Shown: in pieces, positions 1-64,000 of the stretch | How the letters are laid out: every line of letters starts with the position of its first letter | How positions within the stretch are numbered: position 1 is the first letter of the stretch | Origin: Obrimoposthia wandeli | Taxonomy: Eukaryota | Assembly (NCBI GenBank): GCA_977020255.1 | Contig: CDROCS010001089.1 | Location: 248,001 to 312,000, forward strand | DNA: 64,000 nt | Direction of reading: 5' to 3' | Notes under the pieces: model-generated | Databases searched by the model: none | The model's input: the letters and a program-made list of their open reading frames with translations, nothing else | Told to the model about the DNA's origin: nothing | Position numbers and translations under genes: made by a program

Positions 1-162
1 TTAAGATAGGCACTAAAGCTGTGATTAAGCGCATAATAGAAGGGAAAGATCACGAGTTAGACTGTAAAGTAGACAGTGCTGGCGAAATGATGGTGACAGC
101 GAAGTTTGTGAAAAGAGCTTGAGAATCAAATCATAATAAGTTCCGTATTTTTTAGTTAGGCC

Positions 163-314
163 CATTGCTGTCCAGTTAAAAAGTGTAACCCCTCTAACTC
201 GTTGATTTGTGGTTTTCTAGCATAATAAATTGGATTTTTTCAGTCGAATAACACTTGTCGTTAACGTAAAATCAACGAGCTAAAGAACAACAAAAATTAA
301 ACCGGACACTAATG
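163..314. mobile_element. MITE family A, 152-bp copy
   Basis: Imperfect terminal inverted repeats CATTGCTGTCCAGTTAA...TAAACCGGACACTAATG. Flanked by an exact 9-bp direct repeat AGTTAGGCC (154-162 and 315-323). A related copy lies at 7384-7461. Confidence 0.85.
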
Positions 315-328
315 AGTTAGGCCCAGCA

Positions 329-781
329 ATGAATTGGTTATTTCCCGAAAAAAAACGTCATATAGCTGCTAAGCGCAGTTTAAGTTTAGCACTGCGCACC
401 TTACACCTTATTGGTATTGCTGGGCTCGCAGGGGCTTTTTTGTTTGCCTTACCCGCCAATCAATGGCAAGAGTATCTTTGGTTAACGCTCGCAAGCGGTG
501 GCCTAATGGTAGTAAAAGAAATTTATACTGATGGCATTTGGCTAGTGCAACTCAGGGGCCAAGTGATCCTCGCTAAAATACTCATTTTAGGTTTTGCATG
601 GTTTTACTTGCAAGTATTAGACAGCTGGATTTACCTGCTGTGTATTGTGCTATCAGGTATTATTGCCCATGGGCCGGGTAAGCTTCGATATTATTCTCTG
701 TGGCATCGTAAGGTATACACCGCAGATGTTCGCAAAGGTAAACCTCTAGGAATTGTTAAAAATAGCGGAGAGAGTGAATAA
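329..781 (+). CDS. conserved hypothetical integral membrane protein (about 4 TM segments)
   Basis: 150-aa ATG ORF with alternating hydrophobic segments and His-containing motifs (RTLHLIG, IIAHGPGKLRYYS). Confidence 0.75.
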   Translation: MNWLFPEKKRHIAAKRSLSLALRTLHLIGIAGLAGAFLFALPANQWQEYLWLTLASGGLMVVKEIYTDGIWLVQLRGQVILAKILILGFAWFYLQVLDSWIYLLCIVLSGIIAHGPGKLRYYSLWHRKVYTADVRKGKPLGIVKNSGESE

Positions 782-878
782 TTTGCTCTTTTAAATAGCT
801 ACTTAGATTCATATCAAAACTAGAATATTGAGCACTCGCCAAATCAATTGCATCAAAACAGAATATTCAACTAGTTAG

Positions 879-1035
879 TGCTCATCCTGAAACGGGGTCG
901 TCACGAGAGCGTCTCAATGATTCAAGATACATATTACTAGATGTGGGCGTTTGGTTATTCCAAACAACTAGATCTAGTAGTGGGTAGATTGAGTTAGTGA
1001 GTGGTTCGCAGTAGACATCCGTTTCTGGATGGGCA
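879..1035. mobile_element. MITE family B, about 157 bp
   Basis: 17-bp terminal inverted repeats TGCTCATCCTGAAACGG / CCGTTTCTGGATGGGCA (15/17). Direct repeat ACTAGTTAGT at 870-879 and 1035-1044 gives an 8-10 bp target duplication depending on the boundary chosen. No ORF inside. Confidence 0.8.
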
Positions 1036-1169
1036 CTAGTTAGTAGCTAGCACTCTTTTATAACTTTATACTGGAAAAATAACCCTCCACTTTTCTCACT
1101 CATTCCTAAAATAACCTATACCTGTGCGAATAGCTGAAACCCTCCCTTGCAGCCATACTCTTTAAAAAA

Positions 1170-1260
1170 ATGATCTATATCATCTCCTAAATAACTACTA
1201 TCTATCTTTTACGGCTAAGTTGACTTAGATCATATTAAATTTTCAAACCTACTTTACTAT
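1170..1260 (+). promoter_or_regulatory. tandem FNR/DNR-type boxes plus -10 element (class II anaerobic promoter)
   Basis: ATGAT-CTAT-ATCAT (1170-1183) and TTGAC-TTAG-ATCAT (1220-1233) each match 8/10 of TTGAT-N4-ATCAA. TACTAT at 1255-1260 places the proximal box near -41.5. Confidence 0.75.
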
Positions 1261-1313
1261 TGCCAAACGTATTTAATGTGCGTCAATGAATTTAGTTGGA
1301 TTGAGGATATACC

Positions 1314-1628
1314 ATGCACGCTTTTTTGAAACGTTACTTATTACTGGCCATGTTCATCACCGCTCTGCCAATCGCTGCATTAGCTCAAGGTGAAAATAAA
1401 CATAGCATGACTGTTGTGACGACGGGTGTTATTAAAAGTGTCTTGACTGAGAGCAAACAACTAAAAATACAGCATCAAATGATCCCCGAATGGAACATGA
1501 AAGCCATGCAAATGAAATTTAACCTAGCCCCTACGCTTAAAATTGAAAGCTTTAAACAAGGGCAAACTATCAAATTTCGTATGCAGCATAAGAATATGAT
1601 GAAATTTACTGTACTGGAAATTCTGTAG
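1314..1628 (+). CDS. CusF-like periplasmic Cu(I)-binding protein
   Basis: Signal peptide (IAALA-QG). HQMIPEWNMKAMQMKF aligns with the CusF metal site H-x7-W/M-x2-M-x-M. GQTIKF at the C-terminus. RBS GAGG. Confidence 0.8.
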   Translation: MHAFLKRYLLLAMFITALPIAALAQGENKHSMTVVTTGVIKSVLTESKQLKIQHQMIPEWNMKAMQMKFNLAPTLKIESFKQGQTIKFRMQHKNMMKFTVLEIL

Positions 1629-1704
1629 TTAGATATTTTTGTTAACTGTGCATAAACAATAGCCGAACTTATCAATTTTCGTTTACCAATACCGAGATAA
1701 CCCA

Positions 1705-3921
1705 ATGATTAATCCCTCAATTAGTAACTTTGTAGCACGCTTTAGTGCTTTTACAATTTGCTTAATTTTAGGCTTTATTAATCTAAATGCCCAAGCCATG
1801 GTGCCTGTTTCATCGCTGCAACAGTTAGAAACCGTTCGTATAGCCTTTCCCAGCGCAGATAAAATTAGCGATAAGTACCCGTTAGAAGGTGAGCAAGTCT
1901 TAGTTCGCAAGATATTAGCGGGAGAGGAAATACTAGGCTACGCTTTTAATACCAACGATGTCGTTGATATTCCCGCTTATTCAGGCAAACCGATTAATAC
2001 CTTGATTGCGATGGATACCAAGGGAACGTTAGTCGCTACCCAAGTATTAGAGCATCACGAGCCCATTTTATTGGTTGGCATCCCCGAACATACATTATTT
2101 GACTTTGTTGATAAATACCAAGGCCTAAAAGTAACCGATAGTGTCCGCGTTGGCGCGGCTAATAATAAAGATGTGATCAGCGTTGATGTAATATCAGGTG
2201 CTACTGTCACCGTGATGGTGGTCAATGAGGCAATCATGCGCTCTGCCCGAAAAGTTGCCGGTTTGCTGAATATCGCCGGCCTTTCTGCACAGGCGAAAGT
2301 ACCACCTGCAACCATTAAAACAGATGTGTTTAGCCAAGCTGATTGGCCCAAACTAACAGGTGATGGTTCTATAAGACGCTTATTGCTAGATAAAGAAACC
2401 GTCAACAAAGCTTTTATCGGCACTAAAGCGCACCGCCCTAGCGGTTCAGGGAAAAAACGCAAACAAAAGCAAACTTTTATCGAGTTATTCTATGCGCCAA
2501 TAAGTATCCCTACCATCGGTCGCAATTTACTGGGAGAACAACAGTATAAATGGCTGCTGAGCGAGTTAAACCCAGGAGACACCGCCATTGGCGTATTTGG
2601 CAAAGGCGAATATTCTTTTAAAGGTAACGGCTACGTGCGGGGCGGCATTTTCGATCGCACTCAGTTACAACAAGATGGTAAAGCAATCAGTTTTCACGAT
2701 AGCGATTACTATCGCTTAGATGATGTTTACATTGAAGGTTTCCCAGGCTTCCCAGAAATGGCCATTTTCATCGTCAGGGAACAGTACGATTTTGACTTGG
2801 GCTCTCCTTGGCAATTAGAGTTACTGGTGCGCCGCCAAATAGGCGCTTTAGATAGTATTTTCACTAGCTTCTACGGTGATTACTTAACACCGGAACAGTA
2901 CATCGATAGACCTGAACCAATAATAGAACCTGAGCCAACGCCTTTGTGGGTAACTGTTTGGGAGCAAAAGAGTTTTCAAATTGCGGTGCTTAGCGTAGCC
3001 CTTGGTTTTTTATTCATCATTATTTTTATTCAAGACGTGTTAGTGCGCTATCCTAAATTGATGCATGGTTTACGCCAAGGCTACCTAGTATTTACCGTGG
3101 TTTTTATTGGTTGGTATTGTCTAGGGCAGCTATCAGTGGTCAATGTCTTTACCTTTGTGCACGCTTTCCAAGGTAACTTTCAGTGGGATTTATTTTTACT
3201 TGATCCAGTGTTGTTTATCCTTTGGGGCTTTGTTGCGATGACAATGCTGCTTTGGGGAAGAGGTATTTTCTGTGGCTGGTTATGTCCTTTTGGTGCGCTA
3301 CAAGAACTAATCAATGAACTGGCGCGACGTCTTAAAATTAAGCAGTATGAAATTCCTTTCGCTGTTCACGAACGCCTTTGGGCGATCAAATATGTGGTTT
3401 TATTAGCATTATTTGCGATCTCTTTAGAGTCACTTTCAGAAGCGGAACGCTATTCAGAAATAGAGCCTTTTAAAACCACTTTTCTTTTAAAGTTTCAGCG
3501 TGAATGGGGCTATGTGTTCTACGCGGCAATACTACTTGTGATCAACATTTTCACGCGCAAAGTGTACTGCCGTTATATTTGCCCACTTGGCGCGGCACTG
3601 GCAATTCCTGCTCGTTTACGTTTGTTTGATTGGCTCAAGCGTCGTAAAGAGTGCGGACAACCATGCAAAGTTTGTGCGAACGAATGTGAAATTCAAGCGA
3701 TTCATCCTGACGGCACTATCAATGCGAACGAGTGCCATCAGTGCCTTGATTGCCAAGTTACCTATTATCGACAAGACAAATGCCCACCTTTAGTGGTGGC
3801 AAAACGTAAACGAGATAAACAAGCGACTGCTTTAAAAAACAAAGCAGAAATAGACATTCTAGATGTCACTAATGAGGCACCAAAAAGCGTTGCCACAATG
3901 CAAATTGGAGAACCAAGATGA
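1705..3921 (+). CDS. nosR: NosR membrane flavoprotein/Fe-S regulator and electron donor
   Basis: FMN-binding motif [15 protein letters not shown] and CRYICPLG motifs, two C-terminal ferredoxin-type Cys clusters. Overlaps the nosZ start. Confidence 0.97.
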
Positions 3922-5825
3922 TTGACCCTAATGATAAAGATTTACCAAAAATTGATACTGAAGATCAACATGCAAGTGAGCATGTTAAAGTAAGCCGCCG
4001 CTTATTCTTAGGGGGATCAGCAGCTTTAGTCGGCGCTGCAACCACTATGGGAGCAACTTTAGGTGGAGCGTTAACACCCAGTGTCGCTCAGGCTTCAAGC
4101 TCTGCAGCTTCAGTAGGCCCTGGCGAGCTAGATGAGTACTATGGTTTTTGGAGTGGCGGCCACTCTGGTGAAGTACGTATTCTTGGTTTGCCTTCAATGC
4201 GCGAACTTTCGCGGATACCAGTATTCAATGTCGACAGTGCAACAGGCTGGGGCATTACTAATGAAAGTAAAGCGATACTGGGCGAAAATGCCTACTTAAA
4301 TGGCGATTGTCACCATCCCCACATGTCGATGAAAGACGGTCATTACGATGGAAAGTATGTTTTTATCAATGATAAAGCCAATTCGCGTGTTGCGCGTATT
4401 CGTTGCGATATCATGAAAACCGATAAAATCACCACCATTCCAAATTGCCAAGCTATTCACGGTTTAAGAGTACAAAAAGTGCCTTACACTAAGTATGTCT
4501 TTGCTAACGCAGAATTTCGTATCCCCCATCCAAATAATGGTTTAAATATGGATGATATCGCGGGCTACTACACTCTTTTTAATGCCATTGACGCTGAATC
4601 CATGGATGTTTCGTGGCAGGTAATTGTCGATGGTAACTTAGATAACACTGATGCTGATTATACAGGTAAGTACGCATTCTCTACTGCCTATAACTCAGAA
4701 GGTGCGGTTGATCTTGCCGGTACTATGCGCGCAGAACGTGATCACTTAGTGGTGTTTAATATTGCTTTAATAGAAGCTGCAGTTAAAGCGGGTGACTTCA
4801 TTAAATTGCCAGGTTCTGATGTGCCAGTGCTTAATGGTCGTAAAGGCTCTAAGTTAACGCGCTATATCCCAGTACCTAAAAACCCGCATGGGATCAATAC
4901 TGCGCCAGGTGGTAAATATGCAGTCGCTAATGGTAAGTTATCGCCAACGGTTACCGTATTTGAACTTGCCAAATTTGACGACTTATTTGCCGATAAGATC
5001 AAGCCTAGAGATACTGTAGTAGCTGAAGTTGAGCTAGGATTAGGTCCATTGCACACCGCCTTTGACGGCAAGGGTAATGCCTTTACAACGCTGTTTATCG
5101 ATAGCCAAGTATGTAAGTGGAATATCGAAAAAGCCATTCAAGCTTATCAAGGTAAGGAAGTGGATTACATCTTGCAAAAATTGGATGTTCACTACCAGCC
5201 AGGTCACAACCATACAACTATGGGCGAGACTCGTGATGCAGACGGTAAATACTTAGTCTCTTTGCAGAAATTCTCTAAAGATAGATTCTTACAGTGTGGT
5301 CCATTACACCCAGAAAACGATCAGTTAATTGACATTTCAGGTGATCAAATGAAGCTGATCCACGATGGCCCAGCTTACGCCGAACCCCATGACTGTATGA
5401 TGGTGCATCGCTCCATGGTGAAAACACGCAAAATATACGATCGTAAAGATCCGACCTTTGCTGCCACTATTGCGATGGCAAAAGCGGATGGTGTTACCGT
5501 GCACACTGATAACAAAGTAATCCGTGACGGCAATAAAGTACGTGTTTATATGACGTCTATTGCGCCTGTTTATGGTATTACTGAGTTCAATGTTAAATTA
5601 GGTGATGAGGTTACAGTTGTCGTTACTAACTTAGATCAAATTGAAGATGTAACACACGGTTTCTGTATGGTTAACCATGGTGTACAAATGGAAATCAGCC
5701 CACAACAAACCGCTTCTGTTACTTTCAAAGCCGATAAGTTAGGCGTGCAATGGTATTACTGCAACTGGTTCTGTCATGCATTACATATGGAAATGCGTGG
5801 CCGTATGTTGGTTGAGCCCGCTTAA
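3918..5825 (+). CDS. nosZ: nitrous oxide reductase, clade I (Tat-exported)
   Basis: Twin-arginine SRRLFL signal, DCHHPH and DVHYQPGH CuZ motifs, CuA motif [15 protein letters not shown]. Confidence 0.99.
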
Positions 5826-5859
5826 AACTGCTGGCAGTTTCAGGTAGAAATAGGTAGCT

Positions 5860-5891
5860 GGCGCCGCGAATTTTATTTGCGGCGCCTTTTT
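5860..5891 (+). terminator. intrinsic terminator/attenuating hairpin between nosZ and nosD
   Basis: Stem GGCGCCGCGAA / TTTGCGGCGCC followed by a T-run. Confidence 0.75.
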
Positions 5892-5911
5892 CTTTTAAAC
5901 AGAGGTAAGTT

Positions 5912-7282
5912 ATGAAGACTTTTCATCTTTACGGCAATGTCTTTACACGCTTATTGCGCTCGCCTATCCATTTTTTTGCAATACTACTGTTCAGTGCATT
6001 TACCCAGGCAGCAAGTATTCAAGTTTCACCCGCTGACAACCTACAAGCAATATTAGACGCTAGCAAAGCAGGTGATGAGATCATTTTGCAAAAAGGCCTT
6101 TATCAAGGCAATTTTAGCTTGGCAAAAAGCTTGCACTTACGTTCCGAAAAAAATGCCCAAAATGAGATAGTAATCGATGCACAAGGCTCTGGTCACGCTC
6201 TACAAATACTCGCTGAGAACACAATAGTAGAAAATTTGCGCATTATTAACTGGGGGGATGATTTAACCGATCAAGATGCCGGAATTTACATTGCCAAAAA
6301 AGCCACTGGCGCTGTCGTACAAAACAACAGCTTGCAAGGCGGTGGGTTTGGTATCTGGGTTGATGCAACTAAAGATGTACGAATATCAAACAACAAAGTA
6401 CAAGGTGATACTGCAATACGCTCCACCGATAGAGGCAACGGCATCCACTTATTTAATGTCACTGGCGCCAAAGTACAAGGCAATGAAATTTGGCACACCC
6501 GAGATGGTATTTATATAGATACAAGTAACAATAATTCCCTTTTAGATAATAGAATTCACGATCTGCGCTACGGCATCCATTACATGTACTCGTACAATAA
6601 TTTGTTACAAGGCAATCACACTGAAAATACCCGTACTGGCTATGCACTCATGCAATCTAAGTTTCTTACGGTGCTTGACAACCATTCAAAAAACGATGCT
6701 AACTATGGCATTTTGATGAATTACATCACTAACTCTAAATTGCGTAATAATCACATTAGCGGCATTCAAAATAAACGTAATCCTCATATGCAAAAACTAA
6801 GCAACACCATGAGCCGCCGCAAAGGGCTGGAAGGCAAGGCGCTGTTCATCTACAACTCGCTATTTAATGAATTCATTGATAACAATTTCCAAAGTAGCGA
6901 CATTGGCATTCATTTAACAGCGGGATCTGAAAACAATCAGCTTAGTGGCAATAATTTTATCAATAACAAAACCCAAGTTAAATACGTGTCTACCAGAGCG
7001 CAAGATTGGTCGGGTAATTATTGGAGTGACTATTTAGGCTGGGACATGAATGCAGATGGCATCGGCGACATCAAATACGAACCTAACGATAGTGTCGATC
7101 GCTTACTTTGGAAATTCCCAAGTGCAAAATTATTACTTAATAGCCCCGCAATAGAAACGCTGCGCTGGGTACAACGTCAGTTTCCGGTATTGAAAGGCTC
7201 GGGCGTTATCGATAGCCAACCTTTGATCAAGCCACGAACAAACTTGAGTGCAGCGCAAAAAATAGCCCTGAGTAATCCTTAG
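5912..7282 (+). CDS. nosD: NosD periplasmic maturation protein (beta-helix)
   Basis: RGNGIHLFN, HDLRYGIHYMYS and GNYWSDYLGWD motifs; position after nosZ. Confidence 0.97.
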   Translation: MKTFHLYGNVFTRLLRSPIHFFAILLFSAFTQAASIQVSPADNLQAILDASKAGDEIILQKGLYQGNFSLAKSLHLRSEKNAQNEIVIDAQGSGHALQILAENTIVENLRIINWGDDLTDQDAGIYIAKKATGAVVQNNSLQGGGFGIWVDATKDVRISNNKVQGDTAIRSTDRGNGIHLFNVTGAKVQGNEIWHTRDGIYIDTSNNNSLLDNRIHDLRYGIHYMYSYNNLLQGNHTENTRTGYALMQSKFLTVLDNHSKNDANYGILMNYITNSKLRNNHISGIQNKRNPHMQKLSNTMSRRKGLEGKALFIYNSLFNEFIDNNFQSSDIGIHLTAGSENNQLSGNNFINNKTQVKYVSTRAQDWSGNYWSDYLGWDMNADGIGDIKYEPNDSVDRLLWKFPSAKLLLNSPAIETLRWVQRQFPVLKGSGVIDSQPLIKPRTNLSAAQKIALSNP

Positions 7283-7383
7283 GACATCGTTTTGAGCAAA
7301 GAAAAGAAACAGCTTATGAAAAAGACATATGAGTACAAAGAGTAAATAACTGCTTAGTATCTACCTAAGAAGTTACCTACTAA

Positions 7384-7461
7384 CATTACTGTCCGGCTAA
7401 AAAGTGTAAGTTTCTAAATCAATGAGTTAAAGAACACCAAAAATTAAACCGGACACTAATG
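7384..7461. mobile_element. MITE family A, 78-bp internally deleted copy
   Basis: First 26 bp match 163-188 at 23/26 and last 46 bp match 269-314 at 43/46. Flanks ACCTACTAA / ATTTACTAA (7/9) look like an aged 9-bp target duplication. Confidence 0.8.
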
Positions 7462-7497
7462 ATTTACTAAGTAAAAGCCCGGCAGCAAGGAATCGCC

Positions 7498-8457
7498 ATG
7501 AGTATTGTTGAATTAAAGCAAGTTGAAAAAAAATATCAGAATGTACATGCCCTGCAAGCGTTAGACTTGAGCTTGCAACCTGGCCAAGTGTTTGGTTTGT
7601 TTGGCCACAATGGTGCCGGTAAAACCACCGTTATCAAGCTTATACTTGGCTTAATCGAAGCTAGCAGTGGTCAAGTGTCTGTATTTGGTGAAAACCCTAC
7701 CCAAGCTAAAGCACAACACATCCGAGAAAAATTAGGCTTTTTACAAGAAAATGTCAGCTTTTATGACCAGCTAAGTGGCTTAGAAGTATTAGAATATTTC
7801 GCACAATTAAAAGGTATTCCCAAAAAGCAATGTACGGCGCTGCTTGAGCAAGTGGGTTTAATCCATGTCTGTAAACGCCGAGTACACACTTACTCAAAAG
7901 GTATGCGCCAGCGCTTAGGCCTTGCACAAGCATTATTAGGCAAACCAAAATTACTCTTGTTAGATGAGCCAACCGTGGGTTTAGATCCTATTGCCACCCG
8001 CGAGTTTTACCAATCTATTGACCAGCTTAAAAAAGATGGCTGTAGTATTGTACTGTGCTCTCACGTATTACCAGGCGTTGAAAGATACATTGATCGTGCG
8101 CTTATTTTAGGCAAAGGTAAACAATTAGCCACTGGCAGTATTAAAGAACTGAGAGAGCAAGCGCATTTACCTGCAACGATGCAACTGCACGGCATTGATG
8201 AACAAAGCTTACGCGCACAGTTACAGCTAACTATGCCTCAATTATCAGCGCAGCTGGAACAAAATTTGCTTCAACACAGTGATGGTAGCTTGAGTTTACA
8301 AGTGCCCATGAGTGATAGAATGGAAGCGATTCGCCAGCTCTCACAAATAGCAGATTTACAGAATCTAGATATCCACCTACCTTCATTAGAAGACTTATAC
8401 GGTCACTTTATTTCAACGCATCTTTCACACATTGGTAAACCTGAGGTAGCACTATGA
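7498..8457 (+). CDS. nosF: NosF ABC transporter ATPase
   Basis: Walker A GHNGAGKT, signature YSKGMRQR, Walker B LLLLDEP; nos context. Confidence 0.96.
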   Translation: MSIVELKQVEKKYQNVHALQALDLSLQPGQVFGLFGHNGAGKTTVIKLILGLIEASSGQVSVFGENPTQAKAQHIREKLGFLQENVSFYDQLSGLEVLEYFAQLKGIPKKQCTALLEQVGLIHVCKRRVHTYSKGMRQRLGLAQALLGKPKLLLLDEPTVGLDPIATREFYQSIDQLKKDGCSIVLCSHVLPGVERYIDRALILGKGKQLATGSIKELREQAHLPATMQLHGIDEQSLRAQLQLTMPQLSAQLEQNLLQHSDGSLSLQVPMSDRMEAIRQLSQIADLQNLDIHLPSLEDLYGHFISTHLSHIGKPEVAL

Positions 8458-9281
8458 AAGCGATTATAACGGTTGCCAAAAAAGAGTTTCGCGATGGTTT
8501 ACGCAACCGTTGGGTTCTCTCTATTTGTATCATCTTTGCCGTGCTGGCAATGGGCATCGCATACTTTGGCGCAGCGGCGGCAGGCAAAGTAGGTTTTACT
8601 TCTCTATCGACAACTATTGTCAGCTTAGCTAGTTTAGCGGTGTTCATCATCCCTTTAATTGCGCTGATGCTAGCGTATGACGGTATTGTTGGCGAAGATG
8701 AGAGCGGCACGTTGCTATTGTTGATGACTTACCCGTTAACTCGTTGGCAGCTTTTATTAGGCAAAATGTTAGGCCAAGGCGCGGTGATGGCGTTTTCTAC
8801 CACAATAGGTTTTGGCTCCTCTGCCATCATGATTGGCTTCTTTTCAGCGGATATCAGCTGGCAAGATTTATTGGCACCCTACGCTATTTTTATTCTCTCA
8901 TCGGTTTTATTAGGTTGGGTTTTCATCGCGATAGCTTACGTTATTAGCGCCAGTGTTAATGAAAAATCCAAAGCGGCAGGGATCGCTTTAATAGTATGGT
9001 TCATTTTTGTATTAGTTTTTGATTTAGGGCTATTGGCTGTACTCGTGACCACGCAAGGGGATGTTAATGCCACTTTGTTTCCGTATTTGTTGCTCCTAAA
9101 CCCCACTGATATTTTTCGCTTAGTCAATATTAGCTACTTTGCTGAGCAAAACCTAAGTGGTTTGATGGCGATTGCCCAACAAACACAATTTAACCTATAC
9201 AGCTTAATGTTAGGGCTAGTTGTTTGGCTATTGGTGCCAATGGGACTGGCAATGCACATTTTTAATCGCAGAGGGCTTTAA
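8454..9281 (+). CDS. nosY: NosY ABC transporter permease
   Basis: AKKEFRDGLRNRW start, GEDESGTLLLLMTYP and LLNPTDIFRL motifs; overlaps the nosF stop. Confidence 0.96.
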   Translation: MKAIITVAKKEFRDGLRNRWVLSICIIFAVLAMGIAYFGAAAAGKVGFTSLSTTIVSLASLAVFIIPLIALMLAYDGIVGEDESGTLLLLMTYPLTRWQLLLGKMLGQGAVMAFSTTIGFGSSAIMIGFFSADISWQDLLAPYAIFILSSVLLGWVFIAIAYVISASVNEKSKAAGIALIVWFIFVLVFDLGLLAVLVTTQGDVNATLFPYLLLLNPTDIFRLVNISYFAEQNLSGLMAIAQQTQFNLYSLMLGLVVWLLVPMGLAMHIFNRRGL

Positions 9282-9282
9282 G

Positions 9283-9819
9283 ATGATTATTAAAATCAGT
9301 ATGCAGTTTAAATTATATTTTGCTTTAGCACTGCTACCTCTGCTGATGGCTTGTAATGACAACGAGCAAACTGCAATGGTGCAGCGTGCAGTGGCGATTG
9401 AAAGTAGTGATGAGTGCCATTTATGTGGCATGATAATCACCAATTTCCCCGGCCCTAAAGGCCAGCTATATACAAAAGGCATTGAGGGGAATCTCAAATT
9501 TTGTTCAACCCGCGATATGTTCGCTTTTATTGTCGACCCTGAAAACCAGCACAACATCCAACAAGTGTTTGTGCACGATATGGCAATCACGCCGTGGGAT
9601 CACCCTGATAACGAAACTTATGTTGACGCTAAAGAAGCTTTCTATGTCATCGGGCATAATAAGCAAGGTGCGATGGGCCCCACTTTAGCCAGTTTTGCCA
9701 AACGCTCAGATGCAGAGGCTTTTACAGCATTAGAAGGCGGCAAAGTATTCACTTTTGCCGAGATTGATTTAGCGACCTTAGTCGATATGACAGCACCCTC
9801 TCTTCATAAGAAAGGGTGA
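9283..9819 (+). CDS. nosL: NosL copper chaperone lipoprotein
   Basis: Lipobox LLMAC, CHLCGM motif, GAMGP motif. The ATG at 9283 just after the nosY stop is preferred to the track start at 9220. Confidence 0.95.
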   Translation: MIIKISMQFKLYFALALLPLLMACNDNEQTAMVQRAVAIESSDECHLCGMIITNFPGPKGQLYTKGIEGNLKFCSTRDMFAFIVDPENQHNIQQVFVHDMAITPWDHPDNETYVDAKEAFYVIGHNKQGAMGPTLASFAKRSDAEAFTALEGGKVFTFAEIDLATLVDMTAPSLHKKG

Positions 9820-9829
9820 AGCTGTTAAG

Positions 9830-10294
9830 GTAAGAAGTGCTGGAGTTCATGCTTTGCGTTTTAATTTAAAACGAGGTGGCTCTGCACAATTAGCTCATTT
9901 ATCGACAATGGCTCAGCGTGTACACGACACTGCAGGCTCGTAAGGTCCGTTGTAATCGATTCAGCGGCCCTTACGAGCTTATAATCAAGCTACCTTCAGT
10001 GAGCATTTAGAATTAAGCAAAGCGGGTTTCAAGCTGTTAACCAAATTAGCCGAAAAAGACGCACGCATTAAAGCAACAGGGTTTAGCAGAGTCGATTTTG
10101 CAGTAAAAAAAGCGCTCAAAACCTTATATTCAGCCAACCCAAAAGCACTGATGTTTGGCACTGATTTACCCTCTACTCACGGGCCCTCCCCTTATAATGA
10201 TGATGATGACTTTACATTAGTGATAGATGCTTTAGGTTTAGAAGCTGTTAAGGCCGTATTTAGTGAGAATGCCATTGAAACTTATTATGTATAA
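9830..10294 (+). pseudogene. amidohydrolase-2 family remnant (5'-truncated, frameshifted)
   Basis: Fragments GVHALRFNLKRGGS and EHLELSKAGF...KATGFSRVDF...LMFGTDLPST...VFSENA are separated by a stop, an inserted palindrome and a frameshift. No start. Confidence 0.75.
9936..9978. repeat. 43-bp REP-like palindrome inside the amidohydrolase remnant
   Basis: GCTCGTAAGGTCCGTTG / CAGCGGCCCTTACGAGC arms (15/17 complementary) with a 9-nt loop. Confidence 0.6.
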
Positions 10295-10660
10295 TAGGCG
10301 TAACACGACTAGTACCCCTCAAAAAAAGACAGTGCGTTGCACATTGTTTGTTCTCTCTACAAATACTAACAATCATTAATGTTGGTTGTTATTTACAGTA
10401 GGAGCGCTACCGAGCTTTATACCACAACCTTACCCACTATCTTGGTAGCGACTCCCAGCGATCTTTTCTTGTTTAAGCTTTCTTCATTACTGCTTATTAT
10501 AGTTTTTCGGAAAATTTTCACTACTACTGAGGATTCTTCCATATAGCTCGTTTGTTCATTAAACATACACTTCAAATGGCATCATTGAGTATTCGAAATA
10601 AACGCTGAGCATTTATCCCCCATCGTTATATAATTACTCTTAGTCACCTACCGCACACTA

Positions 10661-11707
10661 TTGGATTTTACTTTGATTTTACGAGCGCGTGTATTGAATA
10701 AACCAACCCGACCTCTTTGGTTAATCCAATTTGGTATTAGCCTCGCTGGCGTATTATTTGCGTTTATTGTTAACGCCCAACAGCTCGAAAAACCACTCGA
10801 TATTTTAGTGATTGAAAGCTATCACGCGCAATATGCATGGGATGCAAGCTATACGCGAGGGCTAAATAAAATACTGGGCGATAAGTACAGTCTCAAATAT
10901 TTTCAAATGGATACCAAGAGGTTGCCTAAAGCCCAGCATATGAAAAAGGCACTGCAAGCTTGGCAAACTTATCTAGAAAGCAAACCAAGGTTAGTTATTT
11001 TGGGAGATGATAACGCGCTTAAATATATGGGCCCAATGTTCGCAAACACAGACACTCCAGTAGTTTATCTCGGTATTAACGATAACCCTCGTCACTACAT
11101 AAAGAAAAATAATAATACTACAGGTGTGCTAGAAAGACCTTTATTTAACCGTTCTATAGTAGAGTTGAATAAAATAACACCACTTAAAAACGTACTCATA
11201 TTATTTGATAACAGCCCATCTGCACAAGCTATACTCGGACGCAGCTTAAATTCCCAGCATTTGTTAAAGCGGTTAGGCATAAGTATCAATATTAAACTTA
11301 TACCTCATTATACTAAGTGGCAACAAGCGGTTCTAAATGCCAAAATAGAGCGTTACGATGCTATTGTGATTGGTTTATACCACACCCTCATCGATAACAA
11401 TGCACAACATGTCAGTGAGAATACCGTTATTCAATGGGCTTCCAAGCAAACACCCCTCCCACTCTTTTCTTTTTGGGAATTTTCCGTTGCTGCAGATAAA
11501 GCTATTGGTGGTTATGTCATCTTCGGCGAAGACCAGGGCAAGGAGGCCGCAAGGATTGTGCTAGAGATTTTCAACGGCACTACTCCGGCCAAAATTTTCC
11601 CAAGAACAGCATTAAACGGACATCTACTCTTTAGCCGATCGCAATTAAAAAAATGGTCTTTAGAATTACCAGAAAGTATGAGTAAGTCAGCCACTTTGAT
11701 TGATTAA
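10661..11707 (+). CDS. orphan ABC-type periplasmic substrate-binding protein
   Basis: N-terminal hydrophobic stretch, then ESYHAQYAWD, DDNAL, PVVYLGIN and QGKEAA motifs. Start codon uncertain. Confidence 0.75.
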   Translation: MDFTLILRARVLNKPTRPLWLIQFGISLAGVLFAFIVNAQQLEKPLDILVIESYHAQYAWDASYTRGLNKILGDKYSLKYFQMDTKRLPKAQHMKKALQAWQTYLESKPRLVILGDDNALKYMGPMFANTDTPVVYLGINDNPRHYIKKNNNTTGVLERPLFNRSIVELNKITPLKNVLILFDNSPSAQAILGRSLNSQHLLKRLGISINIKLIPHYTKWQQAVLNAKIERYDAIVIGLYHTLIDNNAQHVSENTVIQWASKQTPLPLFSFWEFSVAADKAIGGYVIFGEDQGKEAARIVLEIFNGTTPAKIFPRTALNGHLLFSRSQLKKWSLELPESMSKSATLID

Positions 11708-11859
11708 AATAACCGCTGTCCTGTTTAGCTTTTGTAACTCTGTTGAGTATAAATTTGTACTTACGCCCCTATCACCGTATTGTTTATTACCCTAGCTCGC
11801 ACAGAAAAAATTGCGCTAGGCTTGTTTTTGTTTGGTGGGTAGCGAAGTGCTTGAGGTGT

Positions 11860-12528
11860 TTAAAGCGCCATTAAATAACCTATACTGCGCACTGTTTTGA
11901 TGTAGCGATAAGGAGGCTGATCGTCATTTAACTTTTTACGTAGTGTTGATATGCGCAAGTCGATAGAGCGATCAAGACCATCAAAAGCAAACCCACGAAT
12001 TTCTAGATACAACTCATCACGCGTAATAATTCCCCCAGCACGGCTAACCAGATATGCCAAAAGCTCAAATTCGCCGCTGGTCAAATTTAAAGCCTGCCCT
12101 TTTAAACTAGCACTGTAGCTATCTGGGTCGATTTTAATATCTTGTATCGGTACATTAGGTGAGTAACTGCGTCGCAGTAGTGCTTCTATATGTGCAAGTA
12201 GCAAATGTGGGCGCACTGGCTTTTGTAAATAGTTATCAACTCCTAGTTGCAAAGAGGCAGTGGCAACCATGTCATCATCTTTGGCTGTGAGCATCAATAC
12301 TGGCATATCACTGGTTTTGCGTAAATAACGGCAAACATCTAAACCATCTCGCCCAGGTAGCATAAGATCTAACACGGCTAAATCAAAATGATGCTGATCG
12401 AGTACATCGCAAGCAATATTGCCATCATGGCACAAGTTAACTTGATAGCCCTCTTGCTGTAGAAACTCCTCTATTAATTTTGCTAAAGGTACGTCATCTT
12501 CCACTAAGAGAATTCGTTTCACATTCAT
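11860..12528 (-). CDS. OmpR-family response regulator (RstA-like)
   Basis: ILLVEDD, DLAVLDLMLPG phospho-acceptor, winged-helix RSIDLRISTLRKKL...IKTVRSIGY. ATG at 12528 preferred. Confidence 0.93.
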   Translation of the reverse strand: MNVKRILLVEDDVPLAKLIEEFLQQEGYQVNLCHDGNIACDVLDQHHFDLAVLDLMLPGRDGLDVCRYLRKTSDMPVLMLTAKDDDMVATASLQLGVDNYLQKPVRPHLLLAHIEALLRRSYSPNVPIQDIKIDPDSYSASLKGQALNLTSGEFELLAYLVSRAGGIITRDELYLEIRGFAFDGLDRSIDLRISTLRKKLNDDQPPYRYIKTVRSIGYLMAL

Positions 12529-12542
12529 GGTTATTTCCACGC

Positions 12543-12567
12543 TTACAATTGCTGACATTTACTGACT
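12543..12567. promoter_or_regulatory. OmpR-family direct-repeat operator candidate
   Basis: TTACA, TGACA and TGACT at an exact 10-bp period in the divergent intergenic region. Confidence 0.45.
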
Positions 12568-12660
12568 ATCTTGCCACTGAAGTTTATTCAATCGACGCTT
12601 ATCATGCTACGTATTCAAGGCATACGGATAAACCGTAGCGTCACTAGTTCAGGATAGAAA

Positions 12661-13038
12661 ATGTATACTAAAACACAATTAGCATTAGCTACAAGCCTCT
12701 CTATGATAATTTTTGTGAGCGGCTGCGCTAACACCGCATCAGATTACACTCCTATAGTCGATGGCCCAAAAAATGCAGTTTTCAATAGCGATCTAGCCGC
12801 TTGTAAACAACTCGCTGAACAGCGCGAGTATTTAAACGGTGAGACTAAAACAGAAGCTTTACTCGGTGCTGGCTTAGGTGCCTTAGCAGGCGCTAGTGGC
12901 AACGGTGGTGATATCCTGGCTGGTGCTCTTGTTGGAGGTACTTTAGGCGCTGCTGGTAAAGCTTGGGATGCGCGTGGCGATCGTAAGAACATTGTGATTA
13001 AATGCATGTCGGGAAGAGGCCACAAAATCGTCGGTTAA
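12661..13038 (+). CDS. glycine-zipper outer-membrane lipoprotein
   Basis: Lipobox FVSGC and GAGLGALAGA...GALVGGTLGAAG glycine zipper. Confidence 0.85.
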   Translation: MYTKTQLALATSLSMIIFVSGCANTASDYTPIVDGPKNAVFNSDLAACKQLAEQREYLNGETKTEALLGAGLGALAGASGNGGDILAGALVGGTLGAAGKAWDARGDRKNIVIKCMSGRGHKIVG

Positions 13039-13172
13039 TCTGTACTTGAAAATACCTAATGCGTATATAATTTTGCCTCTGTCATCTTGGCTGATGTGTT
13101 ATAAGATGTGTTTTAGCCATTCATTTTAGTTTTATAACTAAAGATAACTCATTAAGCTACTGGTAATAACTT

Positions 13173-14468
13173 ATGCGCGTATTTTTTATCAAAACCGTGC
13201 TCAGTATTTTCGCTATTATAATATTGGGAATTTTCAGCCTAGTCTCTTGGGTGATTGAGCCGGCATTTGATGGGTTTTCTCAACAAGATTTTCAAGAGGA
13301 ATCCTCCCTAGAACACATGCAATTATCTTCTATATTAGCCGTTCATTCACCTGTAGATTGGTCATTACATGTCACGGATTACAAAAGCCATTTCGAACTA
13401 ACCACCCACCTTATCCCCAGTAATGATGCACCCGAAAAAGCAGTTGTATTCAAAACGCTATCAGGGAAAAGCGGTTTCTTTTGGGAAGACGATGAAGATA
13501 TTTTTTATGCATCTTTTAAAACCTCTAATCCAGCTTGGTCTATTCGCTACACAGAAGGGGACAGCGAACTACAGTATCAAAACCGCCTCGATGATGCTGT
13601 TATGTTGCTCTTAATTGGCCCACTAACAGTCATCTTGTTAACTATGCTTACTGGCATCGGTTACTTACTTTATAACTTTAGCAAACCGATGCACGCTTTA
13701 GAACAAGCCATGGAAAACTTCAATGATGATGTGCAAATAAGATTAAAGCCTGAACAGGTTAAAGCAATTCCAAAAATAGCGGTGGCATTTAATGCCATGG
13801 CTGAAAAGCTAAGCCGCACTCTCACAGAACAGCAAGTGATGATAGCGGCCATCCCCCATGAATTGAGAACGCCGATTGCACGGATTCGATTTGCACTAGA
13901 TATGCTGCGCGGCAAACAAGGCGAACGTCTAAGACAAGGGCTTGAAGATATCGATACTTATGTTGATGAGCTACATCAAGTAACCGAAGATGTTTTACAA
14001 TTATCACGGTTGCAACATGCAAAACTGCAGACGCAGAGCGTTAACTTAACCCAGCTTTTACAATTAAAAACAGCGCCTCTGATTGACAACGAAAGCTTTG
14101 AACTGACATTAGCTAACACGCCAATTACTATCCAAGGTCATGCTGGTCTATTACGTCAAGTCATCGCTAATTTGTTGAATAATGCACTGCAGTATTACAA
14201 TAATTACATCAAAGTCAGGTTATACGCTGAAGGTAACTACTGTTTTTTAGAAGTAGAAAACGATGGTGCGCAGCTCTCACACCAGGATATTGAGCAATTA
14301 TTTCAAGCGTTTTTTCGAGCAGACGATAGCCGTAGCCGCCATACCGGGGGCGCTGGAATTGGCTTGACACTCGTTGCGCAAATTATGGAAAAACACCATG
14401 CCAATGTTAGTGCACAACTACTGGAGAGTGAGGTGCTCATGGTGAGATTGAAGTTCCCTTTGGGTTAA
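13173..14468 (+). CDS. sensor histidine kinase (RstB/CpxA-like)
   Basis: Two TM segments, HAMP, H-box PHELRTPIARIRF, N-box NLLNNA, G-boxes FFRAD...GGAGIGL. Confidence 0.93.
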   Translation: MRVFFIKTVLSIFAIIILGIFSLVSWVIEPAFDGFSQQDFQEESSLEHMQLSSILAVHSPVDWSLHVTDYKSHFELTTHLIPSNDAPEKAVVFKTLSGKSGFFWEDDEDIFYASFKTSNPAWSIRYTEGDSELQYQNRLDDAVMLLLIGPLTVILLTMLTGIGYLLYNFSKPMHALEQAMENFNDDVQIRLKPEQVKAIPKIAVAFNAMAEKLSRTLTEQQVMIAAIPHELRTPIARIRFALDMLRGKQGERLRQGLEDIDTYVDELHQVTEDVLQLSRLQHAKLQTQSVNLTQLLQLKTAPLIDNESFELTLANTPITIQGHAGLLRQVIANLLNNALQYYNNYIKVRLYAEGNYCFLEVENDGAQLSHQDIEQLFQAFFRADDSRSRHTGGAGIGLTLVAQIMEKHHANVSAQLLESEVLMVRLKFPLG

Positions 14469-14582
14469 TAAAATTTTTAATACTATTAAATCTCTTATTC
14501 ACACAATTTAAAGTATCATCAAAAAACTATTTACCTTTATGAATCTACTGGTAGCTTTTATCAGTACTTAGCACACAGGAAA

Positions 14583-15191
14583 ATGATGTACATTGAATCA
14601 GAGGAACAGATTAGAGAAATTTATGGCCATGCCAAAGGCCGTTCCAAAGCAAAGCAACTAGCGGCTTTAGAGCGTCATTCAATCAATTTTATTGCCAAGT
14701 CACCTTTTGCAACCATCGCCACTTGCGCTAAATCAGGCATGCTTGATTGCTCACCACGCGGCGGTAAGCCCGGCTTTGTGCACGTGCTCAATGAGCAGTG
14801 TATTCTTATCCCCGATAGCAAAGGCAATAACCGCCTCGATAGCTTAGTCAATATAACCGAGACTGGAAAGATAGCTTGCCTGTTCTTAATACCCGGTATT
14901 GATGAAACGTTAAGAGTGAATGGCACAGCACGTATTTCTACTGCCGAGGTACACTTAAGCCTGTTTACAGGTGAGCGCATCCCACTTAAATCTTGTATTG
15001 TCATTGATATCCAAGAAGTATTTTTACATTGTGCTAAAGCATTAATGCGCTCCGATCTTTGGTCACAAAGCATACAAATTGAGCGAGATACTTTTCCCAA
15101 CATGGGCACTATGATCAACGATCAACTCTCAATCAAAGAACAGCCAGAGAGCCAAGAAGAAATGTTGCTACGTTACAAGCAGGATATTTAG
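14583..15191 (+). CDS. pyridoxamine 5'-phosphate oxidase-like FMN-binding protein
   Basis: DCSPRGGKPGFV, IPDSKGNNRLDS, ETLRVNG and HCAKALMRS motifs. Confidence 0.85.
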   Translation: MMYIESEEQIREIYGHAKGRSKAKQLAALERHSINFIAKSPFATIATCAKSGMLDCSPRGGKPGFVHVLNEQCILIPDSKGNNRLDSLVNITETGKIACLFLIPGIDETLRVNGTARISTAEVHLSLFTGERIPLKSCIVIDIQEVFLHCAKALMRSDLWSQSIQIERDTFPNMGTMINDQLSIKEQPESQEEMLLRYKQDI

Positions 15192-15193
15192 AT

Positions 15194-15237
15194 CTAACTG
15201 CTTGTTAGCTGAGCATGTTGCTAACAAGCAGTATTAG
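15194..15237. terminator. bidirectional hairpin between convergent genes
   Basis: CTAACTGCTTGTTAGC ... GCTAACAAGCAGTATTAG inverted repeat. Confidence 0.6.
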
Positions 15238-15252
15238 CGATCGATATAATCG

Positions 15253-16389
15253 TTACGAGTTGCGCTTTTTAAGCATACGCCACACCGATTTGAACGGGAA
15301 TTTTTGCTGTTTATACATACCTTCTGGTACATAATCCCCCACTACACCGTAAGCCTCTGGCCACTCTTTTTGCCCTTTTACCGCACTGCCAAACAAGTAA
15401 TCTAAAAAGGAAAAATGCGCGGCGTAGTTGCGATCAATCGCGGCGTCATCAGATGAGTGATGCCAGTGGTGGAACTGTGGAGTCACGATAATATACTTTA
15501 GCCAGCCAAAGTTAATGCGCACATTAGCGTGGTTAAATACTGCTTGTACGCCCACTATAATCACATAAATATCGATCACTTGCTTAGAGAAGCCCAGTAA
15601 GAATATTGGCGTTAATACTAACGAGCGGGTAACGATTAATTCTAAAATATGCTGGCGAGAACCCGCTAGCCAATCCATATATTTAGCACTATGATGCACG
15701 GCATGAAAACGCCACAGCACCGGCACTTCATGATAAAACTTATGCGTTACATACTGTGCTAAATCAGCAATTAATACGATGCTAAATATTTGCAGCCACA
15801 GTGGCATTTGGTTGATAAAACTTTGCACTGATGCAAAAACGGCCCAGCCAAAAGCATTATGCACAAATAAGTTGGTGATTAACAAAATGATGCCGACCAG
15901 CAAATGGTTCACAAAAAAGTGATTCAAATCGCCTTGCCAATGCGGACGCAGCACTGATTGCTGTTTGCGATGTGGAATCAGCTTTTCGATAAACACGAAA
16001 ATCAAGGTTGAGCCCAGCATATCGAGAATAAACCAATCCATCCCTAAGTAAATCATGCTACTTTGATATTCACCTACCTCCACTTCATGGCCGCCAAATG
16101 CAATTGATAACAACACAAAAAACCATGCAAAAAGCCCAAGGCGTTTGTTTTTGTTACGTACAAAATTGAGCAGACCCAAAGAGCCTGACAATATTAAACA
16201 GACAAATAGCAGCTGACGCAAAAACTCAGTATTGTAATTAACCCGCAATTCAGGCGTGGTTAAGTACTGTGGGTAATGAAACGAAAGTACCCCTAAAAAG
16301 CAAAGCACGGCGAGCATCACGGCAATATAGCCACTAATAGAGCCTTCACCAAACTGAAAACTATCATTGCGAAAAATTTTCTTTAACAT
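15253..16389 (-). CDS. sterol desaturase / fatty acid hydroxylase family membrane protein
   Basis: His boxes HKFYH, HAVHHS, FNHAN, HHWHHS. The protein reads from the reverse complement (TTA stop at 15253); the ORF-track '+' label is wrong. Confidence 0.9.
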   Translation of the reverse strand: MLKKIFRNDSFQFGEGSISGYIAVMLAVLCFLGVLSFHYPQYLTTPELRVNYNTEFLRQLLFVCLILSGSLGLLNFVRNKNKRLGLFAWFFVLLSIAFGGHEVEVGEYQSSMIYLGMDWFILDMLGSTLIFVFIEKLIPHRKQQSVLRPHWQGDLNHFFVNHLLVGIILLITNLFVHNAFGWAVFASVQSFINQMPLWLQIFSIVLIADLAQYVTHKFYHEVPVLWRFHAVHHSAKYMDWLAGSRQHILELIVTRSLVLTPIFLLGFSKQVIDIYVIIVGVQAVFNHANVRINFGWLKYIIVTPQFHHWHHSSDDAAIDRNYAAHFSFLDYLFGSAVKGQKEWPEAYGVVGDYVPEGMYKQQKFPFKSVWRMLKKRNS

Positions 16390-16563
16390 GTCATTCCTTA
16401 TGACTTAATTTTGCGACTAGTTTACTGTAATTCCAAACAAAATCAAAAACGCAAATTCATTATACTTTCCTGCAATGTCGCGTAGTATAATGAGCGCTGA
16501 ATACTAGCAGTAAGTGATTATTGTTACTTAATTTATTATTAATATTTGCTAGAGATACTTAAA

Positions 16564-17190
16564 ATGTTATTGCTAATCATTGCTTTTTTTTTCATGTGGC
16601 TAGCGCTGCGTGAATTGAATAACTCACGTAGCAATATCGATGGCTTCAACACCCCCAGTAAAATTTATTTTGGTATCTGCTTTAGTATTGCTTTAATGAC
16701 TGCTTGGACACCGTTAAAAAAAATGTACTTCGAGTCATTTTTATCTGAAAAAGCATCTATTTTAGCAGATGGGAAACCAGCGCAAGTGCATTGCAACACT
16801 GCCTTTGATGCGATGTTTGATAGTAGTATCAATGTGATAGGCCATGCGAATCCACGCACAGGTGATATTGTTTTCCAGCTAAGCTGGTGTGATAAGTTAA
16901 TGGACTATCTAGCGGATCCCCACCAAGTGAATACGACTGAACGCTATAGCTTAATGCTCTTCACTCACGAAGTAATGCATATTCGCGGTGAGCTTAACGA
17001 GCAAAAAACAGAGTGCCAAGCCATTCAGCGCAACCATATTGCCGGTGAACTACTCGGTGTCTCTAAAGCTATCGCACTGGAGCATACACGTGAGTACTTT
17101 GAGCGCGAATATCCGCGTCACCCTTACTTTAGTGATAAGTGCGGCCCTGGAAAAGCATACGATGAAGGGTTAACTAGCGCTATTTGGTAA
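16564..17190 (+). CDS. membrane-anchored hypothetical protein with HExxH zinc motif
   Basis: Two N-terminal hydrophobic segments; FTHEVMH followed by EQKTEC; several Cys. Confidence 0.7.
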   Translation: MLLLIIAFFFMWLALRELNNSRSNIDGFNTPSKIYFGICFSIALMTAWTPLKKMYFESFLSEKASILADGKPAQVHCNTAFDAMFDSSINVIGHANPRTGDIVFQLSWCDKLMDYLADPHQVNTTERYSLMLFTHEVMHIRGELNEQKTECQAIQRNHIAGELLGVSKAIALEHTREYFEREYPRHPYFSDKCGPGKAYDEGLTSAIW

Positions 17191-17503
17191 TTGAGTGTTC
17201 GTTGTTAGAATAAAACCTAAAAGTCAAATCGACGCCTTAGCTTAGTAACTATTGTTAATATGGCGAAACTTATTTTACTTGATAAGGTTTTACAACTTTA
17301 ATTCTATTAAACAGCAGTTTAGAACGCATTCCCAGCAATCCTAAAGATGCTTACAGCGACCAATTCTACAAGTCCTGAATATTTAGCGCTAGCTTTTCAC
17401 TTTGGTACCATCTACGCACTAAGTAAAATCACAGTTGACGAAGTTTTGATTTACAATTAAATTATCATATTTGATAATTTATATTGTTTTGGAGAGAAAA
17501 TAA

Positions 17504-18082
17504 ATGGGCCGACCCAGTAAAAAAGCGGAACGAGTGGAGCAAGTATTACAAGCTTTTCAACGCTGTATTGCCCGCTTTGGCCTTGAAGGCAGCACACTTG
17601 AGCGCATTGCTGAAGAATCTGGTTTGCAGCGCTCTTTAGTGCGCCATTTTGTTGGCAACAGAGACGAGTTAGTACAGCAGTTGGCAACGCGCGTGATTAC
17701 ACAATCCGATAGTGAATGGGCGCTATTTATTGAAGAGTTGCCAGAAGATAATACTATTGAAGTATTGCTAGATACGTTATTTGATGCACGTTACAGTGAT
17801 CCGAAATTCGTGCTAGTGATTGAATCTTTGATCTTTGCAGCGGGGAGTAATGCAGCTTTACAGCAATTAATGTTGCAGTGGCTAGAGCGCTTTACACATG
17901 ATGTTGAAGCAGTGCTACACTTTTGTTTTCCAGCGGCCCCCGATAAAGAAATAAGCGCGGTATCACTAGGGATAATTTCACTTTACTTTAACTTAGATTC
18001 ACTGGCTCCACTTAAGGTTCCTGCGCACTATCGAGTATCCGCTCGATACGCTGCACAAATATTGGTTAGAGCACTAAAATAA
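17504..18082 (+). CDS. TetR family transcriptional regulator
   Basis: N-terminal HTH FGLEGSTLERIAEESGLQRSLVRHFVG; RBS GGAGAG. Confidence 0.9.
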   Translation: MGRPSKKAERVEQVLQAFQRCIARFGLEGSTLERIAEESGLQRSLVRHFVGNRDELVQQLATRVITQSDSEWALFIEELPEDNTIEVLLDTLFDARYSDPKFVLVIESLIFAAGSNAALQQLMLQWLERFTHDVEAVLHFCFPAAPDKEISAVSLGIISLYFNLDSLAPLKVPAHYRVSARYAAQILVRALK

Positions 18083-18091
18083 GGAAAATTT

Positions 18092-18262
18092 ATGCCTTGG
18101 TCTTTTTACTTAGGTATCGCACTATTGGTTTGGGTCGTTTGGGATATTTTTTCTGGCTCTGTTTGGCTGCATAGAGTATATCACCGTGCTAGCGAGCCTG
18201 TTAGCTACTGGCTACTCATAATAGTTTGGGCACTAGCCGCTGCTTCTTGCTTCTATTGGTGA
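18092..18262 (+). CDS. 56-aa small membrane protein (not in the ORF track)
   Basis: MPWSFYLGIALLVWVVWDIFSGSVWLHRVYHRASEPVSYWLLIIVWALAAASCFYW; AAGGA RBS directly after the tetR stop; two TM helices. Confidence 0.7.
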   Translation: MPWSFYLGIALLVWVVWDIFSGSVWLHRVYHRASEPVSYWLLIIVWALAAASCFYW

Positions 18263-18321
18263 TCACAATTCTTGTATAGTACTCTCCAAATATAGCACTT
18301 TCCAACTATAATACTCGCCAA

Positions 18322-20238
18322 TTATAGCGCCTCCCAATGTACCCCTGCCGCGGGCAATTCAAGCCCTTGGTATTCAACCGCGCTAGGATTATAATTAAAA
18401 ATAAAACGCTGCGTGCCACTCTCTCTTATACGTACACCTGAGGGTAGAACTTGCACCGCTACCCCCTCTTTAACGCAGAGTTCTTTAAGCACTCTTTGCA
18501 GCGCTTGCTGATTTAACCAAGCGCATAAGTACTGGCGCTTTGGATAGCCAATGTGAATGGGTGCTCCGGATACTGTTTGCTCTATAACAGGGTCGTCACC
18601 GGCGGTTGTTTCAAGCCAATTAATTACACAACCTGAAGCTTGCAGCGGCATTTCAAAACCGGCTCTTAAAGACTGCACATGCTTAACGCTATTACTTAAA
18701 CCTGGCATAATCGCCCCAGTAGTTATCGCAAAATCAACCGTTTTAGAGCCACTGCGAGGCCCTGCTAATACGCTACCATTAAAGCTTTCTAAATTTTTAG
18801 TAAGCGCTGAGTTAAAGTGCATCAGCCCGGGGATTAGTACTAGTTTATACGCGTTTAAATGGTCACTATCCGCAGCTTTTGCAGCGATAATATCAATAGA
18901 TAAACCAAGGCAGCGCAGCGCTGTGTAATAAGAGAATACTAAAGCAAAGTAATCAAAGCTGGCCCCTTGTGGCTGGGTTTCCCATGCCCAAGCTGATTCG
19001 TAATCGAACACTAAAGCCACTTTGGCAGCGCCTATACTTACCCCAGAACTTGCCTCAGGCATAGCCTTTAATTCAGCCGCCACTGCAGCGACTTCACTTA
19101 ATCCTAATGCGGCGCTGTTATCGGGGTAATAAAGCCCTGCGTGCATTTGCTCTTGTGCGAATGGTGCTTGACGCCAGCGAAAATAGCACACTGTTTGCGC
19201 GCCGTGCGCAAAAGCTTCCCAACTCCATAATCGCACCATGCCAGGTAAAGGTGCAGGATTGTATGGTGCCCAGTTAACAGGCCCTGGCTGTTGTTCCATT
19301 ACCCACCAGCCTTTGCGTCCTACGCTGCGATATAAATCATGATGAAATGCTTGAAAATCAGGATCACCCTGCTGAGAAAAGTGTAGTTTATGCGCATCAT
19401 CAGCGTCTGACCTGTCTTCCAGAAAACCTAGCGGGTAGCTGTCCCAGCTAGCAATATCGAGGTCTTTACCTACTTCGAAATGATCAAAATCAGTAATGCG
19501 GCCCATGTAATTATGGATCAATGGTACATTGGTATACTTGCGTAGCACATCCACTTGAATACGATTAAAAGCTACCACTTGTTCTGAACTAAAGCGTTTA
19601 AAATCTAGTACGTGGACAGGGTTTGGCTCCGTAACACAGAGGTTGGGTAATTCAATTTGTGCAAAGCTGTTGTACTGCATTGACCAAAATACATTACCCC
19701 AGCGCGTATTTAAAGCAGCAATTGTTTGATACTTTTGCGCCAACCAATGACGAAAGCCTTGCAGTGCAGAGTCGCTATAGGAAAGTGTTGTATCGTGGCA
19801 ACTGTATTCGTTATCAATTTGCCAAGCTTGTACATGCGGGTTATCAGCGTAACGTTGCGCCATTAATTGGCAAATGCGCGCACTTTCTTGTTGATACTGC
19901 ACATGGCTAAAGCAGTAATGGCGGCGTGAACCAAACTTGCGCGCATCCCCTTGCTGGTCAACGGCTAGCATTTGCGGATACTTATCTAGCATCCAACGAG
20001 GTGGTGTGGCGGTAGGTGTGCCCATCACCACTTTTAAACCTGCATCACCTAAGGTAGCCACCGCTTTATCTAACCACTGCCAATCTAGCTGGTAAGGTTC
20101 TGGTTCTATGCAGCTCCAGGCGAACTCTCCTATACGCACCCAAGTCAAACCAGCGTCTACCATAAGTTTGGCATCTTGAGCCCACATATCTTGTGGCCAT
20201 TGTTCAGGATAGTAACAAGTACCTAAGGTGCGCTGCAT
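18322..20238 (-). CDS. beta-galactosidase, GH42
   Basis: GTCYYPEQW, RIGEFAWS, WQIDNEY (acid/base Glu), WVMEQQPG (nucleophile Glu), RQAPFAQEQMH. Confidence 0.95.
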   Translation of the reverse strand: MQRTLGTCYYPEQWPQDMWAQDAKLMVDAGLTWVRIGEFAWSCIEPEPYQLDWQWLDKAVATLGDAGLKVVMGTPTATPPRWMLDKYPQMLAVDQQGDARKFGSRRHYCFSHVQYQQESARICQLMAQRYADNPHVQAWQIDNEYSCHDTTLSYSDSALQGFRHWLAQKYQTIAALNTRWGNVFWSMQYNSFAQIELPNLCVTEPNPVHVLDFKRFSSEQVVAFNRIQVDVLRKYTNVPLIHNYMGRITDFDHFEVGKDLDIASWDSYPLGFLEDRSDADDAHKLHFSQQGDPDFQAFHHDLYRSVGRKGWWVMEQQPGPVNWAPYNPAPLPGMVRLWSWEAFAHGAQTVCYFRWRQAPFAQEQMHAGLYYPDNSAALGLSEVAAVAAELKAMPEASSGVSIGAAKVALVFDYESAWAWETQPQGASFDYFALVFSYYTALRCLGLSIDIIAAKAADSDHLNAYKLVLIPGLMHFNSALTKNLESFNGSVLAGPRSGSKTVDFAITTGAIMPGLSNSVKHVQSLRAGFEMPLQASGCVINWLETTAGDDPVIEQTVSGAPIHIGYPKRQYLCAWLNQQALQRVLKELCVKEGVAVQVLPSGVRIRESGTQRFIFNYNPSAVEYQGLELPAAGVHWEAL

Positions 20239-20732
20239 AAGAATCCTTTATTTTGAATGTGCGAGCTAGATGAAGATCAAATAAATCTAAAGCGGTATCC
20301 GTTTATTCTTATTCCATTATTCTTCAGTTGAGAAATGTAAATCCTCTCACGCGTAGATTTGGAGTTTTCTGCCGTCGTTCAAGAGGCATTTTTCAGCGAA
20401 ATAACAGTCGCCCGCGGCGTAAAATCAAGGAGTTATAGGGAAATAAAAATTCAATCAAATACTGATATATTAATGCATTTAAAATACGCAATTATTCACA
20501 TATTGTCTAACGCTTAACTCGCAAGCTCTATAAATAACACGCTCAAAATGGCTTCATTTCAACCAAGATTGTTCGCTTTAGGATGTCAATTGCCATTATC
20601 TAAGCCTAAATCAAACACAGTGCGTGACTAGCTATCTTGATTACGCGTTGGTGGCATGCTGCTAACCGTGCTTGCTATGAAATTAGTGGTTAGATTTTAT
20701 AAAAACGCAGTTTAAACAGTAAGTAGATCAAT

Positions 20733-20759
20733 AAAAAAACCGCCATTAGGCGGTTTTTT
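20733..20759 (-). terminator. intrinsic terminator after the porin gene
   Basis: AAAAAAACCGCC-ATTA-GGCGGTTTTTT. Confidence 0.8.
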
Positions 20760-20826
20760 ATCTTAATCGATAACATGCAATTTCGACATTACTAGGCTAA
20801 AACTCTCAGCCTAGTAAATTAAGATC

Positions 20827-22062
20827 TTACAAAGGTATATTATAATCAAGAATCAAACGGTTTTCGTCAAGATCTGTTGTTTCAGTTGAGCGCACGCTGG
20901 CATTACGTAAGCGCACAGAAAGCCCTTTTACGTTTGCAAAAGCATACTTAACTTCTATATCGCGCTCCCACTCTTTTCCTTCTTTTCCGTCGCTGCGCTT
21001 AATATTATCGCCACGTATGTAGCGCGTCATCAACGACAATCCTTTTACAGCTGTGACATCATAATCAACTCTGGCTTGGATTGAACGCTCCTCTGCGCGA
21101 TCAAAATCCAATACCTGTACTGAGTTACTTGAGTACAAACCTGTGTCATCGTTACCAAAGTTATCCCAAGACTCCTGATACTCATCACCGTTGACAGCTT
21201 GGTAAGCTAGCGAAAGTTTCTTATTATCGCGAACCCACTGCGCGCTTACACTGTACAAATTACTGCTATAGTCAGCACCAACGCCCCCTTGAGCGCCATC
21301 ACCATCGGCTTCACCATGATAATAAGTACTGGTTAGGTTTAATTGATCACGCGGCGATAAAGTAATAGGATAGCTGGCACTTGTGTATGTTTGACTAAGG
21401 ACATTATCTGCTTCACCGTAAGCTAAGCTTAGATTTAAACCTGAATCAAAGCCATAGCTGCCACCGACTATACCTACTGAGTACTCATCCCCTGTAGAAT
21501 CTGTATATTTCTCAAATTGTTCGTCAGTTTTAGCAGAGCCCCTATCGGTCCAGATAGCGTATAAGTCCAAGTTTTGATACTTGGTGAAGGCATAAATGCC
21601 TTGGGTAGAGCTGGGCGTGGTACGTGAATCAGAATCATCTAACAATGGGGTGTTGATGGTCATACGACCAACCTTTAGCCCAGAGTTCTCTCCCAATTTA
21701 ACTTTCACGTAAGCCTGGCCGAACTTAGCGTAACCTTTTTGCTCTCCACTACTTGTAGTACGTAAGGTGCCTGTTCCACCTTCGTTGTCTTTAGCACTCA
21801 GTGCACCTACAGCAAAAATGGATGCGTCAAAGCCAATGATATTATTGAAGTACCCTGATTGAAAATCTAAGCGAAGACCTTGGGAAAGCGCAATAGAATC
21901 AGCTGACCCACTAGGTATACGATCACGATTAAAATAAAAGGTACGTAAATTTAAATCTAATTTACTACCCGCGATAAAGCCAGCATTCTCTTGAGCTACT
22001 CCCATTTGTGAGTAGCTAGTTGCTAGAATTGCAGTAACAAGTAATGTGCGTTTGATTAACAT
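20827..22062 (-). CDS. OprD/Occ family outer-membrane porin
   Basis: Signal peptide, LNLRTFYFNRD, FQSGYF, EWERDIEVKY and C-terminal ENRLILDYNIPL. Alternative start at 22074. Confidence 0.9.
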   Translation of the reverse strand: MLIKRTLLVTAILATSYSQMGVAQENAGFIAGSKLDLNLRTFYFNRDRIPSGSADSIALSQGLRLDFQSGYFNNIIGFDASIFAVGALSAKDNEGGTGTLRTTSSGEQKGYAKFGQAYVKVKLGENSGLKVGRMTINTPLLDDSDSRTTPSSTQGIYAFTKYQNLDLYAIWTDRGSAKTDEQFEKYTDSTGDEYSVGIVGGSYGFDSGLNLSLAYGEADNVLSQTYTSASYPITLSPRDQLNLTSTYYHGEADGDGAQGGVGADYSSNLYSVSAQWVRDNKKLSLAYQAVNGDEYQESWDNFGNDDTGLYSSNSVQVLDFDRAEERSIQARVDYDVTAVKGLSLMTRYIRGDNIKRSDGKEGKEWERDIEVKYAFANVKGLSVRLRNASVRSTETTDLDENRLILDYNIPL

Positions 22063-22402
22063 ATCAAACTCCATAAGTGATTAGCAGTTAATTTATTAAC
22101 TACCAACGTTAAAGTGAACCTTGTCCCTAAAAAGCTTGTAATACCACACCGTGATATTCAAAGAAGCACTAGGAGAAAATTAAATTAATCTTGGACGTTA
22201 TCTATTTTATTTGTCTATAAGACTACATAACTAAATGGTTGTTCAGTATTTTTAAATAAGAGTTGAACTTTTTAACTAAAATAGTGCGAAAGACCGTAGA
22301 ATGGGAATATAGCGCAATACGATGAAAATAAAAGCAGTCGTGTTACCCTATTTTTTATAGGGATTATTTGCAGCATTATGTGAAACATAATTTCATCGAG
22401 AA

Positions 22403-23539
22403 CTAAGAATTGAAGGCAACCTGAACCTGATTACAACCATTTTCCTTCGCTTTATAAAGCGCCGTATCAGCTGCCCGTAGTAACTCATCTACATTGTGAT
22501 AGGTATTTTTATCCAATACGGCAACGCCAGCACTGATAGTAACGAAGTGGAAAGGAGATTGTTCGTGCGCAATTTTAAGCGCCAAGATGGAAGTACACAG
22601 TGTTTCAGCCACATGCTGTGCTACGGCTACCTCAGTATCAGGTAAAATTAGCAAGAACTCCTCCCCACCATAGCGAACCGCCAGATCTTCGGCACGGTGC
22701 GCATTTTGCTTTATAGCACCAGCAACATCTTTCAGACATTTGTCCCCTGCCTGATGACCATACTGGTCATTATATTTTTTGAAAAGATCAAGATCTAACA
22801 TAACCAACGCCAATGGTCTGTCATGGCGGTATGCGCGCGACCATTCATTACCTAGAGTAACGTCCATGCTACGTCGATTGGCTAGCGTGGTTAATCTATC
22901 TGTATTTGATTCTTCTTTTAGCTTTAACTGGGCTTCTTCAGTAAAACTAAGTAAAGAAAACACGCCGCTCACCACACTAAAAGCGGGCCATATTACCTGT
23001 GATGACACAGCCGTTCTGCTAAATACCTCAGGGGCTAACTCTAATAACAATGAACGAGCAACAACGATTATTGCCATGAAAAAGCATGCGTAAGATAAAA
23101 TCACATCAGATGGGTTTCTATTTTTTTTGATATTCATAAATAGATAGCCAATAATGATAAATGCTAGAGGCACAAATAAAGCACTAACATGCAAAGCATT
23201 AGTGAATTCGCCTTGATATGTAAAATAACCAAGAAAAAAGCAATTGATCAAAAAAATTACCGATAACGGTATTAACGGTAAATCCAATTCACATCGCTTG
23301 AAGCTAAAAACAACCATGCCCCAAATGAATGCTGCGGAAAGGATCACCGAGACAATTTTTAAAGGCACATTTATATCAAATACGTATAAAAACCAACTAA
23401 TGAAATTTACAAAGAAAGCAATGATAAAAAACTTAATAGATTGCTGTTTTCCTTCAGGGTCACTAACTCTTGTACCGGAGAACGCTAAAACTAAATTGAT
23501 TAATGCCACTGTTAAAAAGTAAGCTTGTGCTGTCGTCAT
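22403..23539 (-). CDS. membrane-bound diguanylate cyclase
   Basis: Multi-TM N-terminus; DRLTTLANRR, RAED I-site, YGGEEF, LYKAKENG. Confidence 0.92.
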   Translation of the reverse strand: MTTAQAYFLTVALINLVLAFSGTRVSDPEGKQQSIKFFIIAFFVNFISWFLYVFDINVPLKIVSVILSAAFIWGMVVFSFKRCELDLPLIPLSVIFLINCFFLGYFTYQGEFTNALHVSALFVPLAFIIIGYLFMNIKKNRNPSDVILSYACFFMAIIVVARSLLLELAPEVFSRTAVSSQVIWPAFSVVSGVFSLLSFTEEAQLKLKEESNTDRLTTLANRRSMDVTLGNEWSRAYRHDRPLALVMLDLDLFKKYNDQYGHQAGDKCLKDVAGAIKQNAHRAEDLAVRYGGEEFLLILPDTEVAVAQHVAETLCTSILALKIAHEQSPFHFVTISAGVAVLDKNTYHNVDELLRAADTALYKAKENGCNQVQVAFNS

Positions 23540-24198
23540 TACTACTTTCTCTCAAAAAATACAGTTGTAAAAGACACTTACTAAAGTATAAAGCAGCCAA
23601 CTATTACTGGCTTCTTATATAGCAGCTCACATGGAGGATATTTTACCTTGAATGCACTGCACTTCCCAAACTTTCCTAGATAATAATTATCATCGATCAA
23701 TACCAACCGCCACATATCACAAGAGCTAATCAAGCATTGTGGCCGCACTGTAGCTTCTACGGGAGATCAAAAACTAACTCTACAGCCCAATGGGTACAGT
23801 AGTGCTCTCCATTGAAGAATAAATAGCTACAAAAGTGAGTTAAAGAACAAGCGCTGTATTTGGGGTTAATTGAAAGCATCAGCAACATTTTTTTAATATA
23901 TTAGTCTTTTACTAATAAATCAAACAGCCCACCTGCAAAGGCCTCGATTATCAGAGTGGGAGTTTAGGCTGCGTTGAAAATAGCAATAAAATGGATAAAT
24001 TAATTTTCACGTAACTTTTTTCTTTGTATATCTATTATTTTGCTTTCGTAATTTCCACATATTTTAAAAAATATACTCTTTTCAAAAAACCAAACAATGA
24101 AACAAGTGATCATTAGATTCAGCTAAGTGATGTACTTTTTGGCAACATCGGCTAAGTCATAAAATAGCGCTAGTTATGTTGCATTTCTTATGCCTAAT

Positions 24199-25134
24199 TC
24201 AGGCATTACTACCTACGGTATTTAAGTGAGAAAAATGTAATTCATTGCCACTATTACTGTGCCAATTAATAACGGGCCCCTTGGGTACTAGTTGAGAGGG
24301 ATTTATTTCAGGCTGGCCAATAAAATAGGTCGTTTTAATAAAATCTACATGAAAAGTGGAGCTGATCGCTTTGCAGCTCATTAAATAGGATAAGTATTTA
24401 TAGATATTTTCAAAGTGACTCAGCGGTTGTTCGTTCAATTTAAAATGAGTTGCGTAGACCAATTCAAGTTGAACTAATGTTGGAATAATCAATAAGTCAC
24501 TCAGGGTTATAGCCAAGCCGTTATAAAATTGATGCTGGGCTAACTTTTTGTCTAAGGTTTTTAAGTTTTCAAAGAACTGTGACGTTGCTTCTTCATACTG
24601 ACTTTGATCGTTGGTAAATCCTGCCTTAAAGGGCAACGTATTAATGTGCGTGTTAATCCATTGGCATTGCTCTTCAATTTTATCTTTATGTTGCTCTGGT
24701 ATTAAGTCTAATCTAGAGCGTGATAACTTTTGGCTAGCTAACCATTTACTTATTGCTAAAGAGTCATTACTGACAATGGTGTTAAGCTTTTTATCCCACA
24801 ACACAGGTACAGAGATCCGACCAGAATAATCCAGCTTTGCATCCTGATAAACTTGATATAAATAGTTTCGAGGTTTTAGTGGGTCAACATATGCTTCGCT
24901 AAACTCCCAGGCACCACCACTTTTAAGTGGCGCAACACTAGACACTGACACGTACTCTTCTAGCCCTAGTAGATAAACCACCAGCATGGTCCGATGAGCA
25001 AACGGGCACCCGTAAGAAACATATAAGTGAAATCGATCTTTTTCTAATACACAAAAAGCATTAAATGTGTCAACTTGTTGCAGATCAGATAGATCACCAG
25101 ATGCATCCCATTTTCCTTGCTTCATGTAAGCCAT
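24199..25134 (-). CDS. omega-class GST / glutathionyl-hydroquinone reductase-like
   Basis: RFHLYVSYGCPFAHR, GRISVPVLWDKK, IVSNDS, INPSQLVPKGP. Confidence 0.88.
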   Translation of the reverse strand: MAYMKQGKWDASGDLSDLQQVDTFNAFCVLEKDRFHLYVSYGCPFAHRTMLVVYLLGLEEYVSVSSVAPLKSGGAWEFSEAYVDPLKPRNYLYQVYQDAKLDYSGRISVPVLWDKKLNTIVSNDSLAISKWLASQKLSRSRLDLIPEQHKDKIEEQCQWINTHINTLPFKAGFTNDQSQYEEATSQFFENLKTLDKKLAQHQFYNGLAITLSDLLIIPTLVQLELVYATHFKLNEQPLSHFENIYKYLSYLMSCKAISSTFHVDFIKTTYFIGQPEINPSQLVPKGPVINWHSNSGNELHFSHLNTVGSNA

Positions 25135-25145
25135 TCTAAATATTC

Positions 25146-25685
25146 CTATAATTGATCTTCAAATAATCTAATCGCATGCGTTATTTCTTCCTCAGCATCA
25201 GGGCATAACTTTGTATCAATCATTTTTTCGTAATAACTGCCGAGACTATAGCTGCCCTTTACATTACCACCCCACCAAGGCATTAGTTCTGCCATCGCTT
25301 TTAAGTTTGTAGCTCCACCCGTCAACCCAGGAGAGGTACTCATCAGTAAAACGGGTTTTGTTTCATCACCAAAAAAGGGGCTTTTCGCGGGAACTATACG
25401 TGACAACCAATCGATGGCATTTTTTAAATAGGCAGGCATTGAACCGTTATGTTCTGGTGTTGCGATAATAATGGCATCGTATTTAACTAGTTCTTCTTTG
25501 AGTTGGTATACTTCTTTTGGTATGCCATTCGCTTCAATATCTAAACTATATATGGGTAGCGGATAGTCGCCCAGATTGATCATTGTGACCTCATGATTGA
25601 CCACCTTTTCCACGGCTACATTCAGTAGTTGCTGATTAATGGAATGACGATGATTACTACCGGTAAATGCGATGATTTTTTTCAT
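25146..25685 (-). CDS. NAD(P)H-dependent FMN reductase
   Basis: AFTGSN, IATPEHNGSMPAYLKNAIDWLSR, STSPG motifs. Confidence 0.92.
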   Translation of the reverse strand: MKKIIAFTGSNHRHSINQQLLNVAVEKVVNHEVTMINLGDYPLPIYSLDIEANGIPKEVYQLKEELVKYDAIIIATPEHNGSMPAYLKNAIDWLSRIVPAKSPFFGDETKPVLLMSTSPGLTGGATNLKAMAELMPWWGGNVKGSYSLGSYYEKMIDTKLCPDAEEEITHAIRLFEDQL

Positions 25686-25702
25686 TTTTCACTCTCTGAA
25701 TA

Positions 25703-26188
25703 TTAGTTAGTAAGATCGTAATCTTCGTTTGTTAAGTACTCATAACTGGCAATAATTACCTTTTTTAATACCTCCATTTCATCTTTGTCTTGGGGGGCAT
25801 AGACTAAAACCTCATTAACACCGTACTTTTTGTAGGGGTGAGGCTCTCCCCACTTCGCGTCAAATATCGCGTCTATATCCCTTGCGGCTAGGCAAACATG
25901 AATGCTGCCATCTTTATGTAAATGCGCAAATTCACGACTTTGAGGCGGTGGTGGCATAAAGCCATCGCTGGGGGTGTTTTTAATTCCCTCATCTAGCCAC
26001 ATTGCGCGACTTGAGGGCACTGAAATCAACGTTTCGTGCTCCCTTGATTTAGGAAACGCATTAAACATCCAATCAGCAAGAGAATGATATATTTCTCGTG
26101 GACTATGTAGATCGTACTGCAAATGTGGAGGGACCGGATTCGTTCTTGGTTTTACTCCAACTCTTTTAGGCAATGTTAATGTTCGCAT
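25703..26188 (-). CDS. luciferase-like domain protein (DUF5519-type)
   Basis: REFAHLHKDGSIHVCL, WGEPHP, LVYAPQDKDE motifs. Confidence 0.75.
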   Translation of the reverse strand: MRTLTLPKRVGVKPRTNPVPPHLQYDLHSPREIYHSLADWMFNAFPKSREHETLISVPSSRAMWLDEGIKNTPSDGFMPPPPQSREFAHLHKDGSIHVCLAARDIDAIFDAKWGEPHPYKKYGVNEVLVYAPQDKDEMEVLKKVIIASYEYLTNEDYDLTN

Positions 26189-26255
26189 GGTTTACTCCAA
26201 CTAATGATTAGGCTGAGGCGAGTATAGGCAACTTGACTTTATTTCTGAATACCGC

Positions 26256-26274
26256 AAAATAAGAAAATATATTT
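26256..26274. promoter_or_regulatory. LysR operator copy 1
   Basis: AAAATAAGAAAATATATTT is the exact reverse complement of 27314-27332. Confidence 0.7.
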
Positions 26275-26291
26275 TCTAAAATGAGAAATTA

Positions 26292-27188
26292 ATGAACAAA
26301 CTTAAGGCGATGACTATTTTCAATGCGGTTGTTGAAGAAGGCTCGATGTCAGGAGCCGCCAGAAAGCTAGGCATTGCTAATTCTGTCGTTTCCAAGAATG
26401 TGAATGAATTAGAGAAATGGCTAGGCAGAAAGCTGATTTATCGCTCTACCAGAAGCTTAAAGCTAAGTATGGAAGGGCAATCTTATTATGAAAGAATTAA
26501 AGATATTGTGGCCGCTGTTGAGTCACTCGAACAACCCAACAGTGTAAACCATCTAGAACTTATCGGTGCAGTAAAAATAACAGCCCCGGTTATTCTAGGC
26601 AAAAGGCTTTGCGAGCATGTACTCCCAAAATTTCACCTTGAGTTTCCTAGTATCCATTTAAACATCGTCCTTTCAGATGATTTCAATAACATGGTAGACG
26701 AAGGGATCGATGTTGCTCTGCGAATCAGCAATCTTCCAGATTCAAACTTTATTGCCAAGAAAATAGGCAAGCAGTCAATAAAGTTGGTTACCAGCTTTGG
26801 CTATGTTGAAAAATTTGGTGCTCCATTAAATCCTGAAAGCTTAAATGGGCACATATGCATCGTCGATAATTCGGTTGCTAACGCCAAGAGATGGGGATTC
26901 ACCAACGCTGAAGGCGGGATAAGCAGTGTTCATATAGGCGGCCCTTTGGAAGTGAACGATGCAGAGTGCGTCGTTAAGTTATGCGAGGCGGGAGTCGGTT
27001 TAGCTCAATTACCCGAGATTTTTGTCAACGATGCTATTCGTCAAGGACGATTGATTGAATTACTACCTGAAAAGAAAATTGAATTTGATATTTCAATTTT
27101 ATATCACCAGAAAAGTACCGGTAGCCCAATCATCAAATCGGTTATAGAGTTTTTAGTCAATAATATTGACGAATCATGTTTTCTTTAA
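26292..27188 (+). CDS. LysR family regulator (CrgA/DmlR-like)
   Basis: GSMSGAARKLGIANSVVSKNVNELE HTH; EGIDVALRI. Confidence 0.95.
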   Translation: MNKLKAMTIFNAVVEEGSMSGAARKLGIANSVVSKNVNELEKWLGRKLIYRSTRSLKLSMEGQSYYERIKDIVAAVESLEQPNSVNHLELIGAVKITAPVILGKRLCEHVLPKFHLEFPSIHLNIVLSDDFNNMVDEGIDVALRISNLPDSNFIAKKIGKQSIKLVTSFGYVEKFGAPLNPESLNGHICIVDNSVANAKRWGFTNAEGGISSVHIGGPLEVNDAECVVKLCEAGVGLAQLPEIFVNDAIRQGRLIELLPEKKIEFDISILYHQKSTGSPIIKSVIEFLVNNIDESCFL

Positions 27189-27313
27189 ATCTCCTTTTGT
27201 AGCATTTAGAGATCAGAAAAAAATTTCTATCATCGACCCATTTCGCCACCCGTATCAGGTTGCAGTTGGTGTCATCAAACAATATTAATTCAAGGTATAT
27301 TTCTTAAATTGAG

Positions 27314-27332
27314 AAATATATTTTCTTATTTT
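27314..27332. promoter_or_regulatory. LysR operator copy 2
   Basis: AAATATATTTTCTTATTTT upstream of the SnoaL-like gene; identical to the reverse complement of 26256-26274. Confidence 0.7.
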
Positions 27333-27436
27333 CCTCAGTATAGAAAATATTATTTCTACTTTACACTCATCGCCAGGTTGAAAAACATGTTGTGTAAACA
27401 CATTCATTTCAACCTACACAATTTCTAAACTCGGAG

Positions 27437-28015
27437 ATGAAGATGAAATCTATGAAATCACTATTGATAACAACGACTGTAGCATTGAGCCTTTTGGCTG
27501 GAACCGCTTGGGCTGAATCATCAGTCATTGAATTGAAGGCTAAAATAGTACAGCTAGAAGCTCAAATCGCTGCACATAAAGCAGAACGTATACAAACCAA
27601 ACACCATCTAGATATATTTGATGAATTAGATCTGGTCGCATTCAATGATCGCGATATGGAACGCATTGGCGAAATACATGCCGATAATGTAATTGTGCAT
27701 AACCCTGACGGAACAAAAACATCACCTTTTAAACCTCATTCTGAAGAATTAGATTTTTTATTTGATACCTTTGATTTTAAAGTTACGGATCACATTGTTG
27801 GCTTTGGATTTGGCGAGTGGACTGCGGGTATTAGCATCTCAGAAGGTCGTTGGGTAAAACCTCTTCCCTTAAAAGACGGTAAGGTATTGAAGCCCACTAA
27901 CAAAAAAGTTCGCTTGAAAATTGCCACCATTGCGCGCTGGGAAAATAATCGTATTGCTGAAGAGTTCTTATTCTGGGATAACGCGGATTGGAACCGTCAA
28001 ATAGGCTTAAAGTAG
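27437..28015 (+). CDS. exported SnoaL-like (ester cyclase / NTF2 fold) protein
   Basis: Signal peptide (AWA-ES); FDELDLVAFN, HADNVIVHNPDG, TIARWENNRIAEEFLFWDN; RBS GGAG. Confidence 0.8.
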   Translation: MKMKSMKSLLITTTVALSLLAGTAWAESSVIELKAKIVQLEAQIAAHKAERIQTKHHLDIFDELDLVAFNDRDMERIGEIHADNVIVHNPDGTKTSPFKPHSEELDFLFDTFDFKVTDHIVGFGFGEWTAGISISEGRWVKPLPLKDGKVLKPTNKKVRLKIATIARWENNRIAEEFLFWDNADWNRQIGLK

Positions 28016-28183
28016 CTTCATTTAAAAACGTCATTAGCGCTTATCCAGAACTATCATTTTTCACGAAGATATAATTGTTCACTAATATTCGGGCTATATA
28101 TTTTCGTGAATTTTATTGGAAAAAACACCTAATGACATGAGAATTTAATTGTCTTATTTTAGCTAAGCCATGCTGAATTGAAG

Positions 28184-28494
28184 CTATAAGTGCAACAGGT
28201 CTTTGTTTACTTCAATAACCACTTTGCCTGCTGCTCTATGTGTTCTTACATAGTTAATTGCTTCATGAATTTCCTGTTCGTTAAAACCAACGGCTTTATC
28301 ACTGACATATAGCCAAGTAGTTTATTATTTGACGCCACAACAAAAATGGTTACGGGCAGCGATTCTAAGCTAGTTAACTGTTTATGTTGCTCACAGTACT
28401 CTAGTTTATGACCTTCAAATAGAGCATGTTCCTTCATCAAAGATAGTAAAGATTCATTATCCTTATTTTCTGCAACGCGAATACAATACTTCAT
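28184..28494 (-). pseudogene. chimeric remnant: GNAT N-terminus joined to an MDR/quinone-oxidoreductase-like C-terminus
   Basis: MKYCIRVAENKD...LLGYMSV (GNAT-like), then in another frame EIHEAINYVRTHRAAGKVVIEV (MDR-type C-terminal motif). Confidence 0.55.
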
Positions 28495-28699
28495 CTTTAT
28501 CCCTATATAGCGACTTAAACAATGCACGAAAGAATACACTTGTCACTTTTAATACCTAGAGCTTGTGTCGCATCATCGAAAGGTGCGTACCTGCTGAACC
28601 TTGAAAGGCTCTTAAGATATTGTTCACACTCAACCAAGCCAGAAAAAGTAAATCACGGCAACCATTTTCATTTATTATGATTACCTTTGCACTTGGACA

Positions 28700-29122
28700 C
28701 TATTTTTGAACTTCGGTCACTCGACGATTAACTGGGTAGCGTTCAAAGTCTTCCCAGTAGTGAATCCCACCAATCATTTCTTTCACCGCAAAGCCCAAGG
28801 CTGATATTTTTAAACTTGCTTTGGACGCACCATTACAACCTGGCCCCCAGCAATAGACCACAAATAAAGTATCCTGATCGTATTTTGAGAATGATTCACT
28901 ATTAATTTCACTGTGAGGCATACTTACTGCGGTTATTGCATGGCTTTTATCAAAGGCTTCTGCAGAACGCACATCTAATAAAATGTAGTTTTTGTTATCT
29001 GCTTTTATATCAGCGTAGACATCTGAACAATCAGTTTCACAAGCAATTTTTGTTGCAAAGAAGTCGCTTGCTTGTTGAACCGGCGCTGCGGGGTAAGAGA
29101 ATGCATTGGTATTAATGGGCAT
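28700..29122 (-). CDS. rhodanese-like domain protein
   Basis: LLDVRS, VVYCWGPGCNGA, KEMIGGIHYW. Confidence 0.9.
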   Translation of the reverse strand: MPINTNAFSYPAAPVQQASDFFATKIACETDCSDVYADIKADNKNYILLDVRSAEAFDKSHAITAVSMPHSEINSESFSKYDQDTLFVVYCWGPGCNGASKASLKISALGFAVKEMIGGIHYWEDFERYPVNRRVTEVQK

Positions 29123-29653
29123 AAATATTCCTTGTATTAAGAGTTACTCTGGACTGAATCAAATCGTTCGTCTTCGATAAAGCTAATTTACCGCGATTTA
29201 AATAAATCCAAAATTCATCAATACTGAAGGCTGTGTTCGACATAAATGAATGCTGAACAATTAAACTAGTACTACTATATTGGTTGGGTACTTATCAGAA
29301 AATACTGCTCACCACTCAATAACTGGTTGCAATATTTTAAGGTTAGAGTTTTATCTTGGCATTTGTAACCCATAAAGCCTTAACGACAACCGCTTCTTTC
29401 AAAGTGTCGCTAAGCCCATTTTCGATAATAAAAACACATGCATGAAGAACACAATGAATATTTACGTGGTGGTGATCTAAAGTATGTGTATATTAGAGTT
29501 CTTCATCCACAGGCTATCAACAACCTGATGAGGCTATGGCAAGATAACTAGTCACGTAAACTAATTGCAGTATGACTTGAAATCAAGAAATAATGATCCT
29601 ATTATTTCTGCAAAAAAACTTATTAACAGCTACATCGGTGGAAGTGATTAGCC

Positions 29654-31051
29654 ATGAAACTTTCTTCATCCCTTCGATCTAAATTCGCATTGGCGTTAAC
29701 ACTCTCTTGTATCGTCTCAATACTCATTGTTGGACTTGTCGCCATGATGATAAGCGAGAGGCAGTTTAAAGGTATAGCAGATGAGAGGTCTCTTGCAGCA
29801 TTTAAAGGGCATGTTGTTGAGTATTATAGTCAATACAGATTCTCCCCTGACGCTGAAGTTATGATTCATCAGTGGATGCCCATGAGAGGTAGAGGCATAG
29901 AGCGTAGTCAAATAACCATTGATTCCGCCTCTCAGTTTGGCTTACCAGCAGGCCCGCCTAGTGGAGACCGGCCAAAACTAAGGCCTCCTATACCACGTGG
30001 AGGACTACCTGATGGAGGCGGTTCACGAGCAAGACCGCCTAGACCACCCAATGGACCACTAGTTGGAACAGCCCCTCCAGGTCAAAATAGTCACCCTAAG
30101 GATCCTTACATCCTAGTTGCTGCAAATTACTCAGTCTTATTAGGGGCTGGCCTTTATCGAGCGGGCTCAGCTATTAACTTGGATAAAGTTAACGAATTCT
30201 CAGAGATTGAATACCAAGGCGAAATTATTGCCTACGCTTTTCCTAAATCAGCTATTGCTCTGAGCAAACAAGAGGAAAGTTACTTAAATGCGATAGTCAC
30301 ATCTTTGATGTGGGCGGCTATTCCTGCGATTGGATTCGCTTTATTGTTAGCCCTATTTTTAAGTCGCTATTTTAGTAAAAGAATTACGCGGTTATCTGCC
30401 GCGATCAATCAATTAGGCGAAGGCGATTTCCAAAACAAAGTACAACTAGAACATGAAGAAGGCAGCGATGAATTAGGTCTGCTAGCGATAACCTTTAACA
30501 AAATGGCCAATCAGCTTACTTTATCGAATGAGAAAATCATCGCGCAAGCGCAGGCGCTATCCGAACTAAGTAATAGAGATGAATTAACAGGGCTGCATAA
30601 CCGCCGATACGCTAATTCTCAAGCCTCAGATCACGTTGCTCGCGGCGCGCGCTATGGTCGCCCTCTTAGCGTTGCTATGTGCGATATTGATAATTTTAAA
30701 GCGATTAATGATACATATTTTCATGAGATTGGAGATGAAGTATTAAAAGCTATCAGCAAAATTTTCATCTCGAGTTTACGTGAAATCGACGTTATTGCGC
30801 GCTATGGCGGTGAAGAATTTGTCATCATATTTCCTGAAACTACGCATCAAAACGCAGCGATATTAGCTGATAAATTGAGGAAATCTATCGCGCAACATGA
30901 TTGGAACAGTATTGCAGAGGGGCTTGTAGTAACAATTAGTATTGGAATAAGCTCGAATGACTCTCTCGATAAATTCGAGGAAATATTGTCAATCGCTGAT
31001 AAGAACCTTTATAAAGCAAAGCACAGCGGAAAGAATAAGGTCATCGCATAA
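29654..31051 (+). CDS. HAMP-domain diguanylate cyclase with a Pro/Gly-rich periplasmic insert
   Basis: Two TM segments, HAMP (DELGLLAITFNKMA), DELTGLHNRR, REID I-site, YGGEEF. Confidence 0.92.
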   Translation: MKLSSSLRSKFALALTLSCIVSILIVGLVAMMISERQFKGIADERSLAAFKGHVVEYYSQYRFSPDAEVMIHQWMPMRGRGIERSQITIDSASQFGLPAGPPSGDRPKLRPPIPRGGLPDGGGSRARPPRPPNGPLVGTAPPGQNSHPKDPYILVAANYSVLLGAGLYRAGSAINLDKVNEFSEIEYQGEIIAYAFPKSAIALSKQEESYLNAIVTSLMWAAIPAIGFALLLALFLSRYFSKRITRLSAAINQLGEGDFQNKVQLEHEEGSDELGLLAITFNKMANQLTLSNEKIIAQAQALSELSNRDELTGLHNRRYANSQASDHVARGARYGRPLSVAMCDIDNFKAINDTYFHEIGDEVLKAISKIFISSLREIDVIARYGGEEFVIIFPETTHQNAAILADKLRKSIAQHDWNSIAEGLVVTISIGISSNDSLDKFEEILSIADKNLYKAKHSGKNKVIA

Positions 31052-31152
31052 AGTCTTTGTAACCAGCAGCTATTGTCAATTCATGCTGCGCTGATGATTA
31101 AAAATGTAACACATGCTAAAAAACTATAAAACAAACTACACAAGGGGCAGTT

Positions 31153-31355
31153 ATGATTGATTTAAATGGAGCTAAAGTATGGTTCCATTCGACTATCGCG
31201 CCGTTTACAATGAAGGCAATAAACTAGAATAGTTTATGATTGCTTCCATAGACATTACAGATCGTAGATTTGTCGAAATGAAACTTCATAAGATGAATCA
31301 AGAGCTTGAAGATGCAAATAAGCAATTAGAGATAATTAGTCAGAAACAGCTTTAA
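31153..31355 (+). pseudogene. PAS/PAC-coiled-coil remnant of a signalling gene
   Basis: IDLNGAKVWFHSTI / VYNEGNKLE*FMIASIDITDRRFVEMKLHKMNQELEDANKQLE, with a frameshift and internal stop. Confidence 0.55.
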
Positions 31356-31390
31356 CAAGCATAAACAGCTATCGTTAACGAAGACACAAG

Positions 31391-31747
31391 ATGCATATAA
31401 AAACGGCTAATACCATTATCTACTGCCAAAACTGGCAATCTTGCGTTGTTTTTTATCAAGAAAAATTACAGCTACCGGTACTATACGTCAATCAATGGTT
31501 TGTTGAATTTGAGCTTAATAATACCGCTCGTTTAAGTGTTGCGGATGAATCTAGAGCGTCCATAAAAAGTAGTTACGGCAAAGGTATCACGGTTACTCTA
31601 GAAGTCGACGACATTATCGATACACACTCTTATTTGACAGCCGCGGGTGCCCACCCTACCGCTATTAAACAGCACGCTTGGAATGCCAAAGTGATACATA
31701 TTTTTGATCCGGAAGGTAATCGTATTGAGTTTTGGGCAAAAGATTAA
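31391..31747 (+). CDS. VOC/glyoxalase family protein
   Basis: VFYQEKLQL and HAWNAKVIHIFDPEGNRIEFW. Confidence 0.88.
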   Translation: MHIKTANTIIYCQNWQSCVVFYQEKLQLPVLYVNQWFVEFELNNTARLSVADESRASIKSSYGKGITVTLEVDDIIDTHSYLTAAGAHPTAIKQHAWNAKVIHIFDPEGNRIEFWAKD

Positions 31748-31879
31748 CTTGATCATAAGAAAATATAACAAGGTGCCTTAATAGTACGAGACCTCTGCAT
31801 AACTTAGCGAGTGATAATAAGACAAGGCAAAAAATCGGTGAAATAGCACCGTCAGTGTGCCCTTGTTTATGGGTATTAC

Positions 31880-32075
31880 TACTGTAAATGAGCATTTCGA
31901 GTCGATTTTTAACGCCGTATTGTTGAGCGCAGTTATCATGCCCCTTAGGGTAAGATAAGCTGAGTTCTCTGTACATAAGATTTAATAAATGACGACATAG
32001 CTAAAGCCCTTATTATTCGCTAAGCATGCTACCGTTCAGCACTCACAGCGAGAAAGTGCTTTTACCAAGTCCACG
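31880..32075 (-). pseudogene. possible LuxR-type HTH remnant
   Basis: ALSRCEC*TVACLANNKG and, in another frame, KGHDNCAQQYGVKNRLEML loosely follow the LuxR HTH consensus. Confidence 0.35.
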
Positions 32076-32152
32076 ATACCACTGCTGTGTAATTAATTTC
32101 ATATTTAAGACTTGATCGCATGTTCCTTAGTAACTTACACACATTAAGTCAA

Positions 32153-32168
32153 TGGCATAATACCTGCC
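32153..32168 (+). promoter_or_regulatory. sigma-54 (-24/-12) promoter candidate
   Basis: TGGCATA-ATAC-CTGCC with GG and GC 12 bp apart, 37 bp before the ATG at 32205. Confidence 0.55.
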
Positions 32169-32204
32169 TTTTCAAACATTAATTATTTTTAATAAGGTAA
32201 TGAA

Positions 32205-32639
32205 ATGCAAATTAACAGCACTACATCTAGCTTAGCCTTTGATAACCAACTGAAAAACACTCAAGCCAACGGCAATATATTGCCACAAGTACAAGCTTCT
32301 AATAGAACGAACAGCTCTTTTTCGCAATATGATTTGCATAGCATTTCCCCTAAAGAGATAGACAGCTTAGCCTCTAAGTTAAGAAAGAGCGGAGACTTTG
32401 ATGTTAAAAGCATATTGATGTTAGAAGCTCATGGTGAAAGATTTCAGTCACACTTAAGTGCCAATGCAAATAGGGAGTTTGACGCAAGCAAAAAAAGCGA
32501 TCTTATAGGCTCAATAGAGCACAATATCGAAATGAGTCAGCGCAGGAATGACCCAACTGATTTGGCTGAAGGCCTGCTAAAGCTTTTGCAACAAATTGAC
32601 GCAACTCGGTCTATACCAAGTGAAGGTTTGTTTGCCTGA
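32205..32639 (+). CDS. hypothetical protein with S/T/N/Q-rich N-terminus
   Basis: 144-aa ORF, RBS AAGG, YDLHSISPKEIDSLASKL helical motif. Confidence 0.75.
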   Translation: MQINSTTSSLAFDNQLKNTQANGNILPQVQASNRTNSSFSQYDLHSISPKEIDSLASKLRKSGDFDVKSILMLEAHGERFQSHLSANANREFDASKKSDLIGSIEHNIEMSQRRNDPTDLAEGLLKLLQQIDATRSIPSEGLFA

Positions 32640-32808
32640 GAACACAAGTGCTTTTAACCAGCCTTGTGACCACATTGTGCCTGCTGCGGTAGATGGAATT
32701 CAAAAATATAAAACCGCGCCTGTGGCGCAGGTGAATGTAATACTAAACATTTAGCGTATAAACGCTTCAAGTAACAAATATTTATAGAGTTGTGTTTATA
32801 TATAATCT

Positions 32809-32824
32809 TGGCACGAAAACTGCT
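32809..32824 (+). promoter_or_regulatory. sigma-54 (-24/-12) promoter
   Basis: TGGCACG-AAAA-CTGCT, a near-consensus match. Confidence 0.7.
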
Positions 32825-32890
32825 TTGCAGATTGCTTTAACATAGCTAAAAGCTCCCTATGTTTTTTTGAGCACAATACGGAAGTCTGCC

Positions 32891-33544
32891 ATGCAAATAC
32901 TATCAAGTTACCCTACAAATACAGCAGTAGTAGAGAAAGACACGAATAAAATAGAAGCTGCAAATAAAACTGAAAACCAAAATACAGAAAATAAAACTTC
33001 TGACACTTCAGATACAAAAAAAACATTCAGCACAAGAGCAGAAAAATTCTCTCAACTAAATAAAGAGTTTGATATCACAGCAGGTAATTTCAAAATTACC
33101 GATAAGTTTATTAATCGCCTAGAAGAGTTAAATTTATTAACCCGCGCAGAAGCCGAAAAACTGAGTGTAGACTTACAACCAGAAACTAAAGAAACGGCAA
33201 GTTTGAGCCAGCTCGATACAAAAATTAACGCATTAGTAAAACGAGTAAAGGATGAGCCAGGAGTCGATAGTTTAATCACTATTTTAGAAAAATCTCAGAA
33301 AATACTTAATAACTTAGATGGGTCGAAAGATAAAAGCTTTCCGATAGATCCATCCACGGCGGCAGCTGAGCTCGATCAGTTTTTGAAAAGTGACAAATCA
33401 AGTATGCTCACTAGTGAAGAAAAGGATACCGTAGGTGATTTACGCATAGCCTTATCTATAGCCGATAAATTGAACCCTGAACAGCGCACTTCTGCTGAAG
33501 TAAGCAAATACATGGAAATTTTAAATCAATATCGCTATACCTAA
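32891..33544 (+). CDS. hypothetical protein with T/N/K-rich disordered N-terminus
   Basis: ORF from the ATG at 32891 (MQILSSYPTNT...); helical C-terminal part. Confidence 0.75.
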   Translation: MQILSSYPTNTAVVEKDTNKIEAANKTENQNTENKTSDTSDTKKTFSTRAEKFSQLNKEFDITAGNFKITDKFINRLEELNLLTRAEAEKLSVDLQPETKETASLSQLDTKINALVKRVKDEPGVDSLITILEKSQKILNNLDGSKDKSFPIDPSTAAAELDQFLKSDKSSMLTSEEKDTVGDLRIALSIADKLNPEQRTSAEVSKYMEILNQYRYT

Positions 33545-34077
33545 ACATTTAGTAAACTCATCTAAGTTTTGGTCAAAGCTTGTAGAGCCCTTGAAAATAG
33601 GGCTAGCCACTACCTGTAACGTTAATTGTTTCTTTTATAAAAACAGTACTAACTACGCTAGCTATTTAATTGACAATGATCGACAAAGCAGCAGCGATTA
33701 CTGACGAAGCTAACCCAGAAAACTGTAATAAAGCGACAGTGGTTTAGTGTATTAATCTCAGATATACAAATAGGATTAAACACTACTTCCAATGCTTAGC
33801 TAACGGCTTGTGACCATTTTATTCAGCAAAAAGCGCACAATTGCTAGTTGTTCATTAAAACCTATAATGTTCAACTGCAGCACATCTTCGAAATTTCCCA
33901 TCTCAACCCTGCTCTCCAAATATCCCTATCTTCGATCACGTTGCGCTCAATACTCGAAAGTGCGAGATTTGCCTGCTACAACTGCAGTATAGGTAGCAGC
34001 TTTGGGCAGTAAGGGCTATACCAGAATGTTTTGCTCATTTTTTTTGCCCATATAAAAAACTAATTAGGAAAGGAAAA

Positions 34078-34977
34078 CTAAGTACATAGCTGAGTTAGTG
34101 CTTTAGTGATTTTCAGCTTTAGTTGTATAGCTGCTTTCGACAAAGGGCGGTTATTGGAGCTAATGAGTTTAATAGGCTCAAAAATATTAGGTGTAAGGGG
34201 TCGATACACGATATTCTCTCTAGGTTCCATGGTCCTTATGTGTTGCAAATTTATAGCATCGATTATAGTGACTCCACATTTTTGCTCAACAAAGGCTAAT
34301 GCGTTTAAGCTGCCATTTACTTCAATTCTAGGATTAAAAGTTCTACCATCTGCTATATAGCAGGCTTTAAGTGCCTGATATGTTTCGGAAGCGGGGCTGA
34401 AAGTAATCCATTCGTCACTGCTGAATGAGCTTACGGCTAGTACTTGATTTATTGCGGCTTTATGCTCGCGGTGAATTGCGCAGTAGCAAGGTAAGCTAAA
34501 TTCGATCATATCATAGCTGCCTTCATCATAGCTTTTATCGACTAACCCCAATTCGAATTGGCCAGACGCAACGCCTTCACAAACCAAACCAGAACTCATT
34601 ACTTGCAAACTTAGCTCTAGTTCACTGTAATCGCGCAGATAGGTACTGATTAACTTTGGTAAGAGACTGTGCGCTGGAGCAAAAATACTCGCGATTTTTA
34701 ACTTCCCTAAATGACCATCTCTAGCTTTTGTAAAACTGTCTTGTAAGCGGGTCATTCCCTGCAGCACTTCTATCGTTTCTCGGTGCAGATAGATGGCTTC
34801 GGGAGTTGGGTTAAGGCGACCGTTTGAGCGAAAGAATAATCGGTACCCAATTAACTGTTCTAGAACATTTAACATCTTACTCGCTGCAGGTTGGCTAAAA
34901 TTGAGACGCTCTGCTGCCTGAGATATTTTCCCAGTAATCATCACCTCGTGGAAAAGACGTAATTGTTTAATGTTCAT
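34078..34977 (-). CDS. LysR family regulator
   Basis: MNIKQLRLF...GKISQAAERLNFSQPAASK HTH; divergent from the oxidoreductase. Confidence 0.93.
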   Translation of the reverse strand: MNIKQLRLFHEVMITGKISQAAERLNFSQPAASKMLNVLEQLIGYRLFFRSNGRLNPTPEAIYLHRETIEVLQGMTRLQDSFTKARDGHLGKLKIASIFAPAHSLLPKLISTYLRDYSELELSLQVMSSGLVCEGVASGQFELGLVDKSYDEGSYDMIEFSLPCYCAIHREHKAAINQVLAVSSFSSDEWITFSPASETYQALKACYIADGRTFNPRIEVNGSLNALAFVEQKCGVTIIDAINLQHIRTMEPRENIVYRPLTPNIFEPIKLISSNNRPLSKAAIQLKLKITKALTQLCT

Positions 34978-35133
34978 ATCAGCTCTTACTCTTATGGTTA
35001 TTATAATCACATACAGCCATAACTATTGGTTATGAAAACATAATAAATATTCACTATTATAACAAGTGAATTTCCCTATAATCTATTTAATCAACGAGTA
35101 AGTCCTAACTGGTCACTTTCAAGGGGAAAACCG

Positions 35134-36429
35134 ATGAACACAAACCCTAGCTTTTCTAACACACCTTATTGGCATTTTGACGTAGACTTGAATGTTGATA
35201 CCACGCCATTAGAGCAACTTCCCGCTAATATTGAAGTACTAATTGTTGGTTCGGGTTTTACCGCATTATCAGCGGCACTAACTCTCTCCAGAGCAGGGAA
35301 ATCGGTGGCTATTGTCGAATCTCAGGGGATTGCAAGCGGTGCCAGCTCTCGTAATGGTGGCTTATTAGGGCCCAGTTTTCACAAGTTGGGGTTACAAGGC
35401 TTAGTTAAGAAGTATGGCCAGGAAACCGCTGATGAGCTATTGAAAGAGAGCTTAAAGGGTTACGACTGGTTATTAGACTTCATTGAAACAGAAAAAATTG
35501 AATGTGATTTAGATCACTGTGGTCGTTTTCGCGGCGCTCTTCGCCCTAGCCACTTTAAAAGTTTAGTTGGACAAGCTCAGTCTCTAGCAGAGAAGCTTGA
35601 TTACCCCGTGAAAATCATTGAAAAATCTGCACAATATACAGAAGTAGGGTCAACTAAATATCACGGTGGAGTCGTCTACACTAAGGATGCTTCGTTACAC
35701 CCTGCCAAGTTAGTAAAAGGCCTAATCAACCTTTGTCAACAACAAGGAGTCAAGCTTTTCGCTCAATCAACAGTTACTAACATTACGCAAAATTCTAGCG
35801 GTTTTATAGTGGAGGTCGATAAACAAAAGATTCAGGCGGCAACAGTGCTTATCGCCACTAATGGATACACTGGAAATATTACACAGCAATTAAAAAAGCG
35901 AATTTTGCCGATCCGTTCATCAATGATAGCGACCGAACCTCTCACTCCAGAGTTTATGAGAAGCATTTCTCCAAAATTACGCACTCATGGAGGGACTGAT
36001 CGCCTAGTATTTTACTATCGACCTACACCTGACGGTAAACGTTTTTTATTCGGAGGAAGGGCACTGTCATACCAAGAAAAACCTCACGAGTATTACAATT
36101 TTTTGCGTCAGAATATGTGCTCTCTCTTTCCCCAATTACAAGAGACAACCATCACCCATGCCTGGTCTGGCCTGGTTGCTTATAGTTTTGATCATATACC
36201 GCATCTAGGTGTTCAAAACGGAATGTACTATGCTATGGCTTATTGCGGGTCAGGGGTAGCACGGGCCAATTATTTAGGCCATCAAATAGCTCAGAAAATG
36301 CTCGGCAGAGGAGGCGAAACTAGCTTTGATCAATTTGACTTCCCCAATCAAGCGTTATACAACGGAAACCCTTGGTTTATGCCGACGCTTTTACGCTGGA
36401 ATAGCTTTGCAGATCGCTGGGGTTTTTAA
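35134..36429 (+). CDS. FAD-dependent oxidoreductase (DadA/PuuB-like)
   Basis: IVGSGFTALSAA, GASSRNGG, YCGSGV. Confidence 0.92.
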   Translation: MNTNPSFSNTPYWHFDVDLNVDTTPLEQLPANIEVLIVGSGFTALSAALTLSRAGKSVAIVESQGIASGASSRNGGLLGPSFHKLGLQGLVKKYGQETADELLKESLKGYDWLLDFIETEKIECDLDHCGRFRGALRPSHFKSLVGQAQSLAEKLDYPVKIIEKSAQYTEVGSTKYHGGVVYTKDASLHPAKLVKGLINLCQQQGVKLFAQSTVTNITQNSSGFIVEVDKQKIQAATVLIATNGYTGNITQQLKKRILPIRSSMIATEPLTPEFMRSISPKLRTHGGTDRLVFYYRPTPDGKRFLFGGRALSYQEKPHEYYNFLRQNMCSLFPQLQETTITHAWSGLVAYSFDHIPHLGVQNGMYYAMAYCGSGVARANYLGHQIAQKMLGRGGETSFDQFDFPNQALYNGNPWFMPTLLRWNSFADRWGF

Positions 36430-37117
36430 ATGGCTAAAATAGGTATTTGTGTTCAACTGTGGTCACGAAGCATAGCATCTACCTATCGTTAGCGGGTGAC
36501 TCGCGCGCTTTATATTAATGGTTTGGATATACCCGCTAAGGTCTAATCTATCAGCGATTTCGATGCAAATCTTCTTTTGGAATGAGCGCTCCAAAAGAAA
36601 AAAGGCTTATCTTTTCCTGCAAAGCGAACTTGTGAAAAGACAGTACCTAGACGATAGGTGAAATTGCTAAACGTTCCAGAGTCATCATTTTTACTATTCG
36701 ATGATGGCCCCCAAAGAAAAAAGCAAATCGCCCTTGTATGAATTTACTCTATCAGCAGGGAGCGATAGCTCGTTAAAATATAGAAAATTATATCGATCTC
36801 AACTTATTAGCCGCGAATAAGATTACCTGCCTCAGTAACTGGCGTTGTAGCTGAAAAATTACATTTTAACCAAACGGAGCAAATTCACGAATCATTTATT
36901 AACTACTACGCTGGAAAGGGAAACAAATTAATATTAGTAGAAGCTAAACGCGAACTGCATAAAATCAAACATGATTCACCTTTTTAAACTATTCAAGACC
37001 CATTGAATATTCAAGTGGCGTAAGCCAAAAGTAAGTTTATAATTCCCGCCTGTAGCTCAGATGGATGGAATTGTGAGTCACGAAGAAAACAGATAGGGGT
37101 AATAATAAAAAATAAGG

Positions 37118-37150
37118 AGTGGTGCACCTAAAGGGGTTCAAACCCCGACC
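37118..37150 (-). repeat. degenerate copy of the tRNA-Arg 3' end (old att site)
   Basis: AGTGGTGCACCTAAAGGGGTTCAAACCCCGACC versus AGTGGTGCGCCTGGAGGGATTCGAACCCCCGACC at 42820-42853. Confidence 0.6.
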
Positions 37151-37273
37151 TAGACGCAGACTATAGGAAGTATCATGTTGCCACTTCTGATGTAGGGAGC
37201 TTAATTATTCAAGAAGTTTAACTCTATGCAGATCATGCCCACCTCACTAACACAACGATAAAATACTCTTAGA

Positions 37274-37918
37274 TCATTCAGAAGCGAAACACATAAATAA
37301 ACCAGCGCCACCGGTTTTGGTTAACGCATCTGGTGAGCAACCACGTGTATTATGAGCGGCATTCCAAGAAGTATTACCTCCGCCGTGCCGATCGTGATGA
37401 CCTACTGTTGCGCTTCCCGTTGTGGAGCTTGTCCAATTACTACAAGTATTGTCTGCTTCTTCTCTAGGGAAGTAAGCTGTCCCGTCTGACATTGATCCTG
37501 TCAGAAGATCATGACGATTTGGTTTATCCCCGCGCCCATTCACCAATGCTCCATTTTCATCTAATGCCGTTGTCTTAATGATATTAGGCATTAGATGCAG
37601 TTCATCTAAATCAGCAGCAATCAGCACGCCTTTTGCATTGTGCCATGGGCCACTCCCAATACGATCACGTGCAGAGATTCCACGTTTGCCTTTTTCCTGT
37701 GTACTTAAATAAGCATGCCAAGTTTTGCCTGTGACTCCTGCCGCTTTTGCAAGTGTTTTACAATGTGCGTCAGCCCCCTCTAAACCTCCTAAGTCGCCAC
37801 CTGTCCCTGTCCCTACGCTAGTAACAAAAAAACTCATGGAATGATCTTCTGCGGCGTAAATTGATTGCGACAACGAAGCAACAGATAAACTCAGAACAAG
37901 TATGTTTGAAAATTTCAT
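37274..37918 (-). CDS. secreted lectin-like (C-type lectin/endostatin-like fold) protein
   Basis: Signal peptide; SFFVTS, LGGLEGADAHC, ARDRIGSGPW, CSNWTS, GGAGLFMCFA. RBS GAGGTAGG before the ATG at 37918. Confidence 0.8.
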   Translation of the reverse strand: MKFSNILVLSLSVASLSQSIYAAEDHSMSFFVTSVGTGTGGDLGGLEGADAHCKTLAKAAGVTGKTWHAYLSTQEKGKRGISARDRIGSGPWHNAKGVLIAADLDELHLMPNIIKTTALDENGALVNGRGDKPNRHDLLTGSMSDGTAYFPREEADNTCSNWTSSTTGSATVGHHDRHGGGNTSWNAAHNTRGCSPDALTKTGGAGLFMCFASE

Positions 37919-38130
37919 AAACCCTACCTCTTTATTTTTTAAGGAAAATATCAAAATTTGTTTCAAGGAGGCTTATCATACGTCTAATTTTGTGTATTTA
38001 ATCCTGCCCATCAGCGCTTTTTCATCGATGCTATTCAAGTGGAAATTAGAATTTAATTACTGTATTATTTTTTTCAAAGTATTCAAATAGATAGTCGTAA
38101 TTATACGTTCAAGAAGCATGAGTGTATTAC

Positions 38131-38979
38131 ATGAATAATACAAGTTTAAAACTAAGTCAGCACAGATCCGAAGAGGTTTTCGTGCTGGCTATGTCGTTAT
38201 TGCTAGCTTGGCTGTTAGCTGCCCATCAAGGCACTCAATTCCAAGGCTATAATGTATTCAGCACTTACCTGTACTGGACATGTCGAGTGCTAATTGAACT
38301 GGCGATGTTTATTACGGTATTTATTGCACTCGAAAAGTACCTGACCAAATATCTATCCGTTTGGTTTCATTTTGGGTTGGCAATATTATGTAGCTTAATT
38401 CCGTTTACACTACTTATAACAGCTTTGGATTTAATCATTGGACTACCAGAATTAGGACTTAACGGAGCATCCTATATTGCCACTTCTAGGGCTAGGGAAT
38501 TTGGATTTGAGCTGTTTTTTTTGCTCGATAATCATATTCTTTTCTGTTTACTTATCTCCCTCCCTCGTATTCTGCTACTGCTATCTGGGCATGCTAATGG
38601 TAAAGAACAGCGATATGAAGCAACGAAAGATTCTACACAGGCGGGAGTAAAAGGTGCTCATTACCCAGACACATTTTTTGATACTTTAGTACCTCGTCTA
38701 ACAGGCAATCTCTGCTGTATGGAAGCACAAGAGCATTACATTCAAATTATCAGTTCAGAAGAATCACGTATGGTATTACATCGATTTTCAGATGCTGTAC
38801 GTTTAATGCCGGTATCTTTAGGTATGCAAGTGCACCGTTCACATTGGATCGCACACTCAGCTGTACAAGAAGTAATGGTTGAAGGACAAAGTATGAAACT
38901 AAAACTATCCTGCGGAAAGCTGGTTCCAGTAAGCCGTACTTTCCGTGCTACTGTCGAGAAGAGGTATGTTAACCAATAA
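38131..38979 (+). CDS. membrane-anchored LytTR family regulator
   Basis: About four TM segments, then EAQEHYIQI, GMQVHRSHWIA, VPVSRTF. Confidence 0.88.
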   Translation: MNNTSLKLSQHRSEEVFVLAMSLLLAWLLAAHQGTQFQGYNVFSTYLYWTCRVLIELAMFITVFIALEKYLTKYLSVWFHFGLAILCSLIPFTLLITALDLIIGLPELGLNGASYIATSRAREFGFELFFLLDNHILFCLLISLPRILLLLSGHANGKEQRYEATKDSTQAGVKGAHYPDTFFDTLVPRLTGNLCCMEAQEHYIQIISSEESRMVLHRFSDAVRLMPVSLGMQVHRSHWIAHSAVQEVMVEGQSMKLKLSCGKLVPVSRTFRATVEKRYVNQ

Positions 38980-39045
38980 GTAAGAGAACTCCTCTGTGTG
39001 ACCACATTGTGCCTTCTGCTGTATACGACATTCAAAAACGCAAAA

Positions 39046-39071
39046 GTGCGCCTGGAGGGATTCGAACCCCC
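39046..39071 (-). repeat. exact 26-bp copy of the tRNA-Arg 3' end (att site)
   Basis: GTGCGCCTGGAGGGATTCGAACCCCC identical to 42824-42849. Confidence 0.9.
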
Positions 39072-39351
39072 CCCAAAAAAAAGACAAGACCCATCTTTTG
39101 ATCCGTAGCTTCTAGTTAGCACTTTTCAAATCCAGTTATTTATTGTAATAGCTGTATACCAGATAAAATTTAGGTCAATATTACGTCGAGCTCAAGCAAC
39201 GGCTATAATCTTAATATGGTACATTGCTTAGAGCTTTTATTGTAAATCAAAAGGACATTTAAACATGGATACCTTGTTTCACTGTACTCTTTTCCATTAA
39301 TAGTTACCAAATTCATCATTTGGTTATCTTTTGAAACTTTCAAATGATTAG

Positions 39352-39546
39352 CTAGAAGGGAAGCTTGTCGAACAGTTGATATCGGAAATCGCTCATACAG
39401 ATGGTGTGCGCCAAGAAACAATAAACACTATCAGTTCTGAGCTGAAATATTTTGATAATATGATTGATGGACTGGGCTTTTGTCTCTCTGAAAATGGTGA
39501 TTTATTAAGCCAATGGCGTGGTTATGCCGAGGATACTTACGGTTTC
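39352..39546 (+). pseudogene. DUF2971-like fragment
   Basis: GFCLSENGDLLSQWRGYAEDTYG matches the DUF2971 core motif as recalled; no proper start and truncated. Confidence 0.55.
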
Positions 39547-39554
39547 TCTAGTAT

Positions 39555-39728
39555 TCAGAAAACCCCTCTATTTAATAATCCAGTCAAAGTATCTATATTT
39601 GCAAGGCGAGTCAGCTCTTCAACTTGAAGCTTATTAGCATTTCGTTCCAATTCAACTGACATTCTCGATGCAATAAAATCAATTAATGAAGAGTAATATT
39701 TCGGATCTTCAATTGCTTCATGATCTAG
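39555..39728 (-). pseudogene. GAF-to-GGDEF linker remnant
   Basis: LDHEAIEDPKYYSSLIDFIASRMSVELER...LANIDTLTGLLNRGVF* ends just after the DxLTGLxNR motif. Confidence 0.6.
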
Positions 39729-39871
39729 CATATACGTCTACAGTCATTCCGTAAATTGGCACTTCTATTTATTTAGATGCTTGCTTCTGAACCCCAATGT
39801 CTCCACTATTGATAAATCATGGATTGATACTAACACTTTCTAAATTAGTAACTCGTTATAAAGGTTGTTGT

Positions 39872-40573
39872 ATGTTCAAGATATTTAGATCTTCATTGCT
39901 TTTGTTTATCTATCCATCCTTAGTGCTTGGTGGGCAGACCCTCACGTTTGTACAAATTAGCGCTATTCCAAGTCAGACGGTCGCGGCTGAAATGTTGCGG
40001 GTTGCCTACAGTAAGATAGGGATATCTACTAAAACAATCAAATATCCAGGCAAAAGGGCTTTAAAGGAATCAAGTCAGGGCAGAGCAGATGGAGAAGTAT
40101 TTAGAATTCATAAAATTGGCGAATTATACCCTTCTCTTATTAGAGTGCCAACGTCTTTTTATACTGATAATGCAGTTGCTTTCAGTAACGGTAATAGTTT
40201 TAAAATTAATAGTTGTGATGATTTAAATGACTACTCCGTTGGTATAATAAGAGGAGTGAAGTATGCTGAAATATGTACTAAAGATGTTGAAAAACTAAAC
40301 ATTGCTGATGACTATGAAACGATTCTAAAAATGCTAAATCTAGGTCGATTTGATGTGGTGCTTGCAATAAAGGCAAACGGACTAATGATAGCTAAGAAGT
40401 TAAATTTAACTTCGATAAAACCAATATCTCTCCCTTTAAGAAAGTTGGTTTTGTATCACTATTTACACAAAAAAAACTCGCACTTAGTACCTAAGATTGA
40501 CAAGGTATTACAGGAAATGACTAAAAGCGGAGAGTTAGAAAGAATTAAAAAAAGAATAATGAGCGAACTATAA
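39872..40573 (+). CDS. periplasmic solute-binding protein (family 3-like)
   Basis: Signal peptide, YPGKRAL, ADGE, MLNLGRFDV, LYHYLHKKN. Confidence 0.85.
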   Translation: MFKIFRSSLLLFIYPSLVLGGQTLTFVQISAIPSQTVAAEMLRVAYSKIGISTKTIKYPGKRALKESSQGRADGEVFRIHKIGELYPSLIRVPTSFYTDNAVAFSNGNSFKINSCDDLNDYSVGIIRGVKYAEICTKDVEKLNIADDYETILKMLNLGRFDVVLAIKANGLMIAKKLNLTSIKPISLPLRKLVLYHYLHKKNSHLVPKIDKVLQEMTKSGELERIKKRIMSEL

Positions 40574-40838
40574 ATTCAAAGTGCCTAATAGAAAAAAACC
40601 TCAAGTATTAACATCTTACACTATTTTGCTGAGAGCTTTAGGGCCTTGAATTACACCAGCTTATGAAACACAACTGTTTGATACATGGCTGAGATATATT
40701 AGATGCCTCTCTAGCACTGAGCAGAAGCTAGCTAAGCGATACATCTAGATAATAGATATGCCCAATTTTGGGCGTATCTTTTAGCTTCCTTTACCGCAGT
40801 AAGTTAATTAAAGATGCCATCAGATGTGAAGCTATCTT

Positions 40839-41450
40839 TTATTTTGACTTAAACTGATAAGGATGCTTCCATCCTTCAAGGCTAGATATACGCTCTAACC
40901 ACTGGCTAACAAAAGGCGGCACATCAACTTTAGCTTGCTCAGCAAAATACAGGTAGCCGCATAAAGAGAAGTCTGCAATTGTAATGTTGTTGCCTAATAT
41001 GAAGTGTCGACCATCTGATAGTTCTTGCTCGATGACACTGATATCTTGGTTATACCGAGAAGTAAGCCAATCGAGTGTGCCTTGATTATATTGTTCTGGT
41101 TCAAACTTTGCTGCAAATCGCAATTGAGGCAAGCATAAGCCAATCTTATTAGATTCCCAGAATAGCCACTCTCTACATTTTTGTAGCTGATCAGGAGTAT
41201 CACCTCCAAATACTGAGAAATGCTCCGCTAAGTGCAAAAGAATAGCGTTTGATTGCACATAAGCAGTTTGGTTATGAATCAATAGCGGCACTTCTTGAAA
41301 CTTAGACTTATCTTGAAAGCCTTGTGGTCGCTGATCTCTTGGTAATGATATATCGATTACCTGGTAATCATGCTCAATTTTACCAATGCTTAAGCAAAGT
41401 TTTACTTTATAAGAATGGCCTGATTCGGGGTGTCCAAATAGCTTAAGCAT
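40839..41450 (-). CDS. glutathione S-transferase family protein
   Basis: ESGHSYKV, FQEVPLL, QSNAILLHLA, TIADFSLCGY. Confidence 0.9.
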   Translation of the reverse strand: MLKLFGHPESGHSYKVKLCLSIGKIEHDYQVIDISLPRDQRPQGFQDKSKFQEVPLLIHNQTAYVQSNAILLHLAEHFSVFGGDTPDQLQKCREWLFWESNKIGLCLPQLRFAAKFEPEQYNQGTLDWLTSRYNQDISVIEQELSDGRHFILGNNITIADFSLCGYLYFAEQAKVDVPPFVSQWLERISSLEGWKHPYQFKSK

Positions 41451-41648
41451 TGATAGGTCCTTTAGTTTATTTTTATTCAATGGTGCTAGACTGGGAAACT
41501 TTTACTCTTGATGCGCTACTTAGTTGCGTCTAACCATAGACAAGCCGTAACTGCAGCGACTGCCTCAAGTGGTTCTGTTAAATATTTTACTCTAAAGCGA
41601 ATGTTCTCTTTCTTTATTGTTATTAGTCCAACAAAGCTCATTAGAAGT

Positions 41649-41975
41649 TCAGTCCAGTGAATACTTCCACAATGAGAGTTTATCTTTATATTTAGTATGC
41701 TCACTTTTAAACCGCCGTTCGGATTTTTCTCTAAGTTTTAATCTAGATATCTTATGGCTACAAAACAAGGATAACGGCACACCGAAAATAAGTAATCCAT
41801 TTACAAGAGAAGTGTTTCCAAACAAGGCATTGAGAGCCTCAGGGTTTTCGTCGAGTTTAGCGAAAAGGCCAAGACCGCAAGCCGTTATAGCAGGGAGTGC
41901 TAAAATTCCGTAATTCAAAATTGATCTATCAATTTGTTTGATAGAGGTACTTGGTAGTGAGTTGCTTTTTTTCAA
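41649..41975 (-). CDS. hypothetical 2-TM membrane protein
   Basis: 108-aa TTG ORF with AAGGA upstream and two hydrophobic segments. Confidence 0.5.
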   Translation of the reverse strand: MKKSNSLPSTSIKQIDRSILNYGILALPAITACGLGLFAKLDENPEALNALFGNTSLVNGLLIFGVPLSLFCSHKISRLKLREKSERRFKSEHTKYKDKLSLWKYSLD

Positions 41976-42292
41976 AAGATAATCCTTATTCTTTATATGC
42001 TTTTTTCCGTTGCATGAATGCTAGCAGAGTTGGTGCTAAGTTGTTATAACTCATCTATATATTAGCATTGTCAGCTAGCTACTACTGTTAATTACCTCTT
42101 GCCGCATTCTTGCCCTGATTTAGCTAATTAGCAAACCAAATATCACCCTTTTAACAGAGTACTTTTACCTTATAAGAGGTTGCTTAGCTTGTAGTGATTG
42201 TTACTAGTAAATATACATCTTATTAATACCACCCTCCTGCTAAGAGCTTTAGGCTTAAGCTGAATTCACAACGTAGCCGCACAACCCCTTGT

Positions 42293-42493
42293 ATTGCCGC
42301 TGGAGCTTTGTGTGAAATTATTAAAGCGAAGCAACAGGACGTTGCATAGAGCGAGTGCGCCAGGGATGGCGTTTACGAGCGGCCAATAATTTTGCACAAA
42401 GCGGAAGAGTATTCGGCAATAGTGGGCGAAATTTTCTTTGGTTCCGTTTCTTTTTTTCGTAAAAAGAAATGAACTCGCCGAAGGTGAAAGCCC
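42293..42493. repeat. multi-hairpin structured intergenic element
   Basis: Nested stems ATTGCCG/CGGCAAT and GCTTTGTGTGAAATTA/TAATTTTGCACAAAGC enclose hairpins with AGGAC and AGGGAT loops, followed by TTCTTTTT/AAAAAGAA and TCGCC-GAA-GGTGA hairpins. Confidence 0.65.
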
Positions 42494-42658
42494 TTAATAT
42501 CCCTTGATTTAGATTTTAAACTTTAAAAAACAAATCAGTTAAAATTCTTTAAAGAAATAAATTATAACCGTTAAATACCTGAATTCTTTATAAAAATTAT
42601 AGCGAGTTATGAAGCGCTGAGCTTTAAAATTTTAGAATAACTAATGGAGTGATCTCAG

Positions 42659-42760
42659 TGGAGGGATTATTCGCTGCGCTCACCCCTTCGGGGCTATCGT
42701 CGCAGACTCCGATGTGCGTCGCTTCGCTCGGCGCGAACCCGCGGGGCTTCTCACCCTCCA
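42659..42760. repeat. tRNA T-arm copy split by an inserted hairpin element
   Basis: TGGAGGGATT (42659-42668) and CGAACCC (42734-42740) are separated by 65 bp of GC-rich hairpins; outer stem TGGAGGG/CCCTCCA. Confidence 0.65.
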
Positions 42761-42821
42761 GCATGGTGCTATCGCATATTAATCTGGAGTTGGCTGCAAG
42801 GAAATGCAGAATATTATGAAG

Positions 42822-42898
42822 TGGTGCGCCTGGAGGGATTCGAACCCCCGACCAATAGGATCGGAACCTACTACTCTATCCAGCTGAGCTACAGGCGC
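42822..42898 (-). tRNA. tRNA-Arg (anticodon CCG)
   Basis: GCGCCTGTAGCTCAGCTGGATAGAG...TTCCGAT...GGTTCGAATCCCTCCAGGCGCACCA; 77 nt cloverleaf with encoded CCA. Confidence 0.97.
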
Positions 42899-42928
42899 AT
42901 CTTGCGCAGTGATTTTTTACGCTGCGGT

Positions 42929-42957
42929 ATAGTACCTAGCAACGTATCTGCTGTCTA
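42929..42957 (-). promoter_or_regulatory. sigma-70 promoter of the tRNA
   Basis: TAGACA-17 bp-TACTAT followed by a GC-rich discriminator. Confidence 0.75.
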
Positions 42958-43367
42958 TGCATTGCAGTCGATGATTTGAATTTGTTTTAATTTCTTCTAT
43001 TCTGCTACAGCCGTATATTCGATGCCGCTGAATTGGTAATAAATGCGCTAATAAATGGTAATGATTTAAATGATAATAAAAACTATTTGCGTTGTTAAGT
43101 GATTTTGGCAAGGTTGCCAATGTGTGTTTTGGAGCGCGGCAGATAATATTCAATTTTTTCACTAATCTACGAGCAGTTTTGCATATTCGTTATGCTAATT
43201 TACTAGTATACTTGCCTCATTTGAATAATAACCCCACAGCATACGGGGTAATAACTTTGATGATTGCAGGTTTTAAATCTGTTCATCGCTATTAAAGAGA
43301 TTGCTAGATAGCCTTTTTACCGCTGTGATAGACAATCCGTAATACTATGACTTACGAGGCCACTGAC

Positions 43368-43790
43368 GTGAATATAACTTTCAAATTAGTATCAACTGCG
43401 AGCGCTATCGCTTTAAGCTTACTTTTATCTTTAAACATCAATGCAGCTACTTCAACAGAGCGAATAGCTGAGCGCATTAAACCTATCGGCCAAGTTTGTA
43501 TGGAAGGTGATGACTCTTGCGGTAGCGCAGCTGCGGCGGTTGTTGCAAGTGGACCTGCTAGAACAGGCGAAGAAGTTTATACAACCAAATGTGGTTTATG
43601 CCATGCAGCAGGTGTATCGGGTGCCCCTAAATTTGGTACTGCTGACTGGGCGGACCGCGGTGATATCGATACGCTACTAGCAACAGCTATTTCAGGTATC
43701 AATGCCATGCCTCCAAAGGGTTTGTGTACTGATTGTAGCGATGACGAGCTAAAAGGCGCTATCGAGCACATGATAAACAGCGTTCCTTAG
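43368..43790 (+). CDS. cytochrome c5
   Basis: Signal peptide, IAERIKPIGQVC, single CGLCH heme motif, AMPPKG. GTG start preferred. Confidence 0.93.
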   Translation: MNITFKLVSTASAIALSLLLSLNINAATSTERIAERIKPIGQVCMEGDDSCGSAAAAVVASGPARTGEEVYTTKCGLCHAAGVSGAPKFGTADWADRGDIDTLLATAISGINAMPPKGLCTDCSDDELKGAIEHMINSVP

Positions 43791-43806
43791 GCAGCTTTCT
43801 TCTTAC

Positions 43807-43829
43807 AAAGGCAGCTTAGGCTGCCTTTT
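43807..43829 (+). terminator. intrinsic terminator
   Basis: AAAGGCAGC-TTAG-GCTGCCTTTT. Confidence 0.85.
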
Positions 43830-44108
43830 GTATTTTTGGAGCAGTAAAAAAGCATTTTCTACCGATCTTACACACGTGGCTTGGTGTTGCTAACCTGCAA
43901 ACAGCCCTCTCTATTATTTTGCCCTCTTCTCTTTACCTTTGCCCTCTTTCGCCTTATTTTTATCCATTCCGAGTAACCCGCCCTGCTAGCATTGCAAAGC
44001 CTTGCATTTATCCTGTATAAATAATATTCACTACTATACTAACTTTCACTAGAGATATATTTTAGTGCATAAAACGATTTAATATAATAAGTATATATGG
44101 GTGCAAAT

Positions 44109-45053
44109 ATGTTGAAGAAGCCTGCTATACCTGCACAAATACTGACTCGCTGGCAGCGTTTAGTCGATATTATGGGTAAAGTCACCGATACTCCCGCAGC
44201 ATTAATTACCCAAGTGCATACGCAAAGTATTGAGATGTTAGTGACAAGCCAAGCCCATTCAAACCCTTACCATGAACACGAACTAAGCCCAAGGTTTTGT
44301 GGGTTGTATTGCGATAAAGTGGTTGCTCAACAGCAGCCATTATTGGTTAATAATGCCGCGGACGAACCCCAGTGGCGTAACAACCCAGACATGATGCATA
44401 GCTTATCTTTTTACTTAGGATATCCTCTGCGTTGGCCCGATGGAGAGCCTTTTGGCACTTTATGCGTATTAGATAACAAAGATAATTTACGCGCAAAAAA
44501 ATACCGCGATTTAATAGAAGAGTTTCAATGTATTGCCAATGAAGATCTAGCATTGGTTTGGGCGCAAAGTAATCAACAGCATGAGCGCTTAGCTTTAGAG
44601 CAAGTGTTAGATCAGCAGCGCACGAAAATTGCAGAGCGCGCCAATGATTTGGCCGAAATTAATACCGCTATGCGAGTATTATTAAAACATACTGATCAAG
44701 ACAGAAATAGCGTGAAATACGATGTACTTGAAGAGGTGAAACATTTACTAAAACCTTGGCTTAATAAGCTAGAGCGCTCAGGTTTAAACCATGAGCAAAA
44801 ACTATATTTATCCAGAGTTAAAGAGCATTTACTGGTTACACGGGATGCCTCACAAAAATTTTATTGCCAATTAACCGCCATGGAGCAGCAAGTTGCCAAC
44901 GCAATCGGCAATGGCTTATCAAGCAAGGCGATTGCGAAGCAGATGTTTTTAGAGAAAAGTACCATTGATTTTCACCGCCGCAATATCCGCCAAAAGTTGG
45001 GCTTAGTGAGCAGCAAAGTAAACCTAAAGCAGTTTTTATTAAACGCAAAGTAA
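44109..45053 (+). CDS. GAF-coiled coil-LuxR HTH transcriptional regulator
   Basis: GLYCDKV, FYLGYPLRWPDGEPFGTLCVLD (GAF); GLSSKAIAKQMFLEKSTIDFHRRNIRQKLG (LuxR HTH). Confidence 0.88.
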   Translation: MLKKPAIPAQILTRWQRLVDIMGKVTDTPAALITQVHTQSIEMLVTSQAHSNPYHEHELSPRFCGLYCDKVVAQQQPLLVNNAADEPQWRNNPDMMHSLSFYLGYPLRWPDGEPFGTLCVLDNKDNLRAKKYRDLIEEFQCIANEDLALVWAQSNQQHERLALEQVLDQQRTKIAERANDLAEINTAMRVLLKHTDQDRNSVKYDVLEEVKHLLKPWLNKLERSGLNHEQKLYLSRVKEHLLVTRDASQKFYCQLTAMEQQVANAIGNGLSSKAIAKQMFLEKSTIDFHRRNIRQKLGLVSSKVNLKQFLLNAK

Positions 45054-45297
45054 TATCTTCAAGTTACACCTAACCTTTAAAAATAGGGGGCAATCCCATC
45101 ATTTATCCCCCAATACTCCCCATTTGCATAGTCACTAATTTATTCAATGATAAAGACTGCTTTAAAGCGCTTCGTTTTGGCTAAGTGCGTTCAAGCAAAA
45201 GCTTCAGGTTAATGCGAATTCACTTAATCTTTAATCAGCAAGATTAATAAACAGATTGGCATTTCCCTCTACAGGTTTAAATTATCGGGAGTACCGT

Positions 45298-46212
45298 ATG
45301 AATAAAAATAAAATAGCAGGTCAGCTCAGCGTATTGTTACTTAGCTGTGTAATAAGTAGCAGTGTATTTGCAGAGTCACGTTCTTGGAAGTTTAGCGAAA
45401 ATAATAACAAGGTAATAGCAGCACAGATAAAGGGTGGAGACCCTAGCAAAGCTGGTGATGTCACTATCGATTTCTTCGGCCATATGGCTTTTAGAATCAC
45501 CTCTCCTGATGGGCTGACCATTATGATTGATCCTTGGCGCAACGATCCATCCGGCTATTGGGGTGTTTGGTTTCCTCAGCCTTTTCCTGAAGTGCCTGTT
45601 GATTTAGTGCTATCCACACATGCTCATTTTGATCACGATGCGGTATATCGTCCACACGCAACGCAAGTTTTAGAGCGCTTATCAGGCGAATACAAGTTAG
45701 GCGATGTAAAAGTAACTGGGCTAGCTGACAAGCACATGTGTGCAGCAAAAGGTTGGTATAAGTGGACAGATGCTGGGGCAGAGTTTGGCCAAGATTTTTG
45801 TGCTAAAGAAAACGCCATGCATATGGATAACTACATCCAAGTGATTGAAACAGGTGGCGTAAAGATTGCCCATTGGGGTGATAATAGACCGGTTCCTGCA
45901 GCGCACGTAGAGGAAATATTAAAAACGGTTGACGTGCTGATTATGAATATCGACGATTCACAGCATATCCTAAGCTATGAAGATGTTGATTCCGCGCTGA
46001 CCAAATATAAGCCTAAAATGGTTATCCCAGGGCACTATTATACAAAAGGGGCCAGCAGTGTTTTAACCACTTTAAGTACCGCTGATAAGTGGGTCGATGC
46101 GCAGCAAAACGTAACTAAACTTAATACCTCTAGAATTGTGGTTAACCCTGCCAAACTCAAAGATATGGATAGAGATGTTTATTACTTTGGTATGAACCAT
46201 ACTAAAGAATAA
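45298..46212 (+). CDS. exported metallo-beta-lactamase fold hydrolase
   Basis: Signal peptide, IMIDPW, STHAHFDHD, AHWGDN, VIPGHY. Confidence 0.88.
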   Translation: MNKNKIAGQLSVLLLSCVISSSVFAESRSWKFSENNNKVIAAQIKGGDPSKAGDVTIDFFGHMAFRITSPDGLTIMIDPWRNDPSGYWGVWFPQPFPEVPVDLVLSTHAHFDHDAVYRPHATQVLERLSGEYKLGDVKVTGLADKHMCAAKGWYKWTDAGAEFGQDFCAKENAMHMDNYIQVIETGGVKIAHWGDNRPVPAAHVEEILKTVDVLIMNIDDSQHILSYEDVDSALTKYKPKMVIPGHYYTKGASSVLTTLSTADKWVDAQQNVTKLNTSRIVVNPAKLKDMDRDVYYFGMNHTKE

Positions 46213-46346
46213 TAACCACCTTTAAACTTGTATGAGTTGTTGTGGTAAATAGTGCTCATACAAGTTTCGTTAGCTTTCTTCCTGATGTTCCCCTTCTACC
46301 TTATATCCTCTGCTATTGTTGCAACCCTTGTATTGCTGCAATCCTT

Positions 46347-46955
46347 CTATTGCTCCAGCATGGCCATTAACTGCGGCCATACATTATCTAAAATGATAGG
46401 CTGTGCCTGCACGTTAGGGTGCAATCTATCGGCTTGCATTAAGCTGGGATTTAACGCGACGTTATCCATTAAAAATGGCACTCTAAATGTTTTGTATTGT
46501 GCTGATAGCTCACTAAAAGCGTCGAAAAAGCGCTTGGTGTAACGCGGCCCATAGTTGCTAGGTAAACGCACTCCTACCAACAAAGCTTTTGCGCCGGCAT
46601 CTTGACTAAGCGTAATCAACTGGCTAATATTTTTCTTGATGATTTTCAAAGGCGTGCCTCTTAATCCATCATTTGCAGCTAATTGAAGAACTATATAATC
46701 TGGTTGGTGTCTATCTATGAGTTTAGGTAGGCGAGTGAGCCCGCCGCTAGTGGTTTCACCGCTAATACTGGCATTGACTATTTTAAGATCAGGATATGTT
46801 GGTAATAATTTTTTCGCCATTAATGCCACCCAACCTTGCTCAGTTTGCATGTTATAGGCAGCAGATAGGCTATCTCCGAGCACAAGTAACGTTTTTGCGG
46901 ACACGCTCTGAGTAGTCAATAAAACAAACAATACGATCAAGTGGAATATTTTCAT
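46347..46955 (-). CDS. tesA: SGNH arylesterase / acyl-CoA thioesterase I
   Basis: LGDSLSAAY, NASISGETT, ANDGLRG, DRLHPN. Confidence 0.92.
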   Translation of the reverse strand: MKIFHLIVLFVLLTTQSVSAKTLLVLGDSLSAAYNMQTEQGWVALMAKKLLPTYPDLKIVNASISGETTSGGLTRLPKLIDRHQPDYIVLQLAANDGLRGTPLKIIKKNISQLITLSQDAGAKALLVGVRLPSNYGPRYTKRFFDAFSELSAQYKTFRVPFLMDNVALNPSLMQADRLHPNVQAQPIILDNVWPQLMAMLEQ

Positions 46956-47658
46956 GCCGTTGACAATCCCTTTAGCCATCGATGCCCAGCAACTATCTAA
47001 GTCTTTCCCTCACACTAGTGCAACGGGAACAGAAGATAGTATTTCACTGTTCAAAGATTTAAATTTACAGATTAATAAAGGTGAAAGTGTAGCGATTATT
47101 GGCCCATCAGGTACAGGTAAATCTACATTATTATCATTACTCGCTTGTTTAGATACTCCAAGCAGTGGCTCAGTCACGCTGTCAGGCGTTGATCTAAACA
47201 GCTTAGAGCCTGAGAAGAAAGCTGCTTGGCGCGCTAAGAACATCAGCTTTGTTTTTCAGTCTTTTCACTTGTTATCTGAGCTAAGCGCACTGGAAAACAC
47301 CCAACTACCTTTAGATATCCAAGGCCATGCTCAAAGTCAGCAACAAGCACTGCAGTGGCTAGAAGCGGTTGGTTTAGGCCCAAGAGTTAAACATTTTCCA
47401 GCGCAGCTTTCAGGTGGAGAGCAACAGCGCGTTGCTATCGCGCGCGCTTTTGTCACGCAACCAAGTTTATTATTTGCCGATGAGCCGACCGGTAATTTAG
47501 ATACCAATACCGGTGAAACCATCATCAAATTATTGTTTGATTTTAGTGTTAAAACCGCAGCGACTTTGATCCTCATCACCCATGATGAGCATTTAGCTAG
47601 CCGTTGTGATCGCATGTTCAAACTCGCTGACGGACAATTGCTAGAGGTGGTTAAATGA
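46954..47658 (+). CDS. ybbA: ABC transporter ATPase (YbbA-like)
   Basis: GPSGTGKST, LSGGEQQR, FADEPTGNLD; divergent from tesA as in the tesA-ybbAP arrangement. Confidence 0.88.
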   Translation: MPLTIPLAIDAQQLSKSFPHTSATGTEDSISLFKDLNLQINKGESVAIIGPSGTGKSTLLSLLACLDTPSSGSVTLSGVDLNSLEPEKKAAWRAKNISFVFQSFHLLSELSALENTQLPLDIQGHAQSQQQALQWLEAVGLGPRVKHFPAQLSGGEQQRVAIARAFVTQPSLLFADEPTGNLDTNTGETIIKLLFDFSVKTAATLILITHDEHLASRCDRMFKLADGQLLEVVK

Positions 47659-50105
47659 GTCCGACGCTACGTCTTGCGGTTAAACAAATTCGCAGCCAAT
47701 GGCGTAAAGCTGATTGGCTAACACTGATGTTGTCATTGTTTATGATGACCACGTTAGTGACCTTGCTCACCACCACCAGTGATCGCCTTTACAGCAGTTT
47801 AACCGATCAAAGTGCTGACATTATGGGCGCTGATCTAGTGTTTCGCAGCCAGCAACCTATCACGCCACTAAAGCAGCAGCAAGTAACAGATAACAAGTTA
47901 GTCTCCAGCGCTGTTACTCAGTTTGTGAGTATGGCAGAAGCGGGTGACAACAACGTACTCAGTACTATTCGCGCCGTTACTGATCCCTATCCTGTGCGCG
48001 GCAAAATAATCACCGAGCCGAAAGCCAGCAGCAACATCCCCGAAAAAGACACTATTTGGGTCGATAAAAGCTTATTGAGCCGTTTAGAGATTAAGCTTAA
48101 CGATAAAATATTTTTAGGCTATGCAGAATTTCGCGTATCTAATATTGTTGTAGACAGCCCCGACAGAGGCCGCGGCATGTCTAACTTTAACCCGCAAATC
48201 ATTATGCGCAGTGACCAACTTAAAGCCACCGGCATTTTGGCCCCCGGTAGCCGCGCTAGGTATCGCTTATTGGTTAAAGGTGACGAGCAATCCATACTGA
48301 AACTACAGCAGCTGTGGTCAACAGGTTTAGTAAAAGGGCAGCGCATAATCAATGCCCGCGATGACAGAGAAATCAGAGGTGGATCAATCGCCAATGCCAG
48401 CCGCTACTTAAAGCTCAGCGCCCTACTCTCATTATTGCTAGGTGCAGTGGCGATTTTACTATCACTGCAACGCTACAGCAGTGATCAGCGTAAGCGTTCG
48501 GCACTGCTACTAAGCTTGGGCATGACACCCAAACAGCTCATCTTCATTTATTCATTTCAGCTATTTATTGGCTGGCTGATTGCCGCTGTTGCAGGTACGG
48601 CTGTAGGATTATTCTTACATCAGTTTATCGCTTCACAAATAGGTGAATTCCTCCCGCATATCTCCAGCTTGAGTCTCGCATCAGTTATCACCAGCCCGCT
48701 GTTGGCGTTAGCTATTTTGTTTATTTTAGGCCTGCCAACTCTGCTACCTTTAGGGCGCGTTTCAATTTTACAAATGCTGCGCAAAGAGCAAAAAAATAGC
48801 GTTAGCCGCTGGCATTATTTTGCCTGTGCAATGTTACTGTTAACCGCTATTAGCTTGTATATGGGCTCGATAGTATTAGCTGCTGTGATTACTTTACTGT
48901 TACTAGTGTTAGGTTGGGTTTCAGGTTTCTTTGCCCAACACGTGCTAGTTTTTCTGGTGAAAAAACTGCAAGGGCGCGTGGCACTTGCACCATTATTAAC
49001 CTTGCGCTTACGCCAACAGCGTCACTGGCATCGCTTACAAGCGGGCGTATTCTCCTTGTTATTGGCGATTATGGCGGTACTGTTTTTTGTACGTAATGAC
49101 TTAATAGAACAGTGGCAAGGACAGATTCCTAAAGACAGCCCTAATCACTTTGCGATTAATATTCAACCGTGGGAAAAAGATCGATTAGCGACATGGATGC
49201 TCGATCAAAAAATCCCTGCCAAGCTTTTCCCTATCGTGCGTGGCCGCATTACCCAAATTAATGAAACACCTGTTGCCCAAGCACTCAATAGCGAACAAGC
49301 GCAAACCCACGCGCTGCGCCGCGAGCTAAATACTACTTGGCAGCAAGAGTTAAGTAAGCAAAACACGGTGATCAAAGGCGAATGGAATCCGGATGTAGCT
49401 GGGGTGTCTATTGAGCGCGAACTCAGCGAAGATTTAGGTTTAAAGCTTGGTGATACATTAGGCTTAAGTGTGGCGGGGCAAATGCTATCGGTGCCTATCA
49501 CTAGTGTCAGGGAAGTTGATTGGGAATCTTTTCGACCCAACTTTTTCTTAATCTATACTCCTAAATTGCTTGAGCAATTCCCGTATACTTTTATTACCAG
49601 CTTTAAGATCCCTGAAGAGGAGCTAAATAAAAGTAGCTTGTTAGTAAAAGCGTTCCCAACCATTACCTTAATAGACATCGACAAAATATTTAAGCAAGCA
49701 CAAGGCGTTATTAATAAGCTTGCAGATAGTGCCAGCCTAGTGATGTTTTTAACAGTGATTAGTGGCGCATTAATGCTGCTCACTATTTTGCAACAAGAGC
49801 TTGCACAACGCCGTTATGAAGGCGCACTACTGCAAACTTTAGGTGCATCTGAAAGGCAAACAAGGCAGCTAGATATGCTCGAGTTCTGTTTACTTGGGAT
49901 CACCTGTGGATCTATCGCCGCATTCGTGGCCGAATTACTGTTAGCCGTTATGAGCGCTAAGTTCTTCGATTTACCAGTCACAGTGCACCCGCTGCTTTGG
50001 ATAACATTGCCGATTATTGCCACTATCACGTTTAGCGGTATCGGTAATTTAGTTAGAGGGAAACTCAGTTTAGCTGATTGCTATGGTTTAATAAAAGCAA
50101 GTTGA
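47655..50105 (+). CDS. ybbP: FtsX-like ABC permease (YbbP-like)
   Basis: GADLV, PGSRARYR, PNHFAINIQ, VDWESFRPNFF; duplicated permease halves. Confidence 0.88.
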   Translation: MSPTLRLAVKQIRSQWRKADWLTLMLSLFMMTTLVTLLTTTSDRLYSSLTDQSADIMGADLVFRSQQPITPLKQQQVTDNKLVSSAVTQFVSMAEAGDNNVLSTIRAVTDPYPVRGKIITEPKASSNIPEKDTIWVDKSLLSRLEIKLNDKIFLGYAEFRVSNIVVDSPDRGRGMSNFNPQIIMRSDQLKATGILAPGSRARYRLLVKGDEQSILKLQQLWSTGLVKGQRIINARDDREIRGGSIANASRYLKLSALLSLLLGAVAILLSLQRYSSDQRKRSALLLSLGMTPKQLIFIYSFQLFIGWLIAAVAGTAVGLFLHQFIASQIGEFLPHISSLSLASVITSPLLALAILFILGLPTLLPLGRVSILQMLRKEQKNSVSRWHYFACAMLLLTAISLYMGSIVLAAVITLLLLVLGWVSGFFAQHVLVFLVKKLQGRVALAPLLTLRLRQQRHWHRLQAGVFSLLLAIMAVLFFVRNDLIEQWQGQIPKDSPNHFAINIQPWEKDRLATWMLDQKIPAKLFPIVRGRITQINETPVAQALNSEQAQTHALRRELNTTWQQELSKQNTVIKGEWNPDVAGVSIERELSEDLGLKLGDTLGLSVAGQMLSVPITSVREVDWESFRPNFFLIYTPKLLEQFPYTFITSFKIPEEELNKSSLLVKAFPTITLIDIDKIFKQAQGVINKLADSASLVMFLTVISGALMLLTILQQELAQRRYEGALLQTLGASERQTRQLDMLEFCLLGITCGSIAAFVAELLLAVMSAKFFDLPVTVHPLLWITLPIIATITFSGIGNLVRGKLSLADCYGLIKAS

Positions 50106-50603
50106 AGACTGGCTATTTTTACTTAAGGAACACGAGAACCAATTCTCATAATTGTCGTGTATATATGTATTTTGCCAATAAAGGCATGATACCCACTGTT
50201 TCGATAACAAGGAGAGACACGCCCTTTAGGTCCCAAGGAACATAGCATTTACTCTTGGCTGATTTAAGCTGTGCCTAATTCAGCCGTAAAAAAATGATTT
50301 CGCTCACTAAACAGCCATTCAATGATAAACAATGCCGAGTAAATAACGTATCCTAAGTCTCCATTCAGCACAGAAGAATTAGACTAGCTTCGCCACTTTT
50401 TTTTGGGTGCCAAGAATATTTTTCGTCAATAGCTCTGTACAAGCATTAGAAACCAGCTGTACAGAGGATATAAATATCAAACCATTACGTTAACCAGCAA
50501 GTATTCTATAGTGAATAAAACCCTTGGATGATTTAGGCTCCACCTAGTTTATCTGTAGTTATAGTATAAAATATTACCCAACGTCTAATAACATCAAAAG
50601 GAT

Positions 50604-51368
50604 ATGATGATGCAGCTAAACTATTTCACATTTTCTCTACGCAAAGTGCTGGCTTTACTCAGTGTCGTATTTTCGACTTTTAATGTATCCGCAGCAGATA
50701 TTTTAGAGCTGTATGTGGTCGATTACCCACCCTATATGATCATAGATGCTCAAGGTAAAATCAGTGGTATTGATGTAGAAGTGACTAAATCAGCCTTTGC
50801 ATCTGTTGGCGTGCCTACTCAAATATTAACGGCGCCATGGAAAAGAGTATTAAAAAGTATGCAATACGGCTCTATTGCCGGCGCCTTAACTTGTTCAAAA
50901 AGAGCTGATAGGGAAAAATTTATCGCTTATAGCGATAAAGTCAGCGAGGCAAACCAAGTGGCTGTAATGAAAGTGGACGACGACGACAGCCAGTTGATTA
51001 ACTTTGCCGATTTAGCAAAGTTTAAGGTAATGGTAGTCGATGGCTGGGGAATTCAGAAGGAACTTGAGATAAAGAAGATAGCCCATGAGACGACGCAAGA
51101 AATGGATGACGGTATTAACTCTGTGATTTTTAGAGATATCGATGTTTTTTATAACGGAGAACTGACTACCTTGTATCGTGTTCGACAACTGGGGCTTCAA
51201 GATAAAATTAAAACCAAACGTTTTGTGGATAAACCGAGCGTCCCGTTTCACCTATGTCTCAGTAAAGGCGTTGATGGTCACCAGGCGCTGCTAGAGATGT
51301 TTAATCAAGGTTTACAAAACATCAAAGCATCAGGTGAGTTTGATGCTATTTATAAAAAATACCTCTAG
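50604..51368 (+). CDS. periplasmic solute-binding protein (family 3-like)
   Basis: Signal peptide, DYPPY, SGIDVEV, PWKRVL, FNQGLQNIKASGEFDAIYKKYL. Confidence 0.88.
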   Translation: MMMQLNYFTFSLRKVLALLSVVFSTFNVSAADILELYVVDYPPYMIIDAQGKISGIDVEVTKSAFASVGVPTQILTAPWKRVLKSMQYGSIAGALTCSKRADREKFIAYSDKVSEANQVAVMKVDDDDSQLINFADLAKFKVMVVDGWGIQKELEIKKIAHETTQEMDDGINSVIFRDIDVFYNGELTTLYRVRQLGLQDKIKTKRFVDKPSVPFHLCLSKGVDGHQALLEMFNQGLQNIKASGEFDAIYKKYL

Positions 51369-51433
51369 AAGTAGTATGAATGTAACCCGCTATTTTTAAA
51401 TATAGAATGAGTTTACAGTGAGCATTATCTTAT

Positions 51434-53863
51434 ATGGCTATTAAAACCAAATATCGTATTGCGTTTAAACAAGCACGGTTTGTGTTAGTTATCTCTATCT
51501 TTTTGGGGCTTACTTTTACTTGTTTACAGTTGTTTTTTGACTTAAAACAAGAAAAACAGAACTTAGTTAGAGCCATCGAGCGAACAATTAATTTACATAG
51601 AGAAACCGCAAAGTTAGTGGTTTATAACCTCAACAAAAACCAAGCCTCTGATATAACAAGAGCTCTCATTTCCCAGCCTGAAATATACCGAGCACAACTG
51701 ATTGATGATTTTGGTGAAGTACTTGCAGAACATACTCGCCCTCCCTTAGAGATTAACCACCTAGTGATGCTCGCTGACTCTCTATTCCAAATACCGCAAA
51801 AGGTAGCCACATCTCTAGCCATTAGAGGGGTAACACAGAGTGATGCTCAATTAATTATTCAACTAGATGGTGCTTATATTTTAAGTGCTTTTTCTCAACG
51901 AGCCGTCACTAACTTACTCTTTAGTTTACTTTTCAATCTAGTATTAGTGTCTGTGTTTGTACTGTTATTTTACCACTATTTTTCTCGTCCTATTGAAAAC
52001 ATTGCAAAGTGGGTAGAGGAGTTACGCTCAGGCAAAGATTGCACAGAATTGCCCTACTCAGAACCCGATGAAATTGGTAATTTAGTCGCTAGTTTCTCGG
52101 GGCTATGGCGTGAGCGTAAAGAAGTTGCCGATCAATTAAGCGAAACCGTTAAAGACCTCTCAAAGAGTGAATACTTCTCCCGCTCACTAATGGATAATGC
52201 CGGCGACGCAATGTTTCTATGCCTCCCAGATACCACCATAGTGAAAATCAACTATCAAGCGGCGCATACTCTGGGTGCACAAAAGCAAGCATTAGAAGGG
52301 CAGAAAATGGCCCAATTCAGCGTTAATCATACACAGAAAACACTAGAGGCATTATTTTCTACTTTTAAAACAAAAGAAGTAACTTCTTTTGAAGATAAGC
52401 AGCAGGGAACCCAAGGTCACATATTTCCGATTGAAGCGAGGGGAATCAAGCTTAGGCTACAAGACACAAATTACATTTTGATCATGGCCCACGATATCTC
52501 AGCGCGTAAAGTGGCAGAGCAAAAAATTTATGAATTAGCCTTCTTCGACCCCCTGACAAGCTTGCCAAACCGTCGTCTGTTTCTCGATAGATTGAGCTCT
52601 TCGATGAACATTCACCAGAACAATTTATGTTATGGCGCGGTGCTGTATTTAGATTTGGATCACTTTAAAACCATTAATGATTCTCTTGGCCATGGCATAG
52701 GCGACGCTTTACTGTGTGATATAGCGAAACGGCTGAATGACATTCTGCCGGTTAAAAGTACCTGTTCACGATTCGGTGGCGATGAATTCGTAGTACTACT
52801 CCCGGAAATGGGTAACACGGCGGATGTTAGTGCTGAGGTAGTGGCGAGCATTTCAGTGAATATATTAGAACAGATGAGTTTGCCTTTTGAGGTAAGCGGC
52901 CACACTTTGTACTGTACATCAAGTATCGGTATCGCCATGTTCCCCGAAAAAACAGCAGATGCCAATGACGTATTACGCCGTGCCGATACCGCCTTATATA
53001 GAGTAAAAGCACAGGGGCGCAATGGCTTCCAGTTTTTTGATCCCGAAATGCAATCCACTGCACAACACCGCTTAGAAGTTGAAAAAGGTTTACATCAGGC
53101 ATTGGTCAATCAAGAGTTCGTACTTTGGTTCCAGCCTCAAGTAGGCCCCAATGGTGAGCTGATAGGAGCAGAGGCGCTACTGCGCTGGAACCACCCACAA
53201 AAAGGAATGTTACTGCCTGGAGATTTCATTAATATCGCTCAAGAAAGTGGGCAAATAATTGAAATAGGCAACTGGGTGCTTGCCCGAGCGCTACAGCAAT
53301 TAGTCCTGTGGTTACAATTAGGTTTGCCAGCCACCTTTAAGCGTTTAGCGGTGAATGTTAGCCCTATTCAATTTATGCAGAGCGACTTCGTAGAAAAAAC
53401 CTGCGAATTAATGGACGAGCTAGGTATACCTGGCAGTAAGCTAGAGCTAGAAATCACTGAAAATACTTTGGTTGATAACTTTAAAACGGCCAGTAGTAAA
53501 ATGAAACGTCTAAAGCTTCGTGGTATTTCTTTTGCCATAGACGACTTTGGGACAGGTTATTCATCGCTGCGCTATCTACAGTATTTGCCCCTAGATATTC
53601 TAAAGATAGACCGCTCATTCGTGACAAACTTGCGTATTGATACTGATGAAGCAGCACTTATTGAAGTCATTATCACCACCGCTGACCGCCTAGGTTTAAC
53701 GATTATTGCCGAAGGGGTTGAAACGAAAGAAGAGTATGAAGCACTTAAATCTTTAGGCTGCCTGCACTATCAGGGGTACCTATTTTCAAAACCTTTACCT
53801 GCAGCCGTTTTATACAAGACGTGGTGCAAACCCTCTTTAGAAGCTGTCAAAAAAGGAAATTAA
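51434..53863 (+). CDS. TM-HAMP-PAS-GGDEF-EAL c-di-GMP enzyme
   Basis: FDPLTSLPNRR, FGGDEF, AEALLRW, DDFGTGYSS, AEGVET, QGYLFSKP. Confidence 0.93.
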   Translation: MAIKTKYRIAFKQARFVLVISIFLGLTFTCLQLFFDLKQEKQNLVRAIERTINLHRETAKLVVYNLNKNQASDITRALISQPEIYRAQLIDDFGEVLAEHTRPPLEINHLVMLADSLFQIPQKVATSLAIRGVTQSDAQLIIQLDGAYILSAFSQRAVTNLLFSLLFNLVLVSVFVLLFYHYFSRPIENIAKWVEELRSGKDCTELPYSEPDEIGNLVASFSGLWRERKEVADQLSETVKDLSKSEYFSRSLMDNAGDAMFLCLPDTTIVKINYQAAHTLGAQKQALEGQKMAQFSVNHTQKTLEALFSTFKTKEVTSFEDKQQGTQGHIFPIEARGIKLRLQDTNYILIMAHDISARKVAEQKIYELAFFDPLTSLPNRRLFLDRLSSSMNIHQNNLCYGAVLYLDLDHFKTINDSLGHGIGDALLCDIAKRLNDILPVKSTCSRFGGDEFVVLLPEMGNTADVSAEVVASISVNILEQMSLPFEVSGHTLYCTSSIGIAMFPEKTADANDVLRRADTALYRVKAQGRNGFQFFDPEMQSTAQHRLEVEKGLHQALVNQEFVLWFQPQVGPNGELIGAEALLRWNHPQKGMLLPGDFINIAQESGQIIEIGNWVLARALQQLVLWLQLGLPATFKRLAVNVSPIQFMQSDFVEKTCELMDELGIPGSKLELEITENTLVDNFKTASSKMKRLKLRGISFAIDDFGTGYSSLRYLQYLPLDILKIDRSFVTNLRIDTDEAALIEVIITTADRLGLTIIAEGVETKEEYEALKSLGCLHYQGYLFSKPLPAAVLYKTWCKPSLEAVKKGN

Positions 53864-54212
53864 GACTTTAAACTTTGCAACGTTACTCACTTTCAGTGGC
53901 ACTCTTAAGGCCATTGGCTTAATACCGCAAAGCATATTATTCAAATACAGATTCTGCCTTAGTCGTTATACAAAATATGCCGATCTAGCAGTACAACAAG
54001 AAAACAGCTTGCGTGATTTACAAGAATGATGCGCTGCAAGGCCTGCATTTGTTTAGCTATCTTCCATTGCCTTTTGATGATTAGTCGATAGAATATGTTG
54101 CAGTTAATTTCTACGGCCGCATTAATCATTAAATCTGCCGATATAATTAAAACTTCCTAAGTGATCAATCACTCGTTAATTGATTAACATTTTTCCTTCG
54201 AGCTTGCTGTAT

Positions 54213-55586
54213 ATGAAAAAAAACTTAATCTTAGATACCGATTCTTATAAACTTTCTCACTTTAAACAATATCCAATTGGCACAGAGCAAGTTTTTTCTT
54301 ATATCGAAAGTCGCGGTGGCTGTTTTGACAGCACTTTGTTTTTTGGCCTACAGAAAGCTTTAATCGAACTGAATGAAAACTTCCCAAATTGGGATGATTT
54401 TGCAGAAGCCCAAACACTGACCAAAGCTCACGGCGTTCCCTTCAACGAGCAAGGTTGGCGAGAGCTGATTGAACTAGGATATTTTCCCCTAGAGATTAGG
54501 GCAGTACCAGAAGGGAAAGTTATCCACACGCAAAATGTTTTAGTGACTGTGGTTAACACTGATCCGCGTTTTTACTGGCTAACCAGCTACTTGGAAACAT
54601 CTTTGTTACGCGCTGTTTGGTATCCTACAACCGTTGCAACACTCTCTTTTGAATGTAAAAAAGTGATTAACCGCTATATGCAGGCCACGTGCGATAACAC
54701 TGACGGCTTAGTTTTTAAACTGCATGACTTTGGTGCCCGCGGTGTTTCTAGTGAAGAATCAGCTTGTATTGGCGGAGCAGCCCATCTAGTCAATTTCTTA
54801 GGCACTGATACGCTATCCGCTGTGCGTTTTGCCAGAGACTATTACGCGGCAGGGATTTGCGGCTTCTCAATTCCCGCCACTGAACATAGCACGATTACCA
54901 GCTGGGGACGAGAGTGCGAATTAGACGCTTATCGTAATGTGCTTGAACAGTTTCCCGAGGGTTTATTAGCCTGCGTTTCCGATTCTTACGATATTTTTAA
55001 CGCTGTGGGTAACTTATGGGGTGACAAGTTAAAAGAGCAAGTCAATCAGCGCCAAGGCACTTTAGTCATCAGGCCTGATAGTGGTGATCCTGAAGATATC
55101 TTACCTATATTATTAGACACGCTAGGCGAAAGTTTTGGCTACAGCGAAAATAGCAAAGGCTATAAAGTTCTCAATGATAAAGTACGCTTAATACAAGGCG
55201 ATGGTATAAAACTTAGCTCTATTGGCCATATTTTAGAAATTATGACTGCTAAAGGCTGGAGCACCGAAAACATCGCGTTTGGTATGGGTGGTGGCTTATT
55301 GCAGCAACTCAATCGGGATACTCAGAAGTTTGCCATGAAAAACAGCGCTGCCAAAGTAAATGGTAAGTGGCGTGATGTGTACAAAGATCCCGTTACTGAT
55401 CATGGTAAACGTTCCAAAAAAGGCATTCTTGATCTACAGGGGGGGAAAACGGTTTCTATTGATGCTAGTTTATTATTCGCAACACGCCCCCATTCTGACC
55501 TCCAAGTGGTTTATCGCGATGGTCAACTAATGAATAAAATGACTTTCCAACAAATAAGAGATAATGCTACTGATTGTTTATCTTGA
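54213..55586 (+). CDS. nadV: nicotinamide phosphoribosyltransferase (NAMPT)
   Basis: DTDSYKLSH, LHDFGARG, IPATEHS, VSDSYD, IRPDSGDP, IQGDG, FGMGGGLLQ. Confidence 0.88.
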   Translation: MKKNLILDTDSYKLSHFKQYPIGTEQVFSYIESRGGCFDSTLFFGLQKALIELNENFPNWDDFAEAQTLTKAHGVPFNEQGWRELIELGYFPLEIRAVPEGKVIHTQNVLVTVVNTDPRFYWLTSYLETSLLRAVWYPTTVATLSFECKKVINRYMQATCDNTDGLVFKLHDFGARGVSSEESACIGGAAHLVNFLGTDTLSAVRFARDYYAAGICGFSIPATEHSTITSWGRECELDAYRNVLEQFPEGLLACVSDSYDIFNAVGNLWGDKLKEQVNQRQGTLVIRPDSGDPEDILPILLDTLGESFGYSENSKGYKVLNDKVRLIQGDGIKLSSIGHILEIMTAKGWSTENIAFGMGGGLLQQLNRDTQKFAMKNSAAKVNGKWRDVYKDPVTDHGKRSKKGILDLQGGKTVSIDASLLFATRPHSDLQVVYRDGQLMNKMTFQQIRDNATDCLS

Positions 55587-55728
55587 GCAGCTGCGTTATT
55601 CATAAAAAACGCGTACATTATGTAGCTTTTGATGACCGCCCAAAAAATTATTACTGAACTCAAGCTAACAGCTTTTGGCTGTTTATATTTCACTCAAGCA
55701 TGTTAATTGACATGCTTTTTTCAAAAGC

Positions 55729-56088
55729 TGTGCATAACTATTGGAAGTATTGATTATATAAGTGCCATATTTTACTTTAATTATTGTTTTATAAATAAAA
55801 TACTCGAAAATTTTTCGACAAGCCGATATTCACAAGTTATTCACAGCTAAACTTTACGAACGAAACCTGGTCAACAATCAAACAATTTTTGTATTTTTAT
55901 ACATAACCCTTCTTAGATTAGCTAATGTAAATTAACTATTGTTAGTAACTATTTGATTATTAGCAACTATTAACATATTTTGTGGACAACTACTTGGATA
56001 GAGCTTGCACAAGGTTCTGATAACCCTCTACAAGGCAGGAACGGTGTGCCCTGTGTGATTCAGGTCAAAAAACAACCGCTGTAGATAA
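55729..56088. promoter_or_regulatory. cluster of DnaA boxes with an IHF-like site
   Basis: Perfect TTATNCACA at 55729-55737 (reverse) and 55837-55845. One-mismatch boxes at 55826, 55897, 55981 (reverse) and 56080 (reverse). AATCAA-ACAA-TTT at 55876-55888. Confidence 0.65.
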
Positions 56089-56196
56089 GAGTTTGTAATA
56101 TTAGAGATGTCTAGTGTTTTTTTAATTTATTTTAAATATAAATTACTGGATCAAAACTTGCTTTTCACCCACTTTTTGCCAGATCATTATTTTCTT

Positions 56197-57015
56197 TTAG
56201 GCTTTGCTTAATTGATTGCTAACAAAAAATTGCTGATACTGGCGTGGCGTTAAAGCAGTACGTTTTTTAAAATTACGCTGGAAATGACTTTGGTCAGCAA
56301 AACCCAAATCATTCGCGGTGTTTGCCAAACTAGCACCGGATTTAAGCATTGTTCTGGCGCGCTTAATGCGTTGATCTAATTGATAAGCGTGCGGGCTTTG
56401 CCCATAACGTTGTTTAAAGCTTCTTATTAAGTGAAACGGGCTTAGATCGGTCAATTTACAAAAGTCGCTCAATGCAATATTGCTACCGAGTTTATCCATA
56501 ATCAATTCTTGCACTAAGCCTATGCTACCCATTTTAACCTCTTGCGCAATAAGCGCTGGGTTGAACAGCTGCGCACAGTATTCAATCAACATGCTTTCGG
56601 CTAATAACGGATTATTTTGAGTGCTCAAGACTTGATAAAGACGGCTAAAAGCATGATAGCTGGAACTGCAATTAAGCAAGTTTTGCTCAAATGGGCTGTA
56701 GTCATAGGTTGATGGCGGGCATACTTCTTTTTGTATCTTTGCCATCCACGCTGTCTCTATAAATAGCATCCTGTAGGACCATTTTTCAGTTTGTGGATTA
56801 CAAGAATGAGCATCACCGGGGTTAATAGTGACGAGTGTTTGGCTAGCTATTTTTTGCGTGTCAGTGCGGTTTTTATATATAGCTTGCCCATCATCCACCA
56901 CACCAAAAGAAAATTCATCATGGCTATGAGTGCTATAACAACTACTGGAATGGCTGGCACTGCGCATTTCTACGAAATCAAAGGCAGCGCTTTTACATAA
57001 ATTATGCGTTTGCAT
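56197..57015 (-). CDS. AraC family regulator
   Basis: HSHDEFSFG cupin; LSPFHLIRSF...GFADQSHFQRNFK. Confidence 0.92.
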   Translation of the reverse strand: MQTHNLCKSAAFDFVEMRSASHSSSCYSTHSHDEFSFGVVDDGQAIYKNRTDTQKIASQTLVTINPGDAHSCNPQTEKWSYRMLFIETAWMAKIQKEVCPPSTYDYSPFEQNLLNCSSSYHAFSRLYQVLSTQNNPLLAESMLIEYCAQLFNPALIAQEVKMGSIGLVQELIMDKLGSNIALSDFCKLTDLSPFHLIRSFKQRYGQSPHAYQLDQRIKRARTMLKSGASLANTANDLGFADQSHFQRNFKKRTALTPRQYQQFFVSNQLSKA

Positions 57016-57149
57016 TATCTTTTTCTACCTTGCTGCAATGATTTAAAAGGCCTAAACCGTAATTAGTTCGACTCATCAGTGTCCTGTTTAATTTTTGTTG
57101 CTCATTAACTCATTAATTTTACCATAACAGAAAATCACAAATCGATGAT

Positions 57150-57752
57150 TTAGACTGTTGAAATAAACATGGATATAACCGTTAAGCTCAATAATAACCC
57201 CATTATGCGGTTAAACATAATTTGATGCTGATTTATTAATCCGCTAATCATCTGCCCAGCTACCGCCCAAATACCGACACCGACACAACAAATAACAAAT
57301 GACAGCACTGTAAAAATAACTAAATAAGTGAACGCGGGAGCATTAGGTGTAACAAAAACGCTCACACCCGACATAGAAACTAACCACGCTTTAGGGTTCA
57401 ATCCTTGAGCTAAAGCGCCTTGCAAGAAACTAGGTGCTGTTGCTGTAACTCCCTCTTCTCCCTCGGTGTTAACCTTCGCGGTGGCTATTTTTAACGCCAT
57501 ATAAAGTAGGAATATGGCGCCAATGTATTTAAGCCATTGGCTAAATTGCGGTAAATCTAACAAGAACTGATTTAAACCTACGCCGACAATAAAAACCAAC
57601 AATGCATAAGATATTGACGCGCCCAATACATGAGGAAGCGTACGCTTAAAGCCGAAATTAACACTACTGCTAGTAGCAATAATATTAACAGGCCCGGGTG
57701 ATGCAGCCCCTATAAACGCAAATACTGACATCGATAATATAATAGATAACAC
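57150..57752 (-). CDS. LysE family exporter
   Basis: ASPGPVNI, GAIFLLYMA, QGLNPKAW. GTG start inferred. Confidence 0.9.
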   Translation of the reverse strand: MLSIILSMSVFAFIGAASPGPVNIIATSSSVNFGFKRTLPHVLGASISYALLVFIVGVGLNQFLLDLPQFSQWLKYIGAIFLLYMALKIATAKVNTEGEEGVTATAPSFLQGALAQGLNPKAWLVSMSGVSVFVTPNAPAFTYLVIFTVLSFVICCVGVGIWAVAGQMISGLINQHQIMFNRIMGLLLSLTVISMFISTV

Positions 57753-57929
57753 AGTGAACCCCACCAAAAAAATGAAGCTCAATAATAACCGCTAAGTCTT
57801 ATTGATTATTGAACAATATTGCGCAATGAATATATATCTTAGAAAACTATGTAACTAGTTACGTAATTGGTTTATATTACCCTTCTCGTTATTTTTTATG
57901 AATTTATTGTAGGTATTAAATTGGATCAT

Positions 57930-58880
57930 ATGAAAACTCTCGGCTGCCTATCTTTAGGTAGTCGTTTCAAGCGGTTGTCTGATCGTATGTATAAGGATGT
58001 GGCTAATATCTACCAAGAGCAGGGCATTGAGCTACATCCCACCTACTATCCATTATTCAATTTACTGCACATAAGCGGCCCATTATCAGTGACACAAGCC
58101 GCTGAGGTTTTGAATGTTAGTCACCCTGCGGTAAGTAAAATAGCCAATAAAATGCAAGCTGAAAGCTTGTTATATAAAACCAGTGACCCTAGTGATGAGC
58201 GTCGCTTCTTTTTAGTACTCGATGATAAAGCACTATTAATTGCGCAAAAGTTAGAGCCTATATTATTAGAAATGCGTAGTTACTTGGATGCGATGATCGA
58301 GCGCCAACAAACCCCAATTTTACAAGCATTAGATGAATTTGAGCGCGCTTATGACGAAAAAGGCTTAGTTAACCCTGTGCTAAATGCGCTGGCAAATTCA
58401 GTGCAGCACCAGCAAGTTATCATTAAACCTTGGCATAGCTGCTACAAGGAAAAATTCCATCAGCTGAATTTCGCTTGGATTGAGAAATATTTTAATGCCC
58501 AACTCAACGAGCTTGATCGCCAAGCACTTGAATCACCTGAAAGTTATTATTTAGCGCGCGGTGGCTATATTTGGTTTGCGATAATTGACGAAGAAGTGGT
58601 TGGTTGTATCGCGCTGGCTAATCATGGCGATGGGCTTTACGAAATTTCAAAAATGGCGGTAGATGAGCAATATCAAGGTTATGGTATCGGCCGCAAAATG
58701 CTATTGGCTGCTCTCGATAAATCACGTCAAATTGAAGCTAAGAAGGTATATCTTGAAACCTCTAGCTTATTGCTTAAAGCGTTAACCTTATACGAGCACA
58801 TGGGCTTTGAAACATTACCACAGCCTAATGAAGTAGCAAATTACCAACGTTCTGATATCTATATGGAATTAACAGTATGA
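57930..58880 (+). CDS. MarR-GNAT fusion regulator/acetyltransferase
   Basis: LGSRFKRLS, winged helix SHPAVSK...DERR; C-terminal EISKMAVDEQYQGYGIG, ALTLYEHMGF. Confidence 0.9.
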   Translation: MKTLGCLSLGSRFKRLSDRMYKDVANIYQEQGIELHPTYYPLFNLLHISGPLSVTQAAEVLNVSHPAVSKIANKMQAESLLYKTSDPSDERRFFLVLDDKALLIAQKLEPILLEMRSYLDAMIERQQTPILQALDEFERAYDEKGLVNPVLNALANSVQHQQVIIKPWHSCYKEKFHQLNFAWIEKYFNAQLNELDRQALESPESYYLARGGYIWFAIIDEEVVGCIALANHGDGLYEISKMAVDEQYQGYGIGRKMLLAALDKSRQIEAKKVYLETSSLLLKALTLYEHMGFETLPQPNEVANYQRSDIYMELTV

Positions 58881-59656
58881 ATGAGCTTAAAGCAACGGCA
58901 CAGCCCAATGGCGATGTTGTACAAACTAGTCAAACAAAAGAGTTTTTAGCAGGCGTGGTAGCCACATTCCCACTGCTGGTGGGCGCAGCTCCTTTTGGCA
59001 TTATTTTTGGTACTTTAGCGGAGCCAAACGGCTTATCTGCTCTAGGTGCCATTTTGATGTCATTGATAGTCTTCGCAGGTGCCAGCCAATTTATCGCTTT
59101 AGGCCTACTGGCAGCAGGAGCAAGTGTACCGATTATCATCGCAACCACTTTCATTGTTAACTTTCGCCATATTTTGTACTCAGCTAACTTGGTTTCTAAA
59201 GTTAAGCATTTGCCCCACCACTGGCGCGCAATTATGGCGTTTGGGTTAACTGATGAAACCTTTGCCGCAGTCAACAACCGTTATATGCAGCAAGGGAATT
59301 TAGATAAAGCCCATTGGTTCTATCTAGGCTCTTTTTTAGCGATGTATAGCAATTGGGTATTTTGCACCTATATCGGCCTAACTTTAGGTAACATTTTTCC
59401 GCAAATGCAAAATTGGGGACTAGACTTTGCCATGTCTGTGACGTTCCTTGGCATGGTAGTTCCCTATTTAAAGAGCAAACCTATAGTAGCCGCCGTATTA
59501 GTTTCAGCTGTGTTAGCTATCGTTAGTTACGATTTTGCCCACAAACTCGGACTTTTGTTTGCCTCTTTTTCGGGCATAGCCGTAGGGATTTCATTGATGA
59601 TGTTAGAAAATCGTCAGCAGCGAAAAAACACATCACCTGACAAGGAGGTAAGCTGA
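58877..59656 (+). CDS. azlC: AzlC-family branched-chain amino acid exporter
   Basis: VFAGASQF, VNFRHILYS, LTDETFA. Confidence 0.92.
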   Translation: MNELKATAQPNGDVVQTSQTKEFLAGVVATFPLLVGAAPFGIIFGTLAEPNGLSALGAILMSLIVFAGASQFIALGLLAAGASVPIIIATTFIVNFRHILYSANLVSKVKHLPHHWRAIMAFGLTDETFAAVNNRYMQQGNLDKAHWFYLGSFLAMYSNWVFCTYIGLTLGNIFPQMQNWGLDFAMSVTFLGMVVPYLKSKPIVAAVLVSAVLAIVSYDFAHKLGLLFASFSGIAVGISLMMLENRQQRKNTSPDKEVS

Positions 59657-59976
59657 TGAACGAAGCATATTTAATATCTGGCATGTTTATCGCGACTTTT
59701 AGTGTGCGCTATATACTGTTCGCAGCGGCTGGTAAAGTACGCTTTCCACCTTGGCTCAACAAAGCGTTAGAGTTTGTGCCTCCTGTGGTATTGATGGCAA
59801 TTATTGCTCCTGCAGTCACTATGCCTAAAGGCGAGCTTTGGATTAGCTATGATAACCCTTGGTTACTCGCTTCGATTGTCGCTGTGATCACTGCATTTGT
59901 GCGCAAAGATCTATTAACTACGATTGTGGTTGGCATGCTCGCTTTTGCAGGTTTAAAGTTTGGCTTAGGGCTTTAA
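59656..59976 (+). CDS. azlD: AzlD-family exporter subunit
   Basis: ALEFVPPVVLMAIIAP; overlaps the azlC stop. Confidence 0.9.
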   Translation: MNEAYLISGMFIATFSVRYILFAAAGKVRFPPWLNKALEFVPPVVLMAIIAPAVTMPKGELWISYDNPWLLASIVAVITAFVRKDLLTTIVVGMLAFAGLKFGLGL

Positions 59977-60030
59977 TTGAGACTTCGGCGGTATCTGTTT
60001 AAGTAGAGTGCCGCATCAATAGATAACGAT

Positions 60031-60888
60031 TTAGGTAGATAATGACACTATCATCTTGGCGTATTTCAAAGGTGTTATACCTGCTAGCTCCTTGAATTCT
60101 CTGGTCATATGAGACTGATCAGAGAAACGGTTGTCCAAAGCCAAAGCGGCTAAATCAGTCTGCGGGTAAGATTTTAATAGGTTCAGTGCTTTATTGACTC
60201 TCATTAAACGTAAGTACTGATTAGGCGTCATATCAAGCCATTTTCGATATTGGCGCTCTATTTGACGCTGACTTAGATTAGCTCGGCGAGTTAAAGTATC
60301 AAGCGAACCTTGATTTTCTAACACTTCTAAGGCTTCTAGAAAACTGCTTGGGAGCTTTTTAGAATAATCTATGGCTGATTGTAGCCAACGATACAGCACT
60401 CTAAGCCTATAAAAGTGGCTATCACTAGCGATTAATTCTTTTGCAAGATATTGCAGATTCATGTTCACATTGATTGCGGGTTTAGTTGCGGATAAAGCGG
60501 TCGCTTTAGCAAAAATTTCATCAAATAAAATAGCACTAACCCCCTGTTTGAAACGTATACCAACTAATTTGCAGTTTTTAGGGAGTACCAACTGATGCGC
60601 TTTTTTACTGACCGGTAAAAAAATAGCGCCCTGGCCGAATTCATTACCATCTATAACTATATTGCTGCCAAGATTAAACAGCACACCGCTACATGCATCG
60701 CCCTGCAACCATTGACTTAATTTTGATTGAGGCTCCATATCATTTTTCACAGACCAAATGGCCTGCACATGCGTTGAAAGCCTCCCTCTAGGCTTTAGTA
60801 GCACTAAACCTAGTGGGATATTTTGGCTGACGGTTATATGACTAACGTTCTTTATAACAAATAACCTCTTACTATAAATTTTGATCAT
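60031..60888 (-). CDS. AraC family regulator (DUF6597-type N-terminus)
   Basis: LSQRQIERQY, FSDQSHMTREFKELAGITP. Confidence 0.88.
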   Translation of the reverse strand: MIKIYSKRLFVIKNVSHITVSQNIPLGLVLLKPRGRLSTHVQAIWSVKNDMEPQSKLSQWLQGDACSGVLFNLGSNIVIDGNEFGQGAIFLPVSKKAHQLVLPKNCKLVGIRFKQGVSAILFDEIFAKATALSATKPAINVNMNLQYLAKELIASDSHFYRLRVLYRWLQSAIDYSKKLPSSFLEALEVLENQGSLDTLTRRANLSQRQIERQYRKWLDMTPNQYLRLMRVNKALNLLKSYPQTDLAALALDNRFSDQSHMTREFKELAGITPLKYAKMIVSLST

Positions 60889-60895
60889 TCACGTT

Positions 60896-61363
60896 TTAAT
60901 TTGCTTTCGCCACATAAACGCCTACTTGAGGTTTAAATGCTTTAGCCACTCTATTCCAACTATTAATAGCATTCACAGCAAAGGTTAAATCGACAATGCC
61001 CTGCTCACCAATACTGGCAAGCGTTTGCTGGTACATCTCATCCGTCACTGCTTTGTCGGATATAATCAGCTCGGCCCACGCTAACGCTGTACGTTCATGC
61101 TTAGAATAACACAGCATCTCTCGCCAAGCGCTTAATCCTATTATTCGCTCTGCACTTTCCTCGCTTTCAAGCGCATCTTTAGTATGCATATCAATACAAT
61201 AAGCACATTGATTAATCTGCGAAACCCTTAATTTTACCAGCTCTAATAAACATGAACTCAGCGTATTTGAATCATGCATCTGCCGCGATAATTGTTGTTC
61301 CTGCTCCAGTAGTATTTGCATCATTTTGGGTGATACACTATAAAACTCTGCTCTTTTAATCAT
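60896..61363 (-). CDS. carboxymuconolactone decarboxylase / AhpD-like protein
   Basis: ELVKLRVSQINQCAYCIDMH, INSWNR. Confidence 0.92.
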   Translation of the reverse strand: MIKRAEFYSVSPKMMQILLEQEQQLSRQMHDSNTLSSCLLELVKLRVSQINQCAYCIDMHTKDALESEESAERIIGLSAWREMLCYSKHERTALAWAELIISDKAVTDEMYQQTLASIGEQGIVDLTFAVNAINSWNRVAKAFKPQVGVYVAKAN

Positions 61364-61720
61364 AATATGCTCCTAGTTGATAATAAAATCTGAGCACATC
61401 ATAAAACTTGATAACTGGCATTGATTGAAGATTTTCGACATCATGATTACAAGCACTATTCAGCAGTCGTTATTCTCAATAATGATCTTATTGTCCTGTT
61501 GTAGTTACCTAGCAGCCTGACGGGCTTAACACTAATCTACTGCGATCGAAATTCTCGGATAACCTCCTAGCATTTTGGTCGGTATTTTTTTTATAATTGG
61601 TGCTATCCCTAGTACGACTATTTAGAACATTATGATCCATATTAAACTGGCCCGTTATCTATAATATTGATAATTTAACGCACAGCCATTCTACAAATAA
61701 CAAGATTTCGAGGCACCATT

Positions 61721-62689
61721 ATGACTTTTCCCGTATATGACAATTTAGAGCAAATCGTTGCAGCTTGCCCAAGCTACGCAGCACAAAATGACTATCACGC
61801 GATGTATTCAAGCGTTTTTGGCGGTATTACAACTGACCCAAAATTAATGACTATTCCAGTAGATGATCATTTAGTACACAGAGGCGACGGTGTTTTTGAA
61901 GCTTTTAAAATGCTTGAAGGAAAAGTGTTTTTACTTGATGAGCACTTAGCGCGTTTAGAGCGTTCAGCAGCTGATATCTTCCTTGATTTAAAACACGATA
62001 GAGACGAAATCAAAGCTATTTGCAAGCAGTTGATTGAAGTATGTGGCCTAGATAATGCGCTATTTCGTTTGTACGCATCACGCGGCCCAGGTGGTTTCAC
62101 GCCAAATCCTTATGTTTCAATCGGTCCACAGTTGTACTTAATCGTTTCAACATTAAGCAACCCTGCTGCAACCCTTTATGATGATGGCGCTAAAATTGGT
62201 TTCAGCCAAGTAGCGGTTAAAAGTGGCGGCATGGCGAAAACCAAATCATGTAATTACTTATCCAATGTACTGATGAGCAAAGAAGCGGTTGATAGCAAAC
62301 TTAACTTTGTAATCAATGTAACTGAAGATGGTGATCTTGGTGAAGGCCCGACTGAAAACATCGCGTACTTAACACCTGAAAATGATTTGATCTTCTCAAG
62401 TTTCGATCACACCTTAAGAGGCACTACGCTGTTAAGGCTACAAGAATTATCGCAGAAAATGGTTGAACAAGGCCTTATTCGCGAAATGAAAGAAGCGAAA
62501 CAACAAGCTGATGGTCTAATGAACGCTAAAGAAATATTCATGGTTGGCACCACGCTAGATGCACTACCTGTAGTAGAAGTTGCAGGTAAGATGGTAGGTG
62601 ACGGTAAGCCAGGCCCTGTTGCAAAAGCAGCACGTGCATTGCTTATTGAAGATCAGTTGACTAAAGGTACTGTGTTAGCTAACTGTTAA
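61721..62689 (+). CDS. class IV PLP aminotransferase (D-amino acid/branched-chain type)
   Basis: HRGDGVFE, KSCNY (PLP Lys), EGPTEN, LRGTT, MVGTT. Confidence 0.88.
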   Translation: MTFPVYDNLEQIVAACPSYAAQNDYHAMYSSVFGGITTDPKLMTIPVDDHLVHRGDGVFEAFKMLEGKVFLLDEHLARLERSAADIFLDLKHDRDEIKAICKQLIEVCGLDNALFRLYASRGPGGFTPNPYVSIGPQLYLIVSTLSNPAATLYDDGAKIGFSQVAVKSGGMAKTKSCNYLSNVLMSKEAVDSKLNFVINVTEDGDLGEGPTENIAYLTPENDLIFSSFDHTLRGTTLLRLQELSQKMVEQGLIREMKEAKQQADGLMNAKEIFMVGTTLDALPVVEVAGKMVGDGKPGPVAKAARALLIEDQLTKGTVLANC

Positions 62690-62713
62690 TAGCTACTGCT
62701 GATATGCGCACAG

Positions 62714-62750
62714 CAAGATCAATTTAATCTAATAGATGAAATTGATCTTG
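62714..62750. terminator. bidirectional hairpin between convergent genes
   Basis: CAAGATCAATTT ... AAATTGATCTTG perfect 12-bp stem. Confidence 0.7.
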
Positions 62751-62804
62751 TTTTGTAACGCTCAGCGTTTTGCAATTTTCACAGCTTTTAATATTTTTAC
62801 AACA

Positions 62805-63524
62805 TTAAGCGATTTTACGTTCTACTGTCGCAGCTACCATTCTTGTCAAACTAGTTAAGTCGTACACTGGTAAGTTAAAACGCTGCTGCACTTGTGGTGC
62901 GAAGTGTGATAAATCAGTACATTCTAAAATGATAGAACCTAGATCAGGATTTTCACTGATCAAATTCTCGATCACTGTGAATAATTCATTGCGAAAAATA
63001 TCTACATCAAAATCATTGTGCTTAGCATCCAATATTACGTCTGCAAACTGTGGCTGATGCTGCATACCGGCTAGTGCGATAGGGATGTTCTGTGCACCCA
63101 CGGCTGCAAGATGATCTTCAGAAAGCGCATCACTATTAGCCACAACCACGCCCACTTTACGATGACGCCCAAGGCTGTTATAAACCATAGGGATTTGTAT
63201 CAAGCTTGAAATAAATACCGGAATATCAACAGCATCTGCTATTTCTCGCTGAAATAAAGCTAAGAAACCACAGCTGGCTGTAATCGCTTTAACCCCTTCG
63301 CGTTCGAGTTCTTGTGCCGCTTCAATAAAAGGCTGCAATAACGCAGGATCTCGCTGACCGATTAAACGGGCAATCGTGGCACCCTTTACTGTTTTGTACA
63401 ATACTGGAAAATCAAAACCGGCTGGGTGCTTAATGTGACCAAGCGGCTTTGGAAAATAAGATTCTAAGCAAATAACCCCAATTGGGATGCTGTAATAGTT
63501 AAAACCGCCTTTTAAAATTGTCAT
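62805..63524 (-). CDS. Asp/Glu/hydantoin racemase family protein
   Basis: ITASCGFL and IILECTD with both catalytic-type cysteines. Confidence 0.8.
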   Translation of the reverse strand: MTILKGGFNYYSIPIGVICLESYFPKPLGHIKHPAGFDFPVLYKTVKGATIARLIGQRDPALLQPFIEAAQELEREGVKAITASCGFLALFQREIADAVDIPVFISSLIQIPMVYNSLGRHRKVGVVVANSDALSEDHLAAVGAQNIPIALAGMQHQPQFADVILDAKHNDFDVDIFRNELFTVIENLISENPDLGSIILECTDLSHFAPQVQQRFNLPVYDLTSLTRMVAATVERKIA

Positions 63525-63597
63525 ACTTATCCTTTGTGTAATGATCTATAAATAATTCTTGTCTATGATTCTAATTCTAATTAACTAGCTCTAACTC

Positions 63598-64000
63598 TTA
63601 GTTAAAACGCTCTGCGCTAAAAGCGCTGATATCCACTGCTGGCGTCTTACCTGTCACTAAATCAGTAACTACTTGGCCAGTCACTGATGCTAGCGTTAAG
63701 CCTAAATGGCCATGCCCAAAAGCTAAGGTAACATTCGGTTTCGCTTTCATTTTAGCAATCACCGGTAATGAGTCAGGTGTGGTTGGACGACTTCCTACCC
63801 AGCTTGATTCAACACTTACATCATCACCAAGCATGGCTTTAGCATGGCCTAGCATTACTGCTTTGCGCCGTTCGCTTGGAGCGCTATCAAGATGTGTATA
63901 TTCAGCAGTACCTGCTACTCTAATGCCTGATTGCATCGGTGTCATATGCACCCCTTGGTTCATCCACGCTATTGGTCGCGTTAGCTGGTTGTCACCCGCT
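63598..64000 (-). CDS. D-amino acid dehydrogenase-like FAD oxidoreductase, C-terminal part (runs off the window)
   Basis: WVGSRPTTPDSLPVI, AFGHGHLGLT; the reading frame is open to position 64000. Confidence 0.88.
   Translation of the reverse strand, partial: AGDNQLTRPIAWMNQGVHMTPMQSGIRVAGTAEYTHLDSAPSERRKAVMLGHAKAMLGDDVSVESSWVGSRPTTPDSLPVIAKMKAKPNVTLAFGHGHLGLTLASVTGQVVTDLVTGKTPAVDISAFSAERFN

Follow-up and report, generated by a model that had tools for sequence, protein, structure and literature searches.

A CusF-type gene ahead of nosR belongs to a nos-linked lineage that probably supplies or buffers copper for nitrous oxide reductase

The stretch of DNA analysed here (64 kb; hereafter the window) carries a nosRZDFYL cluster that is preceded, on the same strand, by a small CusF-like gene and by two candidate FNR/DNR-type boxes. 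The features are as follows:

1170..1183, plus strand: candidate FNR/DNR-type box (distal), matching 8 of the 10 specified bases
1220..1233, plus strand: candidate FNR/DNR-type box (proximal) with the sequence TTGAC-N4-ATCAT, also matching 8 of the 10 specified bases, its centre 87 nt ahead of the ATG of the CusF-like gene
1255..1260, plus strand: candidate -10 hexamer TACTAT, conjectural, read by eye and not listed by the sigma-70 scan
1303..1307, plus strand: Shine-Dalgarno sequence GAGGA, 6 nt ahead of the CusF-like ATG (1314)
1314..1628, plus strand: nos-linked CusF-like gene, 104 aa, with a putative signal peptide at about residues 1-24 and a predicted OB-fold domain at 31-104
1629..1704, plus strand: spacer of 76 nt between the CusF-like gene and nosR, with no terminator, stable hairpin or FNR-type box
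1705..3921, plus strand: nosR (NCBIfam TransRegNosR, 1137 bits, cut-off 1000)
3918..5825, plus strand: nosZ, TAT-dependent clade I, its start overlapping the nosR stop (ATGA)
5912..7282, plus strand: nosD
7498..8457, plus strand: nosF
8454..9281, plus strand: nosY
9220..9819, plus strand: nosL, as listed with a TTG start

The listed start of nosL overlaps nosY by 62 nt, and the true start is therefore probably downstream of 9220; NosL proteins of relatives measure 167-187 aa.

A preliminary description of this DNA had called the small gene CusF-type and placed it 76 nt upstream of nosR on the same strand, and both points were borne out. Its product matches Pfam CusF_Ec (PF11604) at 59.1 bits over profile positions 3-70 of 72, against a gathering threshold of 27 bits, and scores 42.4 bits with the NCBIfam model of E. 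coli-type CusF (PRK09838), below the cut-off of 143. By inspection, the N-terminus, which is a low-confidence stretch in the AF2 model, has a basic n-region, a hydrophobic core, A-L-A before Q25 and no Cys; it reads as a Sec signal peptide, which would make the mature protein periplasmic. The remainder is modelled with pLDDT >90 over residues 31-104 as five strands, a predicted OB-type beta-barrel, and the top Foldseek matches of the model were CusF and SilF, the best being Cu(I)-CusF (2vb2) with a TM score of 0.83.

Aligned by phmmer with structures of E. coli CusF, the protein has H54, M65 and M67 at the places of the three ligands His36, Met47 and Met49; Met62 occupies the position of Trp44, which in E. 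coli CusF caps the metal through a cation-pi contact, and Trp60 lies two residues before it. The H-x7-M-x2-M-x-M pattern with Met in place of Trp44, as first read from the sequence, is thus reproduced exactly. E. coli CusF (PDB 2vb2, 1zeq) and SilF belong to the same Pfam family, are periplasmic proteins of ~80 mature residues, as is predicted for the protein of the window, and share the predicted barrel; the protein of the window differs from them in its Met at the cap and is only 24-28% identical. The genetic settings also differ, with cusCFBA under CusRS control in one case and a place within nosRZDFYL behind FNR/DNR-type boxes in the other.

To delimit the lineage we searched 1.84 billion representative sequences exhaustively with HMMER; a subfamily scored 83-132 bits per domain and the next CusF reached at most 67. 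The residues equivalent to H54, W60, M62, M65 and M67 do not vary in any of the nos-linked sequences compared (31 of 31), although identity is otherwise only 35-85%, and the same HWMMM set is found in every domain scoring at least 83 bits except one, the second domain of a tandem protein (P0043), which has HWNMM. Many of the relatives also carry His/Met-rich N-terminal extensions of a kind typical for Cu(I) capture. The substitution at Trp44 was considered as a mark, on its own, of a CusF repurposed for nos; we rejected it as such, because natural CusF homologues in general often have Met here, as does L052, a CusF linked to cus genes. Diagnostic of the nos lineage is a fixed Met62 together with the Trp two residues earlier. 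The repurposing itself found support in the exclusive association of this subfamily with nos, as follows.

All subfamily members with informative flanks lie in a nos cluster, 24 of them directly before nosR and those of 17 clusters directly after nosL. Within one GTDB family, 30 of 30 subfamily loci are nos-linked (24 before nosR, 6 after nosL), a further five genomes (six clusters) show the linkage by coordinates, and the metagenomic and isolate members with informative flanks are likewise all nos-linked, though the genes outside the cluster vary. The opposite arrangement, homologues found only beside cusCBA, had been named beforehand as an argument against a nos role; among members with informative flanks, not one stands beside cusCBA. 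The named carriers include Amphritea, Aliamphritea, Motiliproteus, Oceanospirillaceae and one Halopseudomonas MAG. An order-level sample of 401 genomes yielded no further member outside the family. Taxonomically, the lineage is narrow. In the protein tree the upstream-type members make up a single clade, so the numerous linked loci go back to a small number of events (a single recruitment and a single relocation).

Within the same family, ~40% of nos clusters do not have the CusF-like gene, which is hence dispensable for N2O reduction as such; a search with filters off for a divergent copy or a substitute beside 20 nos clusters without the gene returned nothing above noise. NosL, which is established as the chaperone that brings Cu(I) to maturing NosZ, is encoded in every nos cluster seen, so that the known pathway leaves no gap demanding the CusF-like protein. 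Both proteins belong to the same cluster and to the periplasm (by prediction for the CusF-like protein), and each is expected to carry one Cu(I) on Met/His-type ligands, but NosL is a lipoprotein of unrelated fold. Since NosL is present in all clusters and the CusF-like gene in ~60%, the latter would be an addition to NosL and not a replacement.

The preliminary description further proposed an FNR-type promoter, with the CusF-like gene as the probable first cistron of the nos transcript. Scored against the consensus TTGAT-N4-ATCAA (10 specified bases), the two boxes of the window reach only 8/10, and a match of at least 8/10 occurs in ~16% of random 200-nt windows. The promoter is the weakest part of the original observation, and the case for real boxes comes from their conservation among relatives. 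The proximal box is identical and at the same distance in the genome of the closest species (locus L017), and loci L016, L022-24 and L027 also have a second box, placed ~50 bp farther upstream. Of the 24 upstream-type loci, 22 have a stronger box (9-10/10, with a chance of about 3% per 200 nt) at the equivalent place before the CusF-like gene, and the spacers between this gene and nosR in the same 24 loci hold no box of at least 9/10; the best match inside the 76-nt spacer of the window is 6/10. In clusters without the gene, a 9-10/10 box lies 30-136 nt ahead of nosR itself (17 of 20). Because the box precedes the CusF-like gene where that gene is present and nosR where it is absent, the CusF-like gene very probably stands as first cistron in a nos operon that anoxia would induce, a placement also supported by the 76-nt spacer, in which a terminator or attenuator was sought and none was found. 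The hexamer TACTAT would set the transcription start near 1268, and the centre of the proximal box would then fall near -41.5. A search of sequencing runs for this DNA matched only two, neither of them RNA and both from one study.

A CusF in efflux normally accompanies its pump, and the observation that no cus pump genes lie in the 64-kb window held: all ORFs of at least 400 aa were scanned and were unrelated, and none exceeds 816 aa. Elsewhere in the assembly from which the window comes we found cusA, cusC and a cusB that carries a fused CusF domain, with 89-97% identity to their counterparts in G001, the genome of the closest species. G001 and a second relative, G002, each also have a CusF domain within a frame of 516-531 aa, and the host bacterium of the window probably has, like its close relatives, cusCBA with a CusF domain fused to CusB. 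The fused domain of the window's assembly retains the critical Trp and shares only 24% identity with the nos copy. More broadly, CusB-fused CusF domains (for example, the C-terminal domain of SilB, PDB 2l55) are the same domain in the same genomes and share the Trp equivalent to W60, but of 40 intact cases 38 have H-W-W-M-M where the nos lineage has H-W-M-M-M. Within the same order, the CusF domains linked to efflux make up a group of their own, with lower scores. In the tree suggested by the preliminary description, nos-linked and CusB-fused efflux domains fall on opposite sides (support 87/99), except for L052, which is placed among the nos-linked sequences on a long, unreliable branch.

Since the lineage is found only inside nos clusters, the CusF-like protein is probably a helper of NosZ, not described before, with a part in supplying or buffering its copper. 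The specific reading that we favour, with reasonable though not strong confidence, is a CusF paralogue dedicated to nos and encoded by the first nos cistron, which holds periplasmic Cu(I) and passes it into NosZ metallation. The protein would be exported by Sec, fold into the CusF OB-barrel and bind one Cu(I) in a putative His-Met3 site (H54, M62, M65 and M67) with W60 beside it. We infer that its gene is transcribed together with nosRZDFYL from an FNR/DNR-type promoter responding to low oxygen or NO; as first cistron under this promoter, it would be made exactly when apo-NosZ is exported. Cu(I) held in the periplasm would then be handed to NosL/NosD or to the CuA site. The protein would be an accessory of benefit under copper scarcity, and not a core component. 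A variant of this proposal, which we put forward only tentatively, starts from a CusF fold that works in both directions: in addition to the CusFs that feed efflux pumps, the lineage with the tighter His-Met3 site would be the missing link in the periplasm, taking up Cu(I) from a Cu-ATPase of the inner membrane or from an importer of the outer membrane and delivering it to NosL/NosD or CuA. Replacement of Trp44 by Met is reported to raise the Cu(I) affinity of CusF, a statement that stands on a review (PMC7558416), as our literature search for CusF 'W44M' found no paper.

The protein could instead be an anoxic Cu(I) buffer with a protective role, which sequesters Cu(I) or hands it to CusCBA encoded elsewhere; the reason for its induction alongside nos would be the higher toxicity of Cu(I) under anoxia. 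This draws on the established role of CusF in efflux and the greatest importance of cus under anaerobic conditions in E. coli (PMC7558416), on the presence of cusCBA in the same genomes and on the dispensability of the CusF-like gene in many nos clusters. We nevertheless consider it unlikely, as the pumps have their own fused CusF domain, a general anoxic detoxifier need not travel with nos, and the subfamily is always at nos, in two positions with varied outside neighbours, and never at a cus locus. The higher affinity given by Met in place of Trp44 (PMC7558416) would also suit holding Cu(I) over quick release to a pump.

Much less probable is service to another cuproprotein of denitrification, such as NirK or a cupredoxin donor, with the nos link reflecting shared regulation only. 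G001 does encode a copper nitrite reductase (492 bits), but linkage in every case examined is to nos and never to nirK, and G002 has the same arrangement of the CusF-like gene and nos while no NirK was found in that genome, which may be incomplete.

Slightly less credible still is a copper-sensing leader cistron acting in cis, whose translation or export would tune nosR translation to periplasmic copper. The precedent is a set of CutF-like exported copper-binding proteins encoded directly upstream of nosZ/nosR, for which co-translational copper sensing was suggested (Ozturk et al., 10.1101/2022.11.11.516240). Like these leaders (R. capsulatus CutF), the CusF-like protein is small, putatively Sec-exported and copper-binding, and in upstream-type clusters its gene directly precedes the cuproenzyme operon, with spacers to nosR of 21-220 nt. 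It lacks, however, a Cys-rich motif and a stalling or proline-rich C-terminus, and is a complete, by prediction well-folded, 70-residue domain under strong sequence constraint. No stem-loop follows its gene; the spacer of the window folds with z = +0.76 and offers no stable structure that could hide the ribosome site of nosR. In addition, the 17 clusters with the gene after nosL (~4 in 10 of those with informative flanks) have no nos gene downstream of it.

Least plausible of all is a passenger that landed beside nos once and was inherited with the cluster with no role there, for although the tree needs just one recruitment and one relocation and the gene was lost or never present in ~40% of clusters, its metal ligands stayed invariant while the remaining protein diverged to 35% identity, the gene was kept across several genera while genes outside the cluster turned over, and the promoter box lies ahead of it and not behind.

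Our literature searches found no description of a nos-linked CusF subfamily and no paper on Amphritea and nosZ. A nosZ neighbour with a CusF fold has been proposed in print once before, for an unrelated family: the FESNov family NOV5WD8W (Nature 2023), a small nosZ neighbour from uncultivated taxa with a predicted fold resembling CusF, was proposed to transfer copper to NosZ in replacement of NosL and is defined as having no detectable sequence homologues (PMC10849945). The protein described here differs from that description in being a plain PF11604 member that is encoded together with NosL. Small accessory proteins have also been described recently from inside some clade I nos clusters, namely NosP and NosQ. 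In Beta- and Gammaproteobacteria of acid soils they are encoded between nosL and nosR; they protect NosZ maturation at low pH through a complex with NosZ and, in the parts of the report available to us, are not described as CusF-like (bioRxiv 10.64898/2025.12.16.694761).

The CusF-like lineage, exclusive to nos, associated with a nos promoter and bearing a site variant reported to bind more tightly, is a concrete candidate for a copper-supply step upstream in NosZ maturation. To our knowledge, NosZ is the sole known biological sink of N2O. The enzyme takes six Cu per monomer and fails under copper scarcity. The review PMC7558416 describes CusF as 'not involved in cuproprotein biogenesis'. The lineage also offers a natural experiment on the purpose of the Trp44 cap. 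The proposed role is testable, since the gene occurs in cultured marine bacteria (Amphritea, Aliamphritea and Motiliproteus). If the tentative variant, with a CusF fold working in both directions, is true, the protein would be an unnamed nos maturation factor that sets the performance of marine N2O reducers at nanomolar copper.

The contig bearing the window (C1089) is bacterial, and its assembly (1.35 Gb, 6912 contigs) looks like that of a large host or a mixture containing several bacteria. Its NosR, 90% identical to that of a MAG named Oceanospirillaceae, assigns C1089 to an Oceanospirillaceae-like bacterium. The preliminary description had placed a CusF-type gene 76 bp ahead of nosR on the same strand, which was confirmed by a Pfam CusF_Ec match of 59.1 bits (cut-off 27) and by the nosR start at 1705; against the narrower NCBI CusF subfamily model the protein scores 42 bits, below the cut-off of 143. 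By inspection, residues ~1–24 resemble a Sec signal peptide with A-L-A at its end, and since this N-terminal region has no cysteine, it has no lipobox. The clade I nos cluster downstream is complete (nosR, nosZ, nosD, nosF, nosY and nosL), with the following features:

1314–1628, + strand: CusF-like gene, 104 aa, ATG start
6 nt ahead of the CusF-like ATG, + strand: GAGGA ribosome site
1705–3921, + strand: nosR, NCBIfam match of 1137 bits
3918–5825, + strand: nosZ, TAT-dependent type, 1040 bits, start overlapping the nosR stop
within 9220–9281, + strand: listed TTG start of nosL, 199 aa, overlapping nosY by 62 nt

The true nosL start probably lies downstream of the listed TTG; NosL of relatives has 167–187 aa, versus 199 aa here. 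Further upstream, a 150-aa ORF at 329–781 (+) has no Pfam or NCBIfam match. In the closest MAG the corresponding position, immediately before the CusF-like gene, is likewise taken by a 150-aa gene without a Pfam match (L009 9173–9625); more distant relatives have no such gene there.

Alignment by phmmer to E. coli CusF crystal sequences places H54, M62, M65 and M67 at His36, Trp44, Met47 and Met49, bearing out the initial reading of the metal site as H-x7-M-x2-M-x-M with Met for Trp44. AlphaFold2 modelling from 23 sequences gives five strands over residues 31–104 with pLDDT above 90; the closest PDB structure is that of Cu(I)-CusF (2vb2; TM 0.83, rmsd 2.2 Å, 73 columns), followed by SilF and then the SilB C-terminal domain. 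Among general CusF homologues, Met is no rarity at the Trp44 position: H-L-M-M-M, H-I-M-M-M, H-F-M-M-M and H-Y-M-M-M jointly make up a large share of matches, and it occurs in an efflux-linked CusF (L052); Trp-to-Met alone was therefore ruled out as the mark of the nos lineage. At the sequence level, the hallmark is Trp60 and Met62 fixed in combination, and efflux domains of the same order, unlike the nos lineage, retain Trp. According to a review (PMC7558416), exchanging Trp44 for Met in CusF raises Cu(I) affinity, and the Trp may shield Cu(I) from oxidation. If produced under anoxia only, a four-ligand site with tighter binding would suit copper holding and delivery more than fast hand-off to a pump. 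Most relatives have a His/Met-rich stretch of 20–45 residues between signal peptide and domain (e.g. L040–L042, L030, L035); in the window protein and its nearest relatives this segment is only about eight residues long.

A word-indexed search returned five close homologues (60–83% identity) with the source names 'copper-binding protein' or 'CusF' only. All three contigs examined (homologues P0002, P0003 and P0004) have the identical cusF-like-nosRZDFYL order, with three different sets of flanking genes beyond the nos cluster. In the GTDB family containing the closest MAG (G001), of which all 190 species genomes were searched, matches were bimodal, the strong ones (E 1e-13 down to 1e-60) in short frames of 105–226 aa and the weak ones in frames of 490–760 aa. 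Thirty loci were checked with tblastn, the queries being the Nos proteins of the window: the CusF-like gene is directly upstream of nosR in 24 and directly downstream of nosL in 6. Comparison of coordinates in five further genomes (six clusters, including one two-domain tandem version) puts it, on the same strand, 6–9.5 kb beyond the start of nosR, which is the length of nosRZDFYL. NosR exceeds the curated cut-off in 54 genomes of the family and the CusF-like gene lies within the nos cluster in 35 (a few with nosR only fragmentary or as a split frame), so that roughly 60% of the family's nos clusters contain it. Among 401 genomes sampled evenly from the order, there was no strong match beyond G001.

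When matches from a word-based profile search and from exhaustive HMMER searching across 1.84 billion cluster representatives were re-scored per domain, a clean gap separated 48 domains at 83–132 bits from the next at 67 bits. H-W-M-M-M occupies the five key positions in 47 of them; the lone exception, H-W-N-M-M, is the second domain of tandem P0043 (L083 9001–9588, after nosL), with Asn for Met at the Trp44 position. Source names are Amphritea, Aliamphritea, Motiliproteus, 'Oceanospirillaceae/Oceanospirillales' MAGs and one Halopseudomonas MAG. Of seven of the more divergent members, six were located directly after nosL (P0030, P0034, P0028, P0088, P0077 and tandem P0043), two of them with a small cytochrome c gene between nosL and the CusF-like gene; the seventh is on a 518-bp contig with uninformative flanks. 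Rather than occurring only beside cusCBA, the located members lie in nos clusters, and none was found beside cus genes among the loci examined.

Several loci show further peculiarities. An opposite-strand small cytochrome c gene (PF13442, 96–99 aa) adjoins the CusF-like gene in some after-nosL clusters (L077 1799–2098, L082 1054–1353 and the P0077 contig), with a tatA/E-like gene near one such cluster. One genome has two nos clusters with the CusF-like gene after nosL in both (G094:C1:3787504–3787950). In two others nosR is apparently damaged (two frames in G026, L022, G026:C1; an in-frame TAA in G024, G024:C2:2138281–2140275), and the upstream CusF-like gene is intact.

Two candidate activator sites precede the CusF-like gene in the window:

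1170–1183, + strand: distal FNR/DNR-type box, 8/10 to TTGAT-N4-ATCAA, centre 137 nt before the ATG
1220–1233, + strand: proximal FNR/DNR-type box, 8/10, centre 87 nt before the ATG

A box of at least 8/10 arises by chance in ~16% of random 200-nt windows, and these two are weak alone. Among the 24 upstream-type relatives, however, a 9/10 or 10/10 box precedes the CusF-like gene in 22, with half-sites kept and spacer bases variable, and none has a box of at least 9/10 in the 21–220-nt spacer before nosR. Where nos clusters of the same family lack the gene, a 9–10/10 box stands 30–136 nt ahead of nosR in 17 of 20 (chance expectation about 3%), so that the putative nos-driving box precedes whichever gene stands first. 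The window's boxes gain strength from these relatives, from the lack of boxes of 9/10 or better in their spacers and from G001, which has the identical proximal box at equal distance. The proposed FNR-type promoter is accordingly supported by box placement in relatives, with the window's own boxes reaching just 8/10. Were the proximal box to act as a class II site, the transcript would begin near 1268, behind TACTAT (1255–1260). No terminator-like site was found in the window's 76-nt spacer, which folds no better than shuffled sequence. Among public sequencing runs, none of RNA was found to contain this DNA, so that co-transcription of the CusF-like gene with nosR is a prediction. In L016, L022–L024 and L027 the CusF-like gene is likewise preceded by two boxes at a distance of 49–50 bp, and the pairing suggests tandem activator sites.

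The weak family matches stem from CusB-type adaptors with a CusF domain as a C-terminal fusion, and 38 of 40 such domains with an intact His/Met/Met site read H-W-W-M-M, retaining the Trp44 equivalent. Both G001 and a second genome, G002, carry a fused copy alongside the nos-linked gene. Contig C2469 of the window's assembly holds a cus operon:

cusC
cusB, 513 aa, HlyD_D23 plus a fused CusF_Ec domain
cusA, 1044 aa

This operon is 89–97% identical to that of G001, similar to the 90% between the NosR proteins of the window and G001, and G+C is 42.6% versus 40.5% in the window; C2469 therefore probably comes from the same bacterium. Its CusF domain retains Trp and shares 24% identity with the nos-linked protein. 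A maximum-likelihood tree was built from 71 domains, with few columns; in it one branch parts nos-linked from efflux-linked sequences (87/99, not starred), and the sequences encoded upstream of nosR make up a well-supported clade (99/95), surrounded by a grade of after-nosL sequences. L052, a cus-linked stand-alone CusF (cusR-cusF-cusC), is placed on the nos side by a very long branch, a position we distrust. From the tree we infer only that the many nos-linked loci trace to few events.

CusF_Ec matches of differing architectures occur on at least seven contigs of the window's assembly, including three near-identical intact domains in tandem that end a 655-aa open frame (G000:C400:874971–875651; L004–L006). 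Many CusB-CusF fusions (L056, L061, L055, L066, L002/L008, L003, L073; frames of 589–616 aa) have a second, degenerate domain, R-W-R-A-M/I/V instead of H-W-W-M-M, which probably binds no metal, as its ligands are replaced. In L054, L065, L072, L075 and L007 it is the sole CusF domain.

The most likely role is that of a periplasmic Cu(I) carrier or buffer dedicated to nos, as supported by strict linkage, promoter placement, ligand conservation, the N-terminal arms rich in His and Met that many relatives have, and the separate efflux copy. Presumably made together with apo-NosZ, the protein would feed copper to the NosL/NosDFY route or to the CuA site, mainly of benefit under copper limitation. 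About 40% of related nos clusters lack the gene, no CusF-like replacement was found in the 20 of them examined, and NosL is always present, with or without it; these observations caution against over-reading the carrier role. An anoxic Cu(I) detoxifier is rather improbable, as the exclusive nos location of the subfamily speaks against general detoxification. A helper of NirK is a distinctly unlikely reading, and slightly less credible still is a CutF-style leader cistron sensing copper, against which the after-nosL position in 17 clusters is the strongest argument. We give very little weight to a mere passenger gene.

Within openly accessible literature, we found no paper that places a PF11604 member among nos genes. 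The idea of a CusF-like nos helper is not without precedent, since Rodriguez del Rio et al. 2023 (PMC10849945) described the sequence-orphan family NOV5WD8W of uncultivated taxa, which adjoins nosZ, has a predicted CusF-like fold and was proposed as a possible NosL replacement; the family and its relation to NosL differ from those described here. Ozturk et al. (10.1101/2022.11.11.516240) noted exported CutF-like proteins encoded immediately before nosZ or nosR, and a 2025 preprint presents two new small nos proteins, NosP and NosQ (bioRxiv 10.64898/2025.12.16.694761).

Comparative genomics supports the original proposal of a CusF repurposed for nos, that is, the likely recruitment of a CusF paralogue to a cuproenzyme assembly cluster. 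The nos-linked lineage is taxonomically narrow, and the gene is readily testable in cultured strains.

What the first reader, a model, noticed from the sequence alone, without database searches (positions are those of the whole stretch)
55600..56190. Non-coding DnaA-box cluster with IHF-like site: candidate datA/DARS-type locus or origin
Seen: a 600-bp gene-free AT-rich gap holds two perfect and four one-mismatch DnaA boxes within 360 bp. Two of them are tandem with a 2-bp spacer (55826 and 55837). It also has a 12/13 IHF consensus match (55876) and three AACTATT repeats (55934-55972). Known: DnaA boxes plus IHF sites define oriC, datA and DARS2 in E. coli, but gammaproteobacterial oriC usually lies beside dnaA or gidA/mioC, and none of these is here. 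Inference: a DnaA titration, inactivation or reactivation element outside the enterobacteria, or the origin of a secondary replicon.
Basis: partly seen in the sequence, partly recalled or inferred. Interest (0 to 1): 0.7.

Follow-up and report, generated by a model that had tools for sequence, protein, structure and literature searches.

The report
DARS-like DnaA site, not origin
[quoted passage not shown] It is not the replication origin, which lies 109 kb away.

Summary
The 610-bp gap between convergent nadV-like and araC-like genes has 2 perfect and 4 one-mismatch DnaA boxes in 360 bp, the densest cluster in the window.

It is not an origin. oriC lies upstream of mnmG, 109 kb away on the same contig. 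In a complete relative, GC skew flips there and not at this element.

The gap is conserved in 14 related genomes. The core is 78-97% identical where nadV DNA is only 71-74% identical.

The core (55967-56001) has the geometry of the E. coli DARS1/DARS2 cores: box I, 5 bp, opposite box II, 3 bp, box III. Two perfect IHF consensus sites flank it. A further box sits exactly 99 bp downstream, across a spacer whose sequence varies.

There is no promoter, RNA structure, Rfam family or ORF.

Best reading: a DARS2-like, IHF-dependent DnaA control locus. Function is untested, and a datA-like role is not excluded.

The clade carrying it has no detectable Hda or SeqA and no canonical DARS core, whereas 161 of 174 Hda-bearing family members have 1-7 such cores.

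The scan had already flagged DARS-like modules on other DNA of this assembly (Oleispira, Moritella). Those notes gave the lead for the geometry test.

The parts
54180..55586 (+). Upstream flanking gene: nicotinamide/nicotinate phosphoribosyltransferase (nadV-like). The element stays linked to its 3' end in relatives.
   Evidence: Pfam NAPRTase 5.8e-60 and NAMPT_N 5.7e-21. Synteny in 12 loci.
55667..55721 (+). Two terminator-like hairpins after nadV (55667-55683, and 55696-55717 followed by a T run). They probably insulate the element from nadV transcription.
   Evidence: Terminator scan. Inverted repeat I9. Sequence.
55729..55737 (-). Perfect DnaA box (TTATGCACA), position -252 relative to core box II. 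It is a remnant of a degenerate upstream copy of the core module.
   Evidence: A perfect or 1-mismatch (-) box lies at -208 to -255 in 10 of 12 full-length gaps. The upstream module is detected by the model in G185, G180 and G186 and has the DARS layout in G186.
55826..55845 (+). Tandem DnaA boxes (ATATTCACA, 2 bp, TTATTCACA) at positions -155 and -144.
   Evidence: (+) boxes at -124 to -180 occur in most lineages. The 14-nt extended inverted repeat with the 55729 box is I2.
55876..55888 (+). It is not conserved beyond the nearest relatives.
55946..55958 (-). IHF consensus site 1 (perfect WATCARNNNNTTR), position -35.
   Evidence: Kept in 10 of 14 orthologues, with changes mainly at the N positions.
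55967..55975 (+). DARS-type box I candidate (CTATTAACA, 2 mismatches), 5 bp before box II and in the opposite orientation.
   Evidence: A box-I-like 9-mer (1-3 mismatches to the consensus; the 9-mer varies at up to 3 positions) at this offset in 14 of 14 orthologues. G184 has the 1-mismatch form.
55981..55989 (-). DARS-type box II (TTGTCCACA, 1 mismatch). This is the anchor, position 0.
   Evidence: A 1-mismatch box in all 14 orthologues; identical in 13 of 14, and TTACCCACA in the other.
55993..56001 (-). DARS-type box III candidate (reads CTTGGATAG on the + strand, 3 mismatches), 3 bp after box II and in the same orientation.
   Evidence: The GGATA core is invariant.
56003..56011 (+). Oppositely oriented box-like 9-mer at +22. 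It has 3 mismatches here and 1 mismatch in five relatives. It overlaps IHF site 2.
56010..56022 (-). IHF consensus site 2 (perfect WATCARNNNNTTR), position +29.
   Evidence: Kept in 13 of 14 orthologues. The specified positions are invariant and three of the four N positions vary.
56025..56070 (.). G+C-richer spacer with variable sequence but fixed length.
   Evidence: Mean pairwise identity is 0.50, with no indels in 13 of 14 genomes. The flanks are 0.88 and 0.83 identical.
56071..56088 (-). Conserved block ending in a DnaA box (TTATCTACA at 56080-56088), exactly +99 from box II.
   Evidence: The box is at +99 in 13 of 14 orthologues and at +95 in one. The exact two-box pattern occurs only in the element-bearing genomes plus 8 unrelated chance hits.
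56197..57015 (-). Downstream flanking gene: AraC-family regulator, convergent with nadV.
   Evidence: Pfam HTH_18, HTH_AraC and AraC_binding.

Best explanation
This is a cis-acting, non-coding DnaA control locus of the DARS type.

Proposed mechanism:
1. DnaA binds the medium-affinity box II (55981) and is joined by protomers on the weak, oppositely oriented box I (5 bp away) and the weak, co-oriented box III (3 bp away). This is the arrangement that in E. coli DARS1/DARS2 forces a head-to-head DnaA dimer and releases ADP, so that DnaA reloads ATP.
2. Because boxes I and III are weak, the core probably needs help, as E. coli DARS2 does. The two flanking IHF sites would bend the DNA and bring in DnaA bound at the +99 box and at the upstream boxes (-144, -155, -252).
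3. The element sits 2-9% of a chromosome length from oriC, so it is duplicated early.

What is shown: the sequence anatomy, its conservation, the spacing constraints, and that it is not an origin. What is inferred: binding of DnaA and IHF, and the direction of the effect on DnaA (recharging rather than inactivation).
For: (1) Box enrichment. 14 perfect boxes against 0.58 expected, and 79 boxes with at most one mismatch against 13.3 expected, summed over 14 orthologous gaps. Many lie in otherwise unalignable DNA.

(2) Conservation. The 60-nt core is 78-97% identical where nadV DNA is 71-74% identical. In contig C4457 the element is intact although nadV is fragmented and araC is gone.

(3) DARS geometry.
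- E. coli DARS1 and DARS2 cores, read from MG1655, are box I(+) - 5 bp - box II(-) - 3 bp - box III(-). This agrees with PMC6868365 and PMC11724364.
- Window 55967-56001 has the same layout with 2, 1 and 3 mismatches, and is the only such hit in 64 kb.
- All 14 orthologues keep it. The 5-bp and 3-bp spacers change sequence but never length.
- The chance that a given box is flanked this way is 2e-4 to 5e-4.
- The only such hit in 400 kb of relative G186 is the upstream module of the same gap.

(4) The geometry is a real motif in this group. The canonical pattern (at most 3 mismatches) hits 163 of 190 family genomes and 228 of 301 order genomes. The reversed control hits 0 and 1. A sequence model of this element picks up those canonical cores at 15-43 bits.

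(5) IHF. Two perfect consensus sites lie within 77 bp, against a background of 0.23-0.30 per kb, and are conserved at the specified positions. IHF alpha is encoded in 4 of 4 relatives tested.

(6) Spacing. The +99 box keeps its distance across a spacer that is only 50% identical.

(7) No competing reading. No promoter-like site (0 found, 4.0 expected), no Rfam hit, no tRNA, RNAalifold -1.3 kcal/mol with 0 covarying pairs, and no conserved ORF.
Against: - Boxes I and III are poor matches (2 and 3 mismatches). The call is geometric and was made after seeing the conserved blocks.
- There is no detectable sequence similarity to E. coli DARS or datA.
- Fis sites were not tested.
- The position close to oriC, downstream of two convergent transcription units, resembles E. 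coli datA more than DARS2.
- The clade has no detectable Hda. The usual source of ADP-DnaA (RIDA) may therefore be missing, which makes a recharging element less obviously needed.
- No binding, expression or genetic data exist.
Confidence: 0.45

Rival explanations
1. A datA-like negative element. The IHF-bent DnaA-box array titrates DnaA and/or stimulates DnaA-ATP hydrolysis (DDAH-like). In this clade that could replace the missing Hda-dependent RIDA.
For: - It is origin-proximal: 109 kb in this contig, 431 kb (9%) in G186 and about 0.44-0.48 Mb in G180. E. coli datA lies about 10% of the chromosome from oriC.
- Like datA, it lies downstream of convergent transcription units (PMC10950094).
- It combines IHF consensus sites with mixed strong and weak boxes.
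- The clade lacks detectable Hda and SeqA, so an Hda-independent off-switch would be useful.
Against: - The most conserved part has the DARS head-to-head geometry rather than datA's layout.
- It has two IHF sites, not one.
- Only 6-8 boxes give little titration capacity.
- There is no sequence similarity to E. coli datA.
Confidence: 0.2
2. A DnaA-bound site with another role. Examples: a transcription roadblock or insulator between the convergent genes, a DnaA-dependent regulatory site, or an origin-domain organising site.
For: DnaA boxes are clearly under selection. The location between convergent genes with terminator-like hairpins fits.
Against: - The element survives loss or decay of both neighbours in C4457 and replacement of araC in G188 and G180.
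- The strict three-box geometry and the +99 spacing are not needed for a roadblock.
Confidence: 0.1
3. A binding array for a different, clade-specific DNA-binding protein, with the DnaA-box resemblance incidental. Alternatively, a small RNA gene.
For: Boxes I and III are weak matches. The conserved blocks extend a few bases beyond the 9-mers. A weak hairpin followed by a T run lies near 56097-56125.
Against: - Perfect consensus boxes recur at non-aligned positions in the gaps.
- No promoter-like site was found.
- There is no consensus RNA structure and no covariation.
- Folding is no better than shuffles for this copy: z = -0.16. The C5463 copy gave z = -2.36.
- Rfam gives nothing.
- The terminator-like hairpin is not conserved.
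Confidence: 0.1
4. A chromosomal, dormant or secondary-replicon origin, or a crtS-like trigger site for a second chromosome.
For: A DnaA-box cluster with IHF sites. In this genome there is also an AT-rich stretch at 55745-55825.
Against: - In G186, GC skew turns from - to + at 4.136 Mb, at a cluster of 11 boxes per 400 bp upstream of mnmG. The element at 4.568 Mb lies in uniformly positive skew.
- The same contig holds a homologue of that oriC at C1089:412775-413215.
- There is no skew flip inside the window.
- The AT-rich stretch is not conserved.
- There is no similarity to plasmids.
- G186 is a single 4.79-Mb replicon.
- The core has no GATC sites, unlike Vibrio crtS (PMC6212839).
Confidence: 0.03

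Closest known systems
E. coli DARS2 (DnaA-reactivating sequence 2)
   Same: - A non-coding intergenic locus.
- A three-box core with box I opposite to box II at 5 bp and box III co-oriented at 3 bp.
- A low-affinity core that would need helpers.
- IHF consensus sites close by.
- Further DnaA boxes in the locus.
   Different: - No detectable sequence homology.
- Boxes I and III are weaker.
- Two IHF sites flank the core directly, rather than one IBS lying between the core and the Fis sites.
- Fis sites are unknown.
- A fixed +99 box.
- Origin-proximal rather than mid-replichore.
- The host clade lacks detectable Hda and SeqA.
E. coli DARS1
   Same: The same three-box geometry.
   Different: DARS1 has high-affinity boxes I and II and needs no IHF or Fis (PMC11724364). 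Here box II has one mismatch, boxes I and III are weak, and IHF sites are conserved.
E. coli datA
   Same: - Origin-proximal.
- Downstream of convergent transcription units.
- A mix of strong and weak DnaA boxes with an IHF site.
- Its action is independent of Hda.
   Different: datA has boxes 2, 3, 7 and 4 around a single IBS and no head-to-head 5-bp pair. There is no sequence similarity.
   Same: The same geometry. The sequence model of this element detects them at 15-43 bits.
   Different: Those cores match the consensus within 3 mismatches and occur 1-7 times per genome. This one has 6 mismatches, is single-copy, is linked to nadV, and is confined to the clade without Hda.
oriC of the same clade (upstream of mnmG)
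   Same: DnaA boxes of the same extended type.
   Different: oriC has 11 boxes per 400 bp and the GC-skew switch. The element has neither and shares no similarity beyond single boxes.

Membership tests
DARS (DnaA-reactivating sequence) | Boxes I and II oppositely oriented and separated by 5 bp | tested here: met
   The E. coli layout was read from MG1655 and agrees with PMC6868365. Window 55967-55975 (+) and 55981-55989 (-) have a 5-bp spacer, kept in 14 of 14 orthologues. Box I is weak (2 mismatches).
DARS (DnaA-reactivating sequence) | Box III co-oriented with box II (3-bp spacer in E. coli DARS1 and DARS2) | tested here: met
   55993-56001, with a 3-bp spacer, in 14 of 14 orthologues. It is weak (2-4 mismatches), but the GGATA core is invariant.
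DARS (DnaA-reactivating sequence) | Sequence homology to E. coli DARS1 or DARS2 | tested here: not met
   blastn against 5,426 E. coli genomes gave one spurious 36-bp hit in one genome.
DARS (DnaA-reactivating sequence) | IHF-binding site required for activity (DARS2) | tested here: inconclusive
   Two conserved perfect consensus matches, and IHF alpha is encoded in relatives. Binding was not tested.
DARS (DnaA-reactivating sequence) | Fis-binding sites (DARS2) | not tested
   No Fis motif scan was made.
DARS (DnaA-reactivating sequence) | Promotes ADP release from ADP-DnaA | not testable with these tools
   Needs biochemistry.
datA | DnaA boxes flanking a single IHF site in an origin-proximal intergenic region; promotes DnaA-ATP hydrolysis | tested here: inconclusive
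   Origin-proximal and between convergent genes: met. Layout: two IHF sites plus a DARS-type core, so not datA-like. No sequence similarity. Hydrolysis is not testable here.
oriC (chromosomal origin) | GC-skew switch at the site | tested here: not met
   In G186 the switch is at 4.136 Mb, next to mnmG, and the element is at 4.568 Mb. There is no flip in the window.
oriC (chromosomal origin) | Conserved AT-rich unwinding element next to the box array | tested here: not met
   The AT-rich stretch 55745-55825 is not conserved in relatives.
crtS (Vibrio chromosome-2 trigger site) | Second chromosome with RctB; conserved GATC sites around the site | tested here: not met
   G186 is one 4,792,813-bp replicon for a 4.8-Mb genome. 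The core has no GATC. RctB itself was not searched for.
small RNA gene | Promoter, conserved secondary structure, terminator | tested here: not met

The most novel reading that the evidence does not exclude
In a clade of Oceanospirillales related to Osedax symbiont Rs1, Hda, SeqA and every canonical DARS core are undetectable. In that clade, this single, deliberately weakened, IHF-flanked DARS-derived module would be the main switch of the DnaA nucleotide state. It would have been rewired to work without RIDA, either as the sole recharging site or converted into an Hda-independent inactivating site.
Probability: 0.25. Interest if true: 0.8.

Novelty: new variant of a known kind. Interest (0 to 1): 0.6.

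Why it matters
In the papers read here, DARS and datA are described only for E. coli. DARS2-homologous sequences are reported for seven species called E. coli-proximal, including Vibrio cholerae and Shewanella denitrificans (PMC8682772).

This locus would extend that kind of control element in three ways:
- to a different order of bacteria;
- to a non-homologous sequence that keeps the same protein-binding geometry;
- to a lineage that appears to lack Hda and SeqA, two of the main E. coli safeguards against re-initiation.

That makes the locus a natural test of how much of the DnaA cycle can run on DNA elements alone. The family-wide and order-wide excess of canonical DARS cores over the reversed control also suggests that DARS-type modules are common in marine gammaproteobacteria.

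Tried and rejected
- Origin: rejected by GC skew and the oriC homologue.
- Sigma-54 promoter in the stretch around 55994-56010: by eye the GG-to-GC spacing is 9 nt, not 10, so it was dropped.
- Sigma-70 promoter: none found.
- sRNA: no structure, no covariation, no Rfam family, and the terminator is not conserved.
- crtS-like site: single replicon and no GATC.
- Duplicate of oriC: only single boxes are shared, and the model scores oriC at 6.8 bits.
- An 11-bp-phased array of four co-oriented boxes was my first reading of the core. The DARS layout replaced it, because the third 9-mer reads better as an opposite box and as part of IHF site 2.
- A strict Hda-DARS coupling across the order: weak. 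211 of 272 Hda-bearing genomes have a canonical core, against 17 of 29 without detected Hda (p = 0.04). Many of those 29 are small, probably incomplete assemblies.
- Exact-pattern scans of genome and metagenome contigs added only one MAG and two contigs identical to the G182 lineage.
I therefore could not read this contig's oriC, or the loci in G189, G054 and G056. I did not try to fetch them another way.

Full report
**Where the window comes from.** The window is G000:C1089:248001-312000. C1089 is a 751,894-bp bacterial contig inside a 1.35-Gb assembly that holds many different bacteria; the dnaA family search lists 28 hits, about 20 of them full-length dnaA-like genes. The nearest public relative found by an exact 23-mer of the core is a MAG labelled Oceanospirillaceae bacterium. 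The DnaA of a complete relative (G186 = GCA_029027825.1, CP093399.1) sits in a 90% cluster with DnaA of 'Osedax symbiont Rs1'.

**The observation.** The gap 55587-56196 lies between the stops of a nadV-like phosphoribosyltransferase gene and an AraC-family gene, which converge on it. It holds:
- perfect DnaA boxes at 55729 (-) and 55837 (+);
- one-mismatch boxes at 55826, 55897, 55981 and 56080.

This is the densest cluster in the window. In 494 kb of this and a related genome, only a true oriC is denser. Its 12/13 IHF match at 55876 is real but not conserved.

**Not an origin.** The same contig carries gyrB-recF-dnaN-dnaA and rpmH-rnpA-yidC-trmE at 568-579 kb, with 4 boxes between dnaA and rpmH. 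It carries mnmG at 413.3 kb.

In the complete relative G186:
- GC skew is negative up to 4.136 Mb and positive from there to at least 4.78 Mb.
- Gene orientation flips at the same place.
- 11 boxes lie within 400 bp immediately upstream of mnmG.
- The element sits at 4.568 Mb, in uniformly positive skew.

That oriC has a 70%-identical homologue at C1089:412775-413215, 109 kb from the element. Window skew does not flip at the gap. The distance to oriC is 109 kb here, 431 kb in G186 and about 0.44-0.48 Mb in G180.

**Conservation.** The gap is orthologous in 14 genomes: two other contigs of this assembly (C4457 and C5463), G001, and G180-G188 and G190 of the same family.
- The 60-nt core is 78-97% identical to the window copy where the last 300 codons of nadV are 71-74% identical in DNA.
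- In C4457, nadV is in fragments and araC is missing, yet the core is identical over 120 nt.
- Summed over the 14 gaps there are 14 perfect boxes (0.58 expected) and 79 boxes with at most one mismatch (13.3 expected).

Counting from the box at 55981 as position 0:
- The box at 0 is a 1-mismatch box in all 14 genomes (identical in 13).
- A box lies at exactly +99 in 13 of 14 genomes (+95 in one).
- A perfect or near-perfect (-) box lies at -208 to -255 in 10 of 12 full gaps.
- (+) boxes lie at -124 to -180 in most lineages.

The 47-nt stretch between the core and the +99 block is only 50% identical but has no indels. The flanks are 88% and 83% identical. That pattern fits a protein-DNA architecture and does not fit an RNA.

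**IHF.** Two perfect WATCARNNNNTTR matches lie at 55946-55958 and 56010-56022, both on the minus strand. Background is 0.23-0.30 per kb. They are kept in 10 and 13 of the 14 genomes. At the second site every specified position is invariant, while three of the four N positions vary. IHF alpha is encoded in all four relatives tested.

**Not an RNA or a gene.**
- No Rfam match at E <= 1.
- No tRNA.
- No sigma-70-like promoter in 55400-56400, where 4.0 are expected by chance.
- RNAalifold gives -1.3 kcal/mol with no covarying pair.
- Single-sequence folding of this copy is no better than shuffles, z = -0.16.
- Small ORFs are not conserved.

**DARS geometry.** Two earlier notes of this scan, on other DNA of the same assembly (Oleispira s1-250317 and Moritella s1-234660), prompted me to test the DARS layout. 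Read from E. coli MG1655:
- DARS1 is TTATCCACT - 5 bp - TGTGGATAA - 3 bp - TGTGTATTA.
- DARS2 is TTATTCACC - 5 bp - TGTGGATAG - 3 bp - TGTGAAGAA.

Both are box I(+), box II(-), box III(-), as described in PMC6868365 and PMC11724364.

Window 55967-56001 reads CTATTAACA - 5 bp - TGTGGACAA - 3 bp - CTTGGATAG, with 2, 1 and 3 mismatches.
- It is the only hit of this layout in the window.
- All 14 orthologues keep it. The spacers vary in sequence but never in length.
- The empirical chance that a given box is flanked this way is 2.2e-4, or 5.4e-4 in AT-rich DNA.
- The only hit in the 400-kb sample of G186 is a second, upstream module in the same gap, with 2, 0 and 3 mismatches.
- A sequence model of the element also detects that upstream module in G185 (37.6 bits) and in G180 and G186 (21 bits). 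In the window's lineage it has decayed to the box at 55729.

**The motif is real in this group.** The canonical pattern (three consensus boxes at 5 and 3 bp, at most 3 mismatches) hits 163 of 190 genomes of the family, 1-7 times each. It hits 228 of 301 sampled genomes of the order. The reversed control hits 0 and 1. Weak hits of my element model in other family members (15-43 bits) fall on these canonical cores. The element is therefore a diverged member of a widespread class. In the papers read here, the literature reports DARS2-homologous sequences only for species called E. coli-proximal, including Vibrio cholerae and Shewanella denitrificans (PMC8682772).

**Clade context.**
- The strong form of the element (103-116 bits) is confined to G001 and G180-G188 and G190. 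G189 has a 53-bit version right after nadV.
- Exactly these genomes lack a detectable Hda. TIGR03420 matches only DnaA itself there. In the two complete genomes the next-best hits are 31 bits or less. By contrast, 173 of 190 family genomes pass the curated cut-off.
- SeqA is absent in 4 of 4 relatives tested.
- The same 12 genomes have no canonical DARS core, against 161 of 174 Hda-bearing family genomes (Fisher 2e-12).
- This is one clade, and so one evolutionary event.
- Across the order the link is weak: 211 of 272 against 17 of 29, p = 0.04. Many of the genomes without detected Hda are small assemblies.

**Reading.** The best-supported explanation is a DARS2-like, IHF-assisted DnaA control locus. 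A weak three-box core would need architectural help from IHF and from DnaA bound at the +99 and upstream boxes. Whether it recharges DnaA (DARS-like) or inactivates or titrates it (datA-like) cannot be decided from sequence. The datA-like reading fits its origin-proximal position, its place downstream of convergent genes and the missing Hda.

It shows no sequence similarity to E. coli genomes or to PLSDB plasmids.

**Limits.** I therefore could not read this contig's oriC or the divergent copies, and I have no expression data.

Noticed in passing
G000:C1089:412775-413215 (outside the window); G186:C1 about 4,136,100-4,136,500 (L041:16100-16500): oriC of this clade lies immediately upstream of mnmG (11 DnaA boxes per 400 bp, GC-skew switch). 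It is 75-160 kb away from dnaA. The dnaA-rpmH gap keeps only 4 boxes.
   Followed up: partly
genomes G001 and G180-G190 (family of G001): No Hda homologue is detectable (TIGR03420 and PF00308 hit only DnaA), and no SeqA in the four tested (G186, G180, G188, G001). 173 of 190 family genomes have Hda above the curated cut-off. Two of the Hda-less genomes are complete.
   Followed up: partly
190 genomes of the family and 301 of the order of G001: Canonical DARS-type three-box cores (at most 3 mismatches) occur in 163 of 190 and 228 of 301 genomes, 1-7 (family) or up to 9 (order) per genome. The reversed-pattern control gives 0 and 1 hits. This suggests DARS-type modules are widespread in this order.
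   Followed up: partly
L002 (G000:C4457:71675-75173): In this related bacterium of the same assembly, nadV is broken into short frames and the araC gene is missing, while the non-coding element is intact. This may be a genome undergoing gene decay.
   Followed up: no
G186:C1:4136828-4138000: The mnmG match contains 2 TGA and 1 TAG in frame. It is either a pseudogene or sequencing errors in that assembly.
   Followed up: no
L017:1717-1841, L019:1298-1417, L021:1672-1790, L052:10476: A second, degenerate tandem copy of the core module lies 230-270 bp upstream of the main one in the G185, G180 and G186 lineages. In G186 it has a perfect box II and the DARS layout.
   Followed up: partly
G054:C125:2105-2228 and G056:C34:42814-42937: 43-bit look-alikes of the element that coincide with canonical DARS cores. 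No nadV was found in either genome with this query. G056 has Hda; none was detected in G054. The sequences could not be read.
   Followed up: no
window 55726-55739 and 55835-55848: The two perfect boxes sit in a 14-nt inverted repeat (AGCTGTGCATAACT / AGTTATTCACAGCT). The box context therefore extends beyond the 9-mer, as at E. coli R1 and R4.
   Followed up: no
G000 as a whole: The 1.35-Gb assembly carries many distinct bacteria: the dnaA family search lists 28 hits (about 20 full-length dnaA-like genes) and there are 5 Hda genes over the cut-off, on several multi-Mb contigs. It is a host-associated community rather than one genome.
   Followed up: no
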